A stretch of 64,000 bases of DNA from Candidatus Latescibacterota bacterium (GTDB taxonomy: Bacteria > Latescibacterota > UBA2968 > UBA8231): NCBI GenBank assembly GCA_965217585.1, contig OZ244561.1, positions 4,288,001-4,352,000 of the forward strand. The letters run 5' to 3'. Shown here in pieces: positions 1 through 64,000 of the stretch. The position numbers and the translations under genes are program-made. Positions within the stretch are counted from its first letter, which is position 1, and every line of letters begins with the position of its first letter. The notes below the pieces were generated by a model. It was not told the origin of the DNA, did no database searches, and was given only the letters and a program-made list of their open reading frames with translations.

Positions 1-1451
1 GCAGGTATGAACTGCGGGAAGTTGAGCAGCAGCCCCATGAATTCGAGCTCGTGGCGCGGCGGGTCGGGCGCGGCTGTCGAGGACGGCTCGGCGAGCGTCT
101 TGCGCGGCCGTTGGGGACGGCGCATGGAGGCTTGCAGGTCGTGGCGCAGGGATTGCTCATCAACTGAGAGGCTTTGGGCGACTTCGCGCAGGAGCAGGTC
201 GCGGAAGACCGCATCTTGGGGTTTGTTCAGCTTGGCTATGAGCGGTTTGAACGTTTCGACGGCGCGGACCTTGCCTTCGACGCTGGAGAGATCGTGCCTC
301 TGGGCGAGTTGTTCAAGGCAGAAATTGAGGGCCGGCTGGGGGTTTTCAATCTGCTTTATCAGCGCGTCCGGGCCGTGCTGTTGCACGAAGCTGTCAGGAT
401 CGTACTCAGGGGGCAGCGAGACGACGCGGGTGTCTATGCGACTTCCTAGGACGGTGCTTAGGAAGCCGGTGCCTAGAAGAGCTTCGAAGGCTCGCGTGGC
501 AGCCGTGGAACCAGCCTCGTCGCCGTCGAAAAGCAGCACAACTCGGCGGGCAACGCGAGCCAACAGGCGGCCGTGGTCTTCGGTCAGGGCCGTGCCGGAG
601 GTGGCTGCCACATGCTGGATGCCGGCCTGCGCTAGGCTGAGCAAATCCATATAGCCTTCGACGACCAAGACGGTATCTTGGCGGCGGATGGCGTCGCGGG
701 CGGCGGACAGGCCGTAGAGCACTCGACCCTTGTGATAGATGGGCGTCTCGGGCGAGTTGAGGTACTTGGGCTCTTGGTCGGGCTGGAGTGCGCGCGCGCC
801 GAAGGCTATGGTCCGATTGGAGAGATTGGCAATGGGAAAGGCGATCCGGTCGCGGAAGCGGTCGTAGTGACCGCTGCCTGTGGAGCGCGGCAGAGCCAAC
901 CCCGCCCGCTCCAAGATCTGGGGATTCAAGCCTCGGCGACCGGCTACTTTGAGCAAGGCGTCCCACTCCGGCGGCGCGTAGCCCAAGCCGAAACGCTCGA
1001 TGGTTTCGCCTGTGAGGCCGCGGGTCTGTAGATACGTGCGGGCACTAGTGCCGACATCGTCGTTAAGCAACAGATGGTGAAAGTACTTTCGTGCTAGGTC
1101 GTTAGCCCGGTAGAGCTCGTCGGCGGCCGCGTCCTCCTCGCGCGATGGCCCCGAACGCTCGGGCAGGGCGACGCCGGTGCGCTCGGCGAGGAATTTGACC
1201 GCTTCGATAAAGGTGACTCGATCGATCTCTTGGATGAACTTGAAGACATCTCCGCCGACGCCACAGCCGAAGCAGTGGTAGAATTGGCGGTCGGGATCGA
1301 CGCTGAAAGAGGGGGATTTTTCGTCGTGAAAAGGGCAGAGGCCGGAGTAGTTGCGACCCTTTTTGACGAGCTGGACGTGTTCGGAGACCAAGTCGACAAT
1401 GTCGGTGGCGTCGCGGATGCGTTGGAGGATGTCTTCAGGGACGAGTGGCAT
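1..1451 (-). CDS. dnaG: DNA primase (3' end outside the window)
   Basis: Manual translation from ATG 1451: MPLVPEDILQRIRDATDIVDLVSEHV..GLCPFHDEKSPSF..YHCFGCGVGGDVF (CHC2 zinc finger), KYLNSPETPIYHKG, VVEGYMD, FDGDEAG (TOPRIM). Not in the ORF track because it runs off the edge. Confidence 0.96.
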   Translation of the reverse strand, partial: MPLVPEDILQRIRDATDIVDLVSEHVQLVKKGRNYSGLCPFHDEKSPSFSVDPDRQFYHCFGCGVGGDVFKFIQEIDRVTFIEAVKFLAERTGVALPERSGPSREEDAAADELYRANDLARKYFHHLLLNDDVGTSARTYLQTRGLTGETIERFGLGYAPPEWDALLKVAGRRGLNPQILERAGLALPRSTGSGHYDRFRDRIAFPIANLSNRTIAFGARALQPDQEPKYLNSPETPIYHKGRVLYGLSAARDAIRRQDTVLVVEGYMDLLSLAQAGIQHVAATSGTALTEDHGRLLARVARRVVLLFDGDEAGSTAATRAFEALLGTGFLSTVLGSRIDTRVVSLPPEYDPDSFVQQHGPDALIKQIENPQPALNFCLEQLAQRHDLSSVEGKVRAVETFKPLIAKLNKPQDAVFRDLLLREVAQSLSVDEQSLRHDLQASMRRPQRPRKTLAEPSSTAAPDPPRHELEFMGLLLNFPQFIP

Positions 1452-1668
1452 TGCTAGCAGTGGGCTTTTTATCTATATTAACAGCGCCATTGAGCAAAAT
1501 ATGGCGGCCCATTAACCGGGTCAAGAAAGTTAATTAGCGACGCTAATTTGCGTTAATTCCTTGAGTTTACAGCAAACAGTTGGTATTATTGATAAGTGCT
1601 TATTCATGGCCTATACTGGGGCCAAATCAGAATTTGACCCATTGAGCATTAAGAGGAGGATATCAGAT

Positions 1669-2334
1669 ATGTCGAAAGGCATAAAAGGAGCTATCGCGAG
1701 TTTGGCCTTGTTGGGACTCAGTGTTTTTCTGTGCGCGAGTCCGGCTGCAGCGCAGTTGGCGGTCTCTGGGGCTGCGGCGGATACAGACGATCGTGCACCC
1801 AGTCCTGTCGGCGGAGTACAGGCTGAGTTCAACGAAGGTGGAAGGAGCATCACTGTCTCTTGGACCTTGTCCGGCGACGATGTCGTGCGCCAGTCCCCGA
1901 CGAGTAGCGACTTTACGTCGGGTGGCACCTTTATCAACGTCAACGATGTGGCTGGTTACAATATATGGCGTCGTCCCGCCGATAACCCTGAAGGCAGCTT
2001 GGCAATAGTCGGCACTGCTGGTGCCGGGGGGACGGCCTTAGTTGATGCCTCGATCAACGTGAGCGCGGGGAGCAGGCGGTATTTCTATCTGGTCTCGGTC
2101 GTCGATGCTAGCGGCAACGAGAGCGCTCCCATCGAGTCTGACGAAGTCAAGAACATGTTGCTCCTCGGCGACTTTGACTACGATGGCGATGTGGACCTTT
2201 TAGACTACGGAATTTTTCAAGTCAACTTCGGCCAAGCCGATTTCGATCCAGCCACAGATATCGACGGCAACGGCGTGGTTGATCTTGAGGACTTTTTCCT
2301 TTGGGCCGACAACCTCGGTGCCGATTTGTACTAG
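1669..2334 (+). CDS. Secreted protein: Fn3-like domain plus C-terminal dockerin-like double EF-hand
   Basis: RBS GAGGAGG before ATG 1669; signal peptide ending AAA-Q; WTLS..GYNIWR..YFYLVSVVDASGNES; tail GDFDYDGDVDLLDY..DIDGNGVVDLEDFFLWADNLG. Confidence 0.75.
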   Translation: MSKGIKGAIASLALLGLSVFLCASPAAAQLAVSGAAADTDDRAPSPVGGVQAEFNEGGRSITVSWTLSGDDVVRQSPTSSDFTSGGTFINVNDVAGYNIWRRPADNPEGSLAIVGTAGAGGTALVDASINVSAGSRRYFYLVSVVDASGNESAPIESDEVKNMLLLGDFDYDGDVDLLDYGIFQVNFGQADFDPATDIDGNGVVDLEDFFLWADNLGADLY

Positions 2335-2388
2335 GTGCCGGCCTCAATATATCTATGTATTCCATCCTTTCAAAAGGAGTATAGTTCG

Positions 2389-3078
2389 ATGAAAGAGTAT
2401 ATCCGCATCGTCGCGCTAGCCGTTTTTTGCGCTGCTCCCGCGGCCGCTCAGTTGACCACCTCTGGGCCCGTAGCTTCCGTCGATAATATTCCTCCTGCAC
2501 CTGTGACCAATCTGCAAGCGCTCGCCACAGTCGGTGATGATCCATCCGTGTCGCTCACTTGGACGCTATCAACAGATGACGCTCGTTCGTTTACGACCTT
2601 TGGTGACCAGGTGGTGCCCACGGGCGACGTACACGGCTATCGCGTGTACCGTACGGATTTCTTTTTCCCCGTGGATGATAGCGGCGAGATAGTGCTTGGT
2701 TGGTTTACCCGTGAGGGGGACAGAGTTGACTTCGACGACTTCTTCCTCTTAGCCGATCGCTTCGGCACTTCTGACGCCGATGCGGGTTTTGAGTTGTTAT
2801 TCGACATAGTGCCCAATGGCCAAATTGATGTCGATGATTTTCTTCGTTTCGCCGATGATTTCGGCAAGGCCGTAACTCAGGAACAGGGCAGTGAAAAGTT
2901 GATCGCCACGCTGGGGCCGGGCATCTCCGAATTTGTCGACGATGATATCGTCAATGGGGCTTCCTATGTCTATGACGTAAGAGCCTTTGACGGAGACAAC
3001 GAAACTGGCGTTGTCGCAGAGGTTGCTTCCAATGAAGATATAGCCCGGACGGCGATGGTTGTCAGCGCCGATCAATAA
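2389..3078 (+). CDS. Secreted paralog of the preceding gene, with the dockerin-like module internal
   Basis: RBS AAGGAG; signal peptide AAA-QL; WTLSTDD..GYRVYR; VDFDDFFLLADRFG..NGQIDVDDFLRFADDFG; YVYDVRAFDGDNET. Confidence 0.75.
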   Translation: MKEYIRIVALAVFCAAPAAAQLTTSGPVASVDNIPPAPVTNLQALATVGDDPSVSLTWTLSTDDARSFTTFGDQVVPTGDVHGYRVYRTDFFFPVDDSGEIVLGWFTREGDRVDFDDFFLLADRFGTSDADAGFELLFDIVPNGQIDVDDFLRFADDFGKAVTQEQGSEKLIATLGPGISEFVDDDIVNGASYVYDVRAFDGDNETGVVAEVASNEDIARTAMVVSADQ

Positions 3079-3101
3079 GGGCGTACGCGAAGCCGCAGAG
3101 G

Positions 3102-3140
3102 ATAGGACGCCCACTCGACGAGCGAGCGTCCTATTTTTTT
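3102..3140 (+). terminator. Intrinsic terminator
   Basis: ATAGGACGC..GCGTCCTAT stem followed by a T tract. Confidence 0.75.
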
Positions 3141-3152
3141 GCAGTACACGTC

Positions 3153-3181
3153 TTGACAAACAAAGATGTTCTCTGTATTCT
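3153..3181 (+). promoter_or_regulatory. sigma70-type promoter for rho
   Basis: TTGACA-17 nt-TATTCT. Confidence 0.7.
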
Positions 3182-3462
3182 TTAATCTCTTTCGCACCTC
3201 TCTTTTCCAAGCAAATACCTCAGCGGTTTATTCCGCTTGAAATTCCACTCTCCCTTTAGATATTCTTCGCGATAGACTTCCTGTAGCGATTAAAGAATTT
3301 TGCCAAGGTACGGCATACCCTAGGTTTTAGTGTCTCAGCGGTACTACCGCTTTTAACAATCCAATCCTCGCAATAGCCCTAGGTGCTTCTAGTGCCGCAT
3401 CGCGCCTGAATATCCGCTTCGAGTTCCTGCACTTTAACCGCAAGAAAGGTCGCAAGGAAGAG

Positions 3463-4737
3463 ATGCCGCCTGTCAATAGAACGCAGAAAATGAATATTGT
3501 CGAACTCCAGCGCATGAACATCTTGGATCTCCAAGAGCTGGCCAAGAAATTGGAAGTTGTAGATTGCACCTCTTTGCGCAAGCAAGAGTTGATCTTTTCC
3601 ATCCTCAAGCACCAGACTGAGCGCAGTGGGCTGATTTTTGCCCAAGGCACTTTGGAGGTGCTGGAAGAGGGATTCGGCTTTCTCCGCTCGCCGAGCTATA
3701 ACTACTTGCCTGGCCCCGACGACATTTACGTTTCCCACTCGCAGATTAAGCGATTCAGTCTGCGCACGGGAGACACGATCTCCGGTCAGATCCGCCCGCC
3801 GAAAAACGACGAGAAGTACTTTGCACTGCTGCGAGTCGAGGCAATCAACTTCGACGATCCAGAAGTCACCAAGACGAAGACGATCTTCGAAAACCTGACG
3901 GCCTTGCATCCCACGGATCGCTTCAAGTTAGAGCACAATCCCAAGGACATGACGACGCGGATTCTCGACTTGCTCTCGCCCATTGGCAAGGGGCAGCGCG
4001 GCCTAATCGTCGCGCCGCCCTTCACCGGCAAAACCATGCTCCTGCAAAAGGTCGCCAACGCCATTACCACCAATCACCCTGAAGCGATTCTCATCGTCTT
4101 GCTCATCGACGAGCGCCCCGAAGAAGTCACCGATATGCTGCGTTCGGTCCAGGGCGAAGTCGTCAGTTCGACCTTTGATGAGTCGGCTACGCGGCACGTG
4201 CAGGTGGCGGATATGGTGATCGAGAAGGCTCGGCGCCTAGTCGAGCACAAGCGGGATGTGGTCGTCCTGCTCGACAGCATCACGCGTTTGGCGCGGGCCT
4301 ACAATACGGTGACGCCGCATTCGGGCCGGATTCTCACCGGCGGCGTTGACTCGACGGCTTTGCAGTGGCCGCGCCGCTTTTTCGCCGCCGCTCGCAATCT
4401 TGAAGAAGGCGGCAGCCTGACGATTATCGCCACGGCCTTGGTCGAGACCGGGAGTCGCATGGACGAAGTGATCTTTGAAGAATTCAAAGGCACGGGCAAT
4501 ATGCAGGTGCAGCTAGACCGCCGGCTGAGCAACCGCCGCGTCTATCCGGCCGTTGACGTGACAGCGACTAGCACCCGCAAAGAAGAGCTACTGCTCACGG
4601 AGTTTGAATTGAACCGCTCGTGGGTACTGCGCCGCATACTCAATCAGATGGGAGTCATTGAGGGCATGGAGTTCCTTCAAGAGCGCATGCAGGGCACGGA
4701 ATCCAACGAGGAATTCCTCAAGGCCATGAACGACTAG
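3463..4737 (+). CDS. rho: Transcription termination factor Rho
   Basis: [73 protein letters not shown]. The start may be 3490. Confidence 0.98.
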
Positions 4738-4822
4738 TCGCCTTGTTTTTTGAGCTTCAAGCTTCTATTTTTATTAACTCGGTAGCCGAGTTTCACCGCC
4801 AAGAAAACAGAGGAGTGTAAAG

Positions 4823-5080
4823 GTGCAAAAAGACATGCATCCCCCGTACCAAACGGTTATCTTTCTCGACACTAGCTGTGACTATAAGGTACTGTCGCGT
4901 TCGACGATGAAGTCCGAAGAGACGATGGAGTGGGAAGACGGGAATTCCTATCCGGTGATTCGGGTCGAAATCAGTTCGGCTTCGCATCCTTTCTACACAG
5001 GCAAGCGCCAGCAGATCATGGATCGAGGTGGGCGCATCGATCAGTTCAATCGCCGCTACGGCACAAGCGCGCAAGCCTAG
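4823..5080 (+). CDS. rpmE: 50S ribosomal protein L31, type B (long form, no CxxC pairs)
   Basis: [34 protein letters not shown]; RBS AGGAG. Confidence 0.95.
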
Positions 5081-5095
5081 CGATTCACTCCGTGC

Positions 5096-5143
5096 GAAGA
5101 GGTGGTAGGACGCCCTCCTGAGGGCGGTCGTATCGCCTTTTTC
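5096..5143 (+). terminator. Probable terminator after rpmE
   Basis: CGCCCTC-CT-GAGGGCG core within a longer imperfect stem, then TTTTT. Confidence 0.5.
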
Positions 5144-5157
5144 GTGTACGCGAATCC

Positions 5158-6105
5158 ATGGACAGAGAGCAACTCACACAAGATCTACCGGTCGGCGGCC
5201 AAGCCGTCATCGAAGGAGTGATGATGCGCGTGCCCGGCAAGATCGTCACCGCGGTGCGGGCGGCTGACCGCCAGATCGTAGTGCGTGAGGAAGCGTACGA
5301 TCCCCTAGCGCAGCGCTATCGCCTATTGGGCCTGCCCGTATTGCGCGGTGCCCTCTCTTTTTTTGAAATGATGCTCATTGGGCTGAAGGCCCTCAATTTC
5401 TCAGCCGATGTCGCAAGGCAAGGAGAGGAGGAGGTCGAGCAGCGGGAGGAGGGTTGGCGGGAGCAATTGGCCTTGTGGGCGACGATGATCTTTTCCGTGG
5501 GACTGGGCGTGGGCCTATTCTTCTTCTTGCCGCTGCTAGCTGCCCAGCTCTTCGGCTTGCAGGAGAACGCCCTCGAATTCAACCTAGTGGCCGGTGCCGT
5601 GCGGGCGACGCTTTTGCTTCTCTACCTTTGGGCGATAAGCCAGTGGCGCGAAATCCAGCGAGTTTTTCAATACCACGGGGCCGAGCACAAAAGCATTTTC
5701 ACCTTAGAGGCCGGTGCCGAGCTGACGGTGGCAACGGCGCGGGGCTTCGGCCGGCTGCATCCGCGCTGCGGAACCAGCTTCATGCTGATCGTAGTGCTCT
5801 TTGCGATCCTGATCTTCGCCTGCGTGGATTCGCTGTTCCCGATCGTCTTTGGGTACACGCAGAGCCTTTTTGAGCGCTTTGCCACCCATTTTGCGGTGCT
5901 GCCCTTTATCGCGGGGACGAGCTTTGAGTTGCTCAAGCTCTCGGGCAAGAAGCGCAATGCCCCGCTGATCCGGTTGCTGAGTGCCCCGGGGCTGTGGTTG
6001 CAGCGAATAACGACCCGCGAGCCGGATGACGACCAGCTAGAGGTCGCCCTGTTCGCGCTGCGTTGCGCCCTAGATGAAGAAGTCGAGGCCAACACGTCGT
6101 GTTAG
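5158..6105 (+). CDS. DUF1385 membrane protein (YqhQ-like)
   Basis: GGQAVIEGVMMR, FQYHGAEHK, HPRCGTSF, GLWLQRITTREPDD; usual position upstream of prfA. Confidence 0.92.
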   Translation: MDREQLTQDLPVGGQAVIEGVMMRVPGKIVTAVRAADRQIVVREEAYDPLAQRYRLLGLPVLRGALSFFEMMLIGLKALNFSADVARQGEEEVEQREEGWREQLALWATMIFSVGLGVGLFFFLPLLAAQLFGLQENALEFNLVAGAVRATLLLLYLWAISQWREIQRVFQYHGAEHKSIFTLEAGAELTVATARGFGRLHPRCGTSFMLIVVLFAILIFACVDSLFPIVFGYTQSLFERFATHFAVLPFIAGTSFELLKLSGKKRNAPLIRLLSAPGLWLQRITTREPDDDQLEVALFALRCALDEEVEANTSC

Positions 6106-7166
6106 ATAAATTGAATGAATACGGGCAGCGCTACGAGGAGCTAGGCGCGCTTATGGCCGACCCGGCCATAAGCCAAAACCCGACTCAGTACCAGAAGCTG
6201 GCGCGGGAGATGGGCGACTTGCAGGAAGTGGTGGATTTAGCGGGCCAGTACCGCGCCGCACGCACACAGCTCGCAGAGGCCGAGGAAATCATCGCCGATG
6301 GCAGCGATGCAGAGCTAGTCGAGTTGGCCGCAGCCGAACGCGACCAACTACGGGGAAAAGTGGTGCAGCTAGAAGAAGCACTCAAAGTGCTGCTGATTCC
6401 CAAAGACCCCAATGACAGCCGCAACGCCATCGTCGAGATCCGCGCCGGCACCGGCGGCGACGAAGCCGGGCTTTTCGCCAGCGATCTATGCCGCATGTAC
6501 CACCGCTTCGCCGAGCGCAAGGGCTTGAAAACCGAGGAGCTTTCCTCCAGTCAGAATCCGGCCGGCGGCTTTAAGGAGGTGGTGTTCGTGGTCTCGGGCG
6601 CGGACGCCTTCGGCCAGCTCAAGTTCGAGAGCGGGGTACACCGCGTGCAGCGGGTTCCCAAAACCGAGGCTTCGGGCCGGATTCACACGTCGGCGGCCTC
6701 GGTGGCGGTCTTGCCCGAAGCCGAGGAAGTGGAGGTGGCGATCGCTCCCGAGGATTTGAAAATCGAGGTGTACCGCTCCAGTGGGCCTGGCGGCCAGAGC
6801 GTCAACACCACGGATTCGGCCGTGAAAATCACCCATATCCCAATGGGCATTATCGTCTCCTGTCAAGACGAGAAGTCGCAGCTAAAGAACAAGAACAAGG
6901 CATTGAAGGTCCTCCGTGCCCGGCTTTACGACAAATTACAGGCCGAGCAAAAGGCCGCCCGCGACGCCGCCCGCGCCGGCCAGATCGGCTCCGGCGACCG
7001 CAGCGCGAAAATTCGCACCTACAACTTCCCGCAGGGCCGGGTCACCGACCATCGCATCGGCTTGTCCCTCTATCGCCTAGAGGAAATCCTCGACGGTGAT
7101 TTTGAAAAATTCGTAGAGCAATTGGCCCTCGCATCTCAGCAGGACGCGCTAGCGGCAGATCTATGA
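6099..7166 (+). CDS. prfA: Peptide chain release factor 1
   Basis: EIRAGTGGDEA, HRVQRVPKTE (PxT), GPGGQSVN, IRTYNFPQGRVTDHR. Confidence 0.98.
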   Translation: MLDKLNEYGQRYEELGALMADPAISQNPTQYQKLAREMGDLQEVVDLAGQYRAARTQLAEAEEIIADGSDAELVELAAAERDQLRGKVVQLEEALKVLLIPKDPNDSRNAIVEIRAGTGGDEAGLFASDLCRMYHRFAERKGLKTEELSSSQNPAGGFKEVVFVVSGADAFGQLKFESGVHRVQRVPKTEASGRIHTSAASVAVLPEAEEVEVAIAPEDLKIEVYRSSGPGGQSVNTTDSAVKITHIPMGIIVSCQDEKSQLKNKNKALKVLRARLYDKLQAEQKAARDAARAGQIGSGDRSAKIRTYNFPQGRVTDHRIGLSLYRLEEILDGDFEKFVEQLALASQQDALAADL

Positions 7167-8035
7167 GCGGGCGCTCTTGGCGGCTGCTCGACATCCTCGA
7201 AAACACGAGTCGTTTCTTCGCGTCGAAGGGGTTGGAAAACGCCCGTCTACAAGCAGAGCTCCTGCTCGCCGCCGTGCTCGGTGTCAAACGCCTCGATCTC
7301 TACCTGCAATTTGAACGTCCCTTGCACCGCGGTGAAGTGGATCGCTACCGAGAATACGTGCGTCAGCGGTTGCAGCACGTGCCCGTGCAGTACATCACGG
7401 GCGTAGCCGCCTTTCGCCGTCTAGAGCTGGCCGTGACGCCCGCGGTGTTGATTCCGCGCCCCGAGACCGAGGTGCTCGTCGATGTGGCATTGGAGCTTTT
7501 GCCCGCAGGTGGCCGGGTCCTCGACCTGTGTTGCGGCTCAGGCGCAGTCGCCCTGTCGCTGGCCCAAGAGGCGGTAGCGGCCGAGGTAGTGGCAGCCGAC
7601 GTATCGGACGCTGCTTTAGAAGTAGCGAAGGCCAACGGCCAGTGCTGCGGGCTAGCAGAGCGTGTCGAGTGGCACTGTGGCGATCTTTTCACACCCCTTT
7701 GCGGCACCGAGCCTTTTGACCTCATCGTGGCCAACCCGCCGTATGTGCGCCGCAGCGACTTGGAGCAACTAGCGCCGGAAGTACGCGACCACGAGCCTCA
7801 TCTCGCGCTAGATGGGGGCGAGGACGGCTTGGCGTACTACCGCCGCATCGCGCAGGAAGCCGCTGACCTTATTCGCCCCAGAGGCTATCTACTTCTAGAG
7901 GTAGGAGACGGCCAGAGCGCGGCCGTGGCGGACCTACTTGCGCAGTCTGAACGCTTGGCTGAGGTTCAGATAAGACCGGACTTAAACCAAATGCCCCGAG
8001 TCGTTGTCGCGCGTACGGCTACTCAGGTGAGTTGA
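7163..8035 (+). CDS. prmC: Release factor glutamine methyltransferase
   Basis: VLIPRPETE, LDLCCGSG, NPPY, ALDGGEDGL; overlaps the prfA stop. Confidence 0.96.
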   Translation: MSGRSWRLLDILENTSRFFASKGLENARLQAELLLAAVLGVKRLDLYLQFERPLHRGEVDRYREYVRQRLQHVPVQYITGVAAFRRLELAVTPAVLIPRPETEVLVDVALELLPAGGRVLDLCCGSGAVALSLAQEAVAAEVVAADVSDAALEVAKANGQCCGLAERVEWHCGDLFTPLCGTEPFDLIVANPPYVRRSDLEQLAPEVRDHEPHLALDGGEDGLAYYRRIAQEAADLIRPRGYLLLEVGDGQSAAVADLLAQSERLAEVQIRPDLNQMPRVVVARTATQVS

Positions 8036-8040
8036 GGGCC

Positions 8041-9414
8041 ATGGCCAAAAAGAACCGTTCCGCTTACGTCTGTCAGTCCTGCGGTCACAGTGTCGCGCGC
8101 TGGTTTGGGCGCTGTGCGGCCTGCGGCGAATGGAACACTTGCGTCGAAGAGCGGCCCCAAGCACCCGATAGCCGACGCGAACATCTAACGGTGTCGCCCC
8201 GCGCCCAATTGCAGCCCATCACTCAAGTCGATGACCAAGACCACGAGCGGCTGCAAATCGGCATCTCCGAGTTCGACCGAGTCTTGGGCGGCGGCATCAT
8301 GCCCGGTTCGGTCGTCTTAGTCGGCGGCGATCCCGGCATCGGCAAATCGACGCTCCTGTTGCAGATGGCCGGACAGCTAGCGGCTTCTGATTTTCGCATC
8401 GCGTACATTTCCGCCGAGGAGTCGGCCGCGCAGATCCGCCTGCGCGCCGGGCGCTTGGGAGCGTTGTGCGAAAGCCTGCACGTGATGGCCGAGACCAGTC
8501 TCGCGGCCATTCTCGACCAGTTGCGATCCGCTAGCCCGCTGGCTGTCGTCATCGACTCGATCCAGACCATTTACATGCCCGAGTTGGAGAGCGCGCCCGG
8601 CAGCGTGACCCAAGTGCGCGAGTGCGCTGCGCGGCTCGTCTATTTGGCCAAAGAGAGCGGCATTCCCACGTTTTTGGTAGGGCATGTGACGAAAGAGGGT
8701 ACGGTCGCCGGGCCACGGGTGCTGGAGCACTTAGTCGATACCGTACTCTATTTAGAAGGCGAGCGGCACCATCATTTCCGCATCCTTCGCGCCGCCAAAA
8801 ATCGCTTTGGTTCAACCAACGAGATCGGCATTTTTGAGATGCGGGACCAGGGGCTAATCGAGGTCTCCAATCCCTCCAAGTTTCTGCTGGCCGAGCGCGC
8901 CGAAGGCGTGTCGGGTTCGGCCATCGTCTGTAGCATGGAGGGCACCCGACCGCTCTTGATCGAAATTCAGGCCCTCGTCTCGCGCTCTAGTTTTGGCTAT
9001 CCGCAGCGGGTCGCGACCGGCATAGACACCAAGCGGCTCTCGATTATTATCGCGGTGCTCGAAAAGCGCTGCGGCCACGACCTATCGGGCGAGGACATTT
9101 TCGTCAATGTCGTAGGGGGTATTCGCCTCGACGAGCCGGCGGTGGATATGGGGGTGGGGCTGGCGATTGTCTCGAGCTTCCGCAACAAGCCCATTGACGC
9201 GAAGACCGCGGCTATTGGCGAGATCGGGTTGGGGGGGGAAATCCGGCCGGTGAACCAGATTGACCGGCGGGTGGCCGAGGCGCGGAGTTTGGGGTTTGAG
9301 CAGTGTTTGGTGGCACGGAGCAACTTGCAGGGTTGGAAGCGGCCGGAGGGGATGGAGGTGGTTGGGGTGGGGGGGATGGAGGCGGTCGAAGCGCTCGCAT
9401 TTGGCCCAAGCTAG
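8041..9414 (+). CDS. radA: DNA repair protein RadA/Sms
   Basis: CQSCG..CAACG zinc finger, GGDPGIGKST, KNRFG, Lon-like C-terminal domain. Confidence 0.97.
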   Translation: MAKKNRSAYVCQSCGHSVARWFGRCAACGEWNTCVEERPQAPDSRREHLTVSPRAQLQPITQVDDQDHERLQIGISEFDRVLGGGIMPGSVVLVGGDPGIGKSTLLLQMAGQLAASDFRIAYISAEESAAQIRLRAGRLGALCESLHVMAETSLAAILDQLRSASPLAVVIDSIQTIYMPELESAPGSVTQVRECAARLVYLAKESGIPTFLVGHVTKEGTVAGPRVLEHLVDTVLYLEGERHHHFRILRAAKNRFGSTNEIGIFEMRDQGLIEVSNPSKFLLAERAEGVSGSAIVCSMEGTRPLLIEIQALVSRSSFGYPQRVATGIDTKRLSIIIAVLEKRCGHDLSGEDIFVNVVGGIRLDEPAVDMGVGLAIVSSFRNKPIDAKTAAIGEIGLGGEIRPVNQIDRRVAEARSLGFEQCLVARSNLQGWKRPEGMEVVGVGGMEAVEALAFGPS

Positions 9415-9586
9415 CTCCTTTTCTTCACAGCGCTGTTTCTCGCAGTTCCCAATTGTTCGCTTTTCGCAGAACCCTTCTCTTTTTCTAACATATTATTAAA
9501 CAATAAATTGCGCGTATTATTACCGTTTGGCACGGCATTTGTTATAAGTGGGTAGAGCAGCTTAATACGCTTCAATTAAAAAATGC

Positions 9587-9636
9587 TTGACACCTGAACA
9601 TTGATTCACTATCTTTTTGTTCAGGTTATTCAGGTG
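9587..9636 (+). promoter_or_regulatory. recA promoter with overlapping operator-like repeats
   Basis: TTGACA(9587)-17-TATCTT(9610); GAAC-ATTG-ATTC in the spacer; inverted repeat ACCTGAACA(9592-9600)/TGTTCAGGT(9618-9626). Confidence 0.7.
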
Positions 9637-9678
9637 GCGGTGTAATAGACATCTCATAGGACACGCGAGGAGGAAATC

Positions 9679-10761
9679 ATGGTAGCGGGCAAAGGCAGAG
9701 CCAGTGCTAACGGCAAGCCCTTCGGCGAGGATAAGGACAAGGCCATCGGCTTGGCTCTCGCCCAGATCGAACGGCAGTTTGGCAAAGGGGCCATCATGCG
9801 GTTAGGCGAGTCAGCAGCAATGGACGTCGACGTCATTTCCACTGGTGCCATTTCGCTAGACGCGGCCCTCGGGGTCGGTGGGGTGCCCAGAGGTCGGGTC
9901 GTCGAGCTTTTCGGGTCTGAAGCCGCGGGCAAGACCATGCTGGCGTTGCACATCGTCTCCCAGGCGCAACAAACCGGCACGGCAGCTTTCATCGACGCCG
10001 AACACGCGCTCGACGTGAATTTTGCCCGTCGGCTGGGCGTTGATATCGACAATTTGCTCGTCTCACAGCCGGATTCGGGCGAAGAGGCCCTAGAGATTAC
10101 GGATACGCTGGTGCGCAGCGGTGCCCTCGATCTCGTCGTGATCGATTCGGTAGCAGCGCTAGTGCCCAAGGCCGAGCTCGAAGGCGATATGGGCGACTCC
10201 CACGTAGGGTTGCAAGCGCGGCTAATGTCCCAAGCCCTGCGCAAGCTCACCGGGTCCTCTAAGAAGTCAGGGACCACGGTGATCTTTATCAACCAGTTGC
10301 GGATGAAGATCGGCGTGATGTTCGGCAGTCCCGAGACTACCACCGGCGGTCGTGCCCTAAACTTCTATTCCTCGGTCCGCCTCGACATCCGTGGCATTGG
10401 CGCGATCAAGGACGGCGACGAGATCATCGGTCGTCGCACCCGCGTCAAGGTCGTCAAGAACAAGGTCGCCCCGCCCTTCCGCGAGGCCGAGTTCGACATC
10501 ATGTTCCGCGGCGACGACGTAGGCATATCGCGCGAGGGCGATCTGCTGGACTTGGGCGTCGACAGCGGTTTCGTCGCCAAAAGTGGCACCTGGTTCTCCT
10601 ATGGTGACGAGCGGTTGGGCCAGGGGCGCGAGAACGCGCGTGTCTTCCTCCGCGACAACCACGAGGTCCGCACGCGCCTAGAGACCGAGGTGCGCCAAGC
10701 CCTCAACATGAAGGTCCCAGAAGTACCTGAGCACAAAGAAGCAGAGGCCGAACTGGCCTAG
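9679..10761 (+). CDS. recA: Recombinase RecA
   Basis: [78 protein letters not shown]. Confidence 0.98.
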
Positions 10762-10872
10762 CCTCTGCGCTCTCGCGGGTCGAGGTGCCAAGGCTACTAA
10801 GGATCCCCACTCCAAGGCGGCCGCAGCGCCTCGCACCCGCGCGTACTCCTTAACTCCCCCAAGGAGGTAATT

Positions 10873-11136
10873 ATGCAGACTGCCATACTAAGCCCCGCGG
10901 CCATCCCCTTGCAAGCGCGCATTGGCCGCGCCCGCTCTTGGGCCGACTTGGAGTTGCTGTGCGAGCACATCGACGACGCCTACCAGCGCGGCGAGCTCGA
11001 GCTGTCCAGCGCCGACGAGCTAAGTGCCTTGGTGGCCTCGGCCGCCCTGAAGGTGCCCGAGCAACCCAGCATCCCCGCCGAGGCGCTCTTAGGTCGGGAA
11101 CGGGAAATGCCGCACAACACCCGTCAAGCAGCCTGA
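10873..11136 (+). CDS. Small hypothetical protein
   Basis: Strong RBS AAGGAGGT, 87 aa, host-like codon usage, terminator downstream. Confidence 0.7.
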   Translation: MQTAILSPAAIPLQARIGRARSWADLELLCEHIDDAYQRGELELSSADELSALVASAALKVPEQPSIPAEALLGREREMPHNTRQAA

Positions 11137-11176
11137 CCAAGCCGCGGCACAGCCCGCCTTTAGGGCGGGCCAACAT

Positions 11177-11212
11177 GGGCGCCGGAGCAAAAAACTCCGG
11201 TGCCTTTTGTTT
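11177..11212 (+). terminator. Intrinsic terminator
   Basis: GGCGCCGGAG-loop-CTCCGGTGCC followed by TTTTGTTT. Confidence 0.65.
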
Positions 11213-11245
11213 GCAAAAAACAGCCCATGCCGTATAATCAAAGGC

Positions 11246-11791
11246 ATGCCCCGCAGTTCGTTGGAAACCCCCGCCTTAAGAGTGCTAATCGAGCGCCAGC
11301 AAGTGGAGCGGCGTATCGGCGAGCTGGCCCAGCTGCTAGCCGCCGACTACGCTGGGTCCACCCCCTTGTTTATCGGCCTCCTCAACGGAGCAGTGCAGTT
11401 TATGATGGCCCTGATGGACCACTTGCCCGAGGAGCTGTTGGCGCGATTGGACTACGATTTCGTCGGCGTTTCGAGCTACCAAGGCACAGAGAATACCGGG
11501 CAGATTGAACTGACCAAAGATCTCGTCGTCGAGGTGGCCGGACGGGACGTGCTAGTCGTCGATGGCATCGTCGATACGGGCCGATCCTTAGATTTTGTGA
11601 TGGCCATGCTAAAGTCGCGGCAACCCCTTTCGCTTAGAGTATGTACGCTGCTGAACAAGCGCGCCCGCAGGGAGTTTCCAGTGCAGATAGAGTACTGTGG
11701 TTTTGAAATTGAAGACACGTTCGTCGTTGGCTACGGCATGGATTGCGACCAGCGCTACCGCGCCCTGCGCCACATCGCCGCCATTGGATGA
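11246..11791 (+). CDS. hpt: Hypoxanthine phosphoribosyltransferase
   Basis: VSSYQG, PRPP loop VLVVDGIVDTGRSL, FVVGYGMD..YRAL. Confidence 0.88.
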   Translation: MPRSSLETPALRVLIERQQVERRIGELAQLLAADYAGSTPLFIGLLNGAVQFMMALMDHLPEELLARLDYDFVGVSSYQGTENTGQIELTKDLVVEVAGRDVLVVDGIVDTGRSLDFVMAMLKSRQPLSLRVCTLLNKRARREFPVQIEYCGFEIEDTFVVGYGMDCDQRYRALRHIAAIG

Positions 11792-11811
11792 GATAGAGGA
11801 GAAGAGGAGCC

Positions 11812-12630
11812 ATGGCCCCCAAGAAAGTCTTAATTACCGGCGTTTGCGGATTGATCGCCGGGGCTGTGTATCGGCATCTGCGCACCCAACCCGACCGCTA
11901 TGACCTCTATGGCCTAGCGCGGCGGTCCCAGCTTTCGGAGCGGGCACCCAGAGACACAGATTTGGGAATTCCCGAAGAGAAATTCACCCTTGCAGACCTG
12001 ACCGACTACAACGCGATAGCAAAGGCTGTCGAGGGTATGGACGTGGTCGTGCAACTGGCAGCCGACCCGCGGCCAGACGCTAGTTGGGAGAGCCTGCTCG
12101 GCAGCAATATAGTCGGGCCGCGCAATGTGCTAGAGGCTGCGCGCCGCGCTGGTGTCAGGAGAGTGGTCTTCGCCAGCTCGATCATGGTGTCTTGGGGCTA
12201 CCAGCAAGAGGATCCGTACAAAGCAATCTCCGAAGGGCGCTTCGACGCGGTCAATGCCGGTCAGGTACAGGCCGTGACTCACGAGTGGCCGCATCGGCCG
12301 ACTGGCCTCTATCCGGCGACCAAAATTTGGGGCGAGGCCCTAGCGCGCTACTACGCCGACGTACACAATATGTCGGTGCCCTGTTTGCGCATCGGCTGGG
12401 TCAATGCCGAGGACCATCCGCGCGACGAGCGGGGCGGGGCTATCTGGTGCAGCCAGCGCGACGTGGTACAACTCGTGCAGCGCGCGATCGAAGCTCCGGC
12501 AGACTTGCGCTTTGATATTTTTTACGGAGTGTCCAATAACCGCTGGCGCTGGGTCGATATTGACCACCCGCGCGAGGTCTTGGGCTATATCCCCGCAGAT
12601 AGCGCCGAAGAGAAGCTGGGGCTGGCCTGA
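11812..12630 (+). CDS. NAD-dependent epimerase/dehydratase (uronate dehydrogenase-like)
   Basis: VLITGVCGLIA, VFASS, YPATK (YxxxK), LRIG. Confidence 0.85.
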   Translation: MAPKKVLITGVCGLIAGAVYRHLRTQPDRYDLYGLARRSQLSERAPRDTDLGIPEEKFTLADLTDYNAIAKAVEGMDVVVQLAADPRPDASWESLLGSNIVGPRNVLEAARRAGVRRVVFASSIMVSWGYQQEDPYKAISEGRFDAVNAGQVQAVTHEWPHRPTGLYPATKIWGEALARYYADVHNMSVPCLRIGWVNAEDHPRDERGGAIWCSQRDVVQLVQRAIEAPADLRFDIFYGVSNNRWRWVDIDHPREVLGYIPADSAEEKLGLA

Positions 12631-12634
12631 GCCA

Positions 12635-13189
12635 ATGGGCCGAACGCCTAAGACCAAAACGGACCTATTGTCCGTCAAGCTCTTCTTTCTCGTCCTAGGG
12701 GCCATTGCCGCCTACAATGTCGTTAATTGGGTGCGCGGCGAACCGGAATGGGAAGAGCGGAGCTATGAGCCGGGGGTCTTCACCGTACAGGTGGCCGGCC
12801 GGCCCAATCTGCGCAAGCTACGCGAGCCGTTGTCCTTCGGCGAGGTAGAGTTCCAATACCTGATGTTCGAGCGCGACGACGTGCAATACGCCGTTGCCTA
12901 TGGGGACGTGCCCGAGACCGTCCCAGCCGATAGTGCGATTGCCGCGCGCCGCGATGCCATCTTGCGGAAGGTGAAGGGGACGATCCTGTCGGAAGCCGCC
13001 GTTGAGATGGACGGGCATTCCGCTTGGCAGACGCAGATACAAGCTGAGGACGAAAGCCTCCTGAGATTGCAGTGCCTACAGGTGGGCCAACGGCTCTACA
13101 GCTTGATGGCGGTCGGAGCACCCTACGCGTTTGACGACCCCTCGGATATCGAGCGGTTTTTCGCGTCCTTCAGGCTCGTCAAGCCCTGA
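12635..13189 (+). CDS. Hypothetical membrane-anchored protein
   Basis: N-terminal hydrophobic helix; C-terminal RFFASFRL; operonic position. Confidence 0.6.
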   Translation: MGRTPKTKTDLLSVKLFFLVLGAIAAYNVVNWVRGEPEWEERSYEPGVFTVQVAGRPNLRKLREPLSFGEVEFQYLMFERDDVQYAVAYGDVPETVPADSAIAARRDAILRKVKGTILSEAAVEMDGHSAWQTQIQAEDESLLRLQCLQVGQRLYSLMAVGAPYAFDDPSDIERFFASFRLVKP

Positions 13190-13205
13190 TGATAAGGAGT
13201 ATCAA

Positions 13206-14255
13206 GTGAAGCTGCTCAAAGAGCTATGCGAAAGTGCGGGGGTTCCCGGCCGAGAGGATCGGCTGCGCGAGATCGTGCGGCGGGAGCTCGCGCCCCTGAC
13301 CGACGAGATGCGGGTGGATGCCTTGGGCAACCTGATCGCTGTGAAGAAGGCGAGCAAGGGCAAAAAGGCCAAGAAGCTGATGATCGCCGCGCACATGGAC
13401 GAGATCGGTTTCGTGGTTTCACACATCGACGAGCGGGGCCTTTTGCGGCTGGTGCCCTTAGGCGGGCACGACCCGCGCAACATGGTGGCCCAAAGGGTCG
13501 TCGTCAGGGGCAAGAAGCGCGATCTACCGGGTTTGCTCTACCCAGGTATTAAACCACCGCACATCCAGACGGCGGCCGACCGCGATGCCAAGTTGGCCAT
13601 CAGCGACTTTATCGTCGATCTCTACCTGGCACCTGCCAAGGTCAAGCGCGAGGTCGAGCTTGGTGCGATGGTGACGTTGCAGCGGGATTTCGCCGAGATC
13701 GGCGACGGAGTTTCCTGTAAGGCCATGGACGATCGGGTTGCGCTCTACGTGATGATCCGCGCCATGCAGCAGGCCAAGACCTTTGGCTGTGAGACCTATG
13801 CGGTGGCCACTGTGCAGGAGGAGGTTGGCTTGCGGGGCGCGCAGGTAAGCGCGTTTGGGGTCGAGCCGGACCTGGGGGTAGCCCTCGACGTGACGCTGGC
13901 GGCCGATATTCCGGGGATACCCGAGCACGAGCAGGTGACGCGCTTAGGGCAGGGCGCAGCGATTAAACTGCTGGACTCGTCGGCGATCTCGCACCCGGGC
14001 TTGGTGGCTCAGCTCAGAGGGCTAGCGAAGAAGAGGAAAATCGAGTGCCAATTGGAAATCCTCCCTCTGGGCGGCACGGACGCCGGTGCCATGCAAAGGG
14101 TCCGTACTGGTGTGCCGGTGGCGACGATTTCAGTGCCGACTCGCTACATTCACACCTCGGTCGAGCTGGTTGACAAAGGCGACTTGCAAGCAGCCGTGGA
14201 TCTGCTGACCGCCTTTCTCGAAGAGGGCCATCGGGCCGACTTGACGCTCGTCTGA
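13206..14255 (+). CDS. M42 family aminopeptidase (TET-like)
   Basis: AAHMDEIG, KAMDDR, VQEEVGLRGA, GGTDAG, RYIHT. Confidence 0.93.
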   Translation: MKLLKELCESAGVPGREDRLREIVRRELAPLTDEMRVDALGNLIAVKKASKGKKAKKLMIAAHMDEIGFVVSHIDERGLLRLVPLGGHDPRNMVAQRVVVRGKKRDLPGLLYPGIKPPHIQTAADRDAKLAISDFIVDLYLAPAKVKREVELGAMVTLQRDFAEIGDGVSCKAMDDRVALYVMIRAMQQAKTFGCETYAVATVQEEVGLRGAQVSAFGVEPDLGVALDVTLAADIPGIPEHEQVTRLGQGAAIKLLDSSAISHPGLVAQLRGLAKKRKIECQLEILPLGGTDAGAMQRVRTGVPVATISVPTRYIHTSVELVDKGDLQAAVDLLTAFLEEGHRADLTLV

Positions 14256-14280
14256 ACGATCCCACCCGCAACGGGATCAT

Positions 14281-15189
14281 TCAGCCGAGAGTGATCCTCA
14301 ATACTGGACACTTCCGTCGAGCTCCGCGGGGAATGATACCGATGACATCGACTTTCGCTCCCATCTGCTCGAACTGCCCATGAATCCTATCGCACATGTC
14401 CATGGCAATTAGTAGGATCAGTCGTCCCGTGTGCTTCATGACGCGTAACAGCTCAGGCAACGAGTCCATGACGGCCTGACGGCAGGAACTCCGGAAGGGC
14501 GGTTCTGTGACGATCAGATCGAAGTGGTCGGTTCGTATTGGCAGATGTCTGGCATCGGCAACTACATACAAGTTCGGAAAGTTCACTGAGAGACCTGGAG
14601 ACAGGCTATCATCGATGTCGGACACGAAGACTGTGAGTCCACGACGTCTCCCTTCAAGGGCAAGCCCGCCAAATCCGGCAAATGGATCCAAGATGACATC
14701 CGTTGGCTTTGGATCAGCGATGTTGAACAGAAACCGGGCATCTAGAGTAGACACGGCTCGATGCCAGTTGTGTCCTGACACAACACGCCTGTCTCCATTC
14801 TGGACGATCTCGAACTTGCGATTGCTCGGGGCATCCGCCAGTAGCGCCTGCTTGTCTTGAACGTAAACCTCTGTCTGGTGCACCTTGTAATCACCAACGC
14901 GAATCCAGCCAAGAAGCCACCGTTCGCTCCGAACGGCAGAGATCTCCTCTCCACGGAAGGGCTCGTAGTGCTGGCCGACGATTGCTTCAGTAAACCCGAG
15001 GTCGCCTGCGAGTGCTGCGACTCGATCAGGAATGAGTGGCAGTTCGATCGACATCCGATGCCGTTCCCGCCGGTCCTTCTTGAGTTCTAGACCAAACCGG
15101 CGGTAGACAGCTAGGAACTCCGTCTTCGCCAACTCGTACGGAATGCCAATTCCTCCACGGCTGGTGCGGAAGTAGATCTCATACTGCAT
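14281..15189 (-). CDS. SAM-dependent amino-methyltransferase (Trm11/UPF0020-like); terminal cassette-like gene
   Basis: ILDPFAGFGG motif I, LIVTEPPF motif IV; composition differs from core genes. Confidence 0.75.
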   Translation of the reverse strand: MQYEIYFRTSRGGIGIPYELAKTEFLAVYRRFGLELKKDRRERHRMSIELPLIPDRVAALAGDLGFTEAIVGQHYEPFRGEEISAVRSERWLLGWIRVGDYKVHQTEVYVQDKQALLADAPSNRKFEIVQNGDRRVVSGHNWHRAVSTLDARFLFNIADPKPTDVILDPFAGFGGLALEGRRRGLTVFVSDIDDSLSPGLSVNFPNLYVVADARHLPIRTDHFDLIVTEPPFRSSCRQAVMDSLPELLRVMKHTGRLILLIAMDMCDRIHGQFEQMGAKVDVIGIIPRGARRKCPVLRITLG

Positions 15190-15284
15190 ATCGCCTCAAT
15201 CCCCGACAGGCCTCAATGCCAATTCTCTCCTTAAGAGCGGATATATCTCAATCTATTCTGGATCAACTCGTTTTGTCCCATGTC

Positions 15285-15427
15285 GCTTAACGTCATGCCG
15301 GTTTGCGAACCTGGCTCTCACCCGAAGGGGCTGGCGCGAGCTTGGCCCTGCAAAGCGAGTGACAGAAGCCAGGTTGCCCGAAGGGCCAAGACGCGAATGT
15401 GCCGCAGCGTAAACTGCGCTGTTAAAT
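15285..15427 (-). repeat. attC-like site A (143 bp)
   Basis: + strand: GCTTAAC-gtcatgc-CGGTTTGCG..CGTAAACTG-cgct-GTTAAAT; internal stem AACCTGGCT/AGCCAGGTT and hairpin GCCC-GAA-GGGC. Confidence 0.8.
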
Positions 15428-15460
15428 GACGTGGGCCAATCCGCGGCAAGATATAACGGG

Positions 15461-16000
15461 CTAAACCTCCTCGGCGAAGTCCGATGAGAGAGCTCCCCGA
15501 AATCCAATGCGTTTGTGCGGATCTCTGTATTGAGTCAATTCGTAATGTCCGATCATGAAGCCTTGGGACTCCCAGAACGTCAGGGCGCTCGGATTGTCGC
15601 GGCGTACATTCAAGTCAATCCGATCGATACCCAAGCCGTCGGTGATTTCTGTTACGGCTTGTACAAGGAATGACCCAATGCCCTCTCGGCGTTGCGCAGG
15701 AACAACGTAGAAGTCATTGATCTTCGCGCTAGTGCCACTAATTGAAAATGAAACAAATCCAACCGGGGACCCTTCGCTGAGGCACCAGAAAATCCTTGGT
15801 TCCGGACTGGAAAGGGGAAACCGATCTGCGAAATACACATCGCGGCGATCCGATGAACGTACTGTATCTGCAGTTGGCATTGTCTCCAACCAGTAGGCGT
15901 CAACTAGTGGCCGAAACCTATCCTCAGCGGAAGGAAGCACCTGCTCGAATTCAAGGCGAACGGTCAAAACTCGTCTCTTCTCATATAAGGCCCATGTCAT
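15461..16000 (-). CDS. GNAT family acetyltransferase (cassette)
   Basis: FYVVPAQRREGIGSFL (motif A), NPSALTFWESQGF (motif B). Confidence 0.85.
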   Translation of the reverse strand: MTWALYEKRRVLTVRLEFEQVLPSAEDRFRPLVDAYWLETMPTADTVRSSDRRDVYFADRFPLSSPEPRIFWCLSEGSPVGFVSFSISGTSAKINDFYVVPAQRREGIGSFLVQAVTEITDGLGIDRIDLNVRRDNPSALTFWESQGFMIGHYELTQYRDPHKRIGFRGALSSDFAEEV

Positions 16001-16040
16001 TTAACAGCTTTCCGGTTTGCGAACCCGGAGCGAAGCGGAG
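15999..16040 (-). repeat. Truncated attC-like site B1 (left arm only)
   Basis: ATTTAAC-agctttc-CGGTTTGCG-AAC; the same 9-mer as sites A and E; no partner arm. Confidence 0.65.
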
Positions 16041-16106
16041 GTATTCTCTCCTGTCTACGGTCCATCCGAACACCTCGTTTAGACACCGGTCTGTCGCGCC
16101 AATTTC

Positions 16107-16242
16107 AGGTAACGTTCCGCGGGTTGCCGATGTGTCCGCACATCAGCAGACAGATCGGGGCTTTCAATCAGTCCAACCCATCGGTTGCGGCCATTTTGGT
16201 TGGGTTATAGTTGGGTTGGGTCTCGGCAACTCGCCGTTATCG
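16107..16242 (-). repeat. attC-like site B2 (136 bp)
   Basis: AGGTAAC-gttccgc-GGGTTGCCG..CGGCAACTC-gcc-GTTATCG. Confidence 0.75.
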
Positions 16243-16329
16243 GCTGTGGCGAAGGGGTGGTTTCGTCACTTTCAGCTCTTGAGATCGGGGCGACAATAGA
16301 GCGTGCACCATAGATTCAGCGTGCTTTGT

Positions 16330-16964
16330 TCATTTTGTCAGCACCGGTTTTCGCAAAGTGAAAGACTGGAAGTGCACGCCCTAGGGCTCGACTACGTGGA
16401 AATCCAAGACATCGAAATACTCCCGTACATATCCATGCATCTGATCGTCGGTTCGAAAAGAAAAAAATCGAGGAGGATCGTGCCAGTCGTTAGGCGCTTC
16501 GCCCTCAAACGGGTCACCCCCGTACACGCCCAAAAAAAAGAGACCGCCTGGAACTAAGACGTTTCGGATAGCAGCCAGTACGTCAGATAAATTGACATTC
16601 GGGACATGAAGCAGGCAATTCATTGCATAGACTGCGTCGAAAGAACTCAGGGGAAAGCCCAAATTTAGAAAGTCAGCCGGGTAGCCACGAGACCTTTAGC
16701 GCGGCAGCGTGCAACCATTTCCGGTGAAAGATCAGTCACAACTGTTTCTAACCCACCTTTCTGGAAAAACAAGCCATCCTGACCTGTCCCGGCACCGATC
16801 TCCAGAAGACTCACCTTACCCTCGGTGCGTACGATACTGAGAAAGTCTGCACGCTCAGTCAGCTTCCACGGGGCTTTCTCACGCTGATCGCGTTCTCCTG
16901 CGCTACCGTCATAGGCTACTTGAAGACGAGCGACGACATCTTTGTACTCGAACATTGCTTCCAT
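16330..16964 (-). pseudogene. Class I SAM methyltransferase, disrupted (frameshift plus in-frame TAG)
   Basis: LLEIGAGTG in 16665-16964; a frame change near 16684 continues as YPADFLNLGFPLSSFDAVY; past the TAG at 16381-16383 the frame continues GVHFQSFTLRKPVLTK to TGA at 16330. Confidence 0.8.
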
Positions 16965-17088
16965 TCATTGACCCATTGATTCAGCCTGCCCAAATATCAT
17001 AAGCGAATGTGATTACGATAATGAATGAATAGACGTCTTTGCTACTGCACGCTTTAACGCTTTTTCTGGGTGGGGTTGGGGCGATTGC

Positions 17089-17152
17089 CGATAACGGTCC
17101 CGCCGTGCGCGAACTGCCGGAGGCAGTTGGGCGAAGGCCCTCGTGGCCTGAG
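17089..17152 (-). repeat. Truncated attC-like site C (left arm plus internal hairpins)
   Basis: CGATAAC-ggtcccg-CCGTGCGCG-AACTGCC-gga-GGCAGTT-GGGCGAAGGCCC; right arm missing. Confidence 0.7.
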
Positions 17153-17210
17153 CAAGAAAGATAAGTCTGGATCCAAGCTACAACCTTCTGTTCTGTGACT
17201 CCGGGCTGGC

Positions 17211-17293
17211 GGCTAACGATTTGCCGTGCCCGAACCGTGTAGCGGTTGGGCGAAGGCGCCCAAGCGCCAAAGCCGGGCACGGACGTGTTACCG
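17211..17293 (-). repeat. attC-like site D (83 bp)
   Basis: GGCTAAC-gatttg-CCGTGCCCG-AACCG..CGGTT-..GGCGC-ccaa-GCGCC..CGGGCACGG-acgt-GTTACCG. Confidence 0.82.
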
Positions 17294-17303
17294 GAAATGA
17301 ACA

Positions 17304-17813
17304 CTAACACGAGCGCTCGAGAAGTTTACGCATACGAGGCCGATGGATCTCTACGAACCAGGGGTCCAGAAAAGGCAAATACTCGAGCTGCCGGGAATCC
17401 GGAAGGAAAAAGAAGTCGCACTTATGACGTCGTCGGCAATTGGACGCCCCGCATTGACACTCCCAAACATCACCGTCAACCGCGTTCAACGAGTAGTCAA
17501 AGAAGAGTTCCTCGTTCGGACAAATATCGCGCATTGCCAATACGAACCGCTGCCTAAAAACAGAATACACGAAAACATTTGGATCGCAGGAGTGGTTAAA
17601 GAAGCCTGCGGGCTTTTGCATTAGCACCGTCGTGCCATCCGGTAGCCAGTCTCGGTGGATCGGATCTTCGCCCAATTCTGGCCTGAGCGGGTGTTCCTCG
17701 TCAACGACGCGGGTATCGTCGATTCGGTGAATGACCTCGCACCGGCGTATATAGGCCGTGGAAAACACGCCATAGCCGTGTAACGTTGATTTTTTCACAA
17801 CAACCTTGCTCAT
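17304..17813 (-). CDS. SET-domain lysine methyltransferase with post-SET cysteines (cassette)
   Basis: HGYGVFS, FFNHSCDPN, EELFFDY, CQCGASNCR. Confidence 0.9.
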   Translation of the reverse strand: MSKVVVKKSTLHGYGVFSTAYIRRCEVIHRIDDTRVVDEEHPLRPELGEDPIHRDWLPDGTTVLMQKPAGFFNHSCDPNVFVYSVFRQRFVLAMRDICPNEELFFDYSLNAVDGDVWECQCGASNCRRRHKCDFFFLPDSRQLEYLPFLDPWFVEIHRPRMRKLLERSC

Positions 17814-17842
17814 TTCTTGACAGCAGTTGGTTAGTTCGTTTC

Positions 17843-17931
17843 AGGTAACGTATTGCCGGTTTGCGAACCGCGGAGCGGTTACCGGAGGCCAAGGCGCCAT
17901 CGGCGCCGCAACGCAAAACGCGCTGTTATCG
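17843..17931 (-). repeat. attC-like site E (89 bp)
   Basis: AGGTAAC-gtattgc-CGGTTTGCG-AACCGC-gga-GCGGTT..GGCGCC-atc-GGCGCC..CGCAAAACG-cgct-GTTATCG. Confidence 0.82.
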
Positions 17932-17988
17932 GCAGTCGCCTTCGCAGCCCGTCCTCGAGAGGAGGCGTGGGGTGCGCAAACGAGAACT

Positions 17989-18007
17989 CGCAAACCGAGT
18001 GTTGCCT
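17989..18007 (-). repeat. Orphan right arm of an attC-like site
   Basis: CGCAAACCG-agt-GTTGCCT; the 9-mer is the exact complement of CGGTTTGCG; lies just after the NUDIX stop. Confidence 0.55.
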
Positions 18008-18014
18008 CGGTTGC

Positions 18015-18554
18015 TTACTCCTTCAATAGGCCAGCAGCAATGAGAGCGCGATGGTGCAGGGGTAGAAAAACGTCCAGCGCCAACTCCCCAAGGACTCCTT
18101 CAGGTTGAACCAGTTTGCGCGCCAGCGTCTCGTGTTCGGGCACCCACTCATTGAGCTCGACTCTCGCTAGCCAGATCGAGCGCACGAGCACTAGACCCTT
18201 TTCGTGCCCCCTGATGCACTCTCCGCGGGAGAATCCCAGAAGCTTTGCCTCTCTGACCTCAACGCATGCTTCCTCTCTCATCTCCCGCCGCAGGGTTTCC
18301 TCCCACGACTCGCTTCCTTCCGGTCTGCCTGCCGGGAATCCCCACGTTTCCCCATCTTGCGTAGCCAACACGACCTCGCCGTTGTCTGTCAAGCAAATAC
18401 CACCAGAGCCGTGGCGTTGCCCTTCCGGCACATCGTGAGAAGGAAACCAAGTGACGAGAACATCCTGTCCTCCCGTTTCTACCAGAAATGCTTCGTATTC
18501 CCTTGCTGGCCCTGATGCCTCAGACATCCATTGCCCTCTTTGGAATGTGATCAT
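18015..18554 (-). CDS. NUDIX hydrolase (cassette)
   Basis: Nudix box GRPEGSESWEETLRREMREEAC. Confidence 0.9.
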   Translation of the reverse strand: MITFQRGQWMSEASGPAREYEAFLVETGGQDVLVTWFPSHDVPEGQRHGSGGICLTDNGEVVLATQDGETWGFPAGRPEGSESWEETLRREMREEACVEVREAKLLGFSRGECIRGHEKGLVLVRSIWLARVELNEWVPEHETLARKLVQPEGVLGELALDVFLPLHHRALIAAGLLKE

Positions 18555-18599
18555 GAGATGTGCTCCAATTTGCGTCCATTTCGTCCACCACCTGCACCG

Positions 18600-18668
18600 C
18601 TATAACCCAGTCGTTTTTGTCGGGAATGGGAAAGTCGGCGAGGGGAGCGTGACCGGTCTGATATTCCC
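18600..18668 (-). repeat. Degenerate attC-like site F (left arm only)
   Basis: CTATAAC-ccagtcg-TTTTTGTCG has the same spacing to the CG, then GGGAAT..ATTCCC; abuts the stop of the FlgD-domain gene. Confidence 0.45.
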
Positions 18669-18671
18669 CGT

Positions 18672-20843
18672 TCAGTATGCTACAGCGACGGGCTGCAGGC
18701 GGATCTCACTGCCCTTATCCGTCTCTACTTCCACCCGCGCCAGATAGATGCCAGGGCCGACCAGCTGTCCGGCTCCATCCCGACCGTCCCAGCGGGCCGT
18801 ATGGCGCCCCGCGGCCTGAGCCTCTGGCTGCGCCTGCCATACCCGCCGTCCGTCCAGGGCATAGATGCCGACCTTTACCTCGGACGCCTGCTGCACCCGG
18901 AACAAGGTATACTGGATGGATAACTGGTCGTTGACGCCGTCCCCCTGAGGGGTAAAAGCGCGGCTCCCCACCTCGAGATCCCCCAGAACTCCCCTTGCCG
19001 CGGAGGCCGACGCCACCACCACCAGCTGGTTGGAACCAAGCTCCTCGCTGACATCACCGCCTTCGACCCGCTGCAACAAGCTCTGTTCCCCGCGGTTGAA
19101 GACCTCCCCTCCGAACTCGCCGGCCTCGTCGTAGAGCACCGTTTCCAGCCCAATGCGCAGCCGCTGATCGCCCTCCGGACTCAAGCGGCGGGGCAAAAAT
19201 ACAACAAAACCGCTTTCCTCGTTCACGATGCTGTCCGGTTCCACGGCGCCCAGGGGCTCACCTATCTCCAGCCAGCCGAACTCCGCTTCCGCCGGCGTCA
19301 TGACCCGCACGACGTCGAAGCCGGTGCGATCCGCGCTGGAAAATTCAACGCCAATATCGTATACGAACGACTTTTTCTCGCCCGCCGGCACGCGAACTCG
19401 CCCGCCCTGCGGCTGGTGATTTTCCTCCAGGACCACCTCGCCCACGACCCGATCCGCCAACAGCGGCGCGATCTCGATCTGCAGCGAATCCAGCCGGGCA
19501 AAGTCAAAGAACGCATCCGTCTCTAGCTGCACCCGCAGCTGAAAGTAGCGCCCCCACGGCAGGCGCGGGTGCTGCCCCGACTCCTCGAGTGGCACCGACC
19601 AGAAACTCCAGTTTTTCAGATCCTCGACCACCGGCCCTCGGAATCCCACCGCCGGCACCGTGGCGCCGCGCGCCTCCAGTCTAGATATGGAACTGATCAA
19701 GGTCGCCCTCGGCACGGAGGAAGTCAGCCGTTCCCACTGTTTCTTGGTCACCTCCACGTGGGCTCCCAGATCGTCAAAGCCGAAGTAGGCCGTCGGAGTG
19801 TCGTCGCGACCCGTCCTGATCTCCACCTGGACGCGAACCGGCCCGTCCTCGAGGGCGACCAACTGCTCCCCGTCCTTGCGCCACTTGCTCACCTCGAAGA
19901 CCACTCGCCCGAAGTTGACCTCCCGCCCCAGGTCCACTATCTGCGACTCCCAGGTCGCCGTAGGCGCAAAACCCCGGCCGTAGACCTCCATCTCCGCATA
20001 AGCCGACTGGACGACGATCGGCTGACCGTCCAAAGTGACTCCGTCGGGGACTTCCAGCAGGCGCAAATAGCGCAAATTCTGCAGCGGGAAGCGGACCTCG
20101 GTGACGCTGTCGCGGTTGGCTTGGCGGTAGGCTAGCTGATTTTCCAGCGGGCAGCAGAAGCCCGCCCCGCGCCATCTGAAGCCCCGCTCCATCTCCTCTT
20201 CCATTATACCTCCCTCGTCCTGGCGGGCTGTCAGGCTGAATAATTTGAGGACATAGTTGGGACGAAAGGGCTGGTCGCTGTCGGGGCTCACCCCCTCGGG
20301 AGGGTAGAACACAAAGCGCTCCACCGGCACCTGCGCGCCCATATCTATCGTGTAATAGAAAGACGACCCCAATGGTGGGCGGCTGCGCCGGTCGGCGACC
20401 TCGTCCCTGCGCTCGACGTAGGTGGCGGGATCGCCGTCGACGAAGACGAGGAGGTCGGCCTGGTACAAAATGCCATAATTCCCCAGGTTCTCGTCGCGGC
20501 TCTTCAATAGAAAGTTGCCGTGTCCCAGCCACAAACGCGGATGACCCGGGTGGTAAACCGGGTCGAAGGTGAACCTGAAGGGCTGCCAGGGTCCCAACCG
20601 AGGCAAGAGGTTCTCGTCCGGCTTGAGTTCGAAAGGCTGGAGCGCCCCGGCGGCGGTCGAGTCGTCCGTCATCAGGCTGAAATCCGCTACTTCCGTCCAG
20701 GAAACGCCGCCCTCTCCTCCGAGCCGCCACCAATTTTCTTGGGCCGCCCCATGGCTGCAAAACCCTGCAATCCCACACAGCACGGCAAAGGCCAAAATCG
20801 CCACTTTCGCGTTTATGCGCACCCGAACATCAGGAATCCACAA
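18672..20843 (-). CDS. Secreted protein with C-terminal FlgD Ig-like domain
   Basis: Signal-like N terminus (AAQ-ENWW); C terminus FTPQGDGVND..IYALDGRRV..WDGRDGAGQLVGPGIYL. Start uncertain. Confidence 0.8.
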   Translation of the reverse strand: MWIPDVRVRINAKVAILAFAVLCGIAGFCSHGAAQENWWRLGGEGGVSWTEVADFSLMTDDSTAAGALQPFELKPDENLLPRLGPWQPFRFTFDPVYHPGHPRLWLGHGNFLLKSRDENLGNYGILYQADLLVFVDGDPATYVERRDEVADRRSRPPLGSSFYYTIDMGAQVPVERFVFYPPEGVSPDSDQPFRPNYVLKLFSLTARQDEGGIMEEEMERGFRWRGAGFCCPLENQLAYRQANRDSVTEVRFPLQNLRYLRLLEVPDGVTLDGQPIVVQSAYAEMEVYGRGFAPTATWESQIVDLGREVNFGRVVFEVSKWRKDGEQLVALEDGPVRVQVEIRTGRDDTPTAYFGFDDLGAHVEVTKKQWERLTSSVPRATLISSISRLEARGATVPAVGFRGPVVEDLKNWSFWSVPLEESGQHPRLPWGRYFQLRVQLETDAFFDFARLDSLQIEIAPLLADRVVGEVVLEENHQPQGGRVRVPAGEKKSFVYDIGVEFSSADRTGFDVVRVMTPAEAEFGWLEIGEPLGAVEPDSIVNEESGFVVFLPRRLSPEGDQRLRIGLETVLYDEAGEFGGEVFNRGEQSLLQRVEGGDVSEELGSNQLVVVASASAARGVLGDLEVGSRAFTPQGDGVNDQLSIQYTLFRVQQASEVKVGIYALDGRRVWQAQPEAQAAGRHTARWDGRDGAGQLVGPGIYLARVEVETDKGSEIRLQPVAVAY

Positions 20844-21825
20844 GGCTTTTTAATCCACTTTCCAAGTCATCCAGCCATTGCGGCGTTTTGGGGTGAAAGG
20901 CTCCCAACACTTCCCAGAACCAGCACAAACCGGCACCCATGGTGGCTTGTCTGACTTTAAGGTACGTCTCATCTGGTTCTATCCGCACTCCACCTGCCTC
21001 CGCATACCCCGCCCAAAACTCCTGCGGATAGTGATCGCGACCATAAATTTCTTGAGGTTCTCGGGTAAACTCTGCTGCGACATGCAGTTGTTCATGTAGA
21101 AGGTCGCCAGTCGCTCCATTCTCAAAATCGTGAATGCCGACTATATGGCCATCATCATCAACCAAAAGATTGTGTATAGTTGCATCTCCCCATAGAAGCC
21201 CTTGAGGACTCGGATTCGGCACGACATCAATCTTGTCCAGAAGATCTTCGATAATGGGCAACTTGGCTTGACAATCTTCTGGCAGGTCGGCTACCAAGTC
21301 CTGATTGTAAAGGAGCTTTCTCCGTATGTCTTCTCGCCATTGGGTCATATCCTGCACGGGCAGAAGACCGTCGGATACTCTCTGTTCATTGATGGCAGCG
21401 ACCACTGAGCCAAATTCTTTGAGCAGGCGACACCGCCGATCATCGCTAGTACTGGGCATCTCGAAAAAGTCTCGTCCTTGAGTACCGGGGAGCAGACTAG
21501 AAATCAGATAAGGATATCCGAACGCATCGGTGTCCTCGCATAATACACTGATCTCCGGGACGGGCAGAGTGGTTGTATCGCGTAACAATGCGGTAATATT
21601 GAAATCGACCGCTAGCGAGAAGGCTTTTCGATACTTGATCTTGATCACATAGCTGCCGTCGCAACACACTGCCTTGTAGACACAGTTGGTTGGATTTGCT
21701 TCAAGTTCAGTCCATTCGATAACCGAGCCTAGCCCCTGTCTAGCAAAAGCCACTGCTCCCTGCTCAGCAGTAAAGGTCGGCTTTGCCTTGGAGGCTTCTA
21801 TAAATGCTTGCTTGCTGATCGCCAA
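20830..21825 (-). CDS. Aminoglycoside phosphotransferase/choline kinase-like protein (cassette)
   Basis: YVIKIK, Brenner-like LLWGDATIHNLLV, GIHDFE. Confidence 0.75.
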   Translation of the reverse strand: MAISKQAFIEASKAKPTFTAEQGAVAFARQGLGSVIEWTELEANPTNCVYKAVCCDGSYVIKIKYRKAFSLAVDFNITALLRDTTTLPVPEISVLCEDTDAFGYPYLISSLLPGTQGRDFFEMPSTSDDRRCRLLKEFGSVVAAINEQRVSDGLLPVQDMTQWREDIRRKLLYNQDLVADLPEDCQAKLPIIEDLLDKIDVVPNPSPQGLLWGDATIHNLLVDDDGHIVGIHDFENGATGDLLHEQLHVAAEFTREPQEIYGRDHYPQEFWAGYAEAGGVRIEPDETYLKVRQATMGAGLCWFWEVLGAFHPKTPQWLDDLESGLKSLVDS

Positions 21826-21892
21826 ATCTACGCTCTGATATACTGTAACTTTCTTGATGTGCTAACTGATGTGCGCAAGGATCTCATTTTTC

Positions 21893-21980
21893 GCGTAACG
21901 TTCCCGGCACCCACGAACCTGCCGAAGGCGGGTTGGGCGGAGGGCCGTATGGCCCGAAGCCGTGGGTGCTCGTGTTACAC
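21893..21980 (-). repeat. attC-like site G (88 bp)
   Basis: GCGTAAC-gttcccg-GCACCCACG-AACCTGCC-gaa-GGCGGGTT..GGGCC-gtat-GGCCC..CGTGGGTGC-tcgt-GTTACAC; the sulfotransferase TAA lies in the core. Confidence 0.85.
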
Positions 21981-22718
21981 GCTGACCGTGGTCCGACTCG
22001 GGCTTCCTTGATCTTTAGATGTCAGAGATTCCTCAAACCTACTCAGGCCTTCTTTGAACGTAGGACCGTAGGCCTCTTTCTTCTGTTCCAGACAGTCCGC
22101 GGCTTCCCGATACCTGGTATAGTCATCCTCGTTCAGAGCTCTGAACCCCTGGATTATCCTGTCCTCCAGGTTTGGCATTTGGTATTCTCCTTCGTTTTTC
22201 GGACAGAAGGGAATCCACGACCACTGAAACTGCCAATACATCAGAAAGACAGATTCATTGAATCTGTCCGTCAGACCAACGAAGTCGAACTCGCGGACAC
22301 CGCGTCCACCTCTCTTGAGCCACTTTGTGAAGCGATTATGATTATATCCGGGAGGATTCGGCCACTGGAACTCCTGATCGTGAGTCAACCATTCCGCGAG
22401 GCCTTTGTCATCGAAATGAGGTTCAGAACTATCGGCGGACCTTTTTCGAGTGTGGTGATACATCGAAATCGCCGACTCAAGTGGGTCCCTCAGAAAGGTC
22501 AGCCAAATGCAGTTCTCGTAAGATGTAATAAGACCAGTGAAGCGGTCAAGAACGCTGTGACCGTGAAGGCAGACTGGATTCTCTACGATAGGATCTTCCG
22601 GATGGTCATCATAAGTTCTCTGAAGCCGGGACCCAAACCGTGCCTCTAGAATTGAGGCCAGAGTGCTCCCACCCGTCTTTGGAATGTGTATGCTCACATA
22701 GAGCGGTTCTTTCGGCAC
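21975..22718 (-). CDS. Sulfotransferase family 2 protein (cassette)
   Basis: 5'-PSB motif IHIPKTGGST, 3'-PB motif TFLRDPLESAISMY, FDFVGLTD, LNEDD..Y. Confidence 0.85.
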   Translation of the reverse strand: MPKEPLYVSIHIPKTGGSTLASILEARFGSRLQRTYDDHPEDPIVENPVCLHGHSVLDRFTGLITSYENCIWLTFLRDPLESAISMYHHTRKRSADSSEPHFDDKGLAEWLTHDQEFQWPNPPGYNHNRFTKWLKRGGRGVREFDFVGLTDRFNESVFLMYWQFQWSWIPFCPKNEGEYQMPNLEDRIIQGFRALNEDDYTRYREAADCLEQKKEAYGPTFKEGLSRFEESLTSKDQGSPSRTTVSV

Positions 22719-22787
22719 GGAGAGTCCCCTATGGGTTGGTGCTCAATAAACCGGTGGCCGGGACCCGTAGTTCAGACCACGGTTTGC

Positions 22788-22881
22788 GTGTAACGGCCTC
22801 ACCATTTACGACCCCGCGCATGCGGGGTGGGCGGTAGCCCCAAGCGCCATATGGCGCGCAGCGTAAATGGATGTGTTAGAT
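22788..22881 (-). repeat. attC-like site H (94 bp)
   Basis: GTGTAAC-ggcctca-CCATTTACG-ACCCCGC-gcat-GCGGGGT-GGGC-ggta-GCCC-caa-GCGCC-atat-GGCGC-gcag-CGTAAATGG-atgt-GTTAGAT. Confidence 0.85.
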
Positions 22882-23211
22882 GAAGTGAGCTCTTCATATA
22901 TGATATTACAAATGGGGCCGGTCAGCTCGATACGTTACCTGATGCCGGATTGCGCTGTCGGTCAACGCGCCGAGGGGAGGCATATCCAAAAAGAAGAAAA
23001 CGACCATTCGAGGCGCGATACTATGGGGTAACAGGCAGTGACAGTGTGCCCCAATTGCTTCCCGTCACTCGTCGATCCGATGTCGAAGTTCCTTGACGCG
23101 CGTGTCTTGCCGACCGCCGAAATAGAGTTCACTCTCTCATACGGGCCGTCAACCAGGTTGTAGAGCCCGTGCTCGCTGGCTCGGCGTCCATCCAGAACCC
23201 CGTCGAAATTC

Positions 23212-24657
23212 TCACTCGCAGAACTGAAATGCGTAGAGCTTCGCGTCGCGCATGATGAAGCGTATCCTGACCGGTTGGCCGGCGAGTTGGCGAAGGTCGC
23301 CAGCGGGCCACGAAACGGGCAGCCTGACGGAATTGCCGACGTGCCATATTGAATCTGCGCCACTATACCCCTCAAGCGGACTTCCGTCTTCGGCGAGTAG
23401 TTCAACGCGCACGCTGCCTCCGGCGGCTGTGTCGACATTGAGTTTGAGGCGCGATCCGTCGAATATCAGCGCCGGTGTGGTGAACTTGCCCCCTTCGTAA
23501 GGGGCGTCGAGCGAAACAAAGCCGTCCAGGCGCATGACCGCCCGCCCGATGCCGCCGATGTGCTCGCCGTTGGCTGCATCGGTGCGACCCGCCCGGTCGT
23601 AGTTGATGCCGGCATAGTAAAACCAGATTTCGTCGCCCATCACAATCGGGTTGGGCAGGGCCCAAATCTGGCGCGAATCGAAACGACCATCGGGACCCGG
23701 GCGCATAAAGGCCTGGCGCTGGCCGCAGCGCACAAAGGTTTTGGTGTCGCGACTGAAGGCCAAACGCACGTCGCGCGTACCCGGCGCTCTCGCGGCGCCC
23801 TTGCCCGTCGGAATCCAGTGCCAGAACGCCTGCGCCAGCATGATGGTGATATCCGGGGCTTCTGAGTAGCGGAAGACGGTGGCGCCATAGAAGTCCACTG
23901 GCGGATCGTCGGATTCTGTTGGGTACAAGCCGCGATCCAGTTCGTCGGGCCACATGGCCAGGCCGGTATTTTCAATGTCCTTCAGGTCGGTCATTTCGGC
24001 GCGTCGCACGCTGCGAAAGCGGGCGTCGATCTCGGCCGTCGGCGTTTCGTCACTGCGCAGTTTGTGGCGGCCAAAAAACAGATAGCGCTGCAATGGCTCA
24101 TCCCAATAGACTATCGTCTGCGTATCCTTGGCGCCCTTCGGATCGATCTCGGCCCAGAGGGACCAGTGTATCCCGTCCGGCGAACTGAACATGTGAAACT
24201 TGCCGGACGGGTAGACCTTGGCCTGCGTCTTGTAGCGCTGCTCTTCCGGCGCCTGCGGATCAATCCATACCGAGGCGCCGCCGATGACGCCCGGCAAAAC
24301 GACGTTATTGTCCTGCGAGCCCCGCTTCTCGTGCAGACCCAGATGCGGCTTGACGAAGTGAATGCCGTCCTGCGATTCGGCATAACACACGCAGCGCTCG
24401 TGGTCGAAGGGGCCATCGCCCGTGGAGGTCAACAGATCATACCAGAGGCGCACGCGGCCATCGGCCTCCTTGAGGATACTGGACAACAAGTAGACCTCTC
24501 CGCCCACCTCCCATTCCCTGTCCGCCGTTAGCAATAATTCGCCGGTCGGGTACGGAGCATTCATGGTCAAGGCCACATTGTGCTTGCGCTCGACGAGCAT
24601 TTCATCGACAAACAGTTGTTTGCGCGATCCGATGCGAATAGTGGATGTAGTTTTCAT
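23212..24657 (-). CDS. Hypothetical glycoside-hydrolase-like beta-propeller protein
   Basis: Asp-box-like ESQDGIHF, SPDGIHW; C terminus MRLDGFVSL..RIRFIMRDAKLYAFQF. Confidence 0.65.
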   Translation of the reverse strand: MKTTSTIRIGSRKQLFVDEMLVERKHNVALTMNAPYPTGELLLTADREWEVGGEVYLLSSILKEADGRVRLWYDLLTSTGDGPFDHERCVCYAESQDGIHFVKPHLGLHEKRGSQDNNVVLPGVIGGASVWIDPQAPEEQRYKTQAKVYPSGKFHMFSSPDGIHWSLWAEIDPKGAKDTQTIVYWDEPLQRYLFFGRHKLRSDETPTAEIDARFRSVRRAEMTDLKDIENTGLAMWPDELDRGLYPTESDDPPVDFYGATVFRYSEAPDITIMLAQAFWHWIPTGKGAARAPGTRDVRLAFSRDTKTFVRCGQRQAFMRPGPDGRFDSRQIWALPNPIVMGDEIWFYYAGINYDRAGRTDAANGEHIGGIGRAVMRLDGFVSLDAPYEGGKFTTPALIFDGSRLKLNVDTAAGGSVRVELLAEDGSPLEGYSGADSIWHVGNSVRLPVSWPAGDLRQLAGQPVRIRFIMRDAKLYAFQFCE

Positions 24658-24672
24658 CTCCTGAACTCCGTC

Positions 24673-26091
24673 CTAGGCCCTGAGCCACGCCTCCGTCATT
24701 TCCCGTTCCACATCGCTCCACCCGGGCAGAATCCCGGCCATGGCTTCTTCGTACGCCGTAGGCCCGATCTCCTCCCGCCACGCGGAGAAGGACGCTTTGT
24801 CATAGGCCTTCGCCCTGGCATCGATCGCTTCGTAGTCGACGATTTCCCGCAGTTTGCGATCCATCTCCCCAGCGAGCTCGGGCCGCTTTGTCGCAAGATC
24901 CTCGACCTCCTCCGGATCTTCTGCGAGATTGAACAACTGCAGGGCGTATCCGGCGTAGGCGACGTACTTCAAATCGCCCTGTCGCAACATAAATTCGCCG
25001 GTGTTGGCGAATCGGCTGTGGTACTGGCACAGCACTCGGTCCGGTCGATCCGCCCGTTTGCCGACTAGTTCGGGCATCAGCGACACGCCGTCCAGGTCAT
25101 CCGGCGTATCGAGTTCGGCCATGTCCATAAACGTCGGATAAAGGTCTACCAAGGACACCAGCGCATCGACCTCGTGCCCCGCGCGTACATCCGGGCCGGC
25201 GACGATCAGCGGCACGCGAGCGGACGCCTCGTACATCGCGTTTTTCAGATGTTGGCGATGTTCCATATTCATCTCGCCGTGATCGCTGGCGAACAGTACA
25301 TAGGTGCTGTCCATTAGCCCGAGCCGATCGACCGTGGCCATCACCTCACCTACCATCTCGTCGACTTCCGTCACCATCGCGAAATACGTGCGCCGCACCG
25401 TGCGAATTTCGTCTTCGGTGAACGGATCGGCGCAGCCCTTGGTCGCGCACATGTAGTCCACCACGGGATGCAGATGGGCCTCATACGGTGGAATGGTCAC
25501 TGCGTCGGGGTCAATTCTGTCGAGATAGTATTGCGAGGAGACGAAAGCGGGGTGCGGACAATCCAAACTGCAGTGCAGGATGAAGGGTCGGTCGTCCGCC
25601 TGGCGCGTCTCCAGGTAGGCGATGGTGTCCTCGACCTTAGCCCAGTCGCGCTGGTGTACGCGACGCTCATCCGTTGCGATGTGCTTCAGGCCCGGAAGCG
25701 GTCCGGTGCTGCGCGATAGCCGGATGTTGGCCGCGCGGGTCCAGGACGATATTCGATTGTGCAGTGAATGGCGGCCTGACAGGTAATCCGTCTTGCCGTA
25801 GGCCTGGTGGATATAGCCCGCGTCCTCCAGGTCGGAGACATAGGTTCGCTCGTCCGGCTCGAGCCCCTTATAATTGTTCCATCCTTCGATGACGTGGGTG
25901 TGCTTGCCGCTCCAGCGACTGGAGCGCGACGGGCAACACTGGGGAGAGCTGCAATAGGTGTTGCGGAACAGAGCGCCGCGCTCCGCCAGATGGTCCAGGT
26001 GCGGCGTCTTCACCGCCGGATGGCCGACGCACCCCATCGCGCGCCCGTCCATGCTGTCGCACTCGATGAACAGGATGTTCCGCTTGCTCAT
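24673..26091 (-). CDS. Sulfatase (Cys-type FGly; choline-sulfatase/ARSK-like)
   Basis: CCPSRSS (CxPxR), ASDHGE, MYEASARVPLI, LFNLAEDPEE. Confidence 0.92.
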   Translation of the reverse strand: MSKRNILFIECDSMDGRAMGCVGHPAVKTPHLDHLAERGALFRNTYCSSPQCCPSRSSRWSGKHTHVIEGWNNYKGLEPDERTYVSDLEDAGYIHQAYGKTDYLSGRHSLHNRISSWTRAANIRLSRSTGPLPGLKHIATDERRVHQRDWAKVEDTIAYLETRQADDRPFILHCSLDCPHPAFVSSQYYLDRIDPDAVTIPPYEAHLHPVVDYMCATKGCADPFTEDEIRTVRRTYFAMVTEVDEMVGEVMATVDRLGLMDSTYVLFASDHGEMNMEHRQHLKNAMYEASARVPLIVAGPDVRAGHEVDALVSLVDLYPTFMDMAELDTPDDLDGVSLMPELVGKRADRPDRVLCQYHSRFANTGEFMLRQGDLKYVAYAGYALQLFNLAEDPEEVEDLATKRPELAGEMDRKLREIVDYEAIDARAKAYDKASFSAWREEIGPTAYEEAMAGILPGWSDVEREMTEAWLRA

Positions 26092-27143
26092 GGCGTCGTC
26101 GGTGCGTCCTCGCTCGGATCCCAGATGGTCGCCGCGATGTGCTGCTGGGGATGCTCGGCGCTATTGAAGTAGTAGATCGTCACGAGCTTACCGTCCGGTC
26201 TTACGACCATGCGCGGATAACCCATGTCTCCGTACTGCGCCCCGTCACGGATCGCGATCTCTTCACCCCACTGGGTCCCGTCAGGGGACGTGAATCGGGC
26301 GCGTATCCCGCTCTGTTTGCCTGCCCGGTAGCCGTAGGCGCACACGAGGCGTCCGTCGGCGAGGCGGACCAAAGCCGGCGGATTGCCGTTGGAGGGGAGG
26401 TCGGGCGGGTGGGTGGCGGCGACCTTGCCCAAGAAGCGCCAGGAGACGCCGCCATCGACCGATTCGGCCGAGTCGATCCAGCTATTCTTGACGAATTCTC
26501 CATCGACCTCCAGGTCCCGGCGGCGGCGCATGGCGCTGACGAGGTGCCCCTCGCCGACGCGCACCGTCGAGGGCATGACCGAACGCGTATCGGGCGGCTC
26601 GGGAAGCATCCAGGCGACGAAGGAGAAGCTCTTGCCGCCGTCGTTCGTGCGGGCGCAGAACGCCCTATCCCGGAGCCCCGCCATCACCTGTGGGGCCCGC
26701 ACCGACAGGAAGAACAGGCACTCGTTCTCGCCGAGGACGAGATAGTCGGTGCGGGATGTGAGCTGCTCGGAGAAGCCGAAATCCGGGAAAAGGTACGGCC
26801 CCCGCCAGGAGCGACAGCGATCGTAGGAGACGAGGAGGCGGTTGGCAGAGCAGCGGATCGCCAGATTGGGGTGGGTGAAGTCGATCGCCTCGGCCGGAAT
26901 CGGTTCCGCCGCCATATTATAGCTGGCCGCTTCTTCCCGCTGCCAACTCTCGCCCCCGTCGCGGCTGCGCGAAAGGGCTGGGAAGGATGGTTGCTCACCA
27001 CTGATTCGGTGGCCCTGTTCCTTGAACTCGTAGGCACCGTTCGTATAGCCAACGACGATCTCGTCCGCCCAGCTCCATACCCCATCGTTGGCCGGCCAGC
27101 CCAGGAATCGGCCTTCCTCTCTGGCTACGATAATATGCTTCAT
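26088..27143 (-). CDS. BNR/Asp-box (sialidase-like) protein
   Basis: SRDGGESW, SYDRCRSW, TNDGGKSF, SVDGGVSW, SPDGTQW; DMGYP. Confidence 0.8.
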   Translation of the reverse strand: MKHIIVAREEGRFLGWPANDGVWSWADEIVVGYTNGAYEFKEQGHRISGEQPSFPALSRSRDGGESWQREEAASYNMAAEPIPAEAIDFTHPNLAIRCSANRLLVSYDRCRSWRGPYLFPDFGFSEQLTSRTDYLVLGENECLFFLSVRAPQVMAGLRDRAFCARTNDGGKSFSFVAWMLPEPPDTRSVMPSTVRVGEGHLVSAMRRRRDLEVDGEFVKNSWIDSAESVDGGVSWRFLGKVAATHPPDLPSNGNPPALVRLADGRLVCAYGYRAGKQSGIRARFTSPDGTQWGEEIAIRDGAQYGDMGYPRMVVRPDGKLVTIYYFNSAEHPQQHIAATIWDPSEDAPTTP

Positions 27144-27180
27144 GAGACGACCTTCATGATGGCGTACGGGGATAAGAAGA

Positions 27181-27204
27181 AAGCCCCTGAAAAATCAGGG
27201 GCTT
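27181..27204 (-). terminator. Terminator downstream of tRNA-Val
   Basis: Perfect hairpin AAGCCCCTGA-AAAA-TCAGGGGCTT. Confidence 0.75.
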
Positions 27205-27210
27205 AGAAGA

Positions 27211-27287
27211 TGGTGGGCGATCGCAGACTTGAACTGCGGACCTCCTGCATGTCAAGCAGGCGCTCTAGCCAGCTGAGCTAATCGCCC
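27211..27287 (-). tRNA. tRNA-Val(GAC)
   Basis: GGGCGATTAGCTCAGCTGGCTAGAGCGCCTGCTTGACATGCAGGAGGTCCGCAGTTCAAGTCTGCGATCGCCCACCA; cloverleaf, anticodon GAC, encoded CCA. Confidence 0.97.
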
Positions 27288-27316
27288 TCGTGTTGCCTAA
27301 TTGCAGACGGGCCAAT

Positions 27317-27345
27317 AATATATCCCAGCACACTAACTGCGTCAA
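27317..27345 (-). promoter_or_regulatory. sigma70-type promoter for tRNA-Val
   Basis: Minus strand TTGACG-17-TATATT. Confidence 0.6.
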
Positions 27346-27368
27346 GATTGCGCGAAGAGGAGAGCAAA

Positions 27369-28421
27369 ATGCCCACTACTTATCGAGTTGGACTCATCGG
27401 CTGCGGGCGCATGGGTGCCACCATTGACGACGAAGTCAAAGGCGGCCCCAATGCCCAACTCTTTCTGCCGTATTCGCACGCCGCGGCCATCGTTGCCTGC
27501 GAGCGGATGGAACTGGTCGCTGTCTGCGACCCGATCGAGGAGAAGGCCGAAAGGATCCGCGACCGCTACGGTGCCCAACGAGCCTATGCCGATTACAGGG
27601 AAATGATCGAGCGCGAAAACCTCGACGTGGTCAGCATTGCCACCCGGCCGGGTCCGCACGCCGAGCAGGTGATTTTCGCGGCCGAAGCTGGCGTCAAAGG
27701 CATCTACTGCGAGAAGTCGCTGTGCAACGCCGTGCACGAGATGGACGCCATGCTGCAAGCCTGCATGCCGCGGGGCGTCAAATTCAACTACGGCACGCAG
27801 CGGCGTTATGCCGCGCTCTACCGCGATGCTCGCGCCATGATCGAGCGCGGCGATATCGGCGAGGTACAGGCGGTTGTGGCAAACTGCGGGATCAGCGTGG
27901 CGCAATGGGGGCACACGCACGCGGCCGACATGATGCTCTTTTTCGCGCTGGACTCGGAGGCGGAATTCGCACAGGGGACGGTACAGGCAGAGGCCGCGGA
28001 TTGGGAGGGCGACCGGCTGACCATAGATCCGAGGATTAGCAATGGATACGTAAAGTTCAAAAACGAGATCCACGCCTATCTGGTGGGCACGCCCGGCTGG
28101 GAATTTGAAATCAGCGGCACCGAGGGTCAGCTACGCACCCTGAGCAATGGGATGGGCTATAGCTTGCGCAAGAAAGACGAGAACGGCGAGTTGCGCCCGG
28201 TGTCCGCGCCCGAAGCTGTCATTGAGAGCGGCACGCTGCGCGGAATGGAAGACATCGTCCGGGCAATCGACGAGGACGGCGATACCCAAGGCAATCTAAC
28301 GCTCGCCTGTCGCAGCCAAGAGCTAATTTTCGCGATCGTCGAGTCGCATCGGCAGGGTGGGGCGCGGGTGACCTTGCCGCTGGAGAACCGGGCCTTGTCG
28401 ATTGCTCCAGATCACTACTAG
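27369..28421 (+). CDS. Gfo/Idh/MocA oxidoreductase
   Basis: VGLIGCGRMG, IYCEKSL, GTHAADM-like motif (HTHAADM). Confidence 0.9.
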   Translation: MPTTYRVGLIGCGRMGATIDDEVKGGPNAQLFLPYSHAAAIVACERMELVAVCDPIEEKAERIRDRYGAQRAYADYREMIERENLDVVSIATRPGPHAEQVIFAAEAGVKGIYCEKSLCNAVHEMDAMLQACMPRGVKFNYGTQRRYAALYRDARAMIERGDIGEVQAVVANCGISVAQWGHTHAADMMLFFALDSEAEFAQGTVQAEAADWEGDRLTIDPRISNGYVKFKNEIHAYLVGTPGWEFEISGTEGQLRTLSNGMGYSLRKKDENGELRPVSAPEAVIESGTLRGMEDIVRAIDEDGDTQGNLTLACRSQELIFAIVESHRQGGARVTLPLENRALSIAPDHY

Positions 28422-28562
28422 CGCCGATGCAGATCAGCGCTGTCTCCTACGAGAAACATCGCAATTCCGCGCTAGAAGCTAGCGCGCCTGCTGTTGTTAG
28501 AGGCCCTGTATCGGTCCTTTGACATTTTAAGCGGCGGGCGTTACCACAAATAGACGCGCTGC

Positions 28563-29693
28563 TTAAAAGTACGTCATTAGCTTGTCCCAAATCCCCATGC
28601 GGCCGATGCTCTTTTCAGCGTGGATGGGCACCACGGCGAGCAGGCTATCGCCCAGCGAGACCCGCAGCTTGCCCACCTCGTCGCCCGCAGCGACCGGTGC
28701 CGGCAATTCCTCGGGCAGCTCTAGATGGCGGACGATATGTTTCTCCTGTTCGGAGGTGAGCACGGCCATTACGGTGTCTTGGGCCAAGACGCGTACCTCT
28801 GGCTCTATGCCCCAGTTGAGCACGACCTTGCCCATCAGCTCGCCGGTTTCGACGATGGGCACGCGCGAGAAGTTGTTAAAGCCCCAAGTTAGCAGGCGTT
28901 GGGTCTCTCGATTGCGGACGCGCACGGAGGAAGCCCCCAAGATCACAGAGATTAGGCGCATGTTGTGGCGCGTGGCCGTGGAAACGAGGCAGGAGCCAGC
29001 GCGCCGCGTATAGCCGGTTTTTAGCCCGTCAAGCCCTTGGAACCGCCCTAGCAGCCTGTTGGTGGCCCAGAGCGTGAACTTGCCGTTGCGAAAGGGCTTG
29101 CGGCGGGTGGACGACCATTGCAGCACCTCCGGATGATCGGCCAGGAGCACGCGGGCGATTTTGGAGAGATCGCGGGCCGTGCTTAGGTTGCCCTTGCCGC
29201 GCGGGGTGTTGTCGAGGCCGTGGACATTGACGCAGCGCGTGTCCTGCATCCCGAGGCTTTGGGCGCGCTTGTTCATCAGCTTGACAAATCCGGTGGTGGA
29301 GCCGCTGATGTGCTCGGCAATTGCGACGCAGGCATCGTTGGCCGAGGCAATTGCCACAGCCTCCATCAGTTCCTCCAGCGTAAAGACCTCTCCCTGCTTC
29401 AAGAAAACCTGAGAGCCGCCAGTGCGTGCAGCGCGACGGGAGACCGAGACCGAGTCCTCTAGTGAGATTTTGCCAGCTTTGACCAATTCTAGAACGACGA
29501 ACTCGAGCACCAGCTTTTGAGTACTGGCAGGCGAGCGCTTCAAGTCTGGATGGTGGGCAAAGAGCACGGTACCGCTTTCGGCTTCGAGCAAAATGGCGGC
29601 GGCATACGGCGGATTTGAGCCAGGGTCGAAGCCGGCAGCTTGAAGCGGTACCCAGGACAAACATATAGCGACACACAGCGAACGAATGTGCAT
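28563..29693 (-). CDS. dacA: D-alanyl-D-alanine carboxypeptidase (S11)
   Basis: SxxK (ASTQK), SxN (SAND), KTG; signal peptide; PBP5 C-terminal domain. Confidence 0.92.
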   Translation of the reverse strand: MHIRSLCVAICLSWVPLQAAGFDPGSNPPYAAAILLEAESGTVLFAHHPDLKRSPASTQKLVLEFVVLELVKAGKISLEDSVSVSRRAARTGGSQVFLKQGEVFTLEELMEAVAIASANDACVAIAEHISGSTTGFVKLMNKRAQSLGMQDTRCVNVHGLDNTPRGKGNLSTARDLSKIARVLLADHPEVLQWSSTRRKPFRNGKFTLWATNRLLGRFQGLDGLKTGYTRRAGSCLVSTATRHNMRLISVILGASSVRVRNRETQRLLTWGFNNFSRVPIVETGELMGKVVLNWGIEPEVRVLAQDTVMAVLTSEQEKHIVRHLELPEELPAPVAAGDEVGKLRVSLGDSLLAVVPIHAEKSIGRMGIWDKLMTYF

Positions 29694-29887
29694 TGTTTTT
29701 CTCGCTCAAAAAGCCAAAGGGAGTTACAAGGGATGGGCCTAAATGTAATAATTAAGACACTTTAGGTCAATCAAGATGTTGTACTGTCCATGTGGGCACC
29801 GAGAGGGGCGGTACACCGCCCTTTTGGTCGGCGGGCATTTGCTTGCGAGAGCCAGCAGCGTAATTTTAGTTCCAGAAAGGACGACAT

Positions 29888-30871
29888 ATGACTACGGCAA
29901 CCATACCTCAACTCACGTATAGCGGCAAGCCGATCGCCATGGATCAGGTACGCGAGCTCCGCCGCTCAGATGATATAACCGAAGATCGGGACGCACTCTG
30001 GCAGCGGATGGAAGAAGACGGGTATTTGTTTTTGCCTAAGTATTTGGACCGGCGAGAAGTGTTGGCGGCGCGGGCAGAATTGTGCGATCGCCTCTTCAAA
30101 TCCGGGGTGCTAGACCCGGCACGTCCGCCGATGGAAGGAGTAGTGGCGACGGACAAGACGATTAATCCAGCGGCCACTGGCCCGTTTATGCCGATCTTAG
30201 CGCGGGACAATCCGCCGCTGGACAAGGTCCTCTACGACGGTCCGATGATGGCTTTTTACGAATTCTTCTTAGGTGGGCCTGTCCGGCACTACGACTATAC
30301 TTGGTTCCGCGCCAAGCAGCCGGGCACTAACACAGCGACGACCCCGCATTGCGACATCGTCTATATGGGCCGAGGGACCAAGGCGCTCTATACGTCGTGG
30401 ACGCCCTTCAGCGATGTGCCCTACGAAATGGGGGGGCTGATGGTGTTGGAGGGATCGCATAAGAACCAAGCCCTGAAACAAGGCTACGGCCAGACCGATG
30501 TGGATGCGTTTTGCGAAAACGACGGCCCCACAGCGGGCCAAATCGTCGCGGTCGCTCAGCAACAGGGCCGCGAGCTGACACAAGAAGAACGCGAGCAAAT
30601 TCGCTGGAACTCGTCCGGGGCCTACTCGCACGACGCGATTGCCGTGCGCGAGGAGCTACAGGGGCGCTGGCTGACGGCCGAGTACCAGATGGGGGATTTG
30701 CTGGTCTTCTGTATGTACCTGCTGCACGCTAGCTCAGACAACCAGACGGACCGCATTCGCCTCTCTTCCGATACGCGCTACCAGCTTTCACACGAGCCAA
30801 TAGACGAGCGCTGGATCGGCGACGACCCGCCTGCGCACGGCATCCGCGCCAAGCGGGGCATGGTATGCTGA
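29888..30871 (+). CDS. Phytanoyl-CoA dioxygenase (PhyH) family Fe(II)/2OG enzyme
   Basis: TPHCD (HxD), GGLMVLEGSH, LLHAS, RLSSDTRY. Confidence 0.88.
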   Translation: MTTATIPQLTYSGKPIAMDQVRELRRSDDITEDRDALWQRMEEDGYLFLPKYLDRREVLAARAELCDRLFKSGVLDPARPPMEGVVATDKTINPAATGPFMPILARDNPPLDKVLYDGPMMAFYEFFLGGPVRHYDYTWFRAKQPGTNTATTPHCDIVYMGRGTKALYTSWTPFSDVPYEMGGLMVLEGSHKNQALKQGYGQTDVDAFCENDGPTAGQIVAVAQQQGRELTQEEREQIRWNSSGAYSHDAIAVREELQGRWLTAEYQMGDLLVFCMYLLHASSDNQTDRIRLSSDTRYQLSHEPIDERWIGDDPPAHGIRAKRGMVC

Positions 30872-31462
30872 TTAGTTGACGGCTGGATCTTTGGGAAACA
30901 CGGAGATGGGGCGGTATTTGCCCCCCATGGAATGGAGCACTGTTTGCCACATGGTTTCGGGCGTGGGCGCGAGGATCAATTCGGGGTCGCCTGGGGTCAA
31001 AAACCATGTGCCAGCGCCAATCTCGGATTCGAGCTGGCCCGGCTCCCAGCCGGCATAGCCCAAGTAGAACCGCAGCCGCGGCGCGTCGGTCCGGAGCACC
31101 TCGGTTTCGGCATACTTGGTGTCGAGGTTGCCGCCCAAATAGAGGCCATCGAGGATTTTTGTGCCTCCCTCGACTAAGCCGTCGAGCTGGTGCAAGAAGA
31201 AAAGATAGCGCTGGTGTACTGGCCCGCCCTGATAGAATATCCGACCCAACTCCGCACACGCATCTTCGCCGCCCGTGAGCTGTTGCAGGGACTCGGGCGC
31301 ATAGCGCCGAACCCGCTCGCCGAGGGGCCGGTTGAGCACTAAGCCCATGGTGATGTCTGTTTCGCTATAGTGGGTAATGAGCACGACCGCGCGGTCGAAG
31401 TCGAGCTCTTCGAGCGCGGGAGTAGCGACCAATAGGGTGCCGGTTTGGAGCGGTGCAGGCAT
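30872..31462 (-). CDS. YqgE/AlgH family protein
   Basis: FDRAVVLI, GLVLNRP, GGPV, GYAGWEPGQLESE. Confidence 0.92.
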   Translation of the reverse strand: MPAPLQTGTLLVATPALEELDFDRAVVLITHYSETDITMGLVLNRPLGERVRRYAPESLQQLTGGEDACAELGRIFYQGGPVHQRYLFFLHQLDGLVEGGTKILDGLYLGGNLDTKYAETEVLRTDAPRLRFYLGYAGWEPGQLESEIGAGTWFLTPGDPELILAPTPETMWQTVLHSMGGKYRPISVFPKDPAVN

Positions 31463-31530
31463 GATAGGTATCAGGTGTAGCGAGTGCTGCTATGGACGAT
31501 AATAAAGATCGCGTGGCGAGACAACCTCAC

Positions 31531-32688
31531 TCAAGAGTACGCCAAGTAGCGGTGGCGAATAGCGTCAAAGGCTTGGCACGCCTCGGCCCAAGCAGCCTGC
31601 AGCTCGGCGACGGCCGCGCCCCCATCGAGTGCGCGGCGGATCTGGTCGGTGCCGGCGAGGCGGTCAAAGTTGTGGATGCCACCGGCGGGCACGCGCCAAG
31701 CGAATTCGCTTGGATAGAGCCGACGCACGGCCGCGAGCGCCTCAAAGCCAACACCGACAGGCTCGACGGCCGCGCGATCGAGGACGTGGACTTGGACACC
31801 TCCGCAGGTTTCGCTCGCGTACTTGCCGGCCGCCGGCTGGAAAAACACCGGGCGGAAGCCCACCCCAGGCAGTGCTCGGCTGTTGAGTGCGTCGGCTAGG
31901 TGTGCCCCGTCGATAAACGGTGCGCCAACCTGCTCAAAAGGCTTGGCCGTCCCCCGTCCTTCAGACACGTTCGTTCCTTCGAAGAAGCAGGTTCCCGGAT
32001 AGATCACCGCCGTCTCCGGGCTGGGCATGTTGGGTGACGGCGGCACCCACGGCAGGCCGGTGTCCTCCCAGTAAAAGGAGCGTTGCCAGCCCTCCATGGC
32101 GACGACGTGTAGTTCCGCGCCGATTCCGTATTCCTCGTTGAAGAGCCGGGCGAGTTCGCCGATGCTCAGGCCGTAGCGCACTGGGATCGGGTACTGCCCG
32201 ACGAAAGAGGCAAACGCCGGGTCGAGACAATTTCCGCCGATGGCTTGGCCGCCAATGGGGTTGGGGCGGTCGAGGACGAGGAAGGGGATGCCCGCTTGGG
32301 CGCAGGCGGCCATGCTCAGGCTCATGGTGTAGAGATAGGTATAAAAGCGTGCACCAACGTCTTGGATATCAAAGAGCATCAGCTCGACGCCCGCGAGCAT
32401 GGCCGCGTCCGGTGCCCGCGCTTGGCCGTAGAGGCTGTAGGTTGGTACGCCGGTGCGCTCATCGGTGGAATGGGCGATGTGCTCGCCGTCCTGCGCTGCA
32501 CCGCGGATCCCGTGCTCCGGCCCATACAATGCGACGAGCGCACAGAGATCGGATTGGTGTAGGCGGTCTGCTGTGGACTGCAGGCGCGCATCGACTCCTG
32601 AGTGATTGGTAATCAGGCCGACGCGCCGGCCGCGGATCAAGTCGGCGTCCGCGAGCAGGCGTTCGCACCCGAGGACGACGCGACTCAT
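31531..32688 (-). CDS. namZ: Exo-beta-N-acetylmuramidase NamZ (DUF1343)
   Basis: GLITNHSG, PEHGIRG, FDIQDVGARFYTY, LDRPNPIGG, PPSPNMP, SEGRGT. Confidence 0.9.
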   Translation of the reverse strand: MSRVVLGCERLLADADLIRGRRVGLITNHSGVDARLQSTADRLHQSDLCALVALYGPEHGIRGAAQDGEHIAHSTDERTGVPTYSLYGQARAPDAAMLAGVELMLFDIQDVGARFYTYLYTMSLSMAACAQAGIPFLVLDRPNPIGGQAIGGNCLDPAFASFVGQYPIPVRYGLSIGELARLFNEEYGIGAELHVVAMEGWQRSFYWEDTGLPWVPPSPNMPSPETAVIYPGTCFFEGTNVSEGRGTAKPFEQVGAPFIDGAHLADALNSRALPGVGFRPVFFQPAAGKYASETCGGVQVHVLDRAAVEPVGVGFEALAAVRRLYPSEFAWRVPAGGIHNFDRLAGTDQIRRALDGGAAVAELQAAWAEACQAFDAIRHRYLAYS

Positions 32689-33725
32689 CGGGCTGCGTCC
32701 GGCTCGGGCACGAGGGCGGAGGCGCATTGGACGCGGCGAGCAAAGTACTGGTAGAGAACGCTGCCCGAATAGACGCCGTCGTGTGCGGCTGATGCACAGC
32801 GGATGGCTTGGCTCTGGCGGCGGCGGCGATAGATGTTGCGCGGATGCGCGAGGCACCAAAGCAAGGCGGCACAAGGGGCCAGCGCGCTGGCCCACCGGCC
32901 TCGGCGGACGTAGTAGAGCACGGCCAACACCTCCAACCACAGGCGCAAGGGCAGTAGCCACAGCAGGCGGCTCAGCCCCTCGTTTTTGCACAGCGTGATG
33001 AGACTATTGCGGTGGTTGAAGTACGTCTTGCGGAAGGTAGCCGGGGGCTGGGAAAAGCCCGAGTGGTGAAAAACCACGGATTGCGGCACGGCGCGGATCT
33101 GGTAGCCCGCGAGTTGGAGACGCCAGCACAAGTCGATTTCCTCAAAGTGCATGAAGTACTCGGGATCGAAAAATCCAACTTGGCGCACCGCGGAGACGCG
33201 GAGGAAGAGAGCTGCGCCGCAGGCCCAAAAGAGTGGTACGGACGCATCGTATTGGCCCTCGTCGCGCTCGCAGCGGTCGAAGAGCCGTCCCCGACAAAAG
33301 GCGTACCCCAAGGCGTCGATATAGCCGCCGGCCCCGCCTCCGTAGTCGAAGTACTCGGGCGCGCTGGCCGAGCGCAGCTTGGGCTGGCAGGCGGCAATCT
33401 GGGGGTTGCTGTCGGCCATGGCGACGAGGGGGGCGAGCCAGTTCGGCTCGACGCGAGTGTCGTCGTTGAGCAGCACTGCGTAGGGAGTGTGGGCGGCCGC
33501 CAAGCCCCGGTTGCAGGCTGCGGCAAACCCTAAATTGCGCTCGTTGCGCAAGACTGCTAGCTCGGGAAAAGCGGCTTTGGCTCGCTGCAAGCTCGGCGCG
33601 TTGCCACCGTCGTCAACGACGAGCACACAGATGGGGTAATCGCTGTGTGCATAGACCGAGGCCACGCAGTCGTAGAGTACGTCCGCGCGGTAGTGAGGGA
33701 TGACGACGGTGACGGCCTCGGTCAT
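32685..33725 (-). CDS. Glycosyltransferase family 2
   Basis: VVDDG, NLGFAAACNRG, LLNDD, FMHFEEIDLCWR. Confidence 0.92.
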   Translation of the reverse strand: MTEAVTVVIPHYRADVLYDCVASVYAHSDYPICVLVVDDGGNAPSLQRAKAAFPELAVLRNERNLGFAAACNRGLAAAHTPYAVLLNDDTRVEPNWLAPLVAMADSNPQIAACQPKLRSASAPEYFDYGGGAGGYIDALGYAFCRGRLFDRCERDEGQYDASVPLFWACGAALFLRVSAVRQVGFFDPEYFMHFEEIDLCWRLQLAGYQIRAVPQSVVFHHSGFSQPPATFRKTYFNHRNSLITLCKNEGLSRLLWLLPLRLWLEVLAVLYYVRRGRWASALAPCAALLWCLAHPRNIYRRRRQSQAIRCASAAHDGVYSGSVLYQYFARRVQCASALVPEPDAAR

Positions 33726-36292
33726 GGAGAGGCGGACTGGCGGAGGATGCGCTCGGCCTCGACCAACTCCGGCCGCTCGCCGTATTGCTCTTTGTACTGC
33801 TGGAGGATGGCCAGTGCCCCGGGAATATCGCCCTTGGCCTGTAGGACGGCGGCCAACTCGTAGTAGCCCTCCCAGCGGGCCGGGGCGAGGGCGATGGCTT
33901 GGTGATAGAGACCCTCGGCGTGGTCGTAGGCCGAGTAGGGTTCTTGGATCAGCACGCCGGTCAGCGCGATGATATTGTCATAGGTGGCGGCCGGCTCAAT
34001 GCCCACGCGCTCGATGAGGAACCGCGCGGCCTCGTAGATGTGCTCGGTCGCTACGTCGTGCTGGCCGAGCTCGCTGAAGTAATCGGCCGCCGCATAGTGG
34101 TTTTCCCAGCTCAGGTAGATGTTGTCCCGCGCCCACTGCATGAGCTGCGGCACCTCGGCTCTGCGGCCCTGTTCTTCATAGCTGCGGGCCAATTGCAAGA
34201 CGCAAGCCCAGTAGTTGCCCAAGAGGCGCTCGGAGTTGTCGTCCTTGTACAAGGACGGATCGTTGAGGCCGCGGAAGCGGTAGTTCTCGAGGAGATTGCG
34301 CTCTAGAGCCTCGTCATCTACTCCGTCTGTAGGCTCGGGCGAGGCTTTTAAGCTCATGCCGACCATCGTCAGATAGGGGTCGAGGTTGAGCAGGTTGCTG
34401 GTGGGAACGGTGATGGCAAAGTGGATGGGTTTTTTCCACTCGTTCCAGGCCAGAATTTTGATGACCATGACGTCTTGGACGCGGAGAATCGGGTACTCGG
34501 GGGGAGCGCTCACTTCCACGTCAATTCCCAATTTCTTTAACTCCGGCGGCACCTTGGGATCGGGCCAGTACCGTTTGTAGAAATCGACCATCTGCGTGTC
34601 GGTGAGCACCGAGTCGATGAAGTCGTCGGTGTAGCGGATGTCGATGTGCGGCTCGCGGTCGCGCAGTTGCTTGATGTACCAGCCGGTGTTCAACAAGCTC
34701 AAGTTGACCACCCGCACATCGCGCCGCACCCCTTCTACCTCCTGCAAGAACCACAGCGGAAACGTGTCGTTGTCCCCGTTGGTGAACAGGATGGAGCCTT
34801 CCTCACAGCTAGACAGCATGTTGTACGCGTAATCATAGGCGATAAAGTCGCCCGTGCGGTCTTCCACGTGATAGAGCCGCGCCGCCACCCCGGCCGGCAG
34901 CAACAACCCGGCCGCCGCCACCGCTATCACGACCGCCCGATGTCGCCCCCAGTGCTGCCGCACCGCCTCCACCACGCCGAGCCAGCCCAACCCTATCCAC
35001 AGCGCGAACGCCAAGTACATCCCGCCAAACACGTAGTGCCGCTCGCGCGGCTGCGGGTCTGGCATATTCAGGTAGAGCGATAGCCCAAACCCCATCACCA
35101 AGAACAGCAACAACACGCCCCCGAACCGCCGCCAGTCCCGCCGCCAATGCCACCACAACCCCCACAGCCCCAGCCCGTACGGCACCAGCGAAATGGATAT
35201 CCGATCCGGTAGGTTTATGGTGGCCTTGCGGAAATCCACGACCCGCTCCAAAAGCGGAAAGGGAAACTGCTGAAAGAAGTACTTCATCTGCTGATCCCAG
35301 AACTGATAGGAGCGGCTCGCCCGCGCCGTCAGCATGGTCGTCAGCATACTCTCGGTGCCGTATTGCTCGCGGTTGAGAAACTTGAGGAACGCCGCCCAAG
35401 TCTCTGGATCGTTCTCGTCGATGGCCGGATTCAAGCCGGAGCGAATGTACAACGCGCCATACGTGGAATAGCCCAGCGCGAATAGCACGAGGACGCCTAG
35501 CAGCAAAACGAACAGCCGCCGGTCGCGGCCGTACAGGTACGCCAGCAGCCCCGCCAGCCCCAGCACCATCACCCCGTTCGAGCCAGCCCCCGGCCCCAAT
35601 GCCACCAGTCCCAGCCCACTGACCACGCCCCAGCCGACTAGCAGCACGATCAGCCGTTGCAACTGGCGGTCGGCAAACCACGCCAGCAGCATAAGCGATG
35701 GAATCGTCAACAGACACAATAGGTGCACGCCGCCGCCGAGGCCGAACAAATACGCCAGCGCCAACAGCCAGCGGTCGTTGGCCGCACCGGCACCGCTGCC
35801 TTCCCAGTAGAGAATCAGCCACAGCCCCAGACACGTAAACAAGATGGAGTAGCCATAGACCTCGGCTTCGGAGGCGTTGTACCACTGGGTGTAGGAAAAC
35901 GCCAACGTCAGCGCGGCCACGGCCCCGCCAGCGAGGACGCCGATGTCGCGGGCGTCGCCTAGCGGTTGCAGGGGCTGGCCGCCCAAGGCCCGCCGCCCCA
36001 GCGCGACGGTCGATAGATAGACGCACCAAATAGCCAGCGCGGAGGTCAGCGCGGACATGAAGTTGACGCGGATGGCGACTTCGCCGATGGGGAACAAGGT
36101 GAAGACCCGCCCCAACAGCACGTACAAAGAAGCGCCCGGCGGATGGGGCACACCGAGGATATAGGACGTGGCGATGAACTCGCCGCAGTCCCAAAACGAC
36201 ACAGTTGGCGCGAGGGTCTTCACGTACACCCCCAACGTCAACACGAAAATCCCCACCCCGAAAACCCGGTGGATTACAGCGGAATTAGGCAT
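33722..36292 (-). CDS. DUF2723 multi-pass membrane protein (GT-C-like) with C-terminal TPR-like region
   Basis: SFWDCGEFI..HPPG, EAEVY, PRERHY, NGDNDTFPLW. Confidence 0.88.
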   Translation of the reverse strand: MPNSAVIHRVFGVGIFVLTLGVYVKTLAPTVSFWDCGEFIATSYILGVPHPPGASLYVLLGRVFTLFPIGEVAIRVNFMSALTSALAIWCVYLSTVALGRRALGGQPLQPLGDARDIGVLAGGAVAALTLAFSYTQWYNASEAEVYGYSILFTCLGLWLILYWEGSGAGAANDRWLLALAYLFGLGGGVHLLCLLTIPSLMLLAWFADRQLQRLIVLLVGWGVVSGLGLVALGPGAGSNGVMVLGLAGLLAYLYGRDRRLFVLLLGVLVLFALGYSTYGALYIRSGLNPAIDENDPETWAAFLKFLNREQYGTESMLTTMLTARASRSYQFWDQQMKYFFQQFPFPLLERVVDFRKATINLPDRISISLVPYGLGLWGLWWHWRRDWRRFGGVLLLFLVMGFGLSLYLNMPDPQPRERHYVFGGMYLAFALWIGLGWLGVVEAVRQHWGRHRAVVIAVAAAGLLLPAGVAARLYHVEDRTGDFIAYDYAYNMLSSCEEGSILFTNGDNDTFPLWFLQEVEGVRRDVRVVNLSLLNTGWYIKQLRDREPHIDIRYTDDFIDSVLTDTQMVDFYKRYWPDPKVPPELKKLGIDVEVSAPPEYPILRVQDVMVIKILAWNEWKKPIHFAITVPTSNLLNLDPYLTMVGMSLKASPEPTDGVDDEALERNLLENYRFRGLNDPSLYKDDNSERLLGNYWACVLQLARSYEEQGRRAEVPQLMQWARDNIYLSWENHYAAADYFSELGQHDVATEHIYEAARFLIERVGIEPAATYDNIIALTGVLIQEPYSAYDHAEGLYHQAIALAPARWEGYYELAAVLQAKGDIPGALAILQQYKEQYGERPELVEAERILRQSASP

Positions 36293-36373
36293 TGGCTTGG
36301 TCTTGGGTGAATGCGCGGGTAAACGAGCTAAACTTACAATTAATATAAGATAGGTAAAAGGACGCCCACCGCC

Positions 36374-37023
36374 CTAGCCCGCCAGTTCGGCCGTGCCCCA
36401 AGTGCTCGGATCGCGTTCTACGCCCATGTCCGAGATCGACGACCAAGACTGGGTGCCGTGCTGCGAGTCGTGCAACAGGTATGCAAACCCCACGCGACTG
36501 AATTCCCTCGGCGCAAAACCATTGAGACCCGCGGCCGGCAGTTTGATCTCTAGCTGATAGCTCCGCTTGAGCCGGCGCAGGCCGGTCTCAATCGAGTCTT
36601 CTGGACAGGGCGGTGCCTGTTCGCGGGCGTCCTCAATGGAGGTCTGGCGGGCGATGGGTTGCTTGCCGTCCTTGCCGCTGCCGCCGGGCAAGACGTAAAA
36701 CCGGTGGCAGAAGCGGTTGGCGCGGTGCTCCTTGACGTCGCGGGTGTCGATGAAGAGTTCGAGGCTGTCGCCGGCAGCAGGTTGCAGCGGGTTGAGCTTG
36801 TAGGTCGTCTTTTTTTTGACCTCGCAGGCAAAATACAGGCCGCTGTCGTCGTAGGACATATAGACCGAGGCAAAGGGCTGCTGGCCATCGACGGCCATCA
36901 GGTCGGGCACGCGCGCTGCGTCGTCCCAATCGCGCAAGTTGCCGTTGATTTTGGGCGGCTTTTGCCGCCGCGGGCAGCGGAAGGAAAACTCGAAAAAGGC
37001 GCGTTGGGGCAGGTACAACTCGC

Positions 37024-37027
<4 letters not shown>
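36374..37027 (-). CDS. CBM9/DOMON-like sugar-binding domain protein
   Basis: PKINGNLRDW, YMSYDDSGLYF, DSLELFIDT, WG near the C terminus. Confidence 0.65.
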
Positions 37028-42693
<5,666 letters not shown>

Positions 42694-42990
42694 GGCTCCA
42701 TGTAGCGCGCAAGGGGAAGGGAAAGGAATCAAAAAATATACTATACGGATGTGCAGCGGGCAAGCGGGGGAGTGCGGAATGAAGCGAGGGGGTTTTAGCT
42801 ATGCGTTGAGGGAGCAGGGTACCGCTTGCGAATTTCCGTCTGCAAGGTGGCAACGGAAAGGTTAACGGACCGTCGAACCCTTGCAATCATTCTCTGCGTC
42901 GTTGCTTGACGACCCTTTTTCACCTCCCTATACTAGCCCCTCGGTAATTCAGTAAAATCAATTGTTTATCACCCAAGAGGAGTTGCTAAA

Positions 42991-43791
42991 ATGATTCATT
43001 TAGGGGCCAATTCGGTGCTCTTTGCAGGATTCGATTTGGAAACGGCGATGCGCCATATCCACCTCGCCGGATACGACGGCGTCGAGCTGGCGGCGATCAG
43101 GGGCATGTGCGAGCATTTGCAGTTGGACAACTGGCAGGCGCAGGCCAACCAAATAAAAGAGTTGGCGGAAAAATACGAGCTGAAGTTGCTGGCGATGGAG
43201 GAAGCTGCCCTCGACGAAGAGCGCCTGATGCTCGCTTTTGCGGCTGGCGCTGAGATTGGCATTCCCGTTATCAACGTCGGTCCGGGGGGCAAAAGCGATG
43301 TGGAGGAAGATTTCGACCGGCAGGTCGCGCTGTTGGCCAAAATGGCCGATAGGGCGCACGAACACGGCGTGACGCTGTGCGCTAAGGCGCACGTGGGGCA
43401 GTGCATTTACGATACGCCGACCACGTTGCGGGCGATGGAGCGGATCGATTCGCCGGGGTTTGGGGTGGATATGGATCCGAGCCACATCCATCGGGCGGGG
43501 GAGAATACGGTAGAGGCGCTGGCGGCGGTTATTTCGCGGGTAAAGCACGTTCACATAAGGGATTGTGCTGTGGCAGAAGGCGGGCCGGGCGCGCCGGAGT
43601 TGCAGGCGTGTGGGCGAGGCAACATCGATTTGTTCGGGTACGTCAAGGTGCTGCACGAAGCTGGACTAGATGTGGCGGCTAACTTGGAAGTGATTGGTGC
43701 CAAGGAATACGACTTGGGGCAGGTGGCGACGATTGCGGCGGAGAGCCGGGGATATTTGAACGCCTGCTTGCGGGCTTGCGGTGCCCGTTAG
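42991..43791 (+). CDS. Sugar phosphate isomerase/epimerase (xylose isomerase-like TIM barrel)
   Basis: AGYDGVEL, DMDPSH, HVHIRD. Confidence 0.85.
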   Translation: MIHLGANSVLFAGFDLETAMRHIHLAGYDGVELAAIRGMCEHLQLDNWQAQANQIKELAEKYELKLLAMEEAALDEERLMLAFAAGAEIGIPVINVGPGGKSDVEEDFDRQVALLAKMADRAHEHGVTLCAKAHVGQCIYDTPTTLRAMERIDSPGFGVDMDPSHIHRAGENTVEALAAVISRVKHVHIRDCAVAEGGPGAPELQACGRGNIDLFGYVKVLHEAGLDVAANLEVIGAKEYDLGQVATIAAESRGYLNACLRACGAR

Positions 43792-44332
43792 TCGCGCCTT
43801 TGTCGCCATCCGGGTGCCAGCGGCGCTGGGAAAGCTGAGCGACGAGATGCGACCGTTGTGGCCGGCGCAGGGTGTGAGTTGGGTGTCGCCGGAGAACCTT
43901 CATCTGACGCTGCGCTTTCTCGGCGCGGCTGAGGACGCGCAAATCGCCGCGTTGAGGCAGGGGCTGACGGCGGTTGCCGCCCGGCACGAGGGGTTTGTCG
44001 CGGCTATCGAGCAAAGCGGCTGCTTTCCCAATCGCCGTCGGCCGAAGGTTATTTGGGCTGGAGTGGCGGATGCGGACGGACGGTTGGGTGCGTTGCAACG
44101 GGATGTTGAAGAAGTGGTGTGCGCTGCTGGTTGGGAGCCGGAGGAACGGGCCTTCCGCCCGCACGTGACGCTGGGTCGGGTGCGAGCAGAGGTGCGCCCG
44201 CCACGCAGCAAGTGGAGTGGCGATCTGCCACCGTTGCAGGTTCCGGTGGAGGCGGTGGAGCTGATCGAAAGCATCCTCAAGCCGACCGGAGCCGAGTATC
44301 GTACCTTGCACCGAGCGGAACTCTCATTGTAA
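43781..44332 (+). CDS. thpR: RNA 2',3'-cyclic phosphodiesterase (2H family)
   Basis: Two HxT motifs: LHLTLRFLG and FRPHVTLGR. Confidence 0.92.
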   Translation: MPVSRAFVAIRVPAALGKLSDEMRPLWPAQGVSWVSPENLHLTLRFLGAAEDAQIAALRQGLTAVAARHEGFVAAIEQSGCFPNRRRPKVIWAGVADADGRLGALQRDVEEVVCAAGWEPEERAFRPHVTLGRVRAEVRPPRSKWSGDLPPLQVPVEAVELIESILKPTGAEYRTLHRAELSL

Positions 44333-44343
44333 AGGAACTTTAT

Positions 44344-45105
44344 ATGCCCGGCCGACCCTACATCCTCGCCGAGACCAATTGGCAGACCGTAGAGCAAACT
44401 CCTTACGAGGTGGCGATCCTGCCGTGGGGGGCTACGGAAGCCCACAACTTTCACCTGCCCTACTCGACCGACGTGGTGCAGTGCGACGAAATCGTCGCGG
44501 TCGCGGCCCGCATCGCCTGGGAGCAGGACGCCAAGGTCATCGTCTTGCCGACCGTGCCCTTTGGCGTCAACACCGGCCAGTTCGATATCAAGCTGGACCT
44601 CAATCTCAACCCCTCGACCCAGTTCGCCGTCCTGCAAGACTTGGCCGAGGTGCTCGCCCATCAGGGCATTCCCAAGCTGCTCATTGTGAACGGGCACGGC
44701 GGCAACGACTTCAAGCAGATGGTGCGGGAGCTTTTGCCGCGCTTTGCGATGTTTATTTGCTGCATGGATTGGTACCGCATTGCCGATCAGGGGCTTTTCG
44801 CGGCTGGCGGCGACCACGCCAACGAGATGGAAACCAGCCTCATGCAATACTTGCGGCCAGATTGGGTACTGCCCCTATCGGAGGCGGGCAGCGGCCACGA
44901 GCACAAGTTTAAGATCGCCGCGCTGCGGGAAGGCTGGGTCTGGACCCAGCGCGATTGGACGCAGGCGACCGACGACACAGGCATCGGCGACCCGCGCCAA
45001 GCCACCCCGGAAAAGGGCCGCCGCTGCTTGGAGCAAGTGGCCGCGCAACTCGCCGGATTTTTGGTCGAGTTGGCCGCCGCCGACCTAGATGACCTCTACG
45101 AGTAG
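44344..45105 (+). CDS. Creatininase family amidohydrolase
   Basis: GATEAHNFHLP, NGHGGN, HANEMETS. Confidence 0.92.
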   Translation: MPGRPYILAETNWQTVEQTPYEVAILPWGATEAHNFHLPYSTDVVQCDEIVAVAARIAWEQDAKVIVLPTVPFGVNTGQFDIKLDLNLNPSTQFAVLQDLAEVLAHQGIPKLLIVNGHGGNDFKQMVRELLPRFAMFICCMDWYRIADQGLFAAGGDHANEMETSLMQYLRPDWVLPLSEAGSGHEHKFKIAALREGWVWTQRDWTQATDDTGIGDPRQATPEKGRRCLEQVAAQLAGFLVELAAADLDDLYE

Positions 45106-46168
45106 GGCCGTGCAATTTTACGCGTTCGTCGCCCCCGGGCTAGAGGAAATCGCCCAACGAGAAATCGCGGCGCGCTTGGGAGCCGAGCGGCAGGGCCATC
45201 AGCGCGGTGTGGTGTTTTTTGCGACGGACGCTCCGCCGCAAGCCTTGCTCTCTTTGGGGACGACCGAGGATGTGTTCGCGTTGGTGGCTCGCGGCCGGGT
45301 GGACGCGGTGCGCGAGGGCTTGGCAGAGGCCGGCGCACTCGTTGCGGAGTCGCCGCTTTTTGAAGAAGCCGTGGGCGCGCATCGCCGCGCTCGCCCCAAG
45401 CGGATCAAGCGCATTACCTATCGGATTGTGGCCCAGCGTCGCAGCGGGCAGCAGCGCTATGTGCGCCGAGAGATGCACCGCGCCTTGCAGCGGGCCGTTG
45501 CGTGGCGTTTCCCGCGCTGGAAGCATGTGGCCGAGCAAGCGCTGTTGGAGGTGTGGGGTTTGGAGGCCGCGGGCGAGCTGATCTGCGGGGTGCGCCTTTC
45601 CGACGGGACCATGCGCCACCGCACCTACAAGGTCGCGCAAGTGGAGGCTTCATTGCGGCCGACGGTGGCGCGGGCCTTAGTGATGCTATCCGAGCCAGAG
45701 GATGGCGATGTGGTCCTCGACCCTATGTGTGGGGCCGGGACTATCCTCATTGAGCGGGGGCTGTACGGCCGCTACGGCCAGCTATTGGGCGGCGACATTA
45801 GTTCGGACGCTGTGGCCGCCGCTCGGACGAACATCGGCCCGCGCTACAAGCCGATCGCCATCCGCCAATGGGATGCGCGAGATTTGCCCTTGGACGACGG
45901 CAGCGTAGATCGGGTGGTGTGCAACCTGCCCTTTGGCAAAAAGATCGGCCAGCCGCAAGCGTTGCGCACGCTCTACGAGGGTTTTGCTCGCGAGGTGGCA
46001 AGAGTGCTAAGGGCCGGTGGAGTGGCCGTGTGCCTGACTAGCGAGCGCACCCTGCTGGCCGAAGCATTCGGCGCATGGCCGGGTATGTACATGGAGCGCG
46101 TGTTCCCGGTCGAGGTGCTGGGGCAACAGGCGTTTGGTTGTAAATTGAAGAAAGGCGCTGACCGTTAG
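45089..46168 (+). CDS. THUMP-domain RNA m2G methyltransferase (TrmN/RlmL-like)
   Basis: PGLEEIA, MRHRTY, LDPMCGAGTILIE, CNLPFG. Confidence 0.85.
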   Translation: MTSTSRAVQFYAFVAPGLEEIAQREIAARLGAERQGHQRGVVFFATDAPPQALLSLGTTEDVFALVARGRVDAVREGLAEAGALVAESPLFEEAVGAHRRARPKRIKRITYRIVAQRRSGQQRYVRREMHRALQRAVAWRFPRWKHVAEQALLEVWGLEAAGELICGVRLSDGTMRHRTYKVAQVEASLRPTVARALVMLSEPEDGDVVLDPMCGAGTILIERGLYGRYGQLLGGDISSDAVAAARTNIGPRYKPIAIRQWDARDLPLDDGSVDRVVCNLPFGKKIGQPQALRTLYEGFAREVARVLRAGGVAVCLTSERTLLAEAFGAWPGMYMERVFPVEVLGQQAFGCKLKKGADR

Positions 46169-46207
46169 AGCAGCGCATGAGACATTACATAAACAAAGGA
46201 GATAGTC

Positions 46208-46996
46208 ATGGCTGATTTTACGGGCCAAGTAGTTATCGTAACCGGCGGTGCTAAGGGCATTGGTGGGGGGATTTCGCGGGCGTTCGCCAGCCAAGGAGCG
46301 CAGGTGGCAGCGTTGGACATAGACGCGGAGGCTGGCGCGGCCTTGGCCGAGGAGGAGGGCCAGATCCGCTTTTTTGAGGCCGACGTATCCAGCGACGAGG
46401 TCTGCGCCCAAACCGTGGGACAGATCATCGACGATTGGGGCCGCGTTGACGTGTTGTGCAACAACGTCGGCATCCAGCCTGTGCCCAGCTATCTGCCGGC
46501 CCACGAGCTGCCGATAGAAATGTGGGATCGGATCATTGACGTCAATCTGAAGAGCTTCTTCCTGATGGCTAGACATTGCTTGCCGCAGATGATGGAGCAG
46601 CGCAAGGGGGTCATTATCAACACGGCCAGCGTCCAGGGTTTGCAGTCGGCGTCGATGGTTTCGGCTTATGCCGCCAGCAAGGGCGGGATTATTTCTCTGA
46701 CGAGGCAGCTTGCGCTCGACTACGCCCGGTACGGAATTCGGGTTTTGGCGGTCAATCCAGGGGGCATTCAGACGCCGTTAGTCGATGAGGTGATTGAGGC
46801 ATTCGGCCACGAGCGCGAGCAATTTTTCAAGGACTACGCCAGAATCCATCCGATTGGCCGCTATGGGCAGCCGGAAGACATTGCCAACGCCATGTTGTTC
46901 TTGGCTAGCGACAAGGCATCGTTTATGACTGGCGAGAATGTCTGCGTCGATGGGGGGCTGATGGCTAAGGGGGCGTGGGCTGAGGTTGAGGAGTGA
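46208..46996 (+). CDS. Short-chain dehydrogenase/reductase
   Basis: TGGAKGIG, NNVG, YAASKGG, VDGG. Confidence 0.93.
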   Translation: MADFTGQVVIVTGGAKGIGGGISRAFASQGAQVAALDIDAEAGAALAEEEGQIRFFEADVSSDEVCAQTVGQIIDDWGRVDVLCNNVGIQPVPSYLPAHELPIEMWDRIIDVNLKSFFLMARHCLPQMMEQRKGVIINTASVQGLQSASMVSAYAASKGGIISLTRQLALDYARYGIRVLAVNPGGIQTPLVDEVIEAFGHEREQFFKDYARIHPIGRYGQPEDIANAMLFLASDKASFMTGENVCVDGGLMAKGAWAEVEE

Positions 46997-47046
46997 GAGA
47001 GCGGGGATTGTCGCCGAAGTAGTTTAATGAATGAAGAAATAGATAT

Positions 47047-50000
47047 ATGCCCGGCCAATTGTTCACTCATTACTTCCTCACCGACGGTATAAAGGGCACG
47101 GCTGAGTGGAAAGCGTCTCTGGGCCAGCCGGAAGCGTTTGCTGCGTTTGGGAACGGCGTTACTCGACATCACGACGCCCTCAGCCGTTCCCGAAATCCCA
47201 ACGAAGCTCGCACGGAGGAAGAGCTGATTCGTCCGGTTCTGGAGCTATTGGGATGGACCGAGTACGTGCCTCAGCCAAGCGCCGCTGGCCATGAGGACAT
47301 TCCCGATCACCTGCTTTTCGCTGACGCCGAATCCAAGGTGCGGGCCGGGAATCCCTTCCAGAACGCGACAGTAGTTGAAGAGAGTAAGCGCTTTGGGCTT
47401 TCGCTCGACAGCCGGGATCGGAAGGATCGGGCGCAGCGTGGGACGCCGCACGGCCAGATTCTTCGATACTTGGCGACGGCTGAGATCGAGTCGGAGGGGC
47501 ACATTCGCTGGGGCATCCTGACCAATGGCAGCGTCTGGCGGCTGTATGACTATCGCGCCCGGCCACGCGCCAGTGGTTTCTTTGAAGCCGACTTGGCAGA
47601 ACTGCTCAAGCCCGGCAATGAAGACGATCTCCGCGTTTTTCATCTGCTGTTTCGCCGCGAGTCCTTCACTCTTCGGGATGGGGCCACGACTACGTTCCTT
47701 GAAGCGGCGTTGGCTGAGGGTCGGCGCTATGAGGAACAGGTTGCGCAGGATCTTTCGGGGGTGGTGTTCGAGCGGGTGTTTCCCAGCCTCGTCAATGCGC
47801 TTGCGAAGGAATCGGGAGGAAGTCTCTCCGAGAGCCGGGATGCGGCGTTGATCTTCCTCTATCGGCTGCTGTTTGTGCTCTATGCCGAGGACCGGGGGCT
47901 GCTGCCGGTCAACGACGAGCGGTACGATGACTATGGTTTGCGCAAGTCCGTCCGCGACGACATTGGGCACAGGATGGCGGCTGACGACACGTACTCGGCG
48001 ATTGCTACCAATTATTACGACCACCTGACGACGTTATTTAAGCTCATCGACAAGGGCGACGAGTCTATTGGTTTGCCGCCGTATAACGGGGGGCTGTTCG
48101 CGGTGGAAGCAGCGCCCTTGCTGGAAGCGGTCCGCTTGGACGACAAAGAGATTGCACCGATCATCTACGATCTGAGCCACGCCGAGGATTCGCAGGGCGT
48201 GCGGCGCTTTGTCAACTACCGCGACATGTCCGTGCAGCAGCTTGGCTCGATCTACGAGCGGCTGCTGGAGCGCGAGCCGGTGCGCGATGACGACGGCAAA
48301 ATTTCCATTCGTCCCAATCCGTATGCCCGCAAGGACAGCGGCAGTTTCTATACCTCTCAGGAACTCGTCGATCTGATTGTCGAGCGGACCTTGAAGCCGC
48401 TGGCCGAAGAGCGGCTTAACGCCTTTGTGGAAAAAGCCGACGCGCTCAAGAGCGACCGTCGATCCAAGAAGGAACGGCGGGCGGAACTTGAGCGGCTTGA
48501 CCCGGCAGAGGCCGTACTAGACCTCAAAGTTCTGGACCCGGCTATGGGTAGCGGGCACTTCCTCGTCACGGCGGTGGATTTTTTGTCGGACTACATCGCC
48601 GAGTTGATCGAGCGCGTCTCCGAAATTCCGGAGTGGTTGGACGGCGAGTACGCGTCGCCGCTGGTGGGGCGCGTGGCGGCGATTCGGGATGACCTTCGCA
48701 AACGGGCCTACGCATCGAACTGGGTTTTGGACGAGGCGCAGCTTACCGACCAAGCCATTATTCGCCGCATGGTGCTCAAGCGCTGCATTTACGGGGTGGA
48801 TAAGAATCGGCTGACGGTTGAGTTGGCCAAGGTGTCGCTGTGGCTGCACAGTTTTACGGTGGGTGCGCCGCTGTCTTTTCTCGATCACCATCTGCGTTGC
48901 GGTGATTCGCTGGTTGGTCTGCGGGTGCGGGACGCCACCGATGAGTTGCACCGGCTCGGCGGGATGTTTGCCGGTAGCGCCATTGCCGGGGCGGAGACGG
49001 CCACCGACGGGATGCAGCGCATTGAGGAAATGTCCGACGCCGACGTTGCGGAGGTGCAGGAATCGGCAGTGCTGTTCGACGGGGTGGAGGAGACGACCGC
49101 TGACCTGCGCGGCTTGCTCGACTTTTTGTGCGGCTGGAGTTGGCTGACGGCTGGGATGAAGAAGAAAGAACGCGATGAATTTGAGGGGCCGTTGGTTACG
49201 ACGCTCGGCCAGCATACGGCGACGGCGTACGAGCTTTTGGCGCGCGGGCCGGAGGAAATGGACGTTGCCGATGACACGCAGTTTGCCGAGTTGTGGCGTG
49301 CGGCGCGAACCATTGTCAACCGCGAGGGCTTTTTGCATTGGGAGGTGGCCTTTCCGGGGGTGTGGCATCGGTGGCAGGAAAGCCGTCCGCAAGGCGGCTT
49401 TGATGCGGTTATTGGCAATCCGCCGTGGGATCAGATCGAACAGCCGGAAGTAGAATGGTTCGCAATCCGCGACGAAGAGATAGCCCACGCAGCAACTGGA
49501 GCCAAGCGAAAGTCACTGATCAAAAAGAAAAAAGAGGCAGGCGATAAACTCGTCTTGGAGTACGAAACGGTGCGGAACCACGCTACGGCGATGCGCGAGT
49601 TCATTCGATCAGCGGATGAGTATCCGCTTCTAAGTGGCGGTCGCATCAATCTGTACTCGCTGTTCGTTGAGCGGGCCATAAGTCTGATTAAGCCGGATGG
49701 CTTTATAGGTCTGCTGACTCCGTCGGGCATTTATTCTGACAAGACCGCGGCCCGTTTCTTCAAGTCCGTTTCTATCAAAGGCCGGGTGGCGGGTCTGTTG
49801 GATTTTGAGAATCGTCGCCCTGGAACCGATTTGCCACCTTTCTTTCCGGATGTGGACCCCCGCTTCAAATTCTGCGCCCTCATACTCGGTGGAAAGAAGC
49901 GAAGATTCAGAAAGACCGAATGCGCCTTTTTTCTGCACGACACGAAAACGATCGCAGACGAGGACCGCTGTTTTCAGTTGACGTCCGCGGACTTCTCCCG

Positions 50001-51063
50001 CGTGAATCCGAATACCGGCACCGCGCCCGTGTTCCGCCGCCGCCGCGACGCTGACATTACTCGTGGAATCTATGAGCGGCATCCGGTACTGGTGGATCGC
50101 TCAGGAGGAGGGGAATGCAAGGCGTGGCCAGTGCGGTTCATGCAGGGACTGTTTAATATGACGTCCGACTCCCATCTCTTTCGCACCGCCGTGCAGTTCG
50201 AAGCCGAAGGTTTCTATCCTGTCGAGGGCAACCGCTGGAAACGGGGGGAAGAAATGTATCTGCCGCTGTACGAAGGGAAGATGGTGCAGGCATTCGACCA
50301 CCGAGCCGCCAGCGTGGTTGTCAAACCAGAGAACCTATTCCGACCTGGACAGCCCAAGAGAACCTCATACGAGGAATATCGTGATCCAGCTTTTACACCC
50401 AGTCCTCGCTACTGGATTAACCAACGGGAGCATTCAGCTACACAGAGTTTCGAATGGATGCTCTGCTTCAAGGACGTCACGGCCTCAACCAACGTCCGCA
50501 CCATGATTGCCTCTATCGTCCCGCAAGTCGGATGTGGGCACAAGCTGCCACTCCTGCTTCCTGGCGAAGACGAATTTAATAGCCTAGACGTAGCATGTGT
50601 ATTAGCGAATCTCAATAGCTTCGCTTTCGATTACGTGACTCGCCAGAAGGTTCAAGCCACAAACGTCACTTGGTACATCGTCGAACAGCTCCCCGTCATC
50701 GCCCCTGCCGACTACGACCGCTCCTTCGGCGCAACGACCGCCCGTGACCTCGTCCGCGACCACGTGCTCCGCCTCACCTACACCGCCCACGACATGGCCC
50801 CCTTCGCCCGCGACCTCGGCTACGACGGCGAGCCCTTCATCTGGGACGAAGAGGAACGCCGCCACCTCCGCGCCCGTCTCGACGCCCTCTACTTCCACCT
50901 CTACGGCCTGTCGCGGGACGACGCCGAATACGTGCTCGACACCTTCCCAATCGTCCGCCGCGAAGACGAAGCCGCTTTCGGAACATACCGCACCCGCGAT
51001 ATGACGCTGGCGTATATGAACGCGCTGGCGGCGGGGGATACGGAGACGAGGGTGGCGGTGTAG
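47047..51063 (+). CDS. Fused type IIG restriction-modification enzyme (Eco57I-like REase-N6-MTase-TRD)
   Basis: N-terminal PD..EESK nuclease and ILTNG; YNGGLF; LGSIYERLL; VLDPAMGSGHFL (motif I); IGNPPW (motif IV); C-terminal TRD. Confidence 0.9.
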   Translation: MPGQLFTHYFLTDGIKGTAEWKASLGQPEAFAAFGNGVTRHHDALSRSRNPNEARTEEELIRPVLELLGWTEYVPQPSAAGHEDIPDHLLFADAESKVRAGNPFQNATVVEESKRFGLSLDSRDRKDRAQRGTPHGQILRYLATAEIESEGHIRWGILTNGSVWRLYDYRARPRASGFFEADLAELLKPGNEDDLRVFHLLFRRESFTLRDGATTTFLEAALAEGRRYEEQVAQDLSGVVFERVFPSLVNALAKESGGSLSESRDAALIFLYRLLFVLYAEDRGLLPVNDERYDDYGLRKSVRDDIGHRMAADDTYSAIATNYYDHLTTLFKLIDKGDESIGLPPYNGGLFAVEAAPLLEAVRLDDKEIAPIIYDLSHAEDSQGVRRFVNYRDMSVQQLGSIYERLLEREPVRDDDGKISIRPNPYARKDSGSFYTSQELVDLIVERTLKPLAEERLNAFVEKADALKSDRRSKKERRAELERLDPAEAVLDLKVLDPAMGSGHFLVTAVDFLSDYIAELIERVSEIPEWLDGEYASPLVGRVAAIRDDLRKRAYASNWVLDEAQLTDQAIIRRMVLKRCIYGVDKNRLTVELAKVSLWLHSFTVGAPLSFLDHHLRCGDSLVGLRVRDATDELHRLGGMFAGSAIAGAETATDGMQRIEEMSDADVAEVQESAVLFDGVEETTADLRGLLDFLCGWSWLTAGMKKKERDEFEGPLVTTLGQHTATAYELLARGPEEMDVADDTQFAELWRAARTIVNREGFLHWEVAFPGVWHRWQESRPQGGFDAVIGNPPWDQIEQPEVEWFAIRDEEIAHAATGAKRKSLIKKKKEAGDKLVLEYETVRNHATAMREFIRSADEYPLLSGGRINLYSLFVERAISLIKPDGFIGLLTPSGIYSDKTAARFFKSVSIKGRVAGLLDFENRRPGTDLPPFFPDVDPRFKFCALILGGKKRRFRKTECAFFLHDTKTIADEDRCFQLTSADFSRVNPNTGTAPVFRRRRDADITRGIYERHPVLVDRSGGGECKAWPVRFMQGLFNMTSDSHLFRTAVQFEAEGFYPVEGNRWKRGEEMYLPLYEGKMVQAFDHRAASVVVKPENLFRPGQPKRTSYEEYRDPAFTPSPRYWINQREHSATQSFEWMLCFKDVTASTNVRTMIASIVPQVGCGHKLPLLLPGEDEFNSLDVACVLANLNSFAFDYVTRQKVQATNVTWYIVEQLPVIAPADYDRSFGATTARDLVRDHVLRLTYTAHDMAPFARDLGYDGEPFIWDEEERRHLRARLDALYFHLYGLSRDDAEYVLDTFPIVRREDEAAFGTYRTRDMTLAYMNALAAGDTETRVAV

Positions 51064-51145
51064 ATGGCTCATTGACTTATTTCAAGATTCAGCGGTACAT
51101 TCCGTTAGTTCAAAACTCTCGCCCTCGAAAGAAGGTACCAACGCT

Positions 51146-52285
51146 ATGTCCCAAGAACGACTCGACGACCGCCTGCATCTTCCGAGCCTGTCGATAAAAG
51201 GGTTTCGGGGAATCAAGGAGCTTTCCATTGAGCGGTTAGGCCGCGTGACGCTGCTGGCGGGCAAGAATAGCGTCGGCAAGACGACCGTTTTAGATGCCGT
51301 CCGAGTCTATGCGGCGCGCGGGAACTATGAAGTTCTGTCCAGTGTGTTGAAAAGCCACGAAGAAGTGGCTGCTCTTGCCGACGGAACCGGCCAAGAACGA
51401 GTCGGCCCCTACTTGGAAGTGCTCTTCCACGGACGGGACGCCTCTCAGGGAGCCTTCCTCTCGATAGGTCCGAATGACGATTCAGACCAACTCGTAATTG
51501 AAGCGGTCCCTCCAGAGGAAGACTCTCACTCTACTCAGCGATTTCCCTTTCCTTTTTTGAGTCCTTCAGTACAGACTTTCAAAATTGTGTTTCAAGGCCA
51601 AGAGCTGACAAATTCTTGGTTTTTCTCTCCCTATGCCTTGAGTACCAAAATAGCCAAGAACCGTCGTGTATATCAGTCTATGGGAGGATTTTCATTCAAC
51701 AAACAATCGACCGCAATAGCATGTCAATCTATAGGTCCAGAGTTGTTGACTAACAACGCGATTGTGGAACTTTGGGATACTATCGCGCTTACCGAAGATG
51801 AAGATCGGGTAATAAATGCCCTACAGCCCATCCTCGGCGACCAAGTAAAGCGTATTGCGATAATTGGCGATGACAGTAACGGTCGGCGAGCTGTCGCCAA
51901 AATTCAGGATCAAACCTTTCCGGTCCCTTTGAAAAGTCTGGGCGACGGGGCACTGCGTTTGTTCGGCGTTGCTCTGGTCCTCATCAATAGCCGGGACGGT
52001 TTCCTGCTCATCGACGAAGCCGAAAACGGCATTCACCATTCCATACAGCCCGATTTCTGGCGCATGATCTTTAAGACCGCCCACGCAAACAACGTCCAAG
52101 TCATTGCAACGACGCACAGCTTTGACTGTGTGCGCGGCTTCGCACAAGCGCTGACCGAGTGCGAGGAAGTCGACGGTGCGCTTGTGCGTCTTGAACAGAA
52201 AGACGGGGAGATGTGGGCGGTCGAGTATTCAGAGCGTAATCTCAAAGCCGTTGCTAAACAAAGTATTGGTACTGAGGTGAGGTAG
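51146..52285 (+). CDS. ABC-type ATPase (AAA_15/AAA_21-like)
   Basis: GKNSVGKT, signature SLGDG, LLIDEAENGIH, ATTHS. Confidence 0.9.
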   Translation: MSQERLDDRLHLPSLSIKGFRGIKELSIERLGRVTLLAGKNSVGKTTVLDAVRVYAARGNYEVLSSVLKSHEEVAALADGTGQERVGPYLEVLFHGRDASQGAFLSIGPNDDSDQLVIEAVPPEEDSHSTQRFPFPFLSPSVQTFKIVFQGQELTNSWFFSPYALSTKIAKNRRVYQSMGGFSFNKQSTAIACQSIGPELLTNNAIVELWDTIALTEDEDRVINALQPILGDQVKRIAIIGDDSNGRRAVAKIQDQTFPVPLKSLGDGALRLFGVALVLINSRDGFLLIDEAENGIHHSIQPDFWRMIFKTAHANNVQVIATTHSFDCVRGFAQALTECEEVDGALVRLEQKDGEMWAVEYSERNLKAVAKQSIGTEVR

Positions 52286-52289
52286 GTGG

Positions 52290-52922
52290 ATGGATAATAA
52301 TGACCGCGTTCTTCTCGTTGAAGGTCAGGACGACAAGCATGTTGTCCTGCAGCTCTGTAAGTTCCATCAACCCATGCCAGAATTTTGTATTCTGGATAAA
52401 GAAGATGAGGCAGGTAAGGGGGGGATAGAAGTACTCCTCAGAGACATCGGATTGGAGATTCTGGCTCCCGGTCGCAAAGCCGTCGGTATCCTCGTGGACG
52501 CAAACGACGATTTAGATGCCCGCTGGGATGCTGTGTCGCATAGGCTTCGAAAGGAGAATATCGAGGTGCCTCGTACCCCTGAACCAACCGGAACTCTCAT
52601 AGAAGGCACCAGCCGCATCCCTCGCGTCGGTATCTGGTTGATGCCCAACAATACATCGCCCGGCGAACTCGAAAACTTCGTCTCAGAGATGATCCCCGAT
52701 AATGATCCAGTATGGCCGCGGTCCGAGGACTACATTGATGGCATTCCAGAGACCGACCGAAAGTTTACTAAAAAAAAGATACTGCGAGCCAAACTCTACG
52801 CTTGGCTGGCGACGAGAGAGGACCCTAGACAAATGGGTGCCGCCATTGGCGCAAGAGATTTGCATGTGGATGGAACACTCAGCAGAGCATTCGCTAATTG
52901 GCTACGGCAACTGTTCGAGTAA
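52290..52922 (+). CDS. DUF3226-like / TOPRIM-like protein
   Basis: LLVEGQDD, ILVDAND (DxD-like), GIWLMPNNTSPGELENF, AKLYAWLA. Confidence 0.75.
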   Translation: MDNNDRVLLVEGQDDKHVVLQLCKFHQPMPEFCILDKEDEAGKGGIEVLLRDIGLEILAPGRKAVGILVDANDDLDARWDAVSHRLRKENIEVPRTPEPTGTLIEGTSRIPRVGIWLMPNNTSPGELENFVSEMIPDNDPVWPRSEDYIDGIPETDRKFTKKKILRAKLYAWLATREDPRQMGAAIGARDLHVDGTLSRAFANWLRQLFE

Positions 52923-52945
52923 GACGCTGGCGACTAAAGAAAAAG

Positions 52946-53086
52946 ATGATGAAGCACAAAGAATTGATCGCAAAAATGCAGTCGCAGCCTAAATACAAAG
53001 AAAAGTATGATGAAGCAGCACCCGAGTTTGAATTGCTGCGCAAAATGCTCGAAGCACGAAAACGCGCTGATGCAGAAGGAAGATAG
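52946..53086 (+). pseudogene. Truncated XRE/HigA-like antitoxin (N-terminal part only)
   Basis: KEKYDEAAPEFELLRKMLEARKRA resembles the lead-in of HTH antitoxins but stops where the HTH should begin. Confidence 0.55.
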
Positions 53087-53090
53087 CTTG

Positions 53091-53258
53091 ATGAGTACTG
53101 CACAAGAGACAGAATTTGATTATCAGACGTATATGAAAGAAAGCGCTCGAGGGCCAAGCAAAATTAATCGTGGAACAAAGGCGCGTGAAAAACGACGCGA
53201 GGCCGTCAAGGCGCGGATTTCCCAAAAACTACAACAAGGCGATAGGACAGAACCCTGA
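53091..53258 (+). pseudogene. Short ORF, possible antitoxin remnant
   Basis: 55 aa, basic, within a TA-rich low-GC tract; family assignment uncertain. Confidence 0.3.
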
Positions 53259-53377
53259 CGATGCCTCTGCCTATTACAATCGTGGACTATGTTGGCCGCA
53301 TTTGTAAAATTGGCAAGAAGCTAAATCCGACCGTCGTAGTTATCGAGAATCTATCTCAGAAGAGAAGGAGACATCTT

Positions 53378-53662
53378 ATGGACAAGGACTATGTGAAGGG
53401 GATCATTGAAGGATTGGGCGGTGCCAAAGCCTTGATGGATGAGATGGACGAGTACCATGAAATCGTCGCTCGCATGAGAAAGGAGCGTCCCAGCTTAGTG
53501 GAGCGTCATCCTGACAAGTGGGTGGCAATGGGATGGGAGGGAGTTTTAGCCGTAGGCGACTCCATGGATGAAGTACTCGGGGAGGTTGAGAGCCGGGGGC
53601 TACGCGGAGCGGACGTAGTGATCGAGTTCTTGGACACGGACCCTCCCCTGCTGATCCTATGA
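53378..53662 (+). CDS. DUF5678-like small protein
   Basis: RBS AAGGAG; LVERHPDKWVAM..VLAVGDSMDEV..VIEFL. Confidence 0.65.
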   Translation: MDKDYVKGIIEGLGGAKALMDEMDEYHEIVARMRKERPSLVERHPDKWVAMGWEGVLAVGDSMDEVLGEVESRGLRGADVVIEFLDTDPPLLIL

Positions 53663-53684
53663 TCATCGGCGAATTCTGGGCCAC

Positions 53685-53882
53685 ATGCCACGTAAAATCA
53701 GAGAACTTATCAAAGACCTTGAAAATGCTGGGTTTGTAAACCGTGGTGGAAAAGGAAGCCATAGGAAGTTTGTGCATTCTAACGTTTCTAAGTCTGTGAT
53801 ACTTGCCGGTCAGCTTGGTGCTGACGCAAAACACTATCAAGAGAAGGCTGTCAAAGCCGCTATCGAGGAGTCGAAGAAATGA
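53685..53882 (+). CDS. hicA: HicA family toxin
   Basis: ELIKDLENAGF..GKGSHRKFVH. Confidence 0.9.
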   Translation: MPRKIRELIKDLENAGFVNRGGKGSHRKFVHSNVSKSVILAGQLGADAKHYQEKAVKAAIEESKK

Positions 53883-54118
53883 AAATGAGCTCCCGTTACG
53901 TCAAAATAGTGGAATGGTCTGATGAAGATCAGTGCTATGTTGGCAGTTGTCCGGGTCTCTTTTATGGTGGATGTCACGGTGATAACGAACAAGAAGTGTT
54001 TGCAGAATTGTGCCACATCGTTGAAGAGACAATTGAACTATACAGGCAAGACGGCAGGCCATTACCTTCACCGACATCCGGTAAGGACTATGCCAACAAG
54101 ATGTTAGAAATTGCCTGA
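53879..54118 (+). CDS. hicB: HicB family antitoxin (short)
   Basis: VEWSDEDQCYVGSCPGL..GCHGDNEQE..GRPLPSP; overlaps the hicA stop. Confidence 0.88.
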   Translation: MKMSSRYVKIVEWSDEDQCYVGSCPGLFYGGCHGDNEQEVFAELCHIVEETIELYRQDGRPLPSPTSGKDYANKMLEIA

Positions 54119-54135
54119 CAAGTCGTTGTAGTCAA

Positions 54136-55713
54136 TCAGTGTGAGATACCCAATTCGACGCCAGTCAGTATCACTTGCTCGCGGCGATCTTTTTGCCCTA
54201 CCACTAGCCGCACGGCGATCTCGTTGGTCCCCTGCCGCAAAAAAGAACCATCCACTGCAAATTCCACGCTGACTCCTTCCATTTTTCCCTCGACCGGACG
54301 GGTTGGATAGCTGGCCCAAAACAGCGGCGCTGCCTGCTGGCGTGCCCAGCCCTCACCGGAGACTTGGGCTTGATCCCAAGGGAGGGTGTGGCCGTTGAGA
54401 ACGACTTCGAGGCGGTCTTCCGGGGGCAAGCGATCCAAACGCAAGGCCAAGCCGCTGGTGGCGTCGGCTACCTCATCGGCGACGCGAATGCGAAGCGTCG
54501 GCCCCAAACTCGGGCTTTCAGCGGGCAAAGGCACGGGAAGCTGCGTCGAGGGGTTGGCCAAGCGGAAGGCGGCCCCGTGGCCCTCCGTGGGGCTGAAGGG
54601 CATGGTGCCGCCGATCTCATAGCACTTGTCGAGTTTTTTCAGGGTTGCGAGATCGGAAAACTCAGCGGCGGTTTGGCGGTTCCATTCGGGCGACATGGTG
54701 TAGAAGTTGTACAGATAAATGCCGTCGGCCCCGTCGGTGAGCCAGCGCAGGGCCAAGGCGCGGAGGAAGTGCCGGTCGCTGTGGCGGGTGGCCTCGATGC
54801 AGCCATAGACGAGGCAGGGGGTAGCGGCCGCAGCGCGGACAAATTCATCGACCGGGGTCTCAAACGAGATAAAGCCGCCGCCAACGACGACGATATCGAC
54901 GAGCCCAGTCTCGATCCATTCGTCAACATTGAGACCAATGCACCGGGAGTCGGCCAAAGTCGGGGGGACGCGGACGGCCAGTTGCATCGGTTTGCCCCGT
55001 TGGGCACTGACCTCGTCGAGCCGCGCCCTGATCTTTTGCACCAGATCAGTCATCAGGTAGCTGTTGGCCGTGGCTTCGGCCATGCGGAAGAAGGCCGAAT
55101 GGCGCATGAAGTCGAGTTCGATGCCATCTACGTCAAAGCGCTCAAAGACCTCGCAGGCGATGCGCCGCATGTGTTCGCGCACCTCGGGGTGGGCGTAGTC
55201 GAGGCCGGTGCGGATGCCCCACTCGACCGACTTTTCGGGGAATTCTTCGCCGGGGCGGCCAATGAGCAGGTGGGGCTGCTCGCGGCGGAAGCGACCGTAG
55301 CCGGGATGGGTCGGGTCGATCACGTAGTGGCTGTTCATGCGCACGCGCGGGAAGAAGGGGATCTCCGCCTCCCGGCACAGTCTCGCAAGCGCAGTCAACG
55401 GCCCGCCGCACTCGGCAATCAGACCTTGTAGGTTGGCGGCGAGCTGCTCCTCGACGCCGGGCGTGGCCGAGTGGACAAAGGAAGGGGCTGTCGCGTCGAG
55501 GCCGCTGCTTTCGTCGCCGAATCGCTCGCCAATCTCCGTCTCGAACTGATACACCTCGTGATCACCTGTGCTCCACCAGAGCGCGCCGCCGGTGCCAGCA
55601 TAGCCGTCGACGACTTTTTCCTTGAGGTCGGAGACGGTGACGTTTTTCTCGGCCGTGAAAATCCAGCCGTCGTCGGTGAAGATGATGGGTGGTGCCTTGG
55701 GCTCGTGGGTCAT
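54136..55713 (-). CDS. Hypothetical glycoside-hydrolase-like TIM-barrel protein
   Basis: RMNSH, LDYAHPEVR, FDVDGIELDFMR, GADGIYLYNF. Confidence 0.65.
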   Translation of the reverse strand: MTHEPKAPPIIFTDDGWIFTAEKNVTVSDLKEKVVDGYAGTGGALWWSTGDHEVYQFETEIGERFGDESSGLDATAPSFVHSATPGVEEQLAANLQGLIAECGGPLTALARLCREAEIPFFPRVRMNSHYVIDPTHPGYGRFRREQPHLLIGRPGEEFPEKSVEWGIRTGLDYAHPEVREHMRRIACEVFERFDVDGIELDFMRHSAFFRMAEATANSYLMTDLVQKIRARLDEVSAQRGKPMQLAVRVPPTLADSRCIGLNVDEWIETGLVDIVVVGGGFISFETPVDEFVRAAAATPCLVYGCIEATRHSDRHFLRALALRWLTDGADGIYLYNFYTMSPEWNRQTAAEFSDLATLKKLDKCYEIGGTMPFSPTEGHGAAFRLANPSTQLPVPLPAESPSLGPTLRIRVADEVADATSGLALRLDRLPPEDRLEVVLNGHTLPWDQAQVSGEGWARQQAAPLFWASYPTRPVEGKMEGVSVEFAVDGSFLRQGTNEIAVRLVVGQKDRREQVILTGVELGISH

Positions 55714-55726
55714 GTCGCTTCCTCCG

Positions 55727-56800
55727 CTAACAGTCTAGATAGGTTTTGATGATGTCGATGATCAGGGCGATGTCGCAGCGGGCCTCTTCCAAGGGAGTAC
55801 GCGGCTGCGCGCCTTCAGTGATACAGGCGTGGAAGTGCTTCAGCTCGCGGACGAAGGGGCCTTCCCACGCGATGGCCGGGCGGTGGACGATGGCCTCGCC
55901 GGTCTCGTCGAGTGTTTGAATCTCCAGGGTGGAGAGGATCCCCCGCGAAAAGCCGGTCGGGTAGGATAGCAGCACGCGGCGGTCGTCACCGCAAACTTCG
56001 AGGGTCTCCTTGAAGTCGCGCACATCCCTCAGCTCGACCCAAGTGGCCGAGCAGCGAGCGCCGTTTGGGTATGCGAGCATGGTGCTGACGCCCCAGCCGT
56101 TGTACCAGATCTCGGTGCTGGAGACTCTTTCGGGTTCGCCCATGATGGCGCGCAGGCCGTAGATGTCGTGGATCATGCTGCCGGAGAGGTGGCCAAAAGC
56201 AGCCTGCACGTCGGCGGGGACCTCGCCGATGGCTTCGCGCACGGCCGCAGCGCGGGCCGCGCTCGTCTGCTCGACGGCATCAGCGGGTATGTCGTCGGTG
56301 CGATGCAGGCGGAAGTGCGCCAGATGATGCGCGTTGCTGGTGTGCAGGTGGTGGATCTGCACGAAGCGAATCGCGGCCATGTCAGCGGCGGCGTGGGCCG
56401 CGGCCTCAAAGGCCGGGTCGTACACCTTCATATAACCGGCCAAGCCAACGGTGCCAGCCGCCTGCCGGGCGGCAATGATCCGGTCGGCCTCTTGCAGCGA
56501 GAAGCAGATCGGCTTTTCGATGAAGACGTGTTTGCCGGCTTCAAAGGCGGCGACGGCGATCTCGGTCTTGGGATCGGTGTGGCACAAGAGCACGGCGTCG
56601 AGATCGGCGGCGAGCAGCGCGCGCCAGTCGTCGGTGTGGTGCGGCACGTGAAATTCCCGCGCCACGGTCTGCGCCAAGCTCGGCGAGAGGTCGCAGACCA
56701 TCTCGACGGAAAACAGGTCCTTGAGCGCGGTGAGGTTGGGCAGGTGCTGGACTTGGGCGACGGCTCCGCAGCCGATGACGCCGATGCGGATAGGGGCCAT
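55727..56800 (-). CDS. Gfo/Idh/MocA oxidoreductase
   Basis: IGVIGCGAVAQ, GKHVFIEKP, MIHDI. Confidence 0.9.
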   Translation of the reverse strand: MAPIRIGVIGCGAVAQVQHLPNLTALKDLFSVEMVCDLSPSLAQTVAREFHVPHHTDDWRALLAADLDAVLLCHTDPKTEIAVAAFEAGKHVFIEKPICFSLQEADRIIAARQAAGTVGLAGYMKVYDPAFEAAAHAAADMAAIRFVQIHHLHTSNAHHLAHFRLHRTDDIPADAVEQTSAARAAAVREAIGEVPADVQAAFGHLSGSMIHDIYGLRAIMGEPERVSSTEIWYNGWGVSTMLAYPNGARCSATWVELRDVRDFKETLEVCGDDRRVLLSYPTGFSRGILSTLEIQTLDETGEAIVHRPAIAWEGPFVRELKHFHACITEGAQPRTPLEEARCDIALIIDIIKTYLDC

Positions 56801-56801
56801 G

Positions 56802-57446
56802 TCAACCCACCTTGCCGACGCGGGGCGTCAAGTCGTTCCACAGATCGGCCATTGCGTAGGCCTGCTTAAAGCTCTGATACACGTCTTGCCACATGGCCTC
56901 GCGCAGCTTAGTAGCTTGTGCTTCGTCGCCGGCCGCGAGAGCCGCCTTGAGTTGGTCGCTCCTTGCAGCTTGGGCGGTCGCTTGGTCGCTGGCGGCTTGG
57001 GCTAAGTCGGCGGACGCGGCGGTGAAGTTGTCGATGAGTTCGTCGATGGGTGTGTCGGTATCCGTCTCCACGTCGTACGAGCTGGAGGGCTGGAAGTGGG
57101 TCGGGTGGCGAGTGCCGTCGGGATCGCGGCCGGTGTGGGTCGGCTGGATGTGGGGCGTTACTGACAGGTACATGACCATTGGTTCGTCGCCGATGGCCCG
57201 CACCTGATGAGTCTCGTCGGCGAGGGCAACGCAGAGCTGGCCCGCGCACAGTTCCTTTTCGCTGCCAGCTATGTGGAAGACGCAGCGGCCTTGCAGGATG
57301 AGGAAAATCTCGTGGCCGAGGTCGTGGCTGTGCAGGCCGGCCACCGCGCCCGGCTCCATGCGCAGGAAGCGGGAGCGGATGTGTGGCGTGACGAGGAGGT
57401 TTTTGATGTGTTCTTCTTGGCGAAAGTCGAAAATTTCAAAGGCCAT
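56802..57446 (-). CDS. Cupin domain protein
   Basis: HSHDLGHEIFLILQG..ETHQV. Confidence 0.85.
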   Translation of the reverse strand: MAFEIFDFRQEEHIKNLLVTPHIRSRFLRMEPGAVAGLHSHDLGHEIFLILQGRCVFHIAGSEKELCAGQLCVALADETHQVRAIGDEPMVMYLSVTPHIQPTHTGRDPDGTRHPTHFQPSSSYDVETDTDTPIDELIDNFTAASADLAQAASDQATAQAARSDQLKAALAAGDEAQATKLREAMWQDVYQSFKQAYAMADLWNDLTPRVGKVG

Positions 57447-57563
57447 GAACAGGCTCCTTGCGAAAGTGGACGGGAATGGTACCCAATATACCCAAGTCCA
57501 GCGTCTCTAAAAACGTCTATACAGAAAGCTACTCATCGGTTCTGAACAGTTCGTCCGAACTTG

Positions 57564-59318
57564 TCAGACCTCGACGAATCCTTCTGGCAACCCCTCCCCT
57601 TTGACCAACGCCTCTTTCAACGCCCGCGCATGTTGGCAAATCCCCCGATAAGAAAACCCCTTACAACTGCAACTTATGTCGTTTCCTTCCACCTCTAATT
57701 CGTAGAACGTCCCCGGCTGCGACGAACTGTCCACCCGGTACAGCGCTCGCTTTGGCCCTGCCAATACCCGTGCCAACACGCGCACCGCCTCCGCCGACGG
57801 CAAGCGCGACTTGGCCGCCGGATCGACGGCGGGCTGCGCGGCGACAAAGGCCGCCCCGGCCTCGCGCAACAATTCCACCACTTGCTGATCGTCCATCGCG
57901 CCAGTGGGCGGCGCGGGCAGCACTTCCATTACTCGCCGTAACTCGTCCATCACGTCGCGCTGGAAATCTTCGGGCAAGGCGCTGCCTTCGACGAGTTGGT
58001 CGATCAGCGCCGACTTGGTTTCGAGGACCGTCTTGACGAATTCGTCGATCGTGCCGCTACCGACCATATAGGTGACGTTGACGGCTTGCTGTTGCCCGAT
58101 GCGGTAGGCCCGGTCCTCGGCCTGCCAGTGATTAACCGGCACCCAGTCGAGATCGTTGAAGACCACCTGCCGCGCTGCCGTGAGGTTGAGCCCGATGCCC
58201 CCGGCGGTAATCTGCGCGGCCAGCACCTGCACTGAATCGTCCTCCTGAAAGCGGTCGGCCAGTTGTTGCCGCTCGCTGGCTGGCACTTCGCCGGTGATGG
58301 CTACCGCCTTCTGGCCAAAGTGCTTGCGCAGCGTGTTGACGGGTGATAGATAACACGAGAAGACCAGCACCTTCTCGCCTTGCTCCAACGCATTTTCGAC
58401 GAAGGGGATCGTGCTGCGGACCTTGGCGATGGCCAAGCGGTTGCGTGCAGTGGTCAACTGGCCCATGATCCAGCCCTGGCGCGAGCGGCGCTCCGCCTCG
58501 GTCTCGCCGGCAAGCTCGGCTTGGCCCCGACGCGAGATGGTGTGCAACAACTCCATCACCGCCTCGCTCATATCGCGTGCCACCCGGCTGGCGACCTCCA
58601 CGTCGAGCCAACTGCGGATCTTGGGCGGCAGATCGAGCACTTCGGCCTTGGTGCGACGCAGCATGATGCCGTGCAATTGCAAGGTCAGCTCTTCGATGTT
58701 GGAGGCCCCGTCGGCGACCCAGCCGTAGTCGCCCTTGTAGCCGTCGCAATAGCGCTTGGCAAACGAGATGAACGAACGCCCGAGCGCATGGCGCACCAAC
58801 TGCAACAGGGGAAAGAGATCGCGCGGCCGGCTCGTCAATGGCGTGCCGGTCAGAAGGTGGACCACCGCCTCGTCGCCAACGGCCTTGACCAAGTCCAGCG
58901 ACAGGCGGTGCCGCTGGCTGCGGTAATTCTTGAGATAGTGGGCCTCGTCGAAGACTAGGCCACTCCAGGAGTGTGCCGATAGAGGGTGTTTGGCGAGGAT
59001 ATCGTAGTTGATGACGACCCAGCCGGTATAGCCGGGGGCAGGCGCGGGTGCGGGGCCGACGACGGCGATCTCTGCCGCCGGCAGCACCAGCGCAATCTCG
59101 CGCGCCCAGTTGATCTTGACCGCAGCCGGGCAGACGACCAGATACGGCCCCTTGGGTTGGGCTTGGCGCATGGCCAGTACGGACTGCCGCGTCTTGCCCA
59201 GCCCCATGTCGTCGGCGAGGATGGCCCGCTGGCGACCCAACAAAAAGGCAATGCCCTCGACCTGATGGGCATACAGTCCGGCGGCTAGGGCTTCGGCCTG
59301 TTGTTGTGCCGTGCTCAT
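57564..59318 (-). CDS. SNF2-family helicase with C-terminal SWIM zinc finger
   Basis: LADDMGLGKT, DEAH, LTGTP, GIGLNL, QAEDRAYRIGQ; CSCKGFSYRGICQH. Confidence 0.9.
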   Translation of the reverse strand: MSTAQQQAEALAAGLYAHQVEGIAFLLGRQRAILADDMGLGKTRQSVLAMRQAQPKGPYLVVCPAAVKINWAREIALVLPAAEIAVVGPAPAPAPGYTGWVVINYDILAKHPLSAHSWSGLVFDEAHYLKNYRSQRHRLSLDLVKAVGDEAVVHLLTGTPLTSRPRDLFPLLQLVRHALGRSFISFAKRYCDGYKGDYGWVADGASNIEELTLQLHGIMLRRTKAEVLDLPPKIRSWLDVEVASRVARDMSEAVMELLHTISRRGQAELAGETEAERRSRQGWIMGQLTTARNRLAIAKVRSTIPFVENALEQGEKVLVFSCYLSPVNTLRKHFGQKAVAITGEVPASERQQLADRFQEDDSVQVLAAQITAGGIGLNLTAARQVVFNDLDWVPVNHWQAEDRAYRIGQQQAVNVTYMVGSGTIDEFVKTVLETKSALIDQLVEGSALPEDFQRDVMDELRRVMEVLPAPPTGAMDDQQVVELLREAGAAFVAAQPAVDPAAKSRLPSAEAVRVLARVLAGPKRALYRVDSSSQPGTFYELEVEGNDISCSCKGFSYRGICQHARALKEALVKGEGLPEGFVEV

Positions 59319-59328
59319 AGATGCTCGG

Positions 59329-59380
59329 TAGGTATGGAGATGCTTAGTCATGCTGAGCGGAGCGAAGCATCTCATACCTA
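59329..59380. repeat. Intergenic palindrome with a REP-like core
   Basis: TAGGTATGGAGATGCTT..AAGCATCTCATACCTA enclosing GTCATGCTGAGCGGAGCG. Confidence 0.55.
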
Positions 59381-59397
59381 GGGGCTCGTACGTAACA

Positions 59398-60513
59398 TCA
59401 GCAACCACTCAACGCCTTTTTTATTTGCGCGGCGAGGAGCCCCTCGTCGCCATCGGCGACCGTGGGCATGGACAAGTGAAGCTGGCCTGGGGCCGCTGAG
59501 AGCCAGACCGAGGGGTTGCCGTTGCGCAGGGTTTCCTCTATGTCGACGGCGGTGCGCCCGAGGGCTTGTTCGTCCAAGGTCAAGGTCAGGGATGCGCCAT
59601 CGACGGAGCTTTGCACGTGGGGCAGTTCGCCGAGGTGCTGGTGCACGGCCTCGGCGCGGCGGGTGTCGCCTTGGTTGCGGGCGTCGTGGTCCATAGCTAG
59701 CCAGCGGCGCAGGGCCACGACCACGCCGACGACCTCTTGGCGGTCGATCTTGAGCGGGCGGCCAACCCCTTCTAGGTCGCGGGTTTCAAAGCAGGCGAAG
59801 CTGTGCAAGTGGGCCGCGGCGATTAAGTCGGCGCGGCCGCAGAGAATGCCCGAAGAGTTGGGCGCGCCCACGTACTTGGCACCATAGCCGACTAAGTCGG
59901 CCCCGGCCGCGATGTATTGGGTCAAGCCGTCTAGGGGATAGACGCGGAAGGCCGCGTCCACCAAGATCGGGACATCGTGGGCGTGGGCGATGTCAATGGC
60001 CGCGTCCAGCGGGACGATGGCGGCTTCGTTGTCGATGGCCGGGTAGAGTACCGCGGCCGTTTGGGGGCCGATGGCTGCGGCGAGTTCGTCGGCTGTGGTG
60101 CCTTGCTCCGTGCCCGCCTCCACGAGAGTGACGCCGGGCAGGCGCACCATGCGGTCGTATTTGTAGCGCTGGGCCTTTTGGATGACCACCTGGTTGGGCA
60201 TGCCGGTCGAGTCGGGCAGGCGGGCCATTTTCTCTGGATCTGCGCCGGTGACGCAGGCGGCTGTGCCGAGGACCAACGCGGCTGCGCAGCCAGGGGTAAT
60301 CAGCGCGGCCTCGGCCCCGAGCAGGTCGGCGACGATCCGCCCCGTGCTCGCCAAGAAGGCGTCCATGTCAACATAGTAGCGGCCGGCTAGTTCCATGGCG
60401 GCGATGATGTCCGGGTGGGGGGACGACCCCCCTAAGAGGGTGCGCGGGCCGAGGGCGTTGATCACGGGCGTCGCCCCCATATCCGCGTACAGTGCTCGGG
60501 CTTCCTTACTCAT
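59398..60513 (-). CDS. SelA-like / DgaE-like PLP-dependent enzyme
   Basis: PVINALG, GCAAAL, LVDAA, PLP lysine GAKYVGAP, GRPLKIDRQE. Confidence 0.82.
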   Translation of the reverse strand: MSKEARALYADMGATPVINALGPRTLLGGSSPHPDIIAAMELAGRYYVDMDAFLASTGRIVADLLGAEAALITPGCAAALVLGTAACVTGADPEKMARLPDSTGMPNQVVIQKAQRYKYDRMVRLPGVTLVEAGTEQGTTADELAAAIGPQTAAVLYPAIDNEAAIVPLDAAIDIAHAHDVPILVDAAFRVYPLDGLTQYIAAGADLVGYGAKYVGAPNSSGILCGRADLIAAAHLHSFACFETRDLEGVGRPLKIDRQEVVGVVVALRRWLAMDHDARNQGDTRRAEAVHQHLGELPHVQSSVDGASLTLTLDEQALGRTAVDIEETLRNGNPSVWLSAAPGQLHLSMPTVADGDEGLLAAQIKKALSGC

Positions 60514-62830
60514 AAGTGTTCTCTCCATACAGCCCCACCGGGCTAGGTACATGGTTGGCGGGAACCAGCAACAAGGGCAAACCATTGTGCTGGAGGCGAA
60601 ATTGCAGGTAGTCGAGTTCGGGGGTGGGCTGCGTGGCGAGGCCCAAAAGCCGCGGGCGCAACAGCGCGGGCGAAAACAGCTTGGGCCGGGGCCGCTCCAT
60701 CAGCTCGACGGTCTCGTCCGCCGACAGCCCGATCTTTTCCTTGGCTAGCGCGATGGCCACTTCGAGACCCCCGATCCGGTCGGCGAGGCCGAGCTGCACG
60801 GCGCGCTGGCCGCTCCAGACGCGACCTTGGGCCATGACTTCGACCGAGTCCGGTGCGATGTGGCGACTGCTGGCGACCTTGGCGACAAAGTCCTCGTACA
60901 GCGAGCGGATGTTGCGCTCCATGCGCGCACTTTCGTCCTCAGTGAAGGTGCGGTCTGGCAAGCGCAGGCCGAGCAGGGGCAAGACCATGCCAAAAGGCAA
61001 GTCCGCGTGGCGACCCACCTGCACGCGGCTCGTGCTCAAGCCGAGCCTTTCCTTGAGCCCTTTGTTGTACGCCCAGCCGGCAATGACTCCAATCGAGCCG
61101 GTGATGGTATTGGGTGCGGCGACGATCGCATCGCCGGGCAGCGAGAGCATGTAGCCGCCCGAAGCCGCGAGGTAGCCCTGCGAGACGATGACTGGCTTGT
61201 GCTCGCGGCATTGCAGCACGGCGTCGGCTACGAGGGCCGAGGGCAGGACGTCGCCGCCCGGAGAATCGACGCGCAACACCACGGCGTCCGCTGCCGCGCA
61301 GGCCGAGGCAATCTCGCCGACGAGCCGGCGCGCACCAATGCCGGTGTCCATGGCGCAGACGCCGAGCGCATAGACGATGGCAATGCGCTTGCGCTGCCCC
61401 CAGCGCCGGTCGGCGGGCCGCGCGTACGAATTGGCGGCGACCACGTTGAAGTCCTCGACCATGCGGTCGATTTCGCTCCAGCGCCCGAGGCGATCCACTA
61501 AGCCAGCGTCGAGGGCCTCTTGCGGCAGGAAGAGGGCGGTCTCTTCCACGAGGCGGTCGAAGTGCTCGGGCGCAAGCGAGCGATCGGTGCTGATGTCGCC
61601 GCGGGCGAGGGCGTACCAGTCGTCGAGCAGGGCCGTTAGCTGCTCGCGCTCGCCCGCGGACATGTCGCGGCGGACGTATGCTTCGGTCGCGGACTTGTAC
61701 TGGAAAAGCCGCCACTCGTCAAAGCCGATTCCGAGCTTGTCCAACGCGTCCTTGAAGTACGTGTGCCCCGCCACATAGCCCTGCAAGCCGATCGCGCCGG
61801 CCGGATCGAGCACCAAGTGATCGGCCACCGAGACCCAGTGATAGCCGGACATGCCAACGCGGTCGATGTACACCACGACCCGCTGCCCTCCAGCACGGAT
61901 TTGGCGCAGCTTCTCCCGCAGTTCCCAGCCGAGTGCCGGGCTAATCCGCAGGCCCGAAGCATTGATGGCAAGGCCCTTGATCGCTGGATCGCGGCGCGCG
62001 CGTTCCAGCAAGGCGATGAGGTCGAGCAGGCTCTGCGAATCGTCGAAGAAAGCAAAGCGGCGGTGTTGAACCGGCCCGGACAGCTCCAGCGATAGATAGC
62101 GCGCTCGTGGCCGGAACAGGTTCCCCCGCTGCGCTCCGAAGCGCGCCGCATACGTCTGCTGGGTGCGCCCTCGCGTCTGCGCTTGGAAATCGGCTGCGCC
62201 CAGCCCGATGCGCAAGCCAACGCGCAGGGCGCGGTCTGAGAAGAAGCGCCCCGTCAGCGCCAGCCCCTGCACTAGCTCGACTACGGCTCCGGTGCTCCAG
62301 AAGTCCGCCTCGCCGATGTGCGCGTAATCCGCATACAAGGTTAGGCGCTCGTCTCCCCAGGGACGCAGGGAGAGATCAACGGCCCCTTCGCGGCCTGTGT
62401 TGGCAAAGGTCGAGGTCCAGGTGCCTCCCATTGAAAGATGCGGCCCGGGCCGCCAGATCCCCCCGAGGACCACGTGCCGCACGCTCCCCCACCCCATGCC
62501 CACCCCGAGGCTGAAGTCGTGGTCGCCGGTGCTGAGTCCAGTCCGGTACTCGCGATCGCGGCGGCCATTTACCATCCCAAACCCCAAACGGGGCACGGCC
62601 GTAAAAAGGCCCCACGAATGGACGGAATTGCTGTCCGACCAAGCGACCCCCTGCTCCAAGCCCTCGACATAACTGAGCAGCGCGGGATTGGCGTATCCGT
62701 ATAGCCCTATGTCCAACCCGCCAAAAGCGGCGAGGACGAATTCTCCGCGCTCGGCGTAGGGGATAAACGGCGCTTGGGCGTTTACCGCGCTTGCGACGAG
62801 GAGGCAGCAGAGGAATTGGAACAAGCGCAT
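60506..62830 (-). CDS. sppA: Signal peptide peptidase SppA (S49) with an extra N-terminal beta-rich domain
   Basis: QYKSA, LRVDSPGG, AASGGY, TGSIGV, GRVWSG; signal peptide; start inferred. Confidence 0.85.
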   Translation of the reverse strand: MRLFQFLCCLLVASAVNAQAPFIPYAERGEFVLAAFGGLDIGLYGYANPALLSYVEGLEQGVAWSDSNSVHSWGLFTAVPRLGFGMVNGRRDREYRTGLSTGDHDFSLGVGMGWGSVRHVVLGGIWRPGPHLSMGGTWTSTFANTGREGAVDLSLRPWGDERLTLYADYAHIGEADFWSTGAVVELVQGLALTGRFFSDRALRVGLRIGLGAADFQAQTRGRTQQTYAARFGAQRGNLFRPRARYLSLELSGPVQHRRFAFFDDSQSLLDLIALLERARRDPAIKGLAINASGLRISPALGWELREKLRQIRAGGQRVVVYIDRVGMSGYHWVSVADHLVLDPAGAIGLQGYVAGHTYFKDALDKLGIGFDEWRLFQYKSATEAYVRRDMSAGEREQLTALLDDWYALARGDISTDRSLAPEHFDRLVEETALFLPQEALDAGLVDRLGRWSEIDRMVEDFNVVAANSYARPADRRWGQRKRIAIVYALGVCAMDTGIGARRLVGEIASACAAADAVVLRVDSPGGDVLPSALVADAVLQCREHKPVIVSQGYLAASGGYMLSLPGDAIVAAPNTITGSIGVIAGWAYNKGLKERLGLSTSRVQVGRHADLPFGMVLPLLGLRLPDRTFTEDESARMERNIRSLYEDFVAKVASSRHIAPDSVEVMAQGRVWSGQRAVQLGLADRIGGLEVAIALAKEKIGLSADETVELMERPRPKLFSPALLRPRLLGLATQPTPELDYLQFRLQHNGLPLLLVPANHVPSPVGLYGENTYE

Positions 62831-62985
62831 CGGCAATGGCGAAACCGTGCTACCTTCCTTCCTGAGACGCCGTTCCGACACCTCATACTCCCCGAGGTGC
62901 GCCTGCATCAAGCTCTCCCACAGTTTGCCGTGATTAGGGACGGACTCCCATATCCGTCCCCATTGAGTTTCGCGTCATCCGCATC

Positions 62986-64000
62986 TTAGCTCCTCTCTGC
63001 AAATTCAGGCATGGTGCGCCGCATAAAGTCATCAAACAAGGGAACGGTAAACGCCAAGTAGCCGTGCGCCGGGCTATAGATCATGCCCTTGTTGATGAGT
63101 TTCGCCCGGGTTGGCCCGATGCTGTTGATTTTCACCGACAAGCACTCTGCGACCTCACTGCCGCGTTGCGCTCCTGGGCCAAGTTCCGCCATGACGCGGA
63201 GAAACCGCTTCTCCCTCGGAGTCAGGCGATTAAAGCGAACTCGGAAAAAATTTTCGTCAAGACGCTTGGTTACGGTCGCGGAAGCGTCTTGCACGACCGC
63301 CAAGCTGATCGGCGAGACTTCGGCCCGGTTCCAAGCTTGATAACCCCATTCTTGGAGAAAGTAGGGATAGCCTTGAGTGAGACGGTATATTTCCCGGACG
63401 GCGGCTTCGTCGAACTCGACTCCGTATTGTTTGACCGGGTCTTGCAAGGCCCTGCTGGTGTCCGAATCGGAAAGTGCGCCAACGTCGGGAAAACTGAATA
63501 ACCGCTCAGCATACGATTTGGACTCGCCCGCCAAACCCGGCAGGATGGGGAGGCCGGCGCCCAGCAACACCAATGGCAGTTGGCGCTGCTGCATCCTGTG
63601 CATGGACATGATGAGTGCGCCGAGTTCCTTTTTATTGAGATACTGTATCTCGTCGATCATGACAGCTAGGCACGTCCCCTGTTCCGCCGCCGCTTCTGCC
63701 ACCGCCGTGAACAGATCAGGTAAGTCAATTTCGAGGTCGCCGCTGTCTGCGGTGCCCTTCTCCGCGTCGATGTCTAGTCCCAATTCTATCCCTTCCATCT
63801 TGACGCTGATCGTTCCGAAAAAGCCTTTGAGAACCGCCAAGGCTTGACGCGCCTTGTGCCCCGCGCCTGCCAGCCGATCCAGTTTATGCAGCAGTTGACG
63901 CAAAGGAGGGGCCAGCAGCGCACCTAACGGCTTTTGTTCGTGGGCTTCGACGAGGAGCGTACGATACCCGGCCGCTTGAGCGGTTCGCTCCATTTCGTTG
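62986..64000 (-). CDS. AAA-family ATPase with C-terminal wHTH (5' end outside the window)
   Basis: MIDEIQY (Walker B), GAGLP, TQGYPYFLQEWG, FTVPLFDDF. Confidence 0.8.
   Translation of the reverse strand, partial: NEMERTAQAAGYRTLLVEAHEQKPLGALLAPPLRQLLHKLDRLAGAGHKARQALAVLKGFFGTISVKMEGIELGLDIDAEKGTADSGDLEIDLPDLFTAVAEAAAEQGTCLAVMIDEIQYLNKKELGALIMSMHRMQQRQLPLVLLGAGLPILPGLAGESKSYAERLFSFPDVGALSDSDTSRALQDPVKQYGVEFDEAAVREIYRLTQGYPYFLQEWGYQAWNRAEVSPISLAVVQDASATVTKRLDENFFRVRFNRLTPREKRFLRVMAELGPGAQRGSEVAECLSVKINSIGPTRAKLINKGMIYSPAHGYLAFTVPLFDDFMRRTMPEFAERS

Follow-up and report, generated by a model that had tools for sequence, protein, structure and literature searches.

The locus raises the question of why each gene of a cassette array should be bracketed by an inverted repeat of its own, while the recombination sites left between the genes are hybrids. 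The window, by which we mean the whole 64,000-nucleotide stretch of Latescibacterota chromosome that was analysed, contains an integron-type gene cassette array without a genomic integron integrase. A cluster of attC sites lacking an integron integrase (CALIN) is defined by at least two attC sites with no intI nearby; here there are six complete attC sites in 7.6 kb, and intI is absent from the genome, in which the best match to an integron integrase reaches 84 bits against a cut-off of 265. The genes all lie on the minus strand, and the attC that travels with each sits downstream of it. As the attC owned by each gene is the one at lower coordinates, the gene strand (minus in the window) is the top strand, and in the cassettes surveyed for ORFs the longest ORF is on this strand, pointing to attC. 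The main array has a conserved position just beyond an M42 peptidase gene, in the window and in at least five other genomes of the genus; the whole genome has 11 attC hits, with further, smaller clusters scattered outside the main array. A Pfam search of the window found no transposase, and an Rfam search returned tRNA only, no Rfam family covering these sites. Taken by itself, the 14-nt arm motif is at chance level in the window (14 matches against 11.4 expected). The array cassettes are unrelated to resistance cassettes. The features are listed below, with 'head' for the repeat arm at the 5' end of a cassette and 'tail' for the arm beside its attC.

14257-15291, minus strand: terminal unit of the array, a 302-aa methyltransferase-domain gene at 14281-15189 (Pfam) with a head-like end at 15275-15291
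15285-15427, minus strand: attC of the GNAT cassette (site A; R1 70.9 bits), its centre enlarged by an insertion of about 55 nt
15421-15437: GNAT tail arm (R'' and extension), from the repeat comparison
15461-16000, minus strand: GNAT acetyltransferase gene (Pfam PF00583, E 8e-16)
15989-16005: GNAT head arm, differing from the tail arm only at position 11 (tail G, head A)
16006-16113, minus strand: geneless short unit B1, an L'-R' half-site only (11.4 bits)
16107-16242, minus strand: attC of the methyltransferase cassette (site B2; R1 56.1 bits), which travels with the gene in genome G054
16236-16250: methyltransferase tail arm, from the flank comparison
16381-16964, minus strand: methyltransferase gene (Pfam), broken up here into a 99-aa and a 93-aa ORF, with an ORF of 190 aa in the G054 copy
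17081-17095: methyltransferase head arm, also a near-perfect partner for the NUDIX tail at 17925
17096-17217, minus strand: second geneless short unit, S0, an L'-R' half-site and centre only (9 bits)
17211-17293, minus strand: attC of the SET cassette (site S; R1 70 bits; fold z-score -4.7)
17287-17302: SET tail arm, from the flank comparison
17304-17813, minus strand: SET-domain gene (Pfam PF00856, E 1e-14)
17834-17849: SET head arm
17843-17931, minus strand: attC of the NUDIX cassette (site C; R1 71.8 bits), the whole site homologous from TAAC to the attC of a second NUDIX copy
17925-18546, minus strand: NUDIX cassette body, with tail arm 17925-17940 and gene 18015-18554 (Pfam)
18546-21899, minus strand: non-attC segment, with a type IX secretion-signal protein at 18672-20843 and an APH-family kinase at 20830-21825 (Pfam)
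21893-21980, minus strand: attC of the 247-aa cassette (site D; R1 88.5 bits), which travels with the gene in genome G037
21974-21993: tail arm of the 247-aa cassette, covering the last six codons of the gene, whose stop codon is the TAA of TAAC
21975-22718, minus strand: 247-aa gene, no family match found
22775-22794: head arm of the 247-aa cassette
22788-22881, minus strand: attC (site E) of the unit to its right (R1 70.3 bits)

The terminal unit is followed by no attC and adjoins the M42 peptidase gene at its stop codon; to its left, the sole R1 match is a weak one at 10113. It is present in one of the 30 other genomes of the genus (G045), the M42 gene is widespread, and divergence between genomes starts directly past the M42 stop codon. 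No tail was found for the head at 15291, nor a head matching the tail at 22875 of the site E unit (best candidate 12/20). The NUDIX cassette is headless in the window, its homology with the intact copy ending at 18546. The segment from 18546 to 21899 has no internal attC, and its only cassette-like part is the APH head at 21880-21899; in other genomes there are module boundaries near 18546 and 20808, and APH is a complete cassette in G052. The label 'sulfotransferase' that the first-pass annotation gave to the 247-aa gene finds no support among Pfam, NCBIfam or PDB sequences; an N-terminal PKTGGS stretch resembles the sulfate-donor loop.

All four inverted repeats reported in that annotation are present, at 15421+/16005- (GNAT, 16/17 identical), 16236+/17095- (methyltransferase, 9/9), 17287+/17849- (SET, 14/16) and 21974+/22794- (247-aa cassette, 18/20, or 20/23 when extended). 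The methyltransferase pair is in fact longer than its nine letters: positions 12, 14 and 15 match too, and the differences at positions 10 and 11 follow a pattern that is systematic in this attC family. We compared eight TAAC-side flanks with six GTTA-side flanks (48 pairs), scoring matches minus mismatches beyond GTTA. The bracketing pairs score 15 (GNAT), 9 (methyltransferase), 12 (SET) and 17 (247-aa cassette), and each ranks best or second-best; among the remaining 44 pairs, three score at least 10 and the others at most 8. These three are 17095-/17925+ (14; 15/16 identical), 15291-/15421+ (11; 15/19) and 16113-/17287+ (10). The head at 17095 thus fits the NUDIX tail at 17925 better than its own methyltransferase tail, and the NUDIX copy elsewhere in the genome has a head closely related to it; the methyltransferase and NUDIX tails match at 13/15 and their heads are related too, although the genes are different. 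Five of the six complete sites (scores 4 to 6) bear out the further claim that a site's two cores agree over TAAC/GTTA alone; site A (15285-15427) contradicts it, its flanks matching at 15/19. A G at position 8 is also common to nearly all sites.

Copies of four cassettes, in the same and in related genomes, keep their ends and swap neighbours exactly at TAAC, as expected from the crossover at GTT that had been proposed. Within the unit, the copies of the methyltransferase (G054), 247-aa (G037) and NUDIX (second copy in the same genome) cassettes are 95 to 99% identical. For the first two, homology includes the lower-coordinate attC and turns unrelated at TAAC on both sides; for NUDIX the switch at TAAC is seen at the attC end, the sole comparable end. 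As neighbours change at TAAC (G|TT on the gene strand), the unit is made up of the head, the gene, the tail and, downstream of the gene, its attC; TAAC being common to all sites, these comparisons place the bond within TAAC and no finer. In the second copy of the GNAT cassette, the head end changes over at TAAC, and the other end retains only the R''-proximal half of attC, to which the gene-side half of site A is 96% identical; thus, exchange has not always occurred at G|TT.

From one genome to another, and in contigs of other sequencing runs, a given cassette is found beside different neighbours, which bears out the suggestion that the units were inserted independently. Among the 24 other runs, represented by assembled contigs, contigs break or re-join at 16005/16118, 16110, 17096, 21895 and 22796, and in X5 and X6, contigs from two of these runs, B1 is missing as an exact TAAC-to-TAAC unit, 16005 being joined to 16118 with 5 letters between. 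No circle junction was seen in these contigs, a form of data in which a rare circle would not show; one 901-letter contig spans exactly 21896-22796 and could equally represent a branch point of the assembly. At the DNA level, no close relative of the SET cassette was found in the genus (best metagenome contig matches 41 to 53% over about 40 residues), and distant GNAT homologues (72 to 93% identity, 13 loci) lie mostly outside intact cassettes and gave no usable head-tail pairs.

We then aligned heads with tails in two sets of cassettes, 22 non-redundant ones from the window's genus (set A) and 16 from another genus (set B), the genomes supplying them being related to one another. In both sets, head and tail co-vary through position 15 and then drop to background. 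Head-tail identity at positions 5 to 15 is 0.86, 0.82, 0.77, 0.86, 0.77, 0.59, 0.05, 0.77, 0.73, 0.73 and 0.82 in set A and 0.88, 0.94, 1.0, 1.0, 1.0, 0.62, 0.06, 1.0, 1.0, 0.94 and 0.81 in set B; at positions 16 and 17 it is 0.45 at both in set A (0.09 to 0.50 further out) and 0.31 and 0.25 in set B. At least seven of the nine variable positions match in 17/22 and 15/16 cognate pairs, against 14/462 and 4/240 non-cognate pairs, and none of 10000 permutations of the heads reached the observed match total in either set. Positions 1 to 4 (GTTA) are fixed and position 8 is a conserved G, whereas positions 5-7, 9-10 and 12-15 are cassette-specific and co-vary; position 4 is always A, and positions 5 to 7 follow R, R, Y loosely (11, 13 and 17 of 22 tails). 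In 20/22 (set A) and 15/16 (set B) cassettes, the tail has G at position 11 where the head has A, so that the recombined bottom strand carries a G·T wobble there and the top strand an A·C mismatch. The new part of these results is a regular, sharply bounded, cassette-specific outer helix of 15 bp with a strand-asymmetric wobble. Close copies of one cassette differ one-sidedly, with no compensating change, at head position 16 (G037) and at positions 5 to 6 (three copies), which fits decay without integrase.

Near-empty units also occur, their bodies measuring 31 nt (G045) and 143 nt (G034), to which B1 and S0 in the window can be added, and the stop codon lies inside TAAC in 5/22 cassettes. The ATG of the head (positions 11 to 13) was considered as a start codon and rejected, since it starts the longest ORF in 0/22 cassettes.

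When a head was joined in silico to its own attC, as on the excised circle, the long outer stem predicted in the first-pass annotation was restored and the folding energy fell, an effect that non-cognate heads fail to produce. From in place to circular, the bottom-strand fold goes from -35.9 to -44.7 kcal/mol for GNAT, from -29.8 to -33.4 for the methyltransferase, from -30.6 to -37.4 for SET and from -27.7 to -45.1 for the 247-aa cassette, drops of 3.6 to 17.4 kcal/mol; non-cognate heads fold at -27.4 to -38.7 kcal/mol. On the circle, the bottom strand folds more stably than the top strand in 4/4 cassettes.

The sites themselves share several structural features with attC and in others depart from its canonical form. 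All six in the window, and 53/73 in a wider set, carry both TAAC and GTTA. The six fold as imperfect hairpins, with pairing kept through two-sided changes in 11/18 consensus pairs (RNAalifold). Across 64 distinct related sites, the inner stem shows compensatory changes in 11/11 pairs and is 91% paired; its covariation score, from an alignment (A2) fitted to the model, of which the six-site RNAalifold run is independent, is 0.509, against 0.189 when shuffled (reached in 0/500 shuffles) and at most 0.114 with the partner slid. In place, the two outermost pairs fail to form in 34 and 33 of the 64 sites, as is expected of hybrid sites. The R-L spacer is strongly asymmetric, with four unpaired columns on the bottom-strand AAC arm and none opposite, so that the net extra length is on the AAC arm; one bulged base lies on the other arm. 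The account of attC structure in PMC5027507 places extrahelical bases on the arm opposite the bottom-strand AAC and gives the unpaired central spacer as 5 to 6 nt per arm. By that rule the single bulge is on the expected arm, and the net extra length on the AAC arm.

Taken together, these results make it very probable that the bracketing repeats are the two halves of the outermost stem of each cassette's own attC, split when the circle is inserted, and that the array is a CALIN. On the gene strand, a cassette would run from head through gene and tail to its own attC hairpin, ending at the G of G|TT. Insertion of the circular cassette would have the crossover cut the outermost helix of attC, one half (TTA and about 12 bases) passing to the 5' end of the cassette as its head and the other remaining beside attC as its tail. 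Such a split means that the sites in an array are hybrids, in each of which the neighbouring cassette supplies the closing head. Of this picture, the analysis showed where the units end, that the sites are hybrid, that head and tail co-vary with a sharp end at position 15, and that folding energy is gained on circularisation. Whether this helix has a function is more finely balanced: the chances are about even that the full helix, a complete duplex arm for the recombinase, forms only in the excised circle, which would accordingly be a better substrate than the hybrid sites of the array, and that position 11 aids strand selection. The repeats may also bear on how cassettes arise, as the first-pass annotation suggested, though the hints of this are indirect.

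It is unlikely that head-tail complementarity is instead a functionless, decaying vestige of cassette making, as when a gene is placed at the base of a pre-existing hairpin module. The one-sided differences between close copies would suit such an origin, as would the related ends of the methyltransferase and NUDIX cassettes (tails 13/15) with their different genes, the near-empty units (31 nt in G045, 143 nt in G034, B1 and S0), and the stop codons inside TAAC in 5/22 cassettes together with the six codons of the 247-aa gene within the stem. However, cassette-specific co-variation that stops sharply at position 15 in two genera speaks against it, and the G/A at position 11 and the G at position 8, fixed or conserved family-wide, point to a constraint on the helix. 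Pairing of head with tail in mRNA, between the 5' and 3' ends of each cassette transcript, might control translation or stability, and the arms do lie in untranslated ends or at the start or end of coding sequence. This seems very improbable to us, as position 11 is an A·C mismatch on the gene strand in 20/22 and 15/16 cassettes, the wobble being on the opposite DNA strand, and the head ATG starts the longest ORF in none of the 22. A gene bracketed by inverted repeats also recalls a small transposon or MITE-like element with its own terminal inverted repeats; the variation of the repeats between units, the lack of a transposase, and boundaries inside a shared TAAC beside a conserved, co-varying hairpin reduce the probability of this to almost nothing.

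A host Xer-type recombinase, in place of an integron integrase, might move the cassettes, working on the folded circle with the 12- to 15-bp outer helix in imitation of a dif arm; this is improbable but would amount to an integrase-free cassette system. Filamentous phages integrate at dif via folded single-strand sites used by Xer recombinases; there, as in the integron, a single-strand hairpin offers a tyrosine recombinase its duplex arms, and the product of a one-strand exchange is resolved by replication. In favour of such movement, this genome lacks intI, none of the 30 other genus genomes has an intact one, and five genomes have 3 to 5 tyrosine recombinases each. The GC-skew maximum holds a dif-like site (G000 6412482-6412509) that is single-copy in 23/31 genus genomes and has a conserved recombinase gene 3 to 6 kb away. 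Taken from the centre outward, one arm of it agrees with TTA-nnn-G-[AC][AC]-A-T, the consensus of the heads, ranking in the top 0.4% (positions 8 to 13) or top 2% (positions 5 to 14) of 69328 genomic TTA sites, in an after-the-fact comparison of two arms with two matrices. The second arm does not fit this consensus, none of the 11 attC hits in the genome is near the dif candidate, and the inner stem is by eye unlike the other dif arm; thus neither integration at dif nor imitation of both arms, as in Xer-dependent elements, was found, the likeness being a weak one of a single arm. The same attC family, moreover, occurs in G006 and G007, which have an integron integrase, and in one genus member intI is broken into two pieces that overlap, the C-terminal of which aligns full-length at 53 to 61% identity to the intI of relatives. 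Integrases above the family cut-off occur in 9/76 genomes of the order. A complete integron would have intI and attI beside its array; the genome has no integrase above the cut-off, and in the five genomes examined for tyrosine recombinases none of these is close to an array. Next to intI in G006, G007, G058, G065 and short intI contigs there was no site of this attC family, and a scan for perfect stems near those genes, which is blind to canonical bulged sites, found no arrays.

Much of the behaviour of this array is that of known integron cassettes, class 1 and chromosomal: one gene followed by an imperfect hairpin with AAC and GTT ends, stop codons often within the site, and better folding of the bottom strand than of the top. 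Both the G|TT crossover and the hybrid nature of array sites are already published; the core of our reading, that the 5' end of a cassette carries the far half of its own R box and that array sites are hybrid, was known. Neighbours that change at G|TT and chimeric array sites appear in the descriptions of arrays given in PMC4889954, PMC5371416 and PMC2674596; in the site descriptions of the first two, the R box is taken as 7 bp, whereas the outer helix here extends over 15 bp, and its wobble at position 11 and G at position 8 are fixed. Counted by eye from the G of GTT, the stretch of identity in six class 1 cassettes measures 8, 6, 9, 13, 12 and 8, shorter and irregular; the corresponding figure for a Thiodictyon plasmid integron is 7 to 9, up to 11/13 positions matching. 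Unlike canonical attC, which has two or three bulged bases, the sites here have one and an asymmetric R-L spacer; by eye, the net extra length in class 1 and Thiodictyon sites is not on the AAC arm. Our search, which did not extend to the older 59-base element papers, found no published description of a longer attC outer stem. CALINs as described by Cury et al. (2016, PMC4889954) share with this array two or more attC sites, no intI nearby and none in the genome, but the main array here occupies one conserved chromosomal place past the M42 peptidase gene and in this respect looks like a sedentary chromosomal integron after loss of the integrase.

Our literature search found no paper on integrons in the phylum Latescibacterota, and the present results document cassette arrays there, with recent exchange between species. 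Head-tail matching pairs the ends of a cassette, separates intact from rearranged cassettes and fixes site orientation without an integrase; in the window it exposed the NUDIX cassette as truncated and picked out the two half-site units. A functional helix would mean that a complete site exists only on the excised circle, which would give a physical reason for stable arrays and for efficient re-insertion of circles, and position 11 would be a strand-selection signal distinct from the extrahelical bases studied so far.

We found one family of attC-type hairpin sites in the window, with six members, all on the plus strand within 15285-22881, together with two half-sites at 16002 and 17092. The sites are separated by small genes, every one of which is on the minus strand.

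Hairpin sites and genes of the array
15285-15427, plus strand, hairpin site A
16107-16242, plus strand, hairpin site B2
17211-17293, plus strand, hairpin site S
17843-17931, plus strand, hairpin site C
21893-21980, plus strand, hairpin site D
22788-22881, plus strand, hairpin site E
Minus strand, GNAT acetyltransferase gene
Minus strand, methyltransferase gene, split
Minus strand, gene for a SET-domain protein
Minus strand, NUDIX hydrolase gene
Minus strand, gene for a protein with a type IX secretion signal
Minus strand, APH-family kinase gene
Minus strand, gene for a 247-aa protein with no family match

The window sites fold into imperfect hairpins whose two ends are TAAC and GTTA, and 11 of the 18 consensus pairs are kept across the six sites despite two-sided changes. 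A covariance model built from them (R1) matches 11 sites in the 7.3-Mb genome of the organism itself and a further 67 in the loci fetched from related genomes; among these, all 11 inner-stem pairs show compensatory changes, in an alignment fitted to the model. The spacer between outer and inner stems is lopsided, with four unpaired columns on the bottom-strand AAC arm and none facing them. The window attC have a single bulged base in the arm opposite AAC, which is the arm expected under the rule in PMC5027507, whereas the net extra length lies in the other arm. Elsewhere in the same genome the family forms small clusters and single sites (618019-619675, 3291121-3294436, 2100792 and 2188228), among which the GNAT and NUDIX cassettes each have a second copy.

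The methyltransferase (16381-16964) is read as two ORFs of 99 and 93 aa, and its 98%-identical copy in a related genome (G054) as a single 190-aa ORF; the window copy is probably a pseudogene. Within the array, no attC separates the secretion-signal and APH genes (18546-21899), which other genomes carry as separate modules with limits near 18546 and 20808; in two related genomes (G052 and G050), APH forms a complete cassette whose attC is 66 nt long. An orphan arm at 17985-18007, just 3' of the NUDIX stop codon and kept in the NUDIX paralog, pairs over 10 bp with an arm of site C and ends in GTTG, not GTTA. A tRNA gene (27214-27287, minus strand), the sole Rfam match in the window, lies about 4 kb past the last attC.

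The extent of the mobile unit can be read from copies in other settings. The methyltransferase cassette recurs in G054 (98% identity) and the 247-aa cassette in another related genome, G037 (99%). In both copies, near-identity starts at the TAAC that closes the attC on its low-coordinate side, runs across tail, gene and head, and stops at the next TAAC; immediately beyond TAAC, the flanks on either side are unrelated. As the copies switch at TAAC, the cassette is a unit of head, gene, tail and downstream attC, head and tail being the two arms at its ends. The top strand is the gene strand and the bottom strand is the plus strand of the window, and the crossover within TAAC on the plus strand is G/TT, between G and TT, on the gene strand. 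The first-pass annotation had placed the crossover there, with units inserted independently, and had proposed looking for the same ends beside different neighbours; these copies bear out the crossover and the independence. Of the paralogs within the genome, the NUDIX copy (668/704 identical) matches from the TAAC of site C across the entire site. The GNAT copy (633/656) stops at the TAAC of its head, and at its far end covers just the R''-proximal half of site A, a site enlarged by an insertion of about 55 nt. In four other sequencing runs, contigs, possibly from related organisms, break or re-join at the unit boundaries, passing into unrelated sequence at 16110, 17096, 21895 and 22796; a 108-nt half-site unit (16006-16113) is absent in two runs. 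A gene with a downstream attC and crossover at G/TT is the textbook definition of a cassette (PMC2674596), and array sites are described as chimeric in PMC4889954 and in the methods of PMC5371416.

We compared the tail of each site with the head at the next site for all adjacent site pairs in the fetched loci, numbering arms outward from the G of GTTA (positions 1-4). From 73 sites, 38 adjacent pairs with standard GTTA/TAAC ends were obtained; for the window GNAT and methyltransferase cassettes, the head at the half-site took the place of the adjacent-site pair. After merging of pairs that were 80% or more alike, 29 remained, the window GNAT, methyltransferase and 247-aa pairs being dropped in favour of their copies. 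Set A comprises the 22 of these 29 with bodies of at most 1500 nt, and set B comprises 16 cassettes of one 35-kb array in G006, a genome of a different genus with an integrase elsewhere.

In both sets, head-tail identity is high at positions 5 to 15 and then drops toward the non-cognate level, abruptly in set B; set A retains 0.45 at positions 16 and 17. Nearly every head and tail has G at position 8; at position 11 the tail has G and the head A (20/22 in set A, 15/16 in set B), and at position 10 the tail often has T where the head has A. At least seven of the nine variable positions match in 17 of 22 own pairs in set A and 15 of 16 in set B, against 14 of 462 and 4 of 240 non-cognate pairs, respectively; in 10000 permutations of heads among cassettes, none reached the observed total match. 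The seven long-body pairs mostly lack a head-tail match, as expected where a site escaped detection or foreign DNA intervenes. Each of the four window cassettes examined fits the helix rule; in the methyltransferase pair, positions 1-9, 12, 14 and 15 match, and 10 and 11 show the systematic differences.

The four inverted repeat pairs reported earlier as bracketing the GNAT, methyltransferase, SET and 247-aa cassettes are present exactly as described and score 15, 9, 12 and 17 in a full table of 8 x 6 flanks. The accompanying claim that the two cores of an in-place site match only over about TAAC/GTTA stands for five of the six (scores 4 to 6) and fails for site A, which scores 11. The same table gave an unexpected pair, 17095-/17925+, with a score of 14. 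The window NUDIX cassette lacks a head, and its homology to the intact copy elsewhere in the genome ends at 18546; the match arises because the head of that intact copy is closely related to 17072-17095. Thus, the heads and tails of the methyltransferase and NUDIX cassettes are related, although the genes they enclose differ.

When heads were joined by coordinates to their own attC, the in-silico circularisation proposed at first pass, the predicted bottom-strand fold became deeper in every case.

Predicted bottom-strand folding energies (kcal/mol)
GNAT: in place -35.9, circular -44.7
Methyltransferase: in place -29.8, circular -33.4
SET: in place -30.6, circular -37.4
247-aa cassette: in place -27.7, circular -45.1

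The cognate head is the best in each row, which bears out the restored stem inferred at first pass, and the 12 non-cognate joins are predicted at -27.4 to -38.7 kcal/mol. In the circular form, the bottom strand is predicted to be more stable than the top in all four cassettes. This predicted advantage fits position 11, where the bottom strand would have a G·T wobble and the top strand an A·C mismatch.

Four observations hint at how cassettes may be created. Related outer helices enclose different genes, and some units consist of the two helix halves and an attC with little else. The coding region enters the tail arm and stops at the TAA of TAAC in 5 of 22 cassettes; between close copies, decay is one-sided. 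These hints are compatible with the placing of genes at the base of a pre-existing hairpin module, and equally with selection on the helix. One locus of a related genome (L067, from G045) has an 'empty' cassette with a 31-nt body between two attC sites (17754-17772, oriented coordinates), in which APH-type tail and head arms lie back to back (23/26 complementary).

No integron integrase was found in the organism's own genome. Five genomes of the genus have only 3 to 5 tyrosine recombinases each, none near an array, and integrases above cut-off occur in 9 of 76 genomes of the order. Within the genus the only one is in G030, where it lies on a short contig as two overlapping pieces; its C-terminal piece aligns over its full length to intI of relatives (53 to 61% identity). 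Cassettes 97 to 99% identical occupy different contexts in different species, and in the window and at least five other genomes of the genus the main array directly follows an M42 peptidase gene, the sequences diverging from its stop codon onward. The variable region starts right after this stop codon (...TCTGAA; window 14253-14260, and related loci L084-L089), and four kinds of continuation are seen among the window and six other genomes. The M42 stop looks like a fixed chromosomal docking point, and the simplest reading is a chromosomal integron that has lost its integrase, with an integrase acting in the past or in trans.

There is also a weaker lead, to an agent other than an integron integrase. 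By GC skew, the origin is at about 2.63 Mb and the terminus at about 6.41 Mb, and a dif-like site with conserved arms and a variable centre lies outside the window at the cumulative GC-skew maximum (6412482-6412509). It occurs as a single copy in 23 of the 31 genus genomes, with a conserved tyrosine recombinase gene (about 330 aa) 3 to 6 kb away, an arrangement resembling single-recombinase Xer systems. At positions 8 to 13, one arm of the dif-like site is closer to the head consensus than 99.6% of the TTA sites in the genome; this comparison was post hoc, the second arm does not fit, and no site of the window attC family lies near dif.

Some extension of the outer stem beyond 7 bp is ordinary, since, read by eye, six class 1 cassettes on two plasmids have identity runs from the G of GTT of 8, 6, 9, 13, 12 and 8 (the cassette with the run of 13 matching at 15/16 overall), and three or four pairs of a Thiodictyon plasmid integron have runs of 7 to 9, with up to 11/13 matching. 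Neither control, again by eye, showed a constant 15-bp length marked by a constant wobble. Our search of the literature, which covered passages of PMC5027507, PMC5371416, PMC4889954 and PMC12614218 and left older subscription literature outside its scope, found no published account of such a helix. The principle of a split outer stem is already known; what is new is a regular, 15-bp, wobble-marked outer helix in a lineage of Latescibacterota without an integrase, which is worth experiment.

Follow-up and report, generated by a model that had tools for sequence, protein, structure and literature searches.

An integrase-less cassette array with structurally variant attC sites in a Candidatus Latescibacterota genome

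Results

Within the window, i.e., the whole 64,000-nucleotide stretch of Candidatus Latescibacterota DNA that was analyzed, the span 15288-22878 holds six full sites bounded by TAAC and GTTA (A, B2, D, E, G and H) and two half-sites (B and C2), between which lie seven open reading frames (ORFs) of unrelated families, all on the - strand. Site A (15288-15424, + strand, 137 nt) has the layout TAAC-N7-CGGTTTGCG...CGTAAACTG-N4-GTTA around a long and branched interior, with two G.T pairs in its stem, and is the predicted attC, on the bottom strand, of the cassette of a GNAT acetyltransferase (179 aa; 15461-16000, - strand; Pfam PF00583, E 8e-16). The start codon of this gene overlaps the GTTAAATG of the next site and abuts the R' of that site, half-site B (16002-16040, + strand), a 5' arm alone (TAAC-AGCTTTC-CGGTTTGCG-AACC...) for which the geometry scans found no 3' partner or complement. 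There follow site B2 (16110-16239, + strand), with N7/N3 spacers, and the cassette gene of a class I methyltransferase (16381-16964, - strand), which is frameshifted here and intact in its ortholog in L016 (97.7% DNA identity). Half-site C2 (17092-17170, + strand; TAAC-GGTCCCG-CCGTGCGCG-AACTGCC...) is truncated, its 3' arm being absent; another isolated TAAC stands at 17055.

Site D (17214-17290, + strand, 77 nt, N6/N4) is the predicted attC of a SET-domain protein cassette (169 aa; 17304-17813, - strand; Pfam PF00856, E 1e-14), and site E (17846-17928, + strand, 83 nt, N7/N4) that of a NUDIX hydrolase cassette (179 aa; 18015-18554, - strand; Pfam PF00293). Next comes the gene of a 723-aa secreted protein with a FlgD_ig / CHU_C (type IX secretion) C-terminus (18672-20843, - strand), followed by an APH-family phosphotransferase gene (331 aa; 20830-21825, - strand; Pfam PF01636, E 3e-16). 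Comparison with relatives places the junction of two fused cassettes at 20808-20810: the fusion at 20808/20810 truncates the 5' end of the 723-aa gene, whose initial codons are missing together with the attC of the APH cassette, and in relatives the two cassettes lie apart, by 6.4 kb in L064 and about 2 kb in G142 (L203). Site G (21896-21977, + strand, 82 nt, N7/N4) is the predicted attC of the cassette gene of a 247-aa protein (21975-22718, - strand) for which no Pfam family was found and whose TAA stop falls within the R'' TAAC of the site. Site H (22791-22878, + strand, 88 nt, N7/N4) is the upstream-most site of the array. The spacers agree with those of an earlier note on this DNA, made from the letters alone, which had also quoted the stem sequences correctly.

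The site geometry far exceeds what chance would give: scanned for TAAC-N5-8-stem of at least 8 bp...-N3-5-GTTA, the window yielded 5 matches, as against a mean of 0.22 and a maximum of 2 in 50 mononucleotide shuffles. Extended to all 7.3 Mb of the genome, the scan found 12 matches: besides the 5 of the window, 4 belong to the same family and 3 are unrelated. Model R1 has five matches in 7.6 kb of the window, scoring 38.5 bits (E 8e-8) for site A, 67.4 for D, 64.5 for E, 79.3 for G and 64 for H; B2 has no match at E 0.1 or better.

All six window sites and 58 of 58 aligned related sites share the invariant ends TAAC and GTTA. Sites were gathered by the geometry scan and by a model built from it, so that the geometry is partly selected for. 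In the alignment of 58, 97.3% of cells are paired, versus 77.0% upon shuffling and 31-44% if the partner is displaced by 1-3 columns, and both-sided changes occur at 10 of the 16 pairs. A second paired box is present inside the R box, with both-sided changes at 10 of the 11 pairs of that helix and a 9-bp stem that is 96% paired, the stem having been pre-selected, since the scan that picked the 58 rows demanded 9 bp. The earlier claim that the stems covary thus holds on the related sites, although pairing is incomplete, one G.A mismatch leaving the stem of site E not fully paired.

RNAalifold on the 58 sites gives an R box followed inward by 4 bulged nt on the 5' arm, a 2-bp helix, one bulged nt on the 3' arm and a 9-bp helix. 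The 2-bp helix, which had no part in choosing the 58 rows, is formed by the spacer pairs u6-v3 and u7-v2 and leaves v1 unpaired. Each of these pairs is formed in 39 of 44 distinct arm sets, versus 1-9 of 44 for shifted registers, and both are Watson-Crick in 32 of the 44, whereas 2000 shuffles averaged 14 and never exceeded 24; variants of the helix are CG/CG, GC/GC and GG/CC, plus A-T at one of the two pairs. The N7/N4 spacer is hence structured by a covarying helix, a point absent from the earlier note.

In 91 of 106 related sites, the first loop is a pure bulge of 2-4 nt on the 5' arm with 0 nt opposite, which makes it the main asymmetry of the class, and the same bulge on the arm carrying AAC is found in window sites A, B2, D, E, G and H. 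A single extrahelical base on the 3' arm, then 9 uninterrupted bp and then the junction, characterize 58 of the 106; in about 15, the 3' arm is fully paired up to the junction. Among the window sites, v1 is extrahelical on the 3' arm (opposite AAC) in A, D, E, G and H, whereas B2 folds with a 4-nt 5' bulge, no 3' bulge and 11 continuous bp including one G.T. No second extrahelical base was seen in the folded sites, and the 9-bp stem is bulge-free.

The earlier note had seen no extrahelical base and had proposed folding as a check. Its view needs amending for v1, which is set off by the covarying 2-bp helix, and stands for the bulge-free stem: folding revealed this one 3'-arm base and not the canonical set of two to three. 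Its description of a branched interior with a hairpin directly after the CG is borne out by DNA minimum-energy folds, which show AACC..GGTT and branching, and its remark on broken cores was right, RYYYAAC/GTTRRRY not being the consensus of the 58 sites: a full RYY-TAAC is found in 11 and a full GTTA-RRY in 18, and the outer core flanks pair in just 28-34. With both strands folded, the + strand is more stable than the - strand in 48 of 58 sites. Since the cassette genes without exception occupy the - strand, the bottom strand is the + strand, which would be the one to fold and recombine.

Each site comes after a promoterless ORF, the ORFs are unidirectional, and the units move as cassettes with G|TT ends. 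The APH cassette (20810-21902) recurs with 97% identity in other contexts in two other genomes (L064 and L016), and at its right end identity stops at TAACGTT, a different attC coming next in each context. Copies are also found in the same genome (G000): the GNAT region (15372-16026) is duplicated at 618955-619609 (96.5% identity), and the NUDIX cassette with site E (17846-18545) is repeated at 3291209-3290509 (94.9%), the similarity beginning exactly at the T of TAAC. A copy of the SET-domain cassette with its site in L079 is 88% identical. The corresponding locus, beside an M42 peptidase gene, carries arrays with other cassette content in three genomes (G134, G142 and G151) and no array in two others (G136 and G145). 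The array documents turnover of cassettes at one chromosomal locus among close, integrase-free relatives.

No match to the integron integrase (IntI) profile TIGR02249 above its cut-off was found in this genome, the best pieces scoring 84 and 43 bits. In the phylum, IntI above the cut-off occurs in 17 of 168 genomes, and the sites beside IntI at L113 and L110 are of another build: a 2x1 loop is followed by 5-6 bp and a bulge on the 3' arm, then by about 6 bp and another bulge on that arm. Window-type sites were found at none of the 5 IntI loci examined, and among the matches listed R1 sites occur in only 3 of the 17 IntI genomes.

In contrast, at least 11 genomes and 5 metagenome contigs have the site class next to an IntI-related recombinase devoid of the IntI-specific insertion. 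In the 10-kb neighborhoods of 80 pattern-matched loci, this insertion-less type is the sole recombinase, at loci from 7 genomes, and no IntI was found. Its best solved relative is VchIntIA (2a3v; E 2.5e-45), with which the catalytic motifs align, 18 of its residues standing opposite residues 178-238 (60) of the VchIntIA chain; 31+10 alignment columns are empty, versus filled in 14 of 14 aligned IntI, and its TIGR02249 scores of 230.7 and 239.6 bits fall below the cut-off of 265. In a quick phylogeny with the root assumed on the Xer side, it groups with IntI, apart from Xer-like proteins (SH-aLRT 93), without being nested in the IntI clade.

Members of a clade that shares 79% identity or more with the L089 protein occur in 7 genomes. 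Their genes, divergent relative to the cassettes, are found on the bottom-strand side, the nearest site being 0.65-1 kb or, at most, 5.8 kb away; other family members are co-directional with the cassettes (G092, G104, G063 and G076), and in L042 up to nine sites lie upstream of the recombinase gene. Sampled genomes of the array-linked clade hold 8-29 R1 sites in 7 of 7 cases. In the region upstream of that gene, sequences become alignable at TAAC in 6 of 7 loci and at TATC in the seventh, a start that resembles an attI junction. Copies of this putative attI platform without the recombinase gene occur in at least 10 places in this genome and in arrays of relatives, which weakens a simple one-attI reading. 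In the 5 metagenome contigs (43-48% G+C), which lie outside the training set, the recombinases beside the R1-type sites are all insertion-less, and the sites mostly have no unpaired 3'-arm base.

The family is very large (7900 matches at E 1e-30 or better among 8000 scored candidates), and many genomes with these sites carry no insertion-less gene. A tblastn search of the present genome with the insertion-less recombinase as query gave at most 34% identity, and it is because neither kind of recombinase is encoded here that the assignment of an enzyme rests on neighborhoods elsewhere.

Discussion

The span 15288-22878 is an integrase-less chromosomal array of integron-type gene cassettes, and the repeats are its attC sites. 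[quoted passage not shown] 2016 (PMC4889954), with at least two clustered attC and no integron integrase nearby or genome-wide. Since it has neither IntI nor the insertion-less recombinase to draw on, the array is a stranded or trans-serviced store, and its two half-sites, one frameshifted gene and one fused cassette pair suggest that it is decaying.

What is new here is the site itself, a structural variant of attC on a different plan from textbook sites. The likeness to canonical attC (class 1 cassettes, Vibrio VCRs) lies in the bottom-strand hairpin, the R box AAC/GTT, the L stem and a variable terminal structure, which is branched here, as has been noted in chromosomal integrons (Nivina 2016, PMC5027507). 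One site stands at the 3' end of each promoterless gene, genes are unidirectional, cassettes end at G|TT, and the bottom strand folds better than the top. Canonical sites, in the description of Nivina 2016 (PMC5027507), have an unpaired central spacer of 5-6 nt per arm and, near positions 16 and 23/24, two or three extrahelical bases with a 6-bp stem between. Here, by contrast, the spacer of 7 versus 4 nt comes down to 2 bp and, on the AAC side, 4 bulged nt; extrahelical bases number one at most, placed about 4 nt closer to GTT, v1 lying on the arm where the canonical bottom-strand extrahelical bases lie; and conservation is limited to TAAC/GTTA instead of 7-nt cores.

The predicted folded plan would thus begin with an R box TAAC(G)/(T)GTTA, pass through a pyrimidine-rich bulge of 3-4 nt on the 5' arm alone, the covarying 2-bp helix and, usually, one 3'-arm extrahelical base, and end in the uninterrupted 9-bp stem, closed by CG, at a three-way junction. 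The evidence supports the window sites as folded single-strand recombination substrates of the attC kind. Crossover would be expected at 5'-AA|C-3' within the 5' TAAC of the + strand, and the 5' bulge may have a role in recombination.

Which enzyme serves such sites is best approached from the relatives. Their recombinase resembles IntI in having its gene divergent from the cassettes with a TAAC junction upstream, and differs from IntI and VchIntIA in lacking an insertion of about 41 residues and in falling below the TIGR02249 cut-off. An additional domain near patch III is specific to IntI (Messier and Roy 2001, as cited; Cury 2016, PMC4889954). This I2 domain is taken to define integron integrases and is described as necessary for integron recombination and as accommodating the extrahelical bases of attC (Escudero 2016, PMC4792948; Ghaly 2022; Neron 2022). 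It is plausible, then, that the site class follows recognition rules different from those of canonical attC, given that the recombinase adjacent in relatives lacks the insertion accommodating extrahelical bases. The published passage on related members of this recombinase family reports no cassette arrays for those members.

A more conventional explanation, which we consider unlikely, though it deserves weight, is that the sites are ordinary attC, inside the range of natural variation of chromosomal integrons, made and moved by classical IntI, with the insertion-less recombinases as passengers or parts of other mobile elements. Features in keeping with attC are the conserved AAC/GTT, the G.T pair beside the R box, the single extrahelical base, which sits on the expected arm, and the branching of the terminal structure. 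True IntI coexists with many R1 sites in G103 and G104; the former has 27 such sites, its IntI gene lies elsewhere, and it shows no insertion-less gene at E 1e-25 or better, so that action of IntI on these sites in trans is possible. Moreover, insertion-less genes are multi-copy in G046 (six equal copies) and in G047, where one directly follows a true IntI gene, so that some could be parts of other mobile elements that happen to insert into arrays. However, IntI is found at 0 of 80 pattern loci and the insertion-less gene at loci from 7 genomes, both folded IntI-linked arrays consist of the other site class, with its two extrahelical bases, the 5 IntI loci are devoid of window-type sites, variable sequence gives way to conserved sequence at TAAC next to the insertion-less gene in 6 of 7 cases, and the pairing of site and insertion-less recombinase reappears in 5 unrelated metagenome contigs.

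The reading of the earlier note, in which extrahelical bases are absent altogether and strand choice follows a wholly new rule, appears improbable. It fits the bulge-free 9-bp stem, as well as B2, the roughly 15 of 106 related sites and the majority of metagenome sites in which no 3'-arm base is unpaired before the junction, but not the base set off by the covarying helix in five window sites and 58 of the 106, nor the fact that R box, crossover place and cassette layout obey integron rules. That the repeats are other intergenic palindromes (REP-like elements, terminators or miniature transposons) and not recombination sites is hardly credible: they are intergenic, G+C-rich and hairpin-forming, yet their TAAC/GTTA ends are invariant, their stems covary, gene-plus-site units common to several genomes break at TAAC, array content at one locus varies among close relatives, and a tyrosine recombinase adjoins such sites.

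We therefore favor, with some confidence, the interpretation of the locus as an integrase-less array of variant attC sites whose enzyme is probably an insertion-less integron-like recombinase rather than classical IntI, as its neighborhood in other genomes suggests. The data show the anatomy and covariation of the sites, their nature as cassette sites, the turnover among relatives and the co-location with the insertion-less recombinase; from this co-location we infer that the recombinase acts on these sites. An integron-like tyrosine recombinase without I2 would insert cassettes at the attI-like TAAC beside its own gene. A broader proposal, which we put forward tentatively and hold with less conviction, is that these recombinases, grouping with IntI and having never had I2 or lost it early, represent a second, unrecognized integron-like lineage that captures and shuffles cassettes, the bulge on the AAC arm marking the strand in place of an extrahelical pair read by I2. 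The interaction of I2 with attC normally suppresses L-box reactions, according to the account in Escudero 2016 (PMC4792948), and the scattered attI-like platform copies inside arrays might, speculatively, be a trace of such reactions.

If there is such a second lineage, I2 and the canonical extrahelical bases would be a matched pair, dispensable for single-strand cassette recombination as such, and standard tools that demand the IntI-specific region would class these integrons as integrase-less clusters; IntegronFinder, as described in Cury 2016 (PMC4889954), discards recombinases without that region. Even without the recombinase link, attC covariance models would need one for this site class. 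If the link holds, cassette recombination in general would not require the I2 domain, some of the many "integrase-less" clusters of environmental genomes could prove to be complete, misread systems, and a living intermediate, amenable to bench experiments, would be at hand for the step from Xer-like recombinases to IntI.

A cassette array in a genome with no integrase match

Reading of positions 14800-23400 bore out the + strand layout described in an earlier note, with attC-type sites bounded by TAAC and GTTA whose spacers are N7/N4 in A (15288-15424), E (17846-17928), G (21896-21977) and H (22791-22878), N6/N4 in D (17214-17290) and N7/N3 in B2 (16110-16239), together with two orphan 5' halves on the same strand, B at 16002 and C2 at 17092, both identified by sequence reading. 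All sizeable open reading frames (ORFs) between the sites lie on the - strand and belong to unrelated families: their products are a GNAT acetyltransferase, a methyltransferase, a SET-domain protein, a NUDIX protein, an APH-family kinase, a secreted protein of 723 aa that ends in a CHU_C tail, and a 247-aa protein without a family assignment. When the - strand is read, a site comes after each gene; the TAAC of site G contains the TAA stop of the 247-aa gene, and GTTAAATG is overlapped by the ATG of the GNAT gene. This arrangement of genes and sites is the layout of integron cassettes, the - strand being the top and the + strand the bottom strand.

No integrase gene is present in the window, and the whole genome (7.32 Mb, one contig) contains no match to TIGR02249, the model of the integron integrase (IntI), above its cut-off of 265 bits; the element is therefore an attC cluster lacking integrase. 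It is very probable that the repeats are cassette sites of the attC type, belonging to an array without integrase. Just upstream of site H, at 22962-24657 on the - strand, ORFs of 158 and 481 aa overlap in different frames; neither has a Pfam family, and the two may represent one frameshifted gene, either a cassette or part of the chromosomal flank.

D, G, H and B2 were recovered by a scan of the window for perfect stems; with G.T pairs tolerated, the scan gave five sites, where 50 shuffles averaged 0.22 (maximum 2). Site E was missed by both scans because of one G.A mismatch in its stem, which is thus not fully paired. A covariance model (R1), built on related sites with their interior hairpins omitted because MAFFT sets these one column off-register between subfamilies, finds 22 sites in five clusters of this genome, five of them within the window. 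A 24-nt pattern common to A, B and E matches 80 loci in public genomes, 68 of whose records are labelled Latescibacterota or Latescibacteria.

Folded anatomy of the sites and comparison with canonical attC

Several bases of the two spacers pair with each other. Numbering the 5' bases u1-u7 and the 3' bases v1-v4, with v1 adjoining the stem, and counting over 44 distinct arm sets of the N7/N4 class, u7-v2 is paired in 39 (G-C 21, C-G 15, A-T 2, G.T 1), u6-v3 likewise in 39 (C-G 22, G-C 14, wobble 3) and u1-v4 in all 44 (G.T in 41), against 1-9 of 44 in shifted control registers. Both inner pairs are Watson-Crick in 32 of the 44 sets, compared with 14 on average and 24 at most over 2000 shuffles, the switch between CG/CG and GC/GC mostly tracking two site lineages, so that independent events are few, perhaps three or four. 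The unpaired base v1 is A in 21 sets, T in 14, G in 5 and C in 4. The controlled pair count agrees with the plan given by RNAalifold for 58 sites, i.e., an R box of five pairs, four unpaired bases on the 5' arm, two base pairs, one unpaired base on the 3' arm and nine base pairs. Of 106 oriented sites from the 80 pattern loci, 91 have a first loop that bulges on the 5' arm alone, and in 58 a 1-nt 3' bulge comes next, which overturns for those 58 the earlier view that extrahelical bases are lacking; that view stands for about 15 of the 106, B2 among them, where the unpaired 3'-arm base before the junction is absent. The hairpin proposed to start right after the CG is seen in folds with DNA parameters, leading into a three-way junction. 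The fold is more stable on the + than on the - strand in 48 of 58 sites, and the site interior on the + strand is G-rich and T-poor. The idea that the TTCT bulge forms a pseudoknot with the GAA/GGA loops was dropped, as inspection by eye revealed no consistent register.

In the description of canonical attC sites by Nivina (2016, PMC5027507), AAC lies on R' of the bottom strand, the spacer has five to six bases per arm, and the opposite arm carries two or three extrahelical bases (positions 16, sometimes 20, and 23/24). A true IntI (274-488 bits) occurs in 17 of 168 genomes of the phylum, and the arrays linked to these integrases were examined by repeat finding and folding, since a generic scan for contiguous AAC..GTT stems gives mostly noise and is blind to bulged canonical sites. 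Two such arrays have sites whose fold runs from an R box through a 2x1 loop, a helix of 5-6 bp and a 3' bulge to a further helix of about 6 bp and a second 3' bulge (six or seven of eight folded sites at locus L113 and two of three at L110), and the canonical plan therefore occurs within this bacterial family as well. From AAC to the position facing the first extrahelical base, the two plans measure nearly the same (7 nt in the window class, 8 in the canonical one), whereas the window class has a 3' arm shortened by about 4 nt between GTT and that base and lacks the second extrahelical base. The plan of the sites in the window is a class separate from the canonical one.

Cassette mobility, turnover and decay

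The APH cassette (20810-21902) is found at 97% identity at two other loci (L064 and L016), and at its right end the three sequences agree through TAACGTT, beyond which each has a different attC. L064 also carries the 723-aa cassette, 6.4 kb away from the APH cassette; as the two lie apart there, the 20808/20810 junction is a deletion that fused them and took away one attC together with the opening codons of the 723-aa gene. The two cassettes are also separate in a further genome (G142). Within the same genome, site E and the NUDIX gene have a second copy at 3.29 Mb (94.9% identity), the similarity beginning exactly at TAAC, and the GNAT cassette has one at 0.619 Mb (96.5% identity). The methyltransferase gene (16381-16964, - strand) is frameshifted after about 96 codons, while its ortholog at L016, 97.7% identical in DNA, is intact; this frameshift, the two half-sites and the cassette fusion are signs of decay.

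Three congeneric species (G134, G142, G151) have arrays of other cassettes next to the same M42 peptidase gene, and two species (G136, G145) have none there. In G145 (locus L205), about 2.9 kb stand in place of the stretch from the M42 peptidase gene to 27168 (14257-27168 of the window), which comprises the array together with sulfatase and BNR-repeat genes, so that the variable segment may be larger than the attC array. Of the M42 peptidase gene itself (13131-14255, + strand), more than ten same-genus genomes match only the first 60-100 nt, or the first and last 100 nt or so; this suggests that its interior has repeatedly been lost or replaced at the border of the variable locus.

An insertion-less recombinase beside related arrays

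No IntI above the cut-off is encoded in five genomes rich in such sites, nor within 10 kb of any of the 80 pattern loci. In three of the five, a gene adjoining an array matches the model in two separate parts, over positions 1-178 and 235-315. Its product, 301-312 aa long with Pfam domains PF13495 and PF00589, scores 231-240 bits and so falls short of the TIGR02249 cut-off of 265. Among solved structures, VchIntIA matches it best, and residues 190-208 of the recombinase stand opposite residues 178-238 of VchIntIA; 31 and 10 alignment columns empty in the recombinase are filled in all 14 IntI of the phylum. The IntI-specific insertion (I2) is described by Escudero (2016, PMC4792948) as the part accommodating extrahelical bases. 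In a quick maximum-likelihood tree, with the root assumed on the Xer side, IntI forms a single clade (support 99) with the insertion-less proteins beside and not within it, and both together are apart from Xer-like proteins (support 93).

In seven genomes, orthologs with 79% identity or more stand at array ends on the bottom-strand side and point away from the cassettes, the arrangement known from classical integrons; at L042, nine sites precede the recombinase gene. More distant members are co-directional with the cassettes (G092, G104, G063, G076). A metagenome scan with an alignment of distant insertion-less members as query returned 80 loci, five of which have an R1 match at E <0.01; the insertion is absent from the recombinases at all five, where the sites have the 5' bulge and mostly no 3' bulge. 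The family is very large, with at least 7900 relatives, and multi-copy in some genomes, and some members may have other roles. In one genome (G047), a true IntI gene is followed after 400 nt by an insertion-less gene of 314 aa that the genome carries in three equal copies (L102/L111, G047:C1:2493564-2495712), and another (G046) has six equal copies, some in or near attC clusters.

The seven upstream regions align over about 230 nt, starting abruptly at TAAC in six and TATC in one, with unrelated cassette sequence before that point; such a start is what an attI crossover point would look like. Between this junction and the recombinase gene lies an attI-like platform of about 200 nt. A perfect palindrome, ATGCGAACC-N3-GGTTCGCAT (CGAAC-N5-GTTCG), follows the TAAC junction directly at L042:13530-13570 and recurs in the aligned loci (A1 columns 177-215); we take it to resemble a LexA box of the GAAC/GTTC type, and it could alternatively be a double-strand binding site of the recombinase. 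An Rfam search with the L042 platform and first-cassette region matched no known RNA family, its single hit being spurious.

The platform recurs without a recombinase gene, at 70-82% identity, in at least ten further places of the genome under study, all outside the window (G000:C1 near 611152, 620174, 1778568, 2167794, 2187597, 2189404, 3276559, 3284588, 3290473, 3327730 and 3445943). These copies sit in matching orientation within the other attC clusters; each of those read is abutted by a - strand gene start, which in several copies precedes a TAAC or TATC junction, and two terminate in an attC-like 3' arm and GTTA. Beside site H no remnant was found, the nearest copies lying elsewhere in the genome. 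Arrays of relatives also contain copies, two at L080 retaining only the first few recombinase codons. Lost platforms may have left these copies behind; alternatively, they may be mobile promoter units or have arisen by unusual recombination. A short palindrome, GTAACTGCTTGTTAC, left of the shared APH cassette (L064:10040-10097, L016:7215-7269), has its first 11 bases identical to the start of the platform and may be a collapsed or hybrid site.

A few recombinases lacking the IntI region near attC sites are mentioned by Cury (2016, PMC4889954), where they are judged not to be IntI. A literature search, covering sources other than bioRxiv supplements and most subscription journals, returned no description of integrons in Latescibacterota, no link of insertion-less IntI relatives to attC arrays, and no report of this site plan or of arrays run by such proteins. 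The full reading, in which the insertion-less recombinase would be the cognate enzyme of these sites, is reasonably likely to hold.
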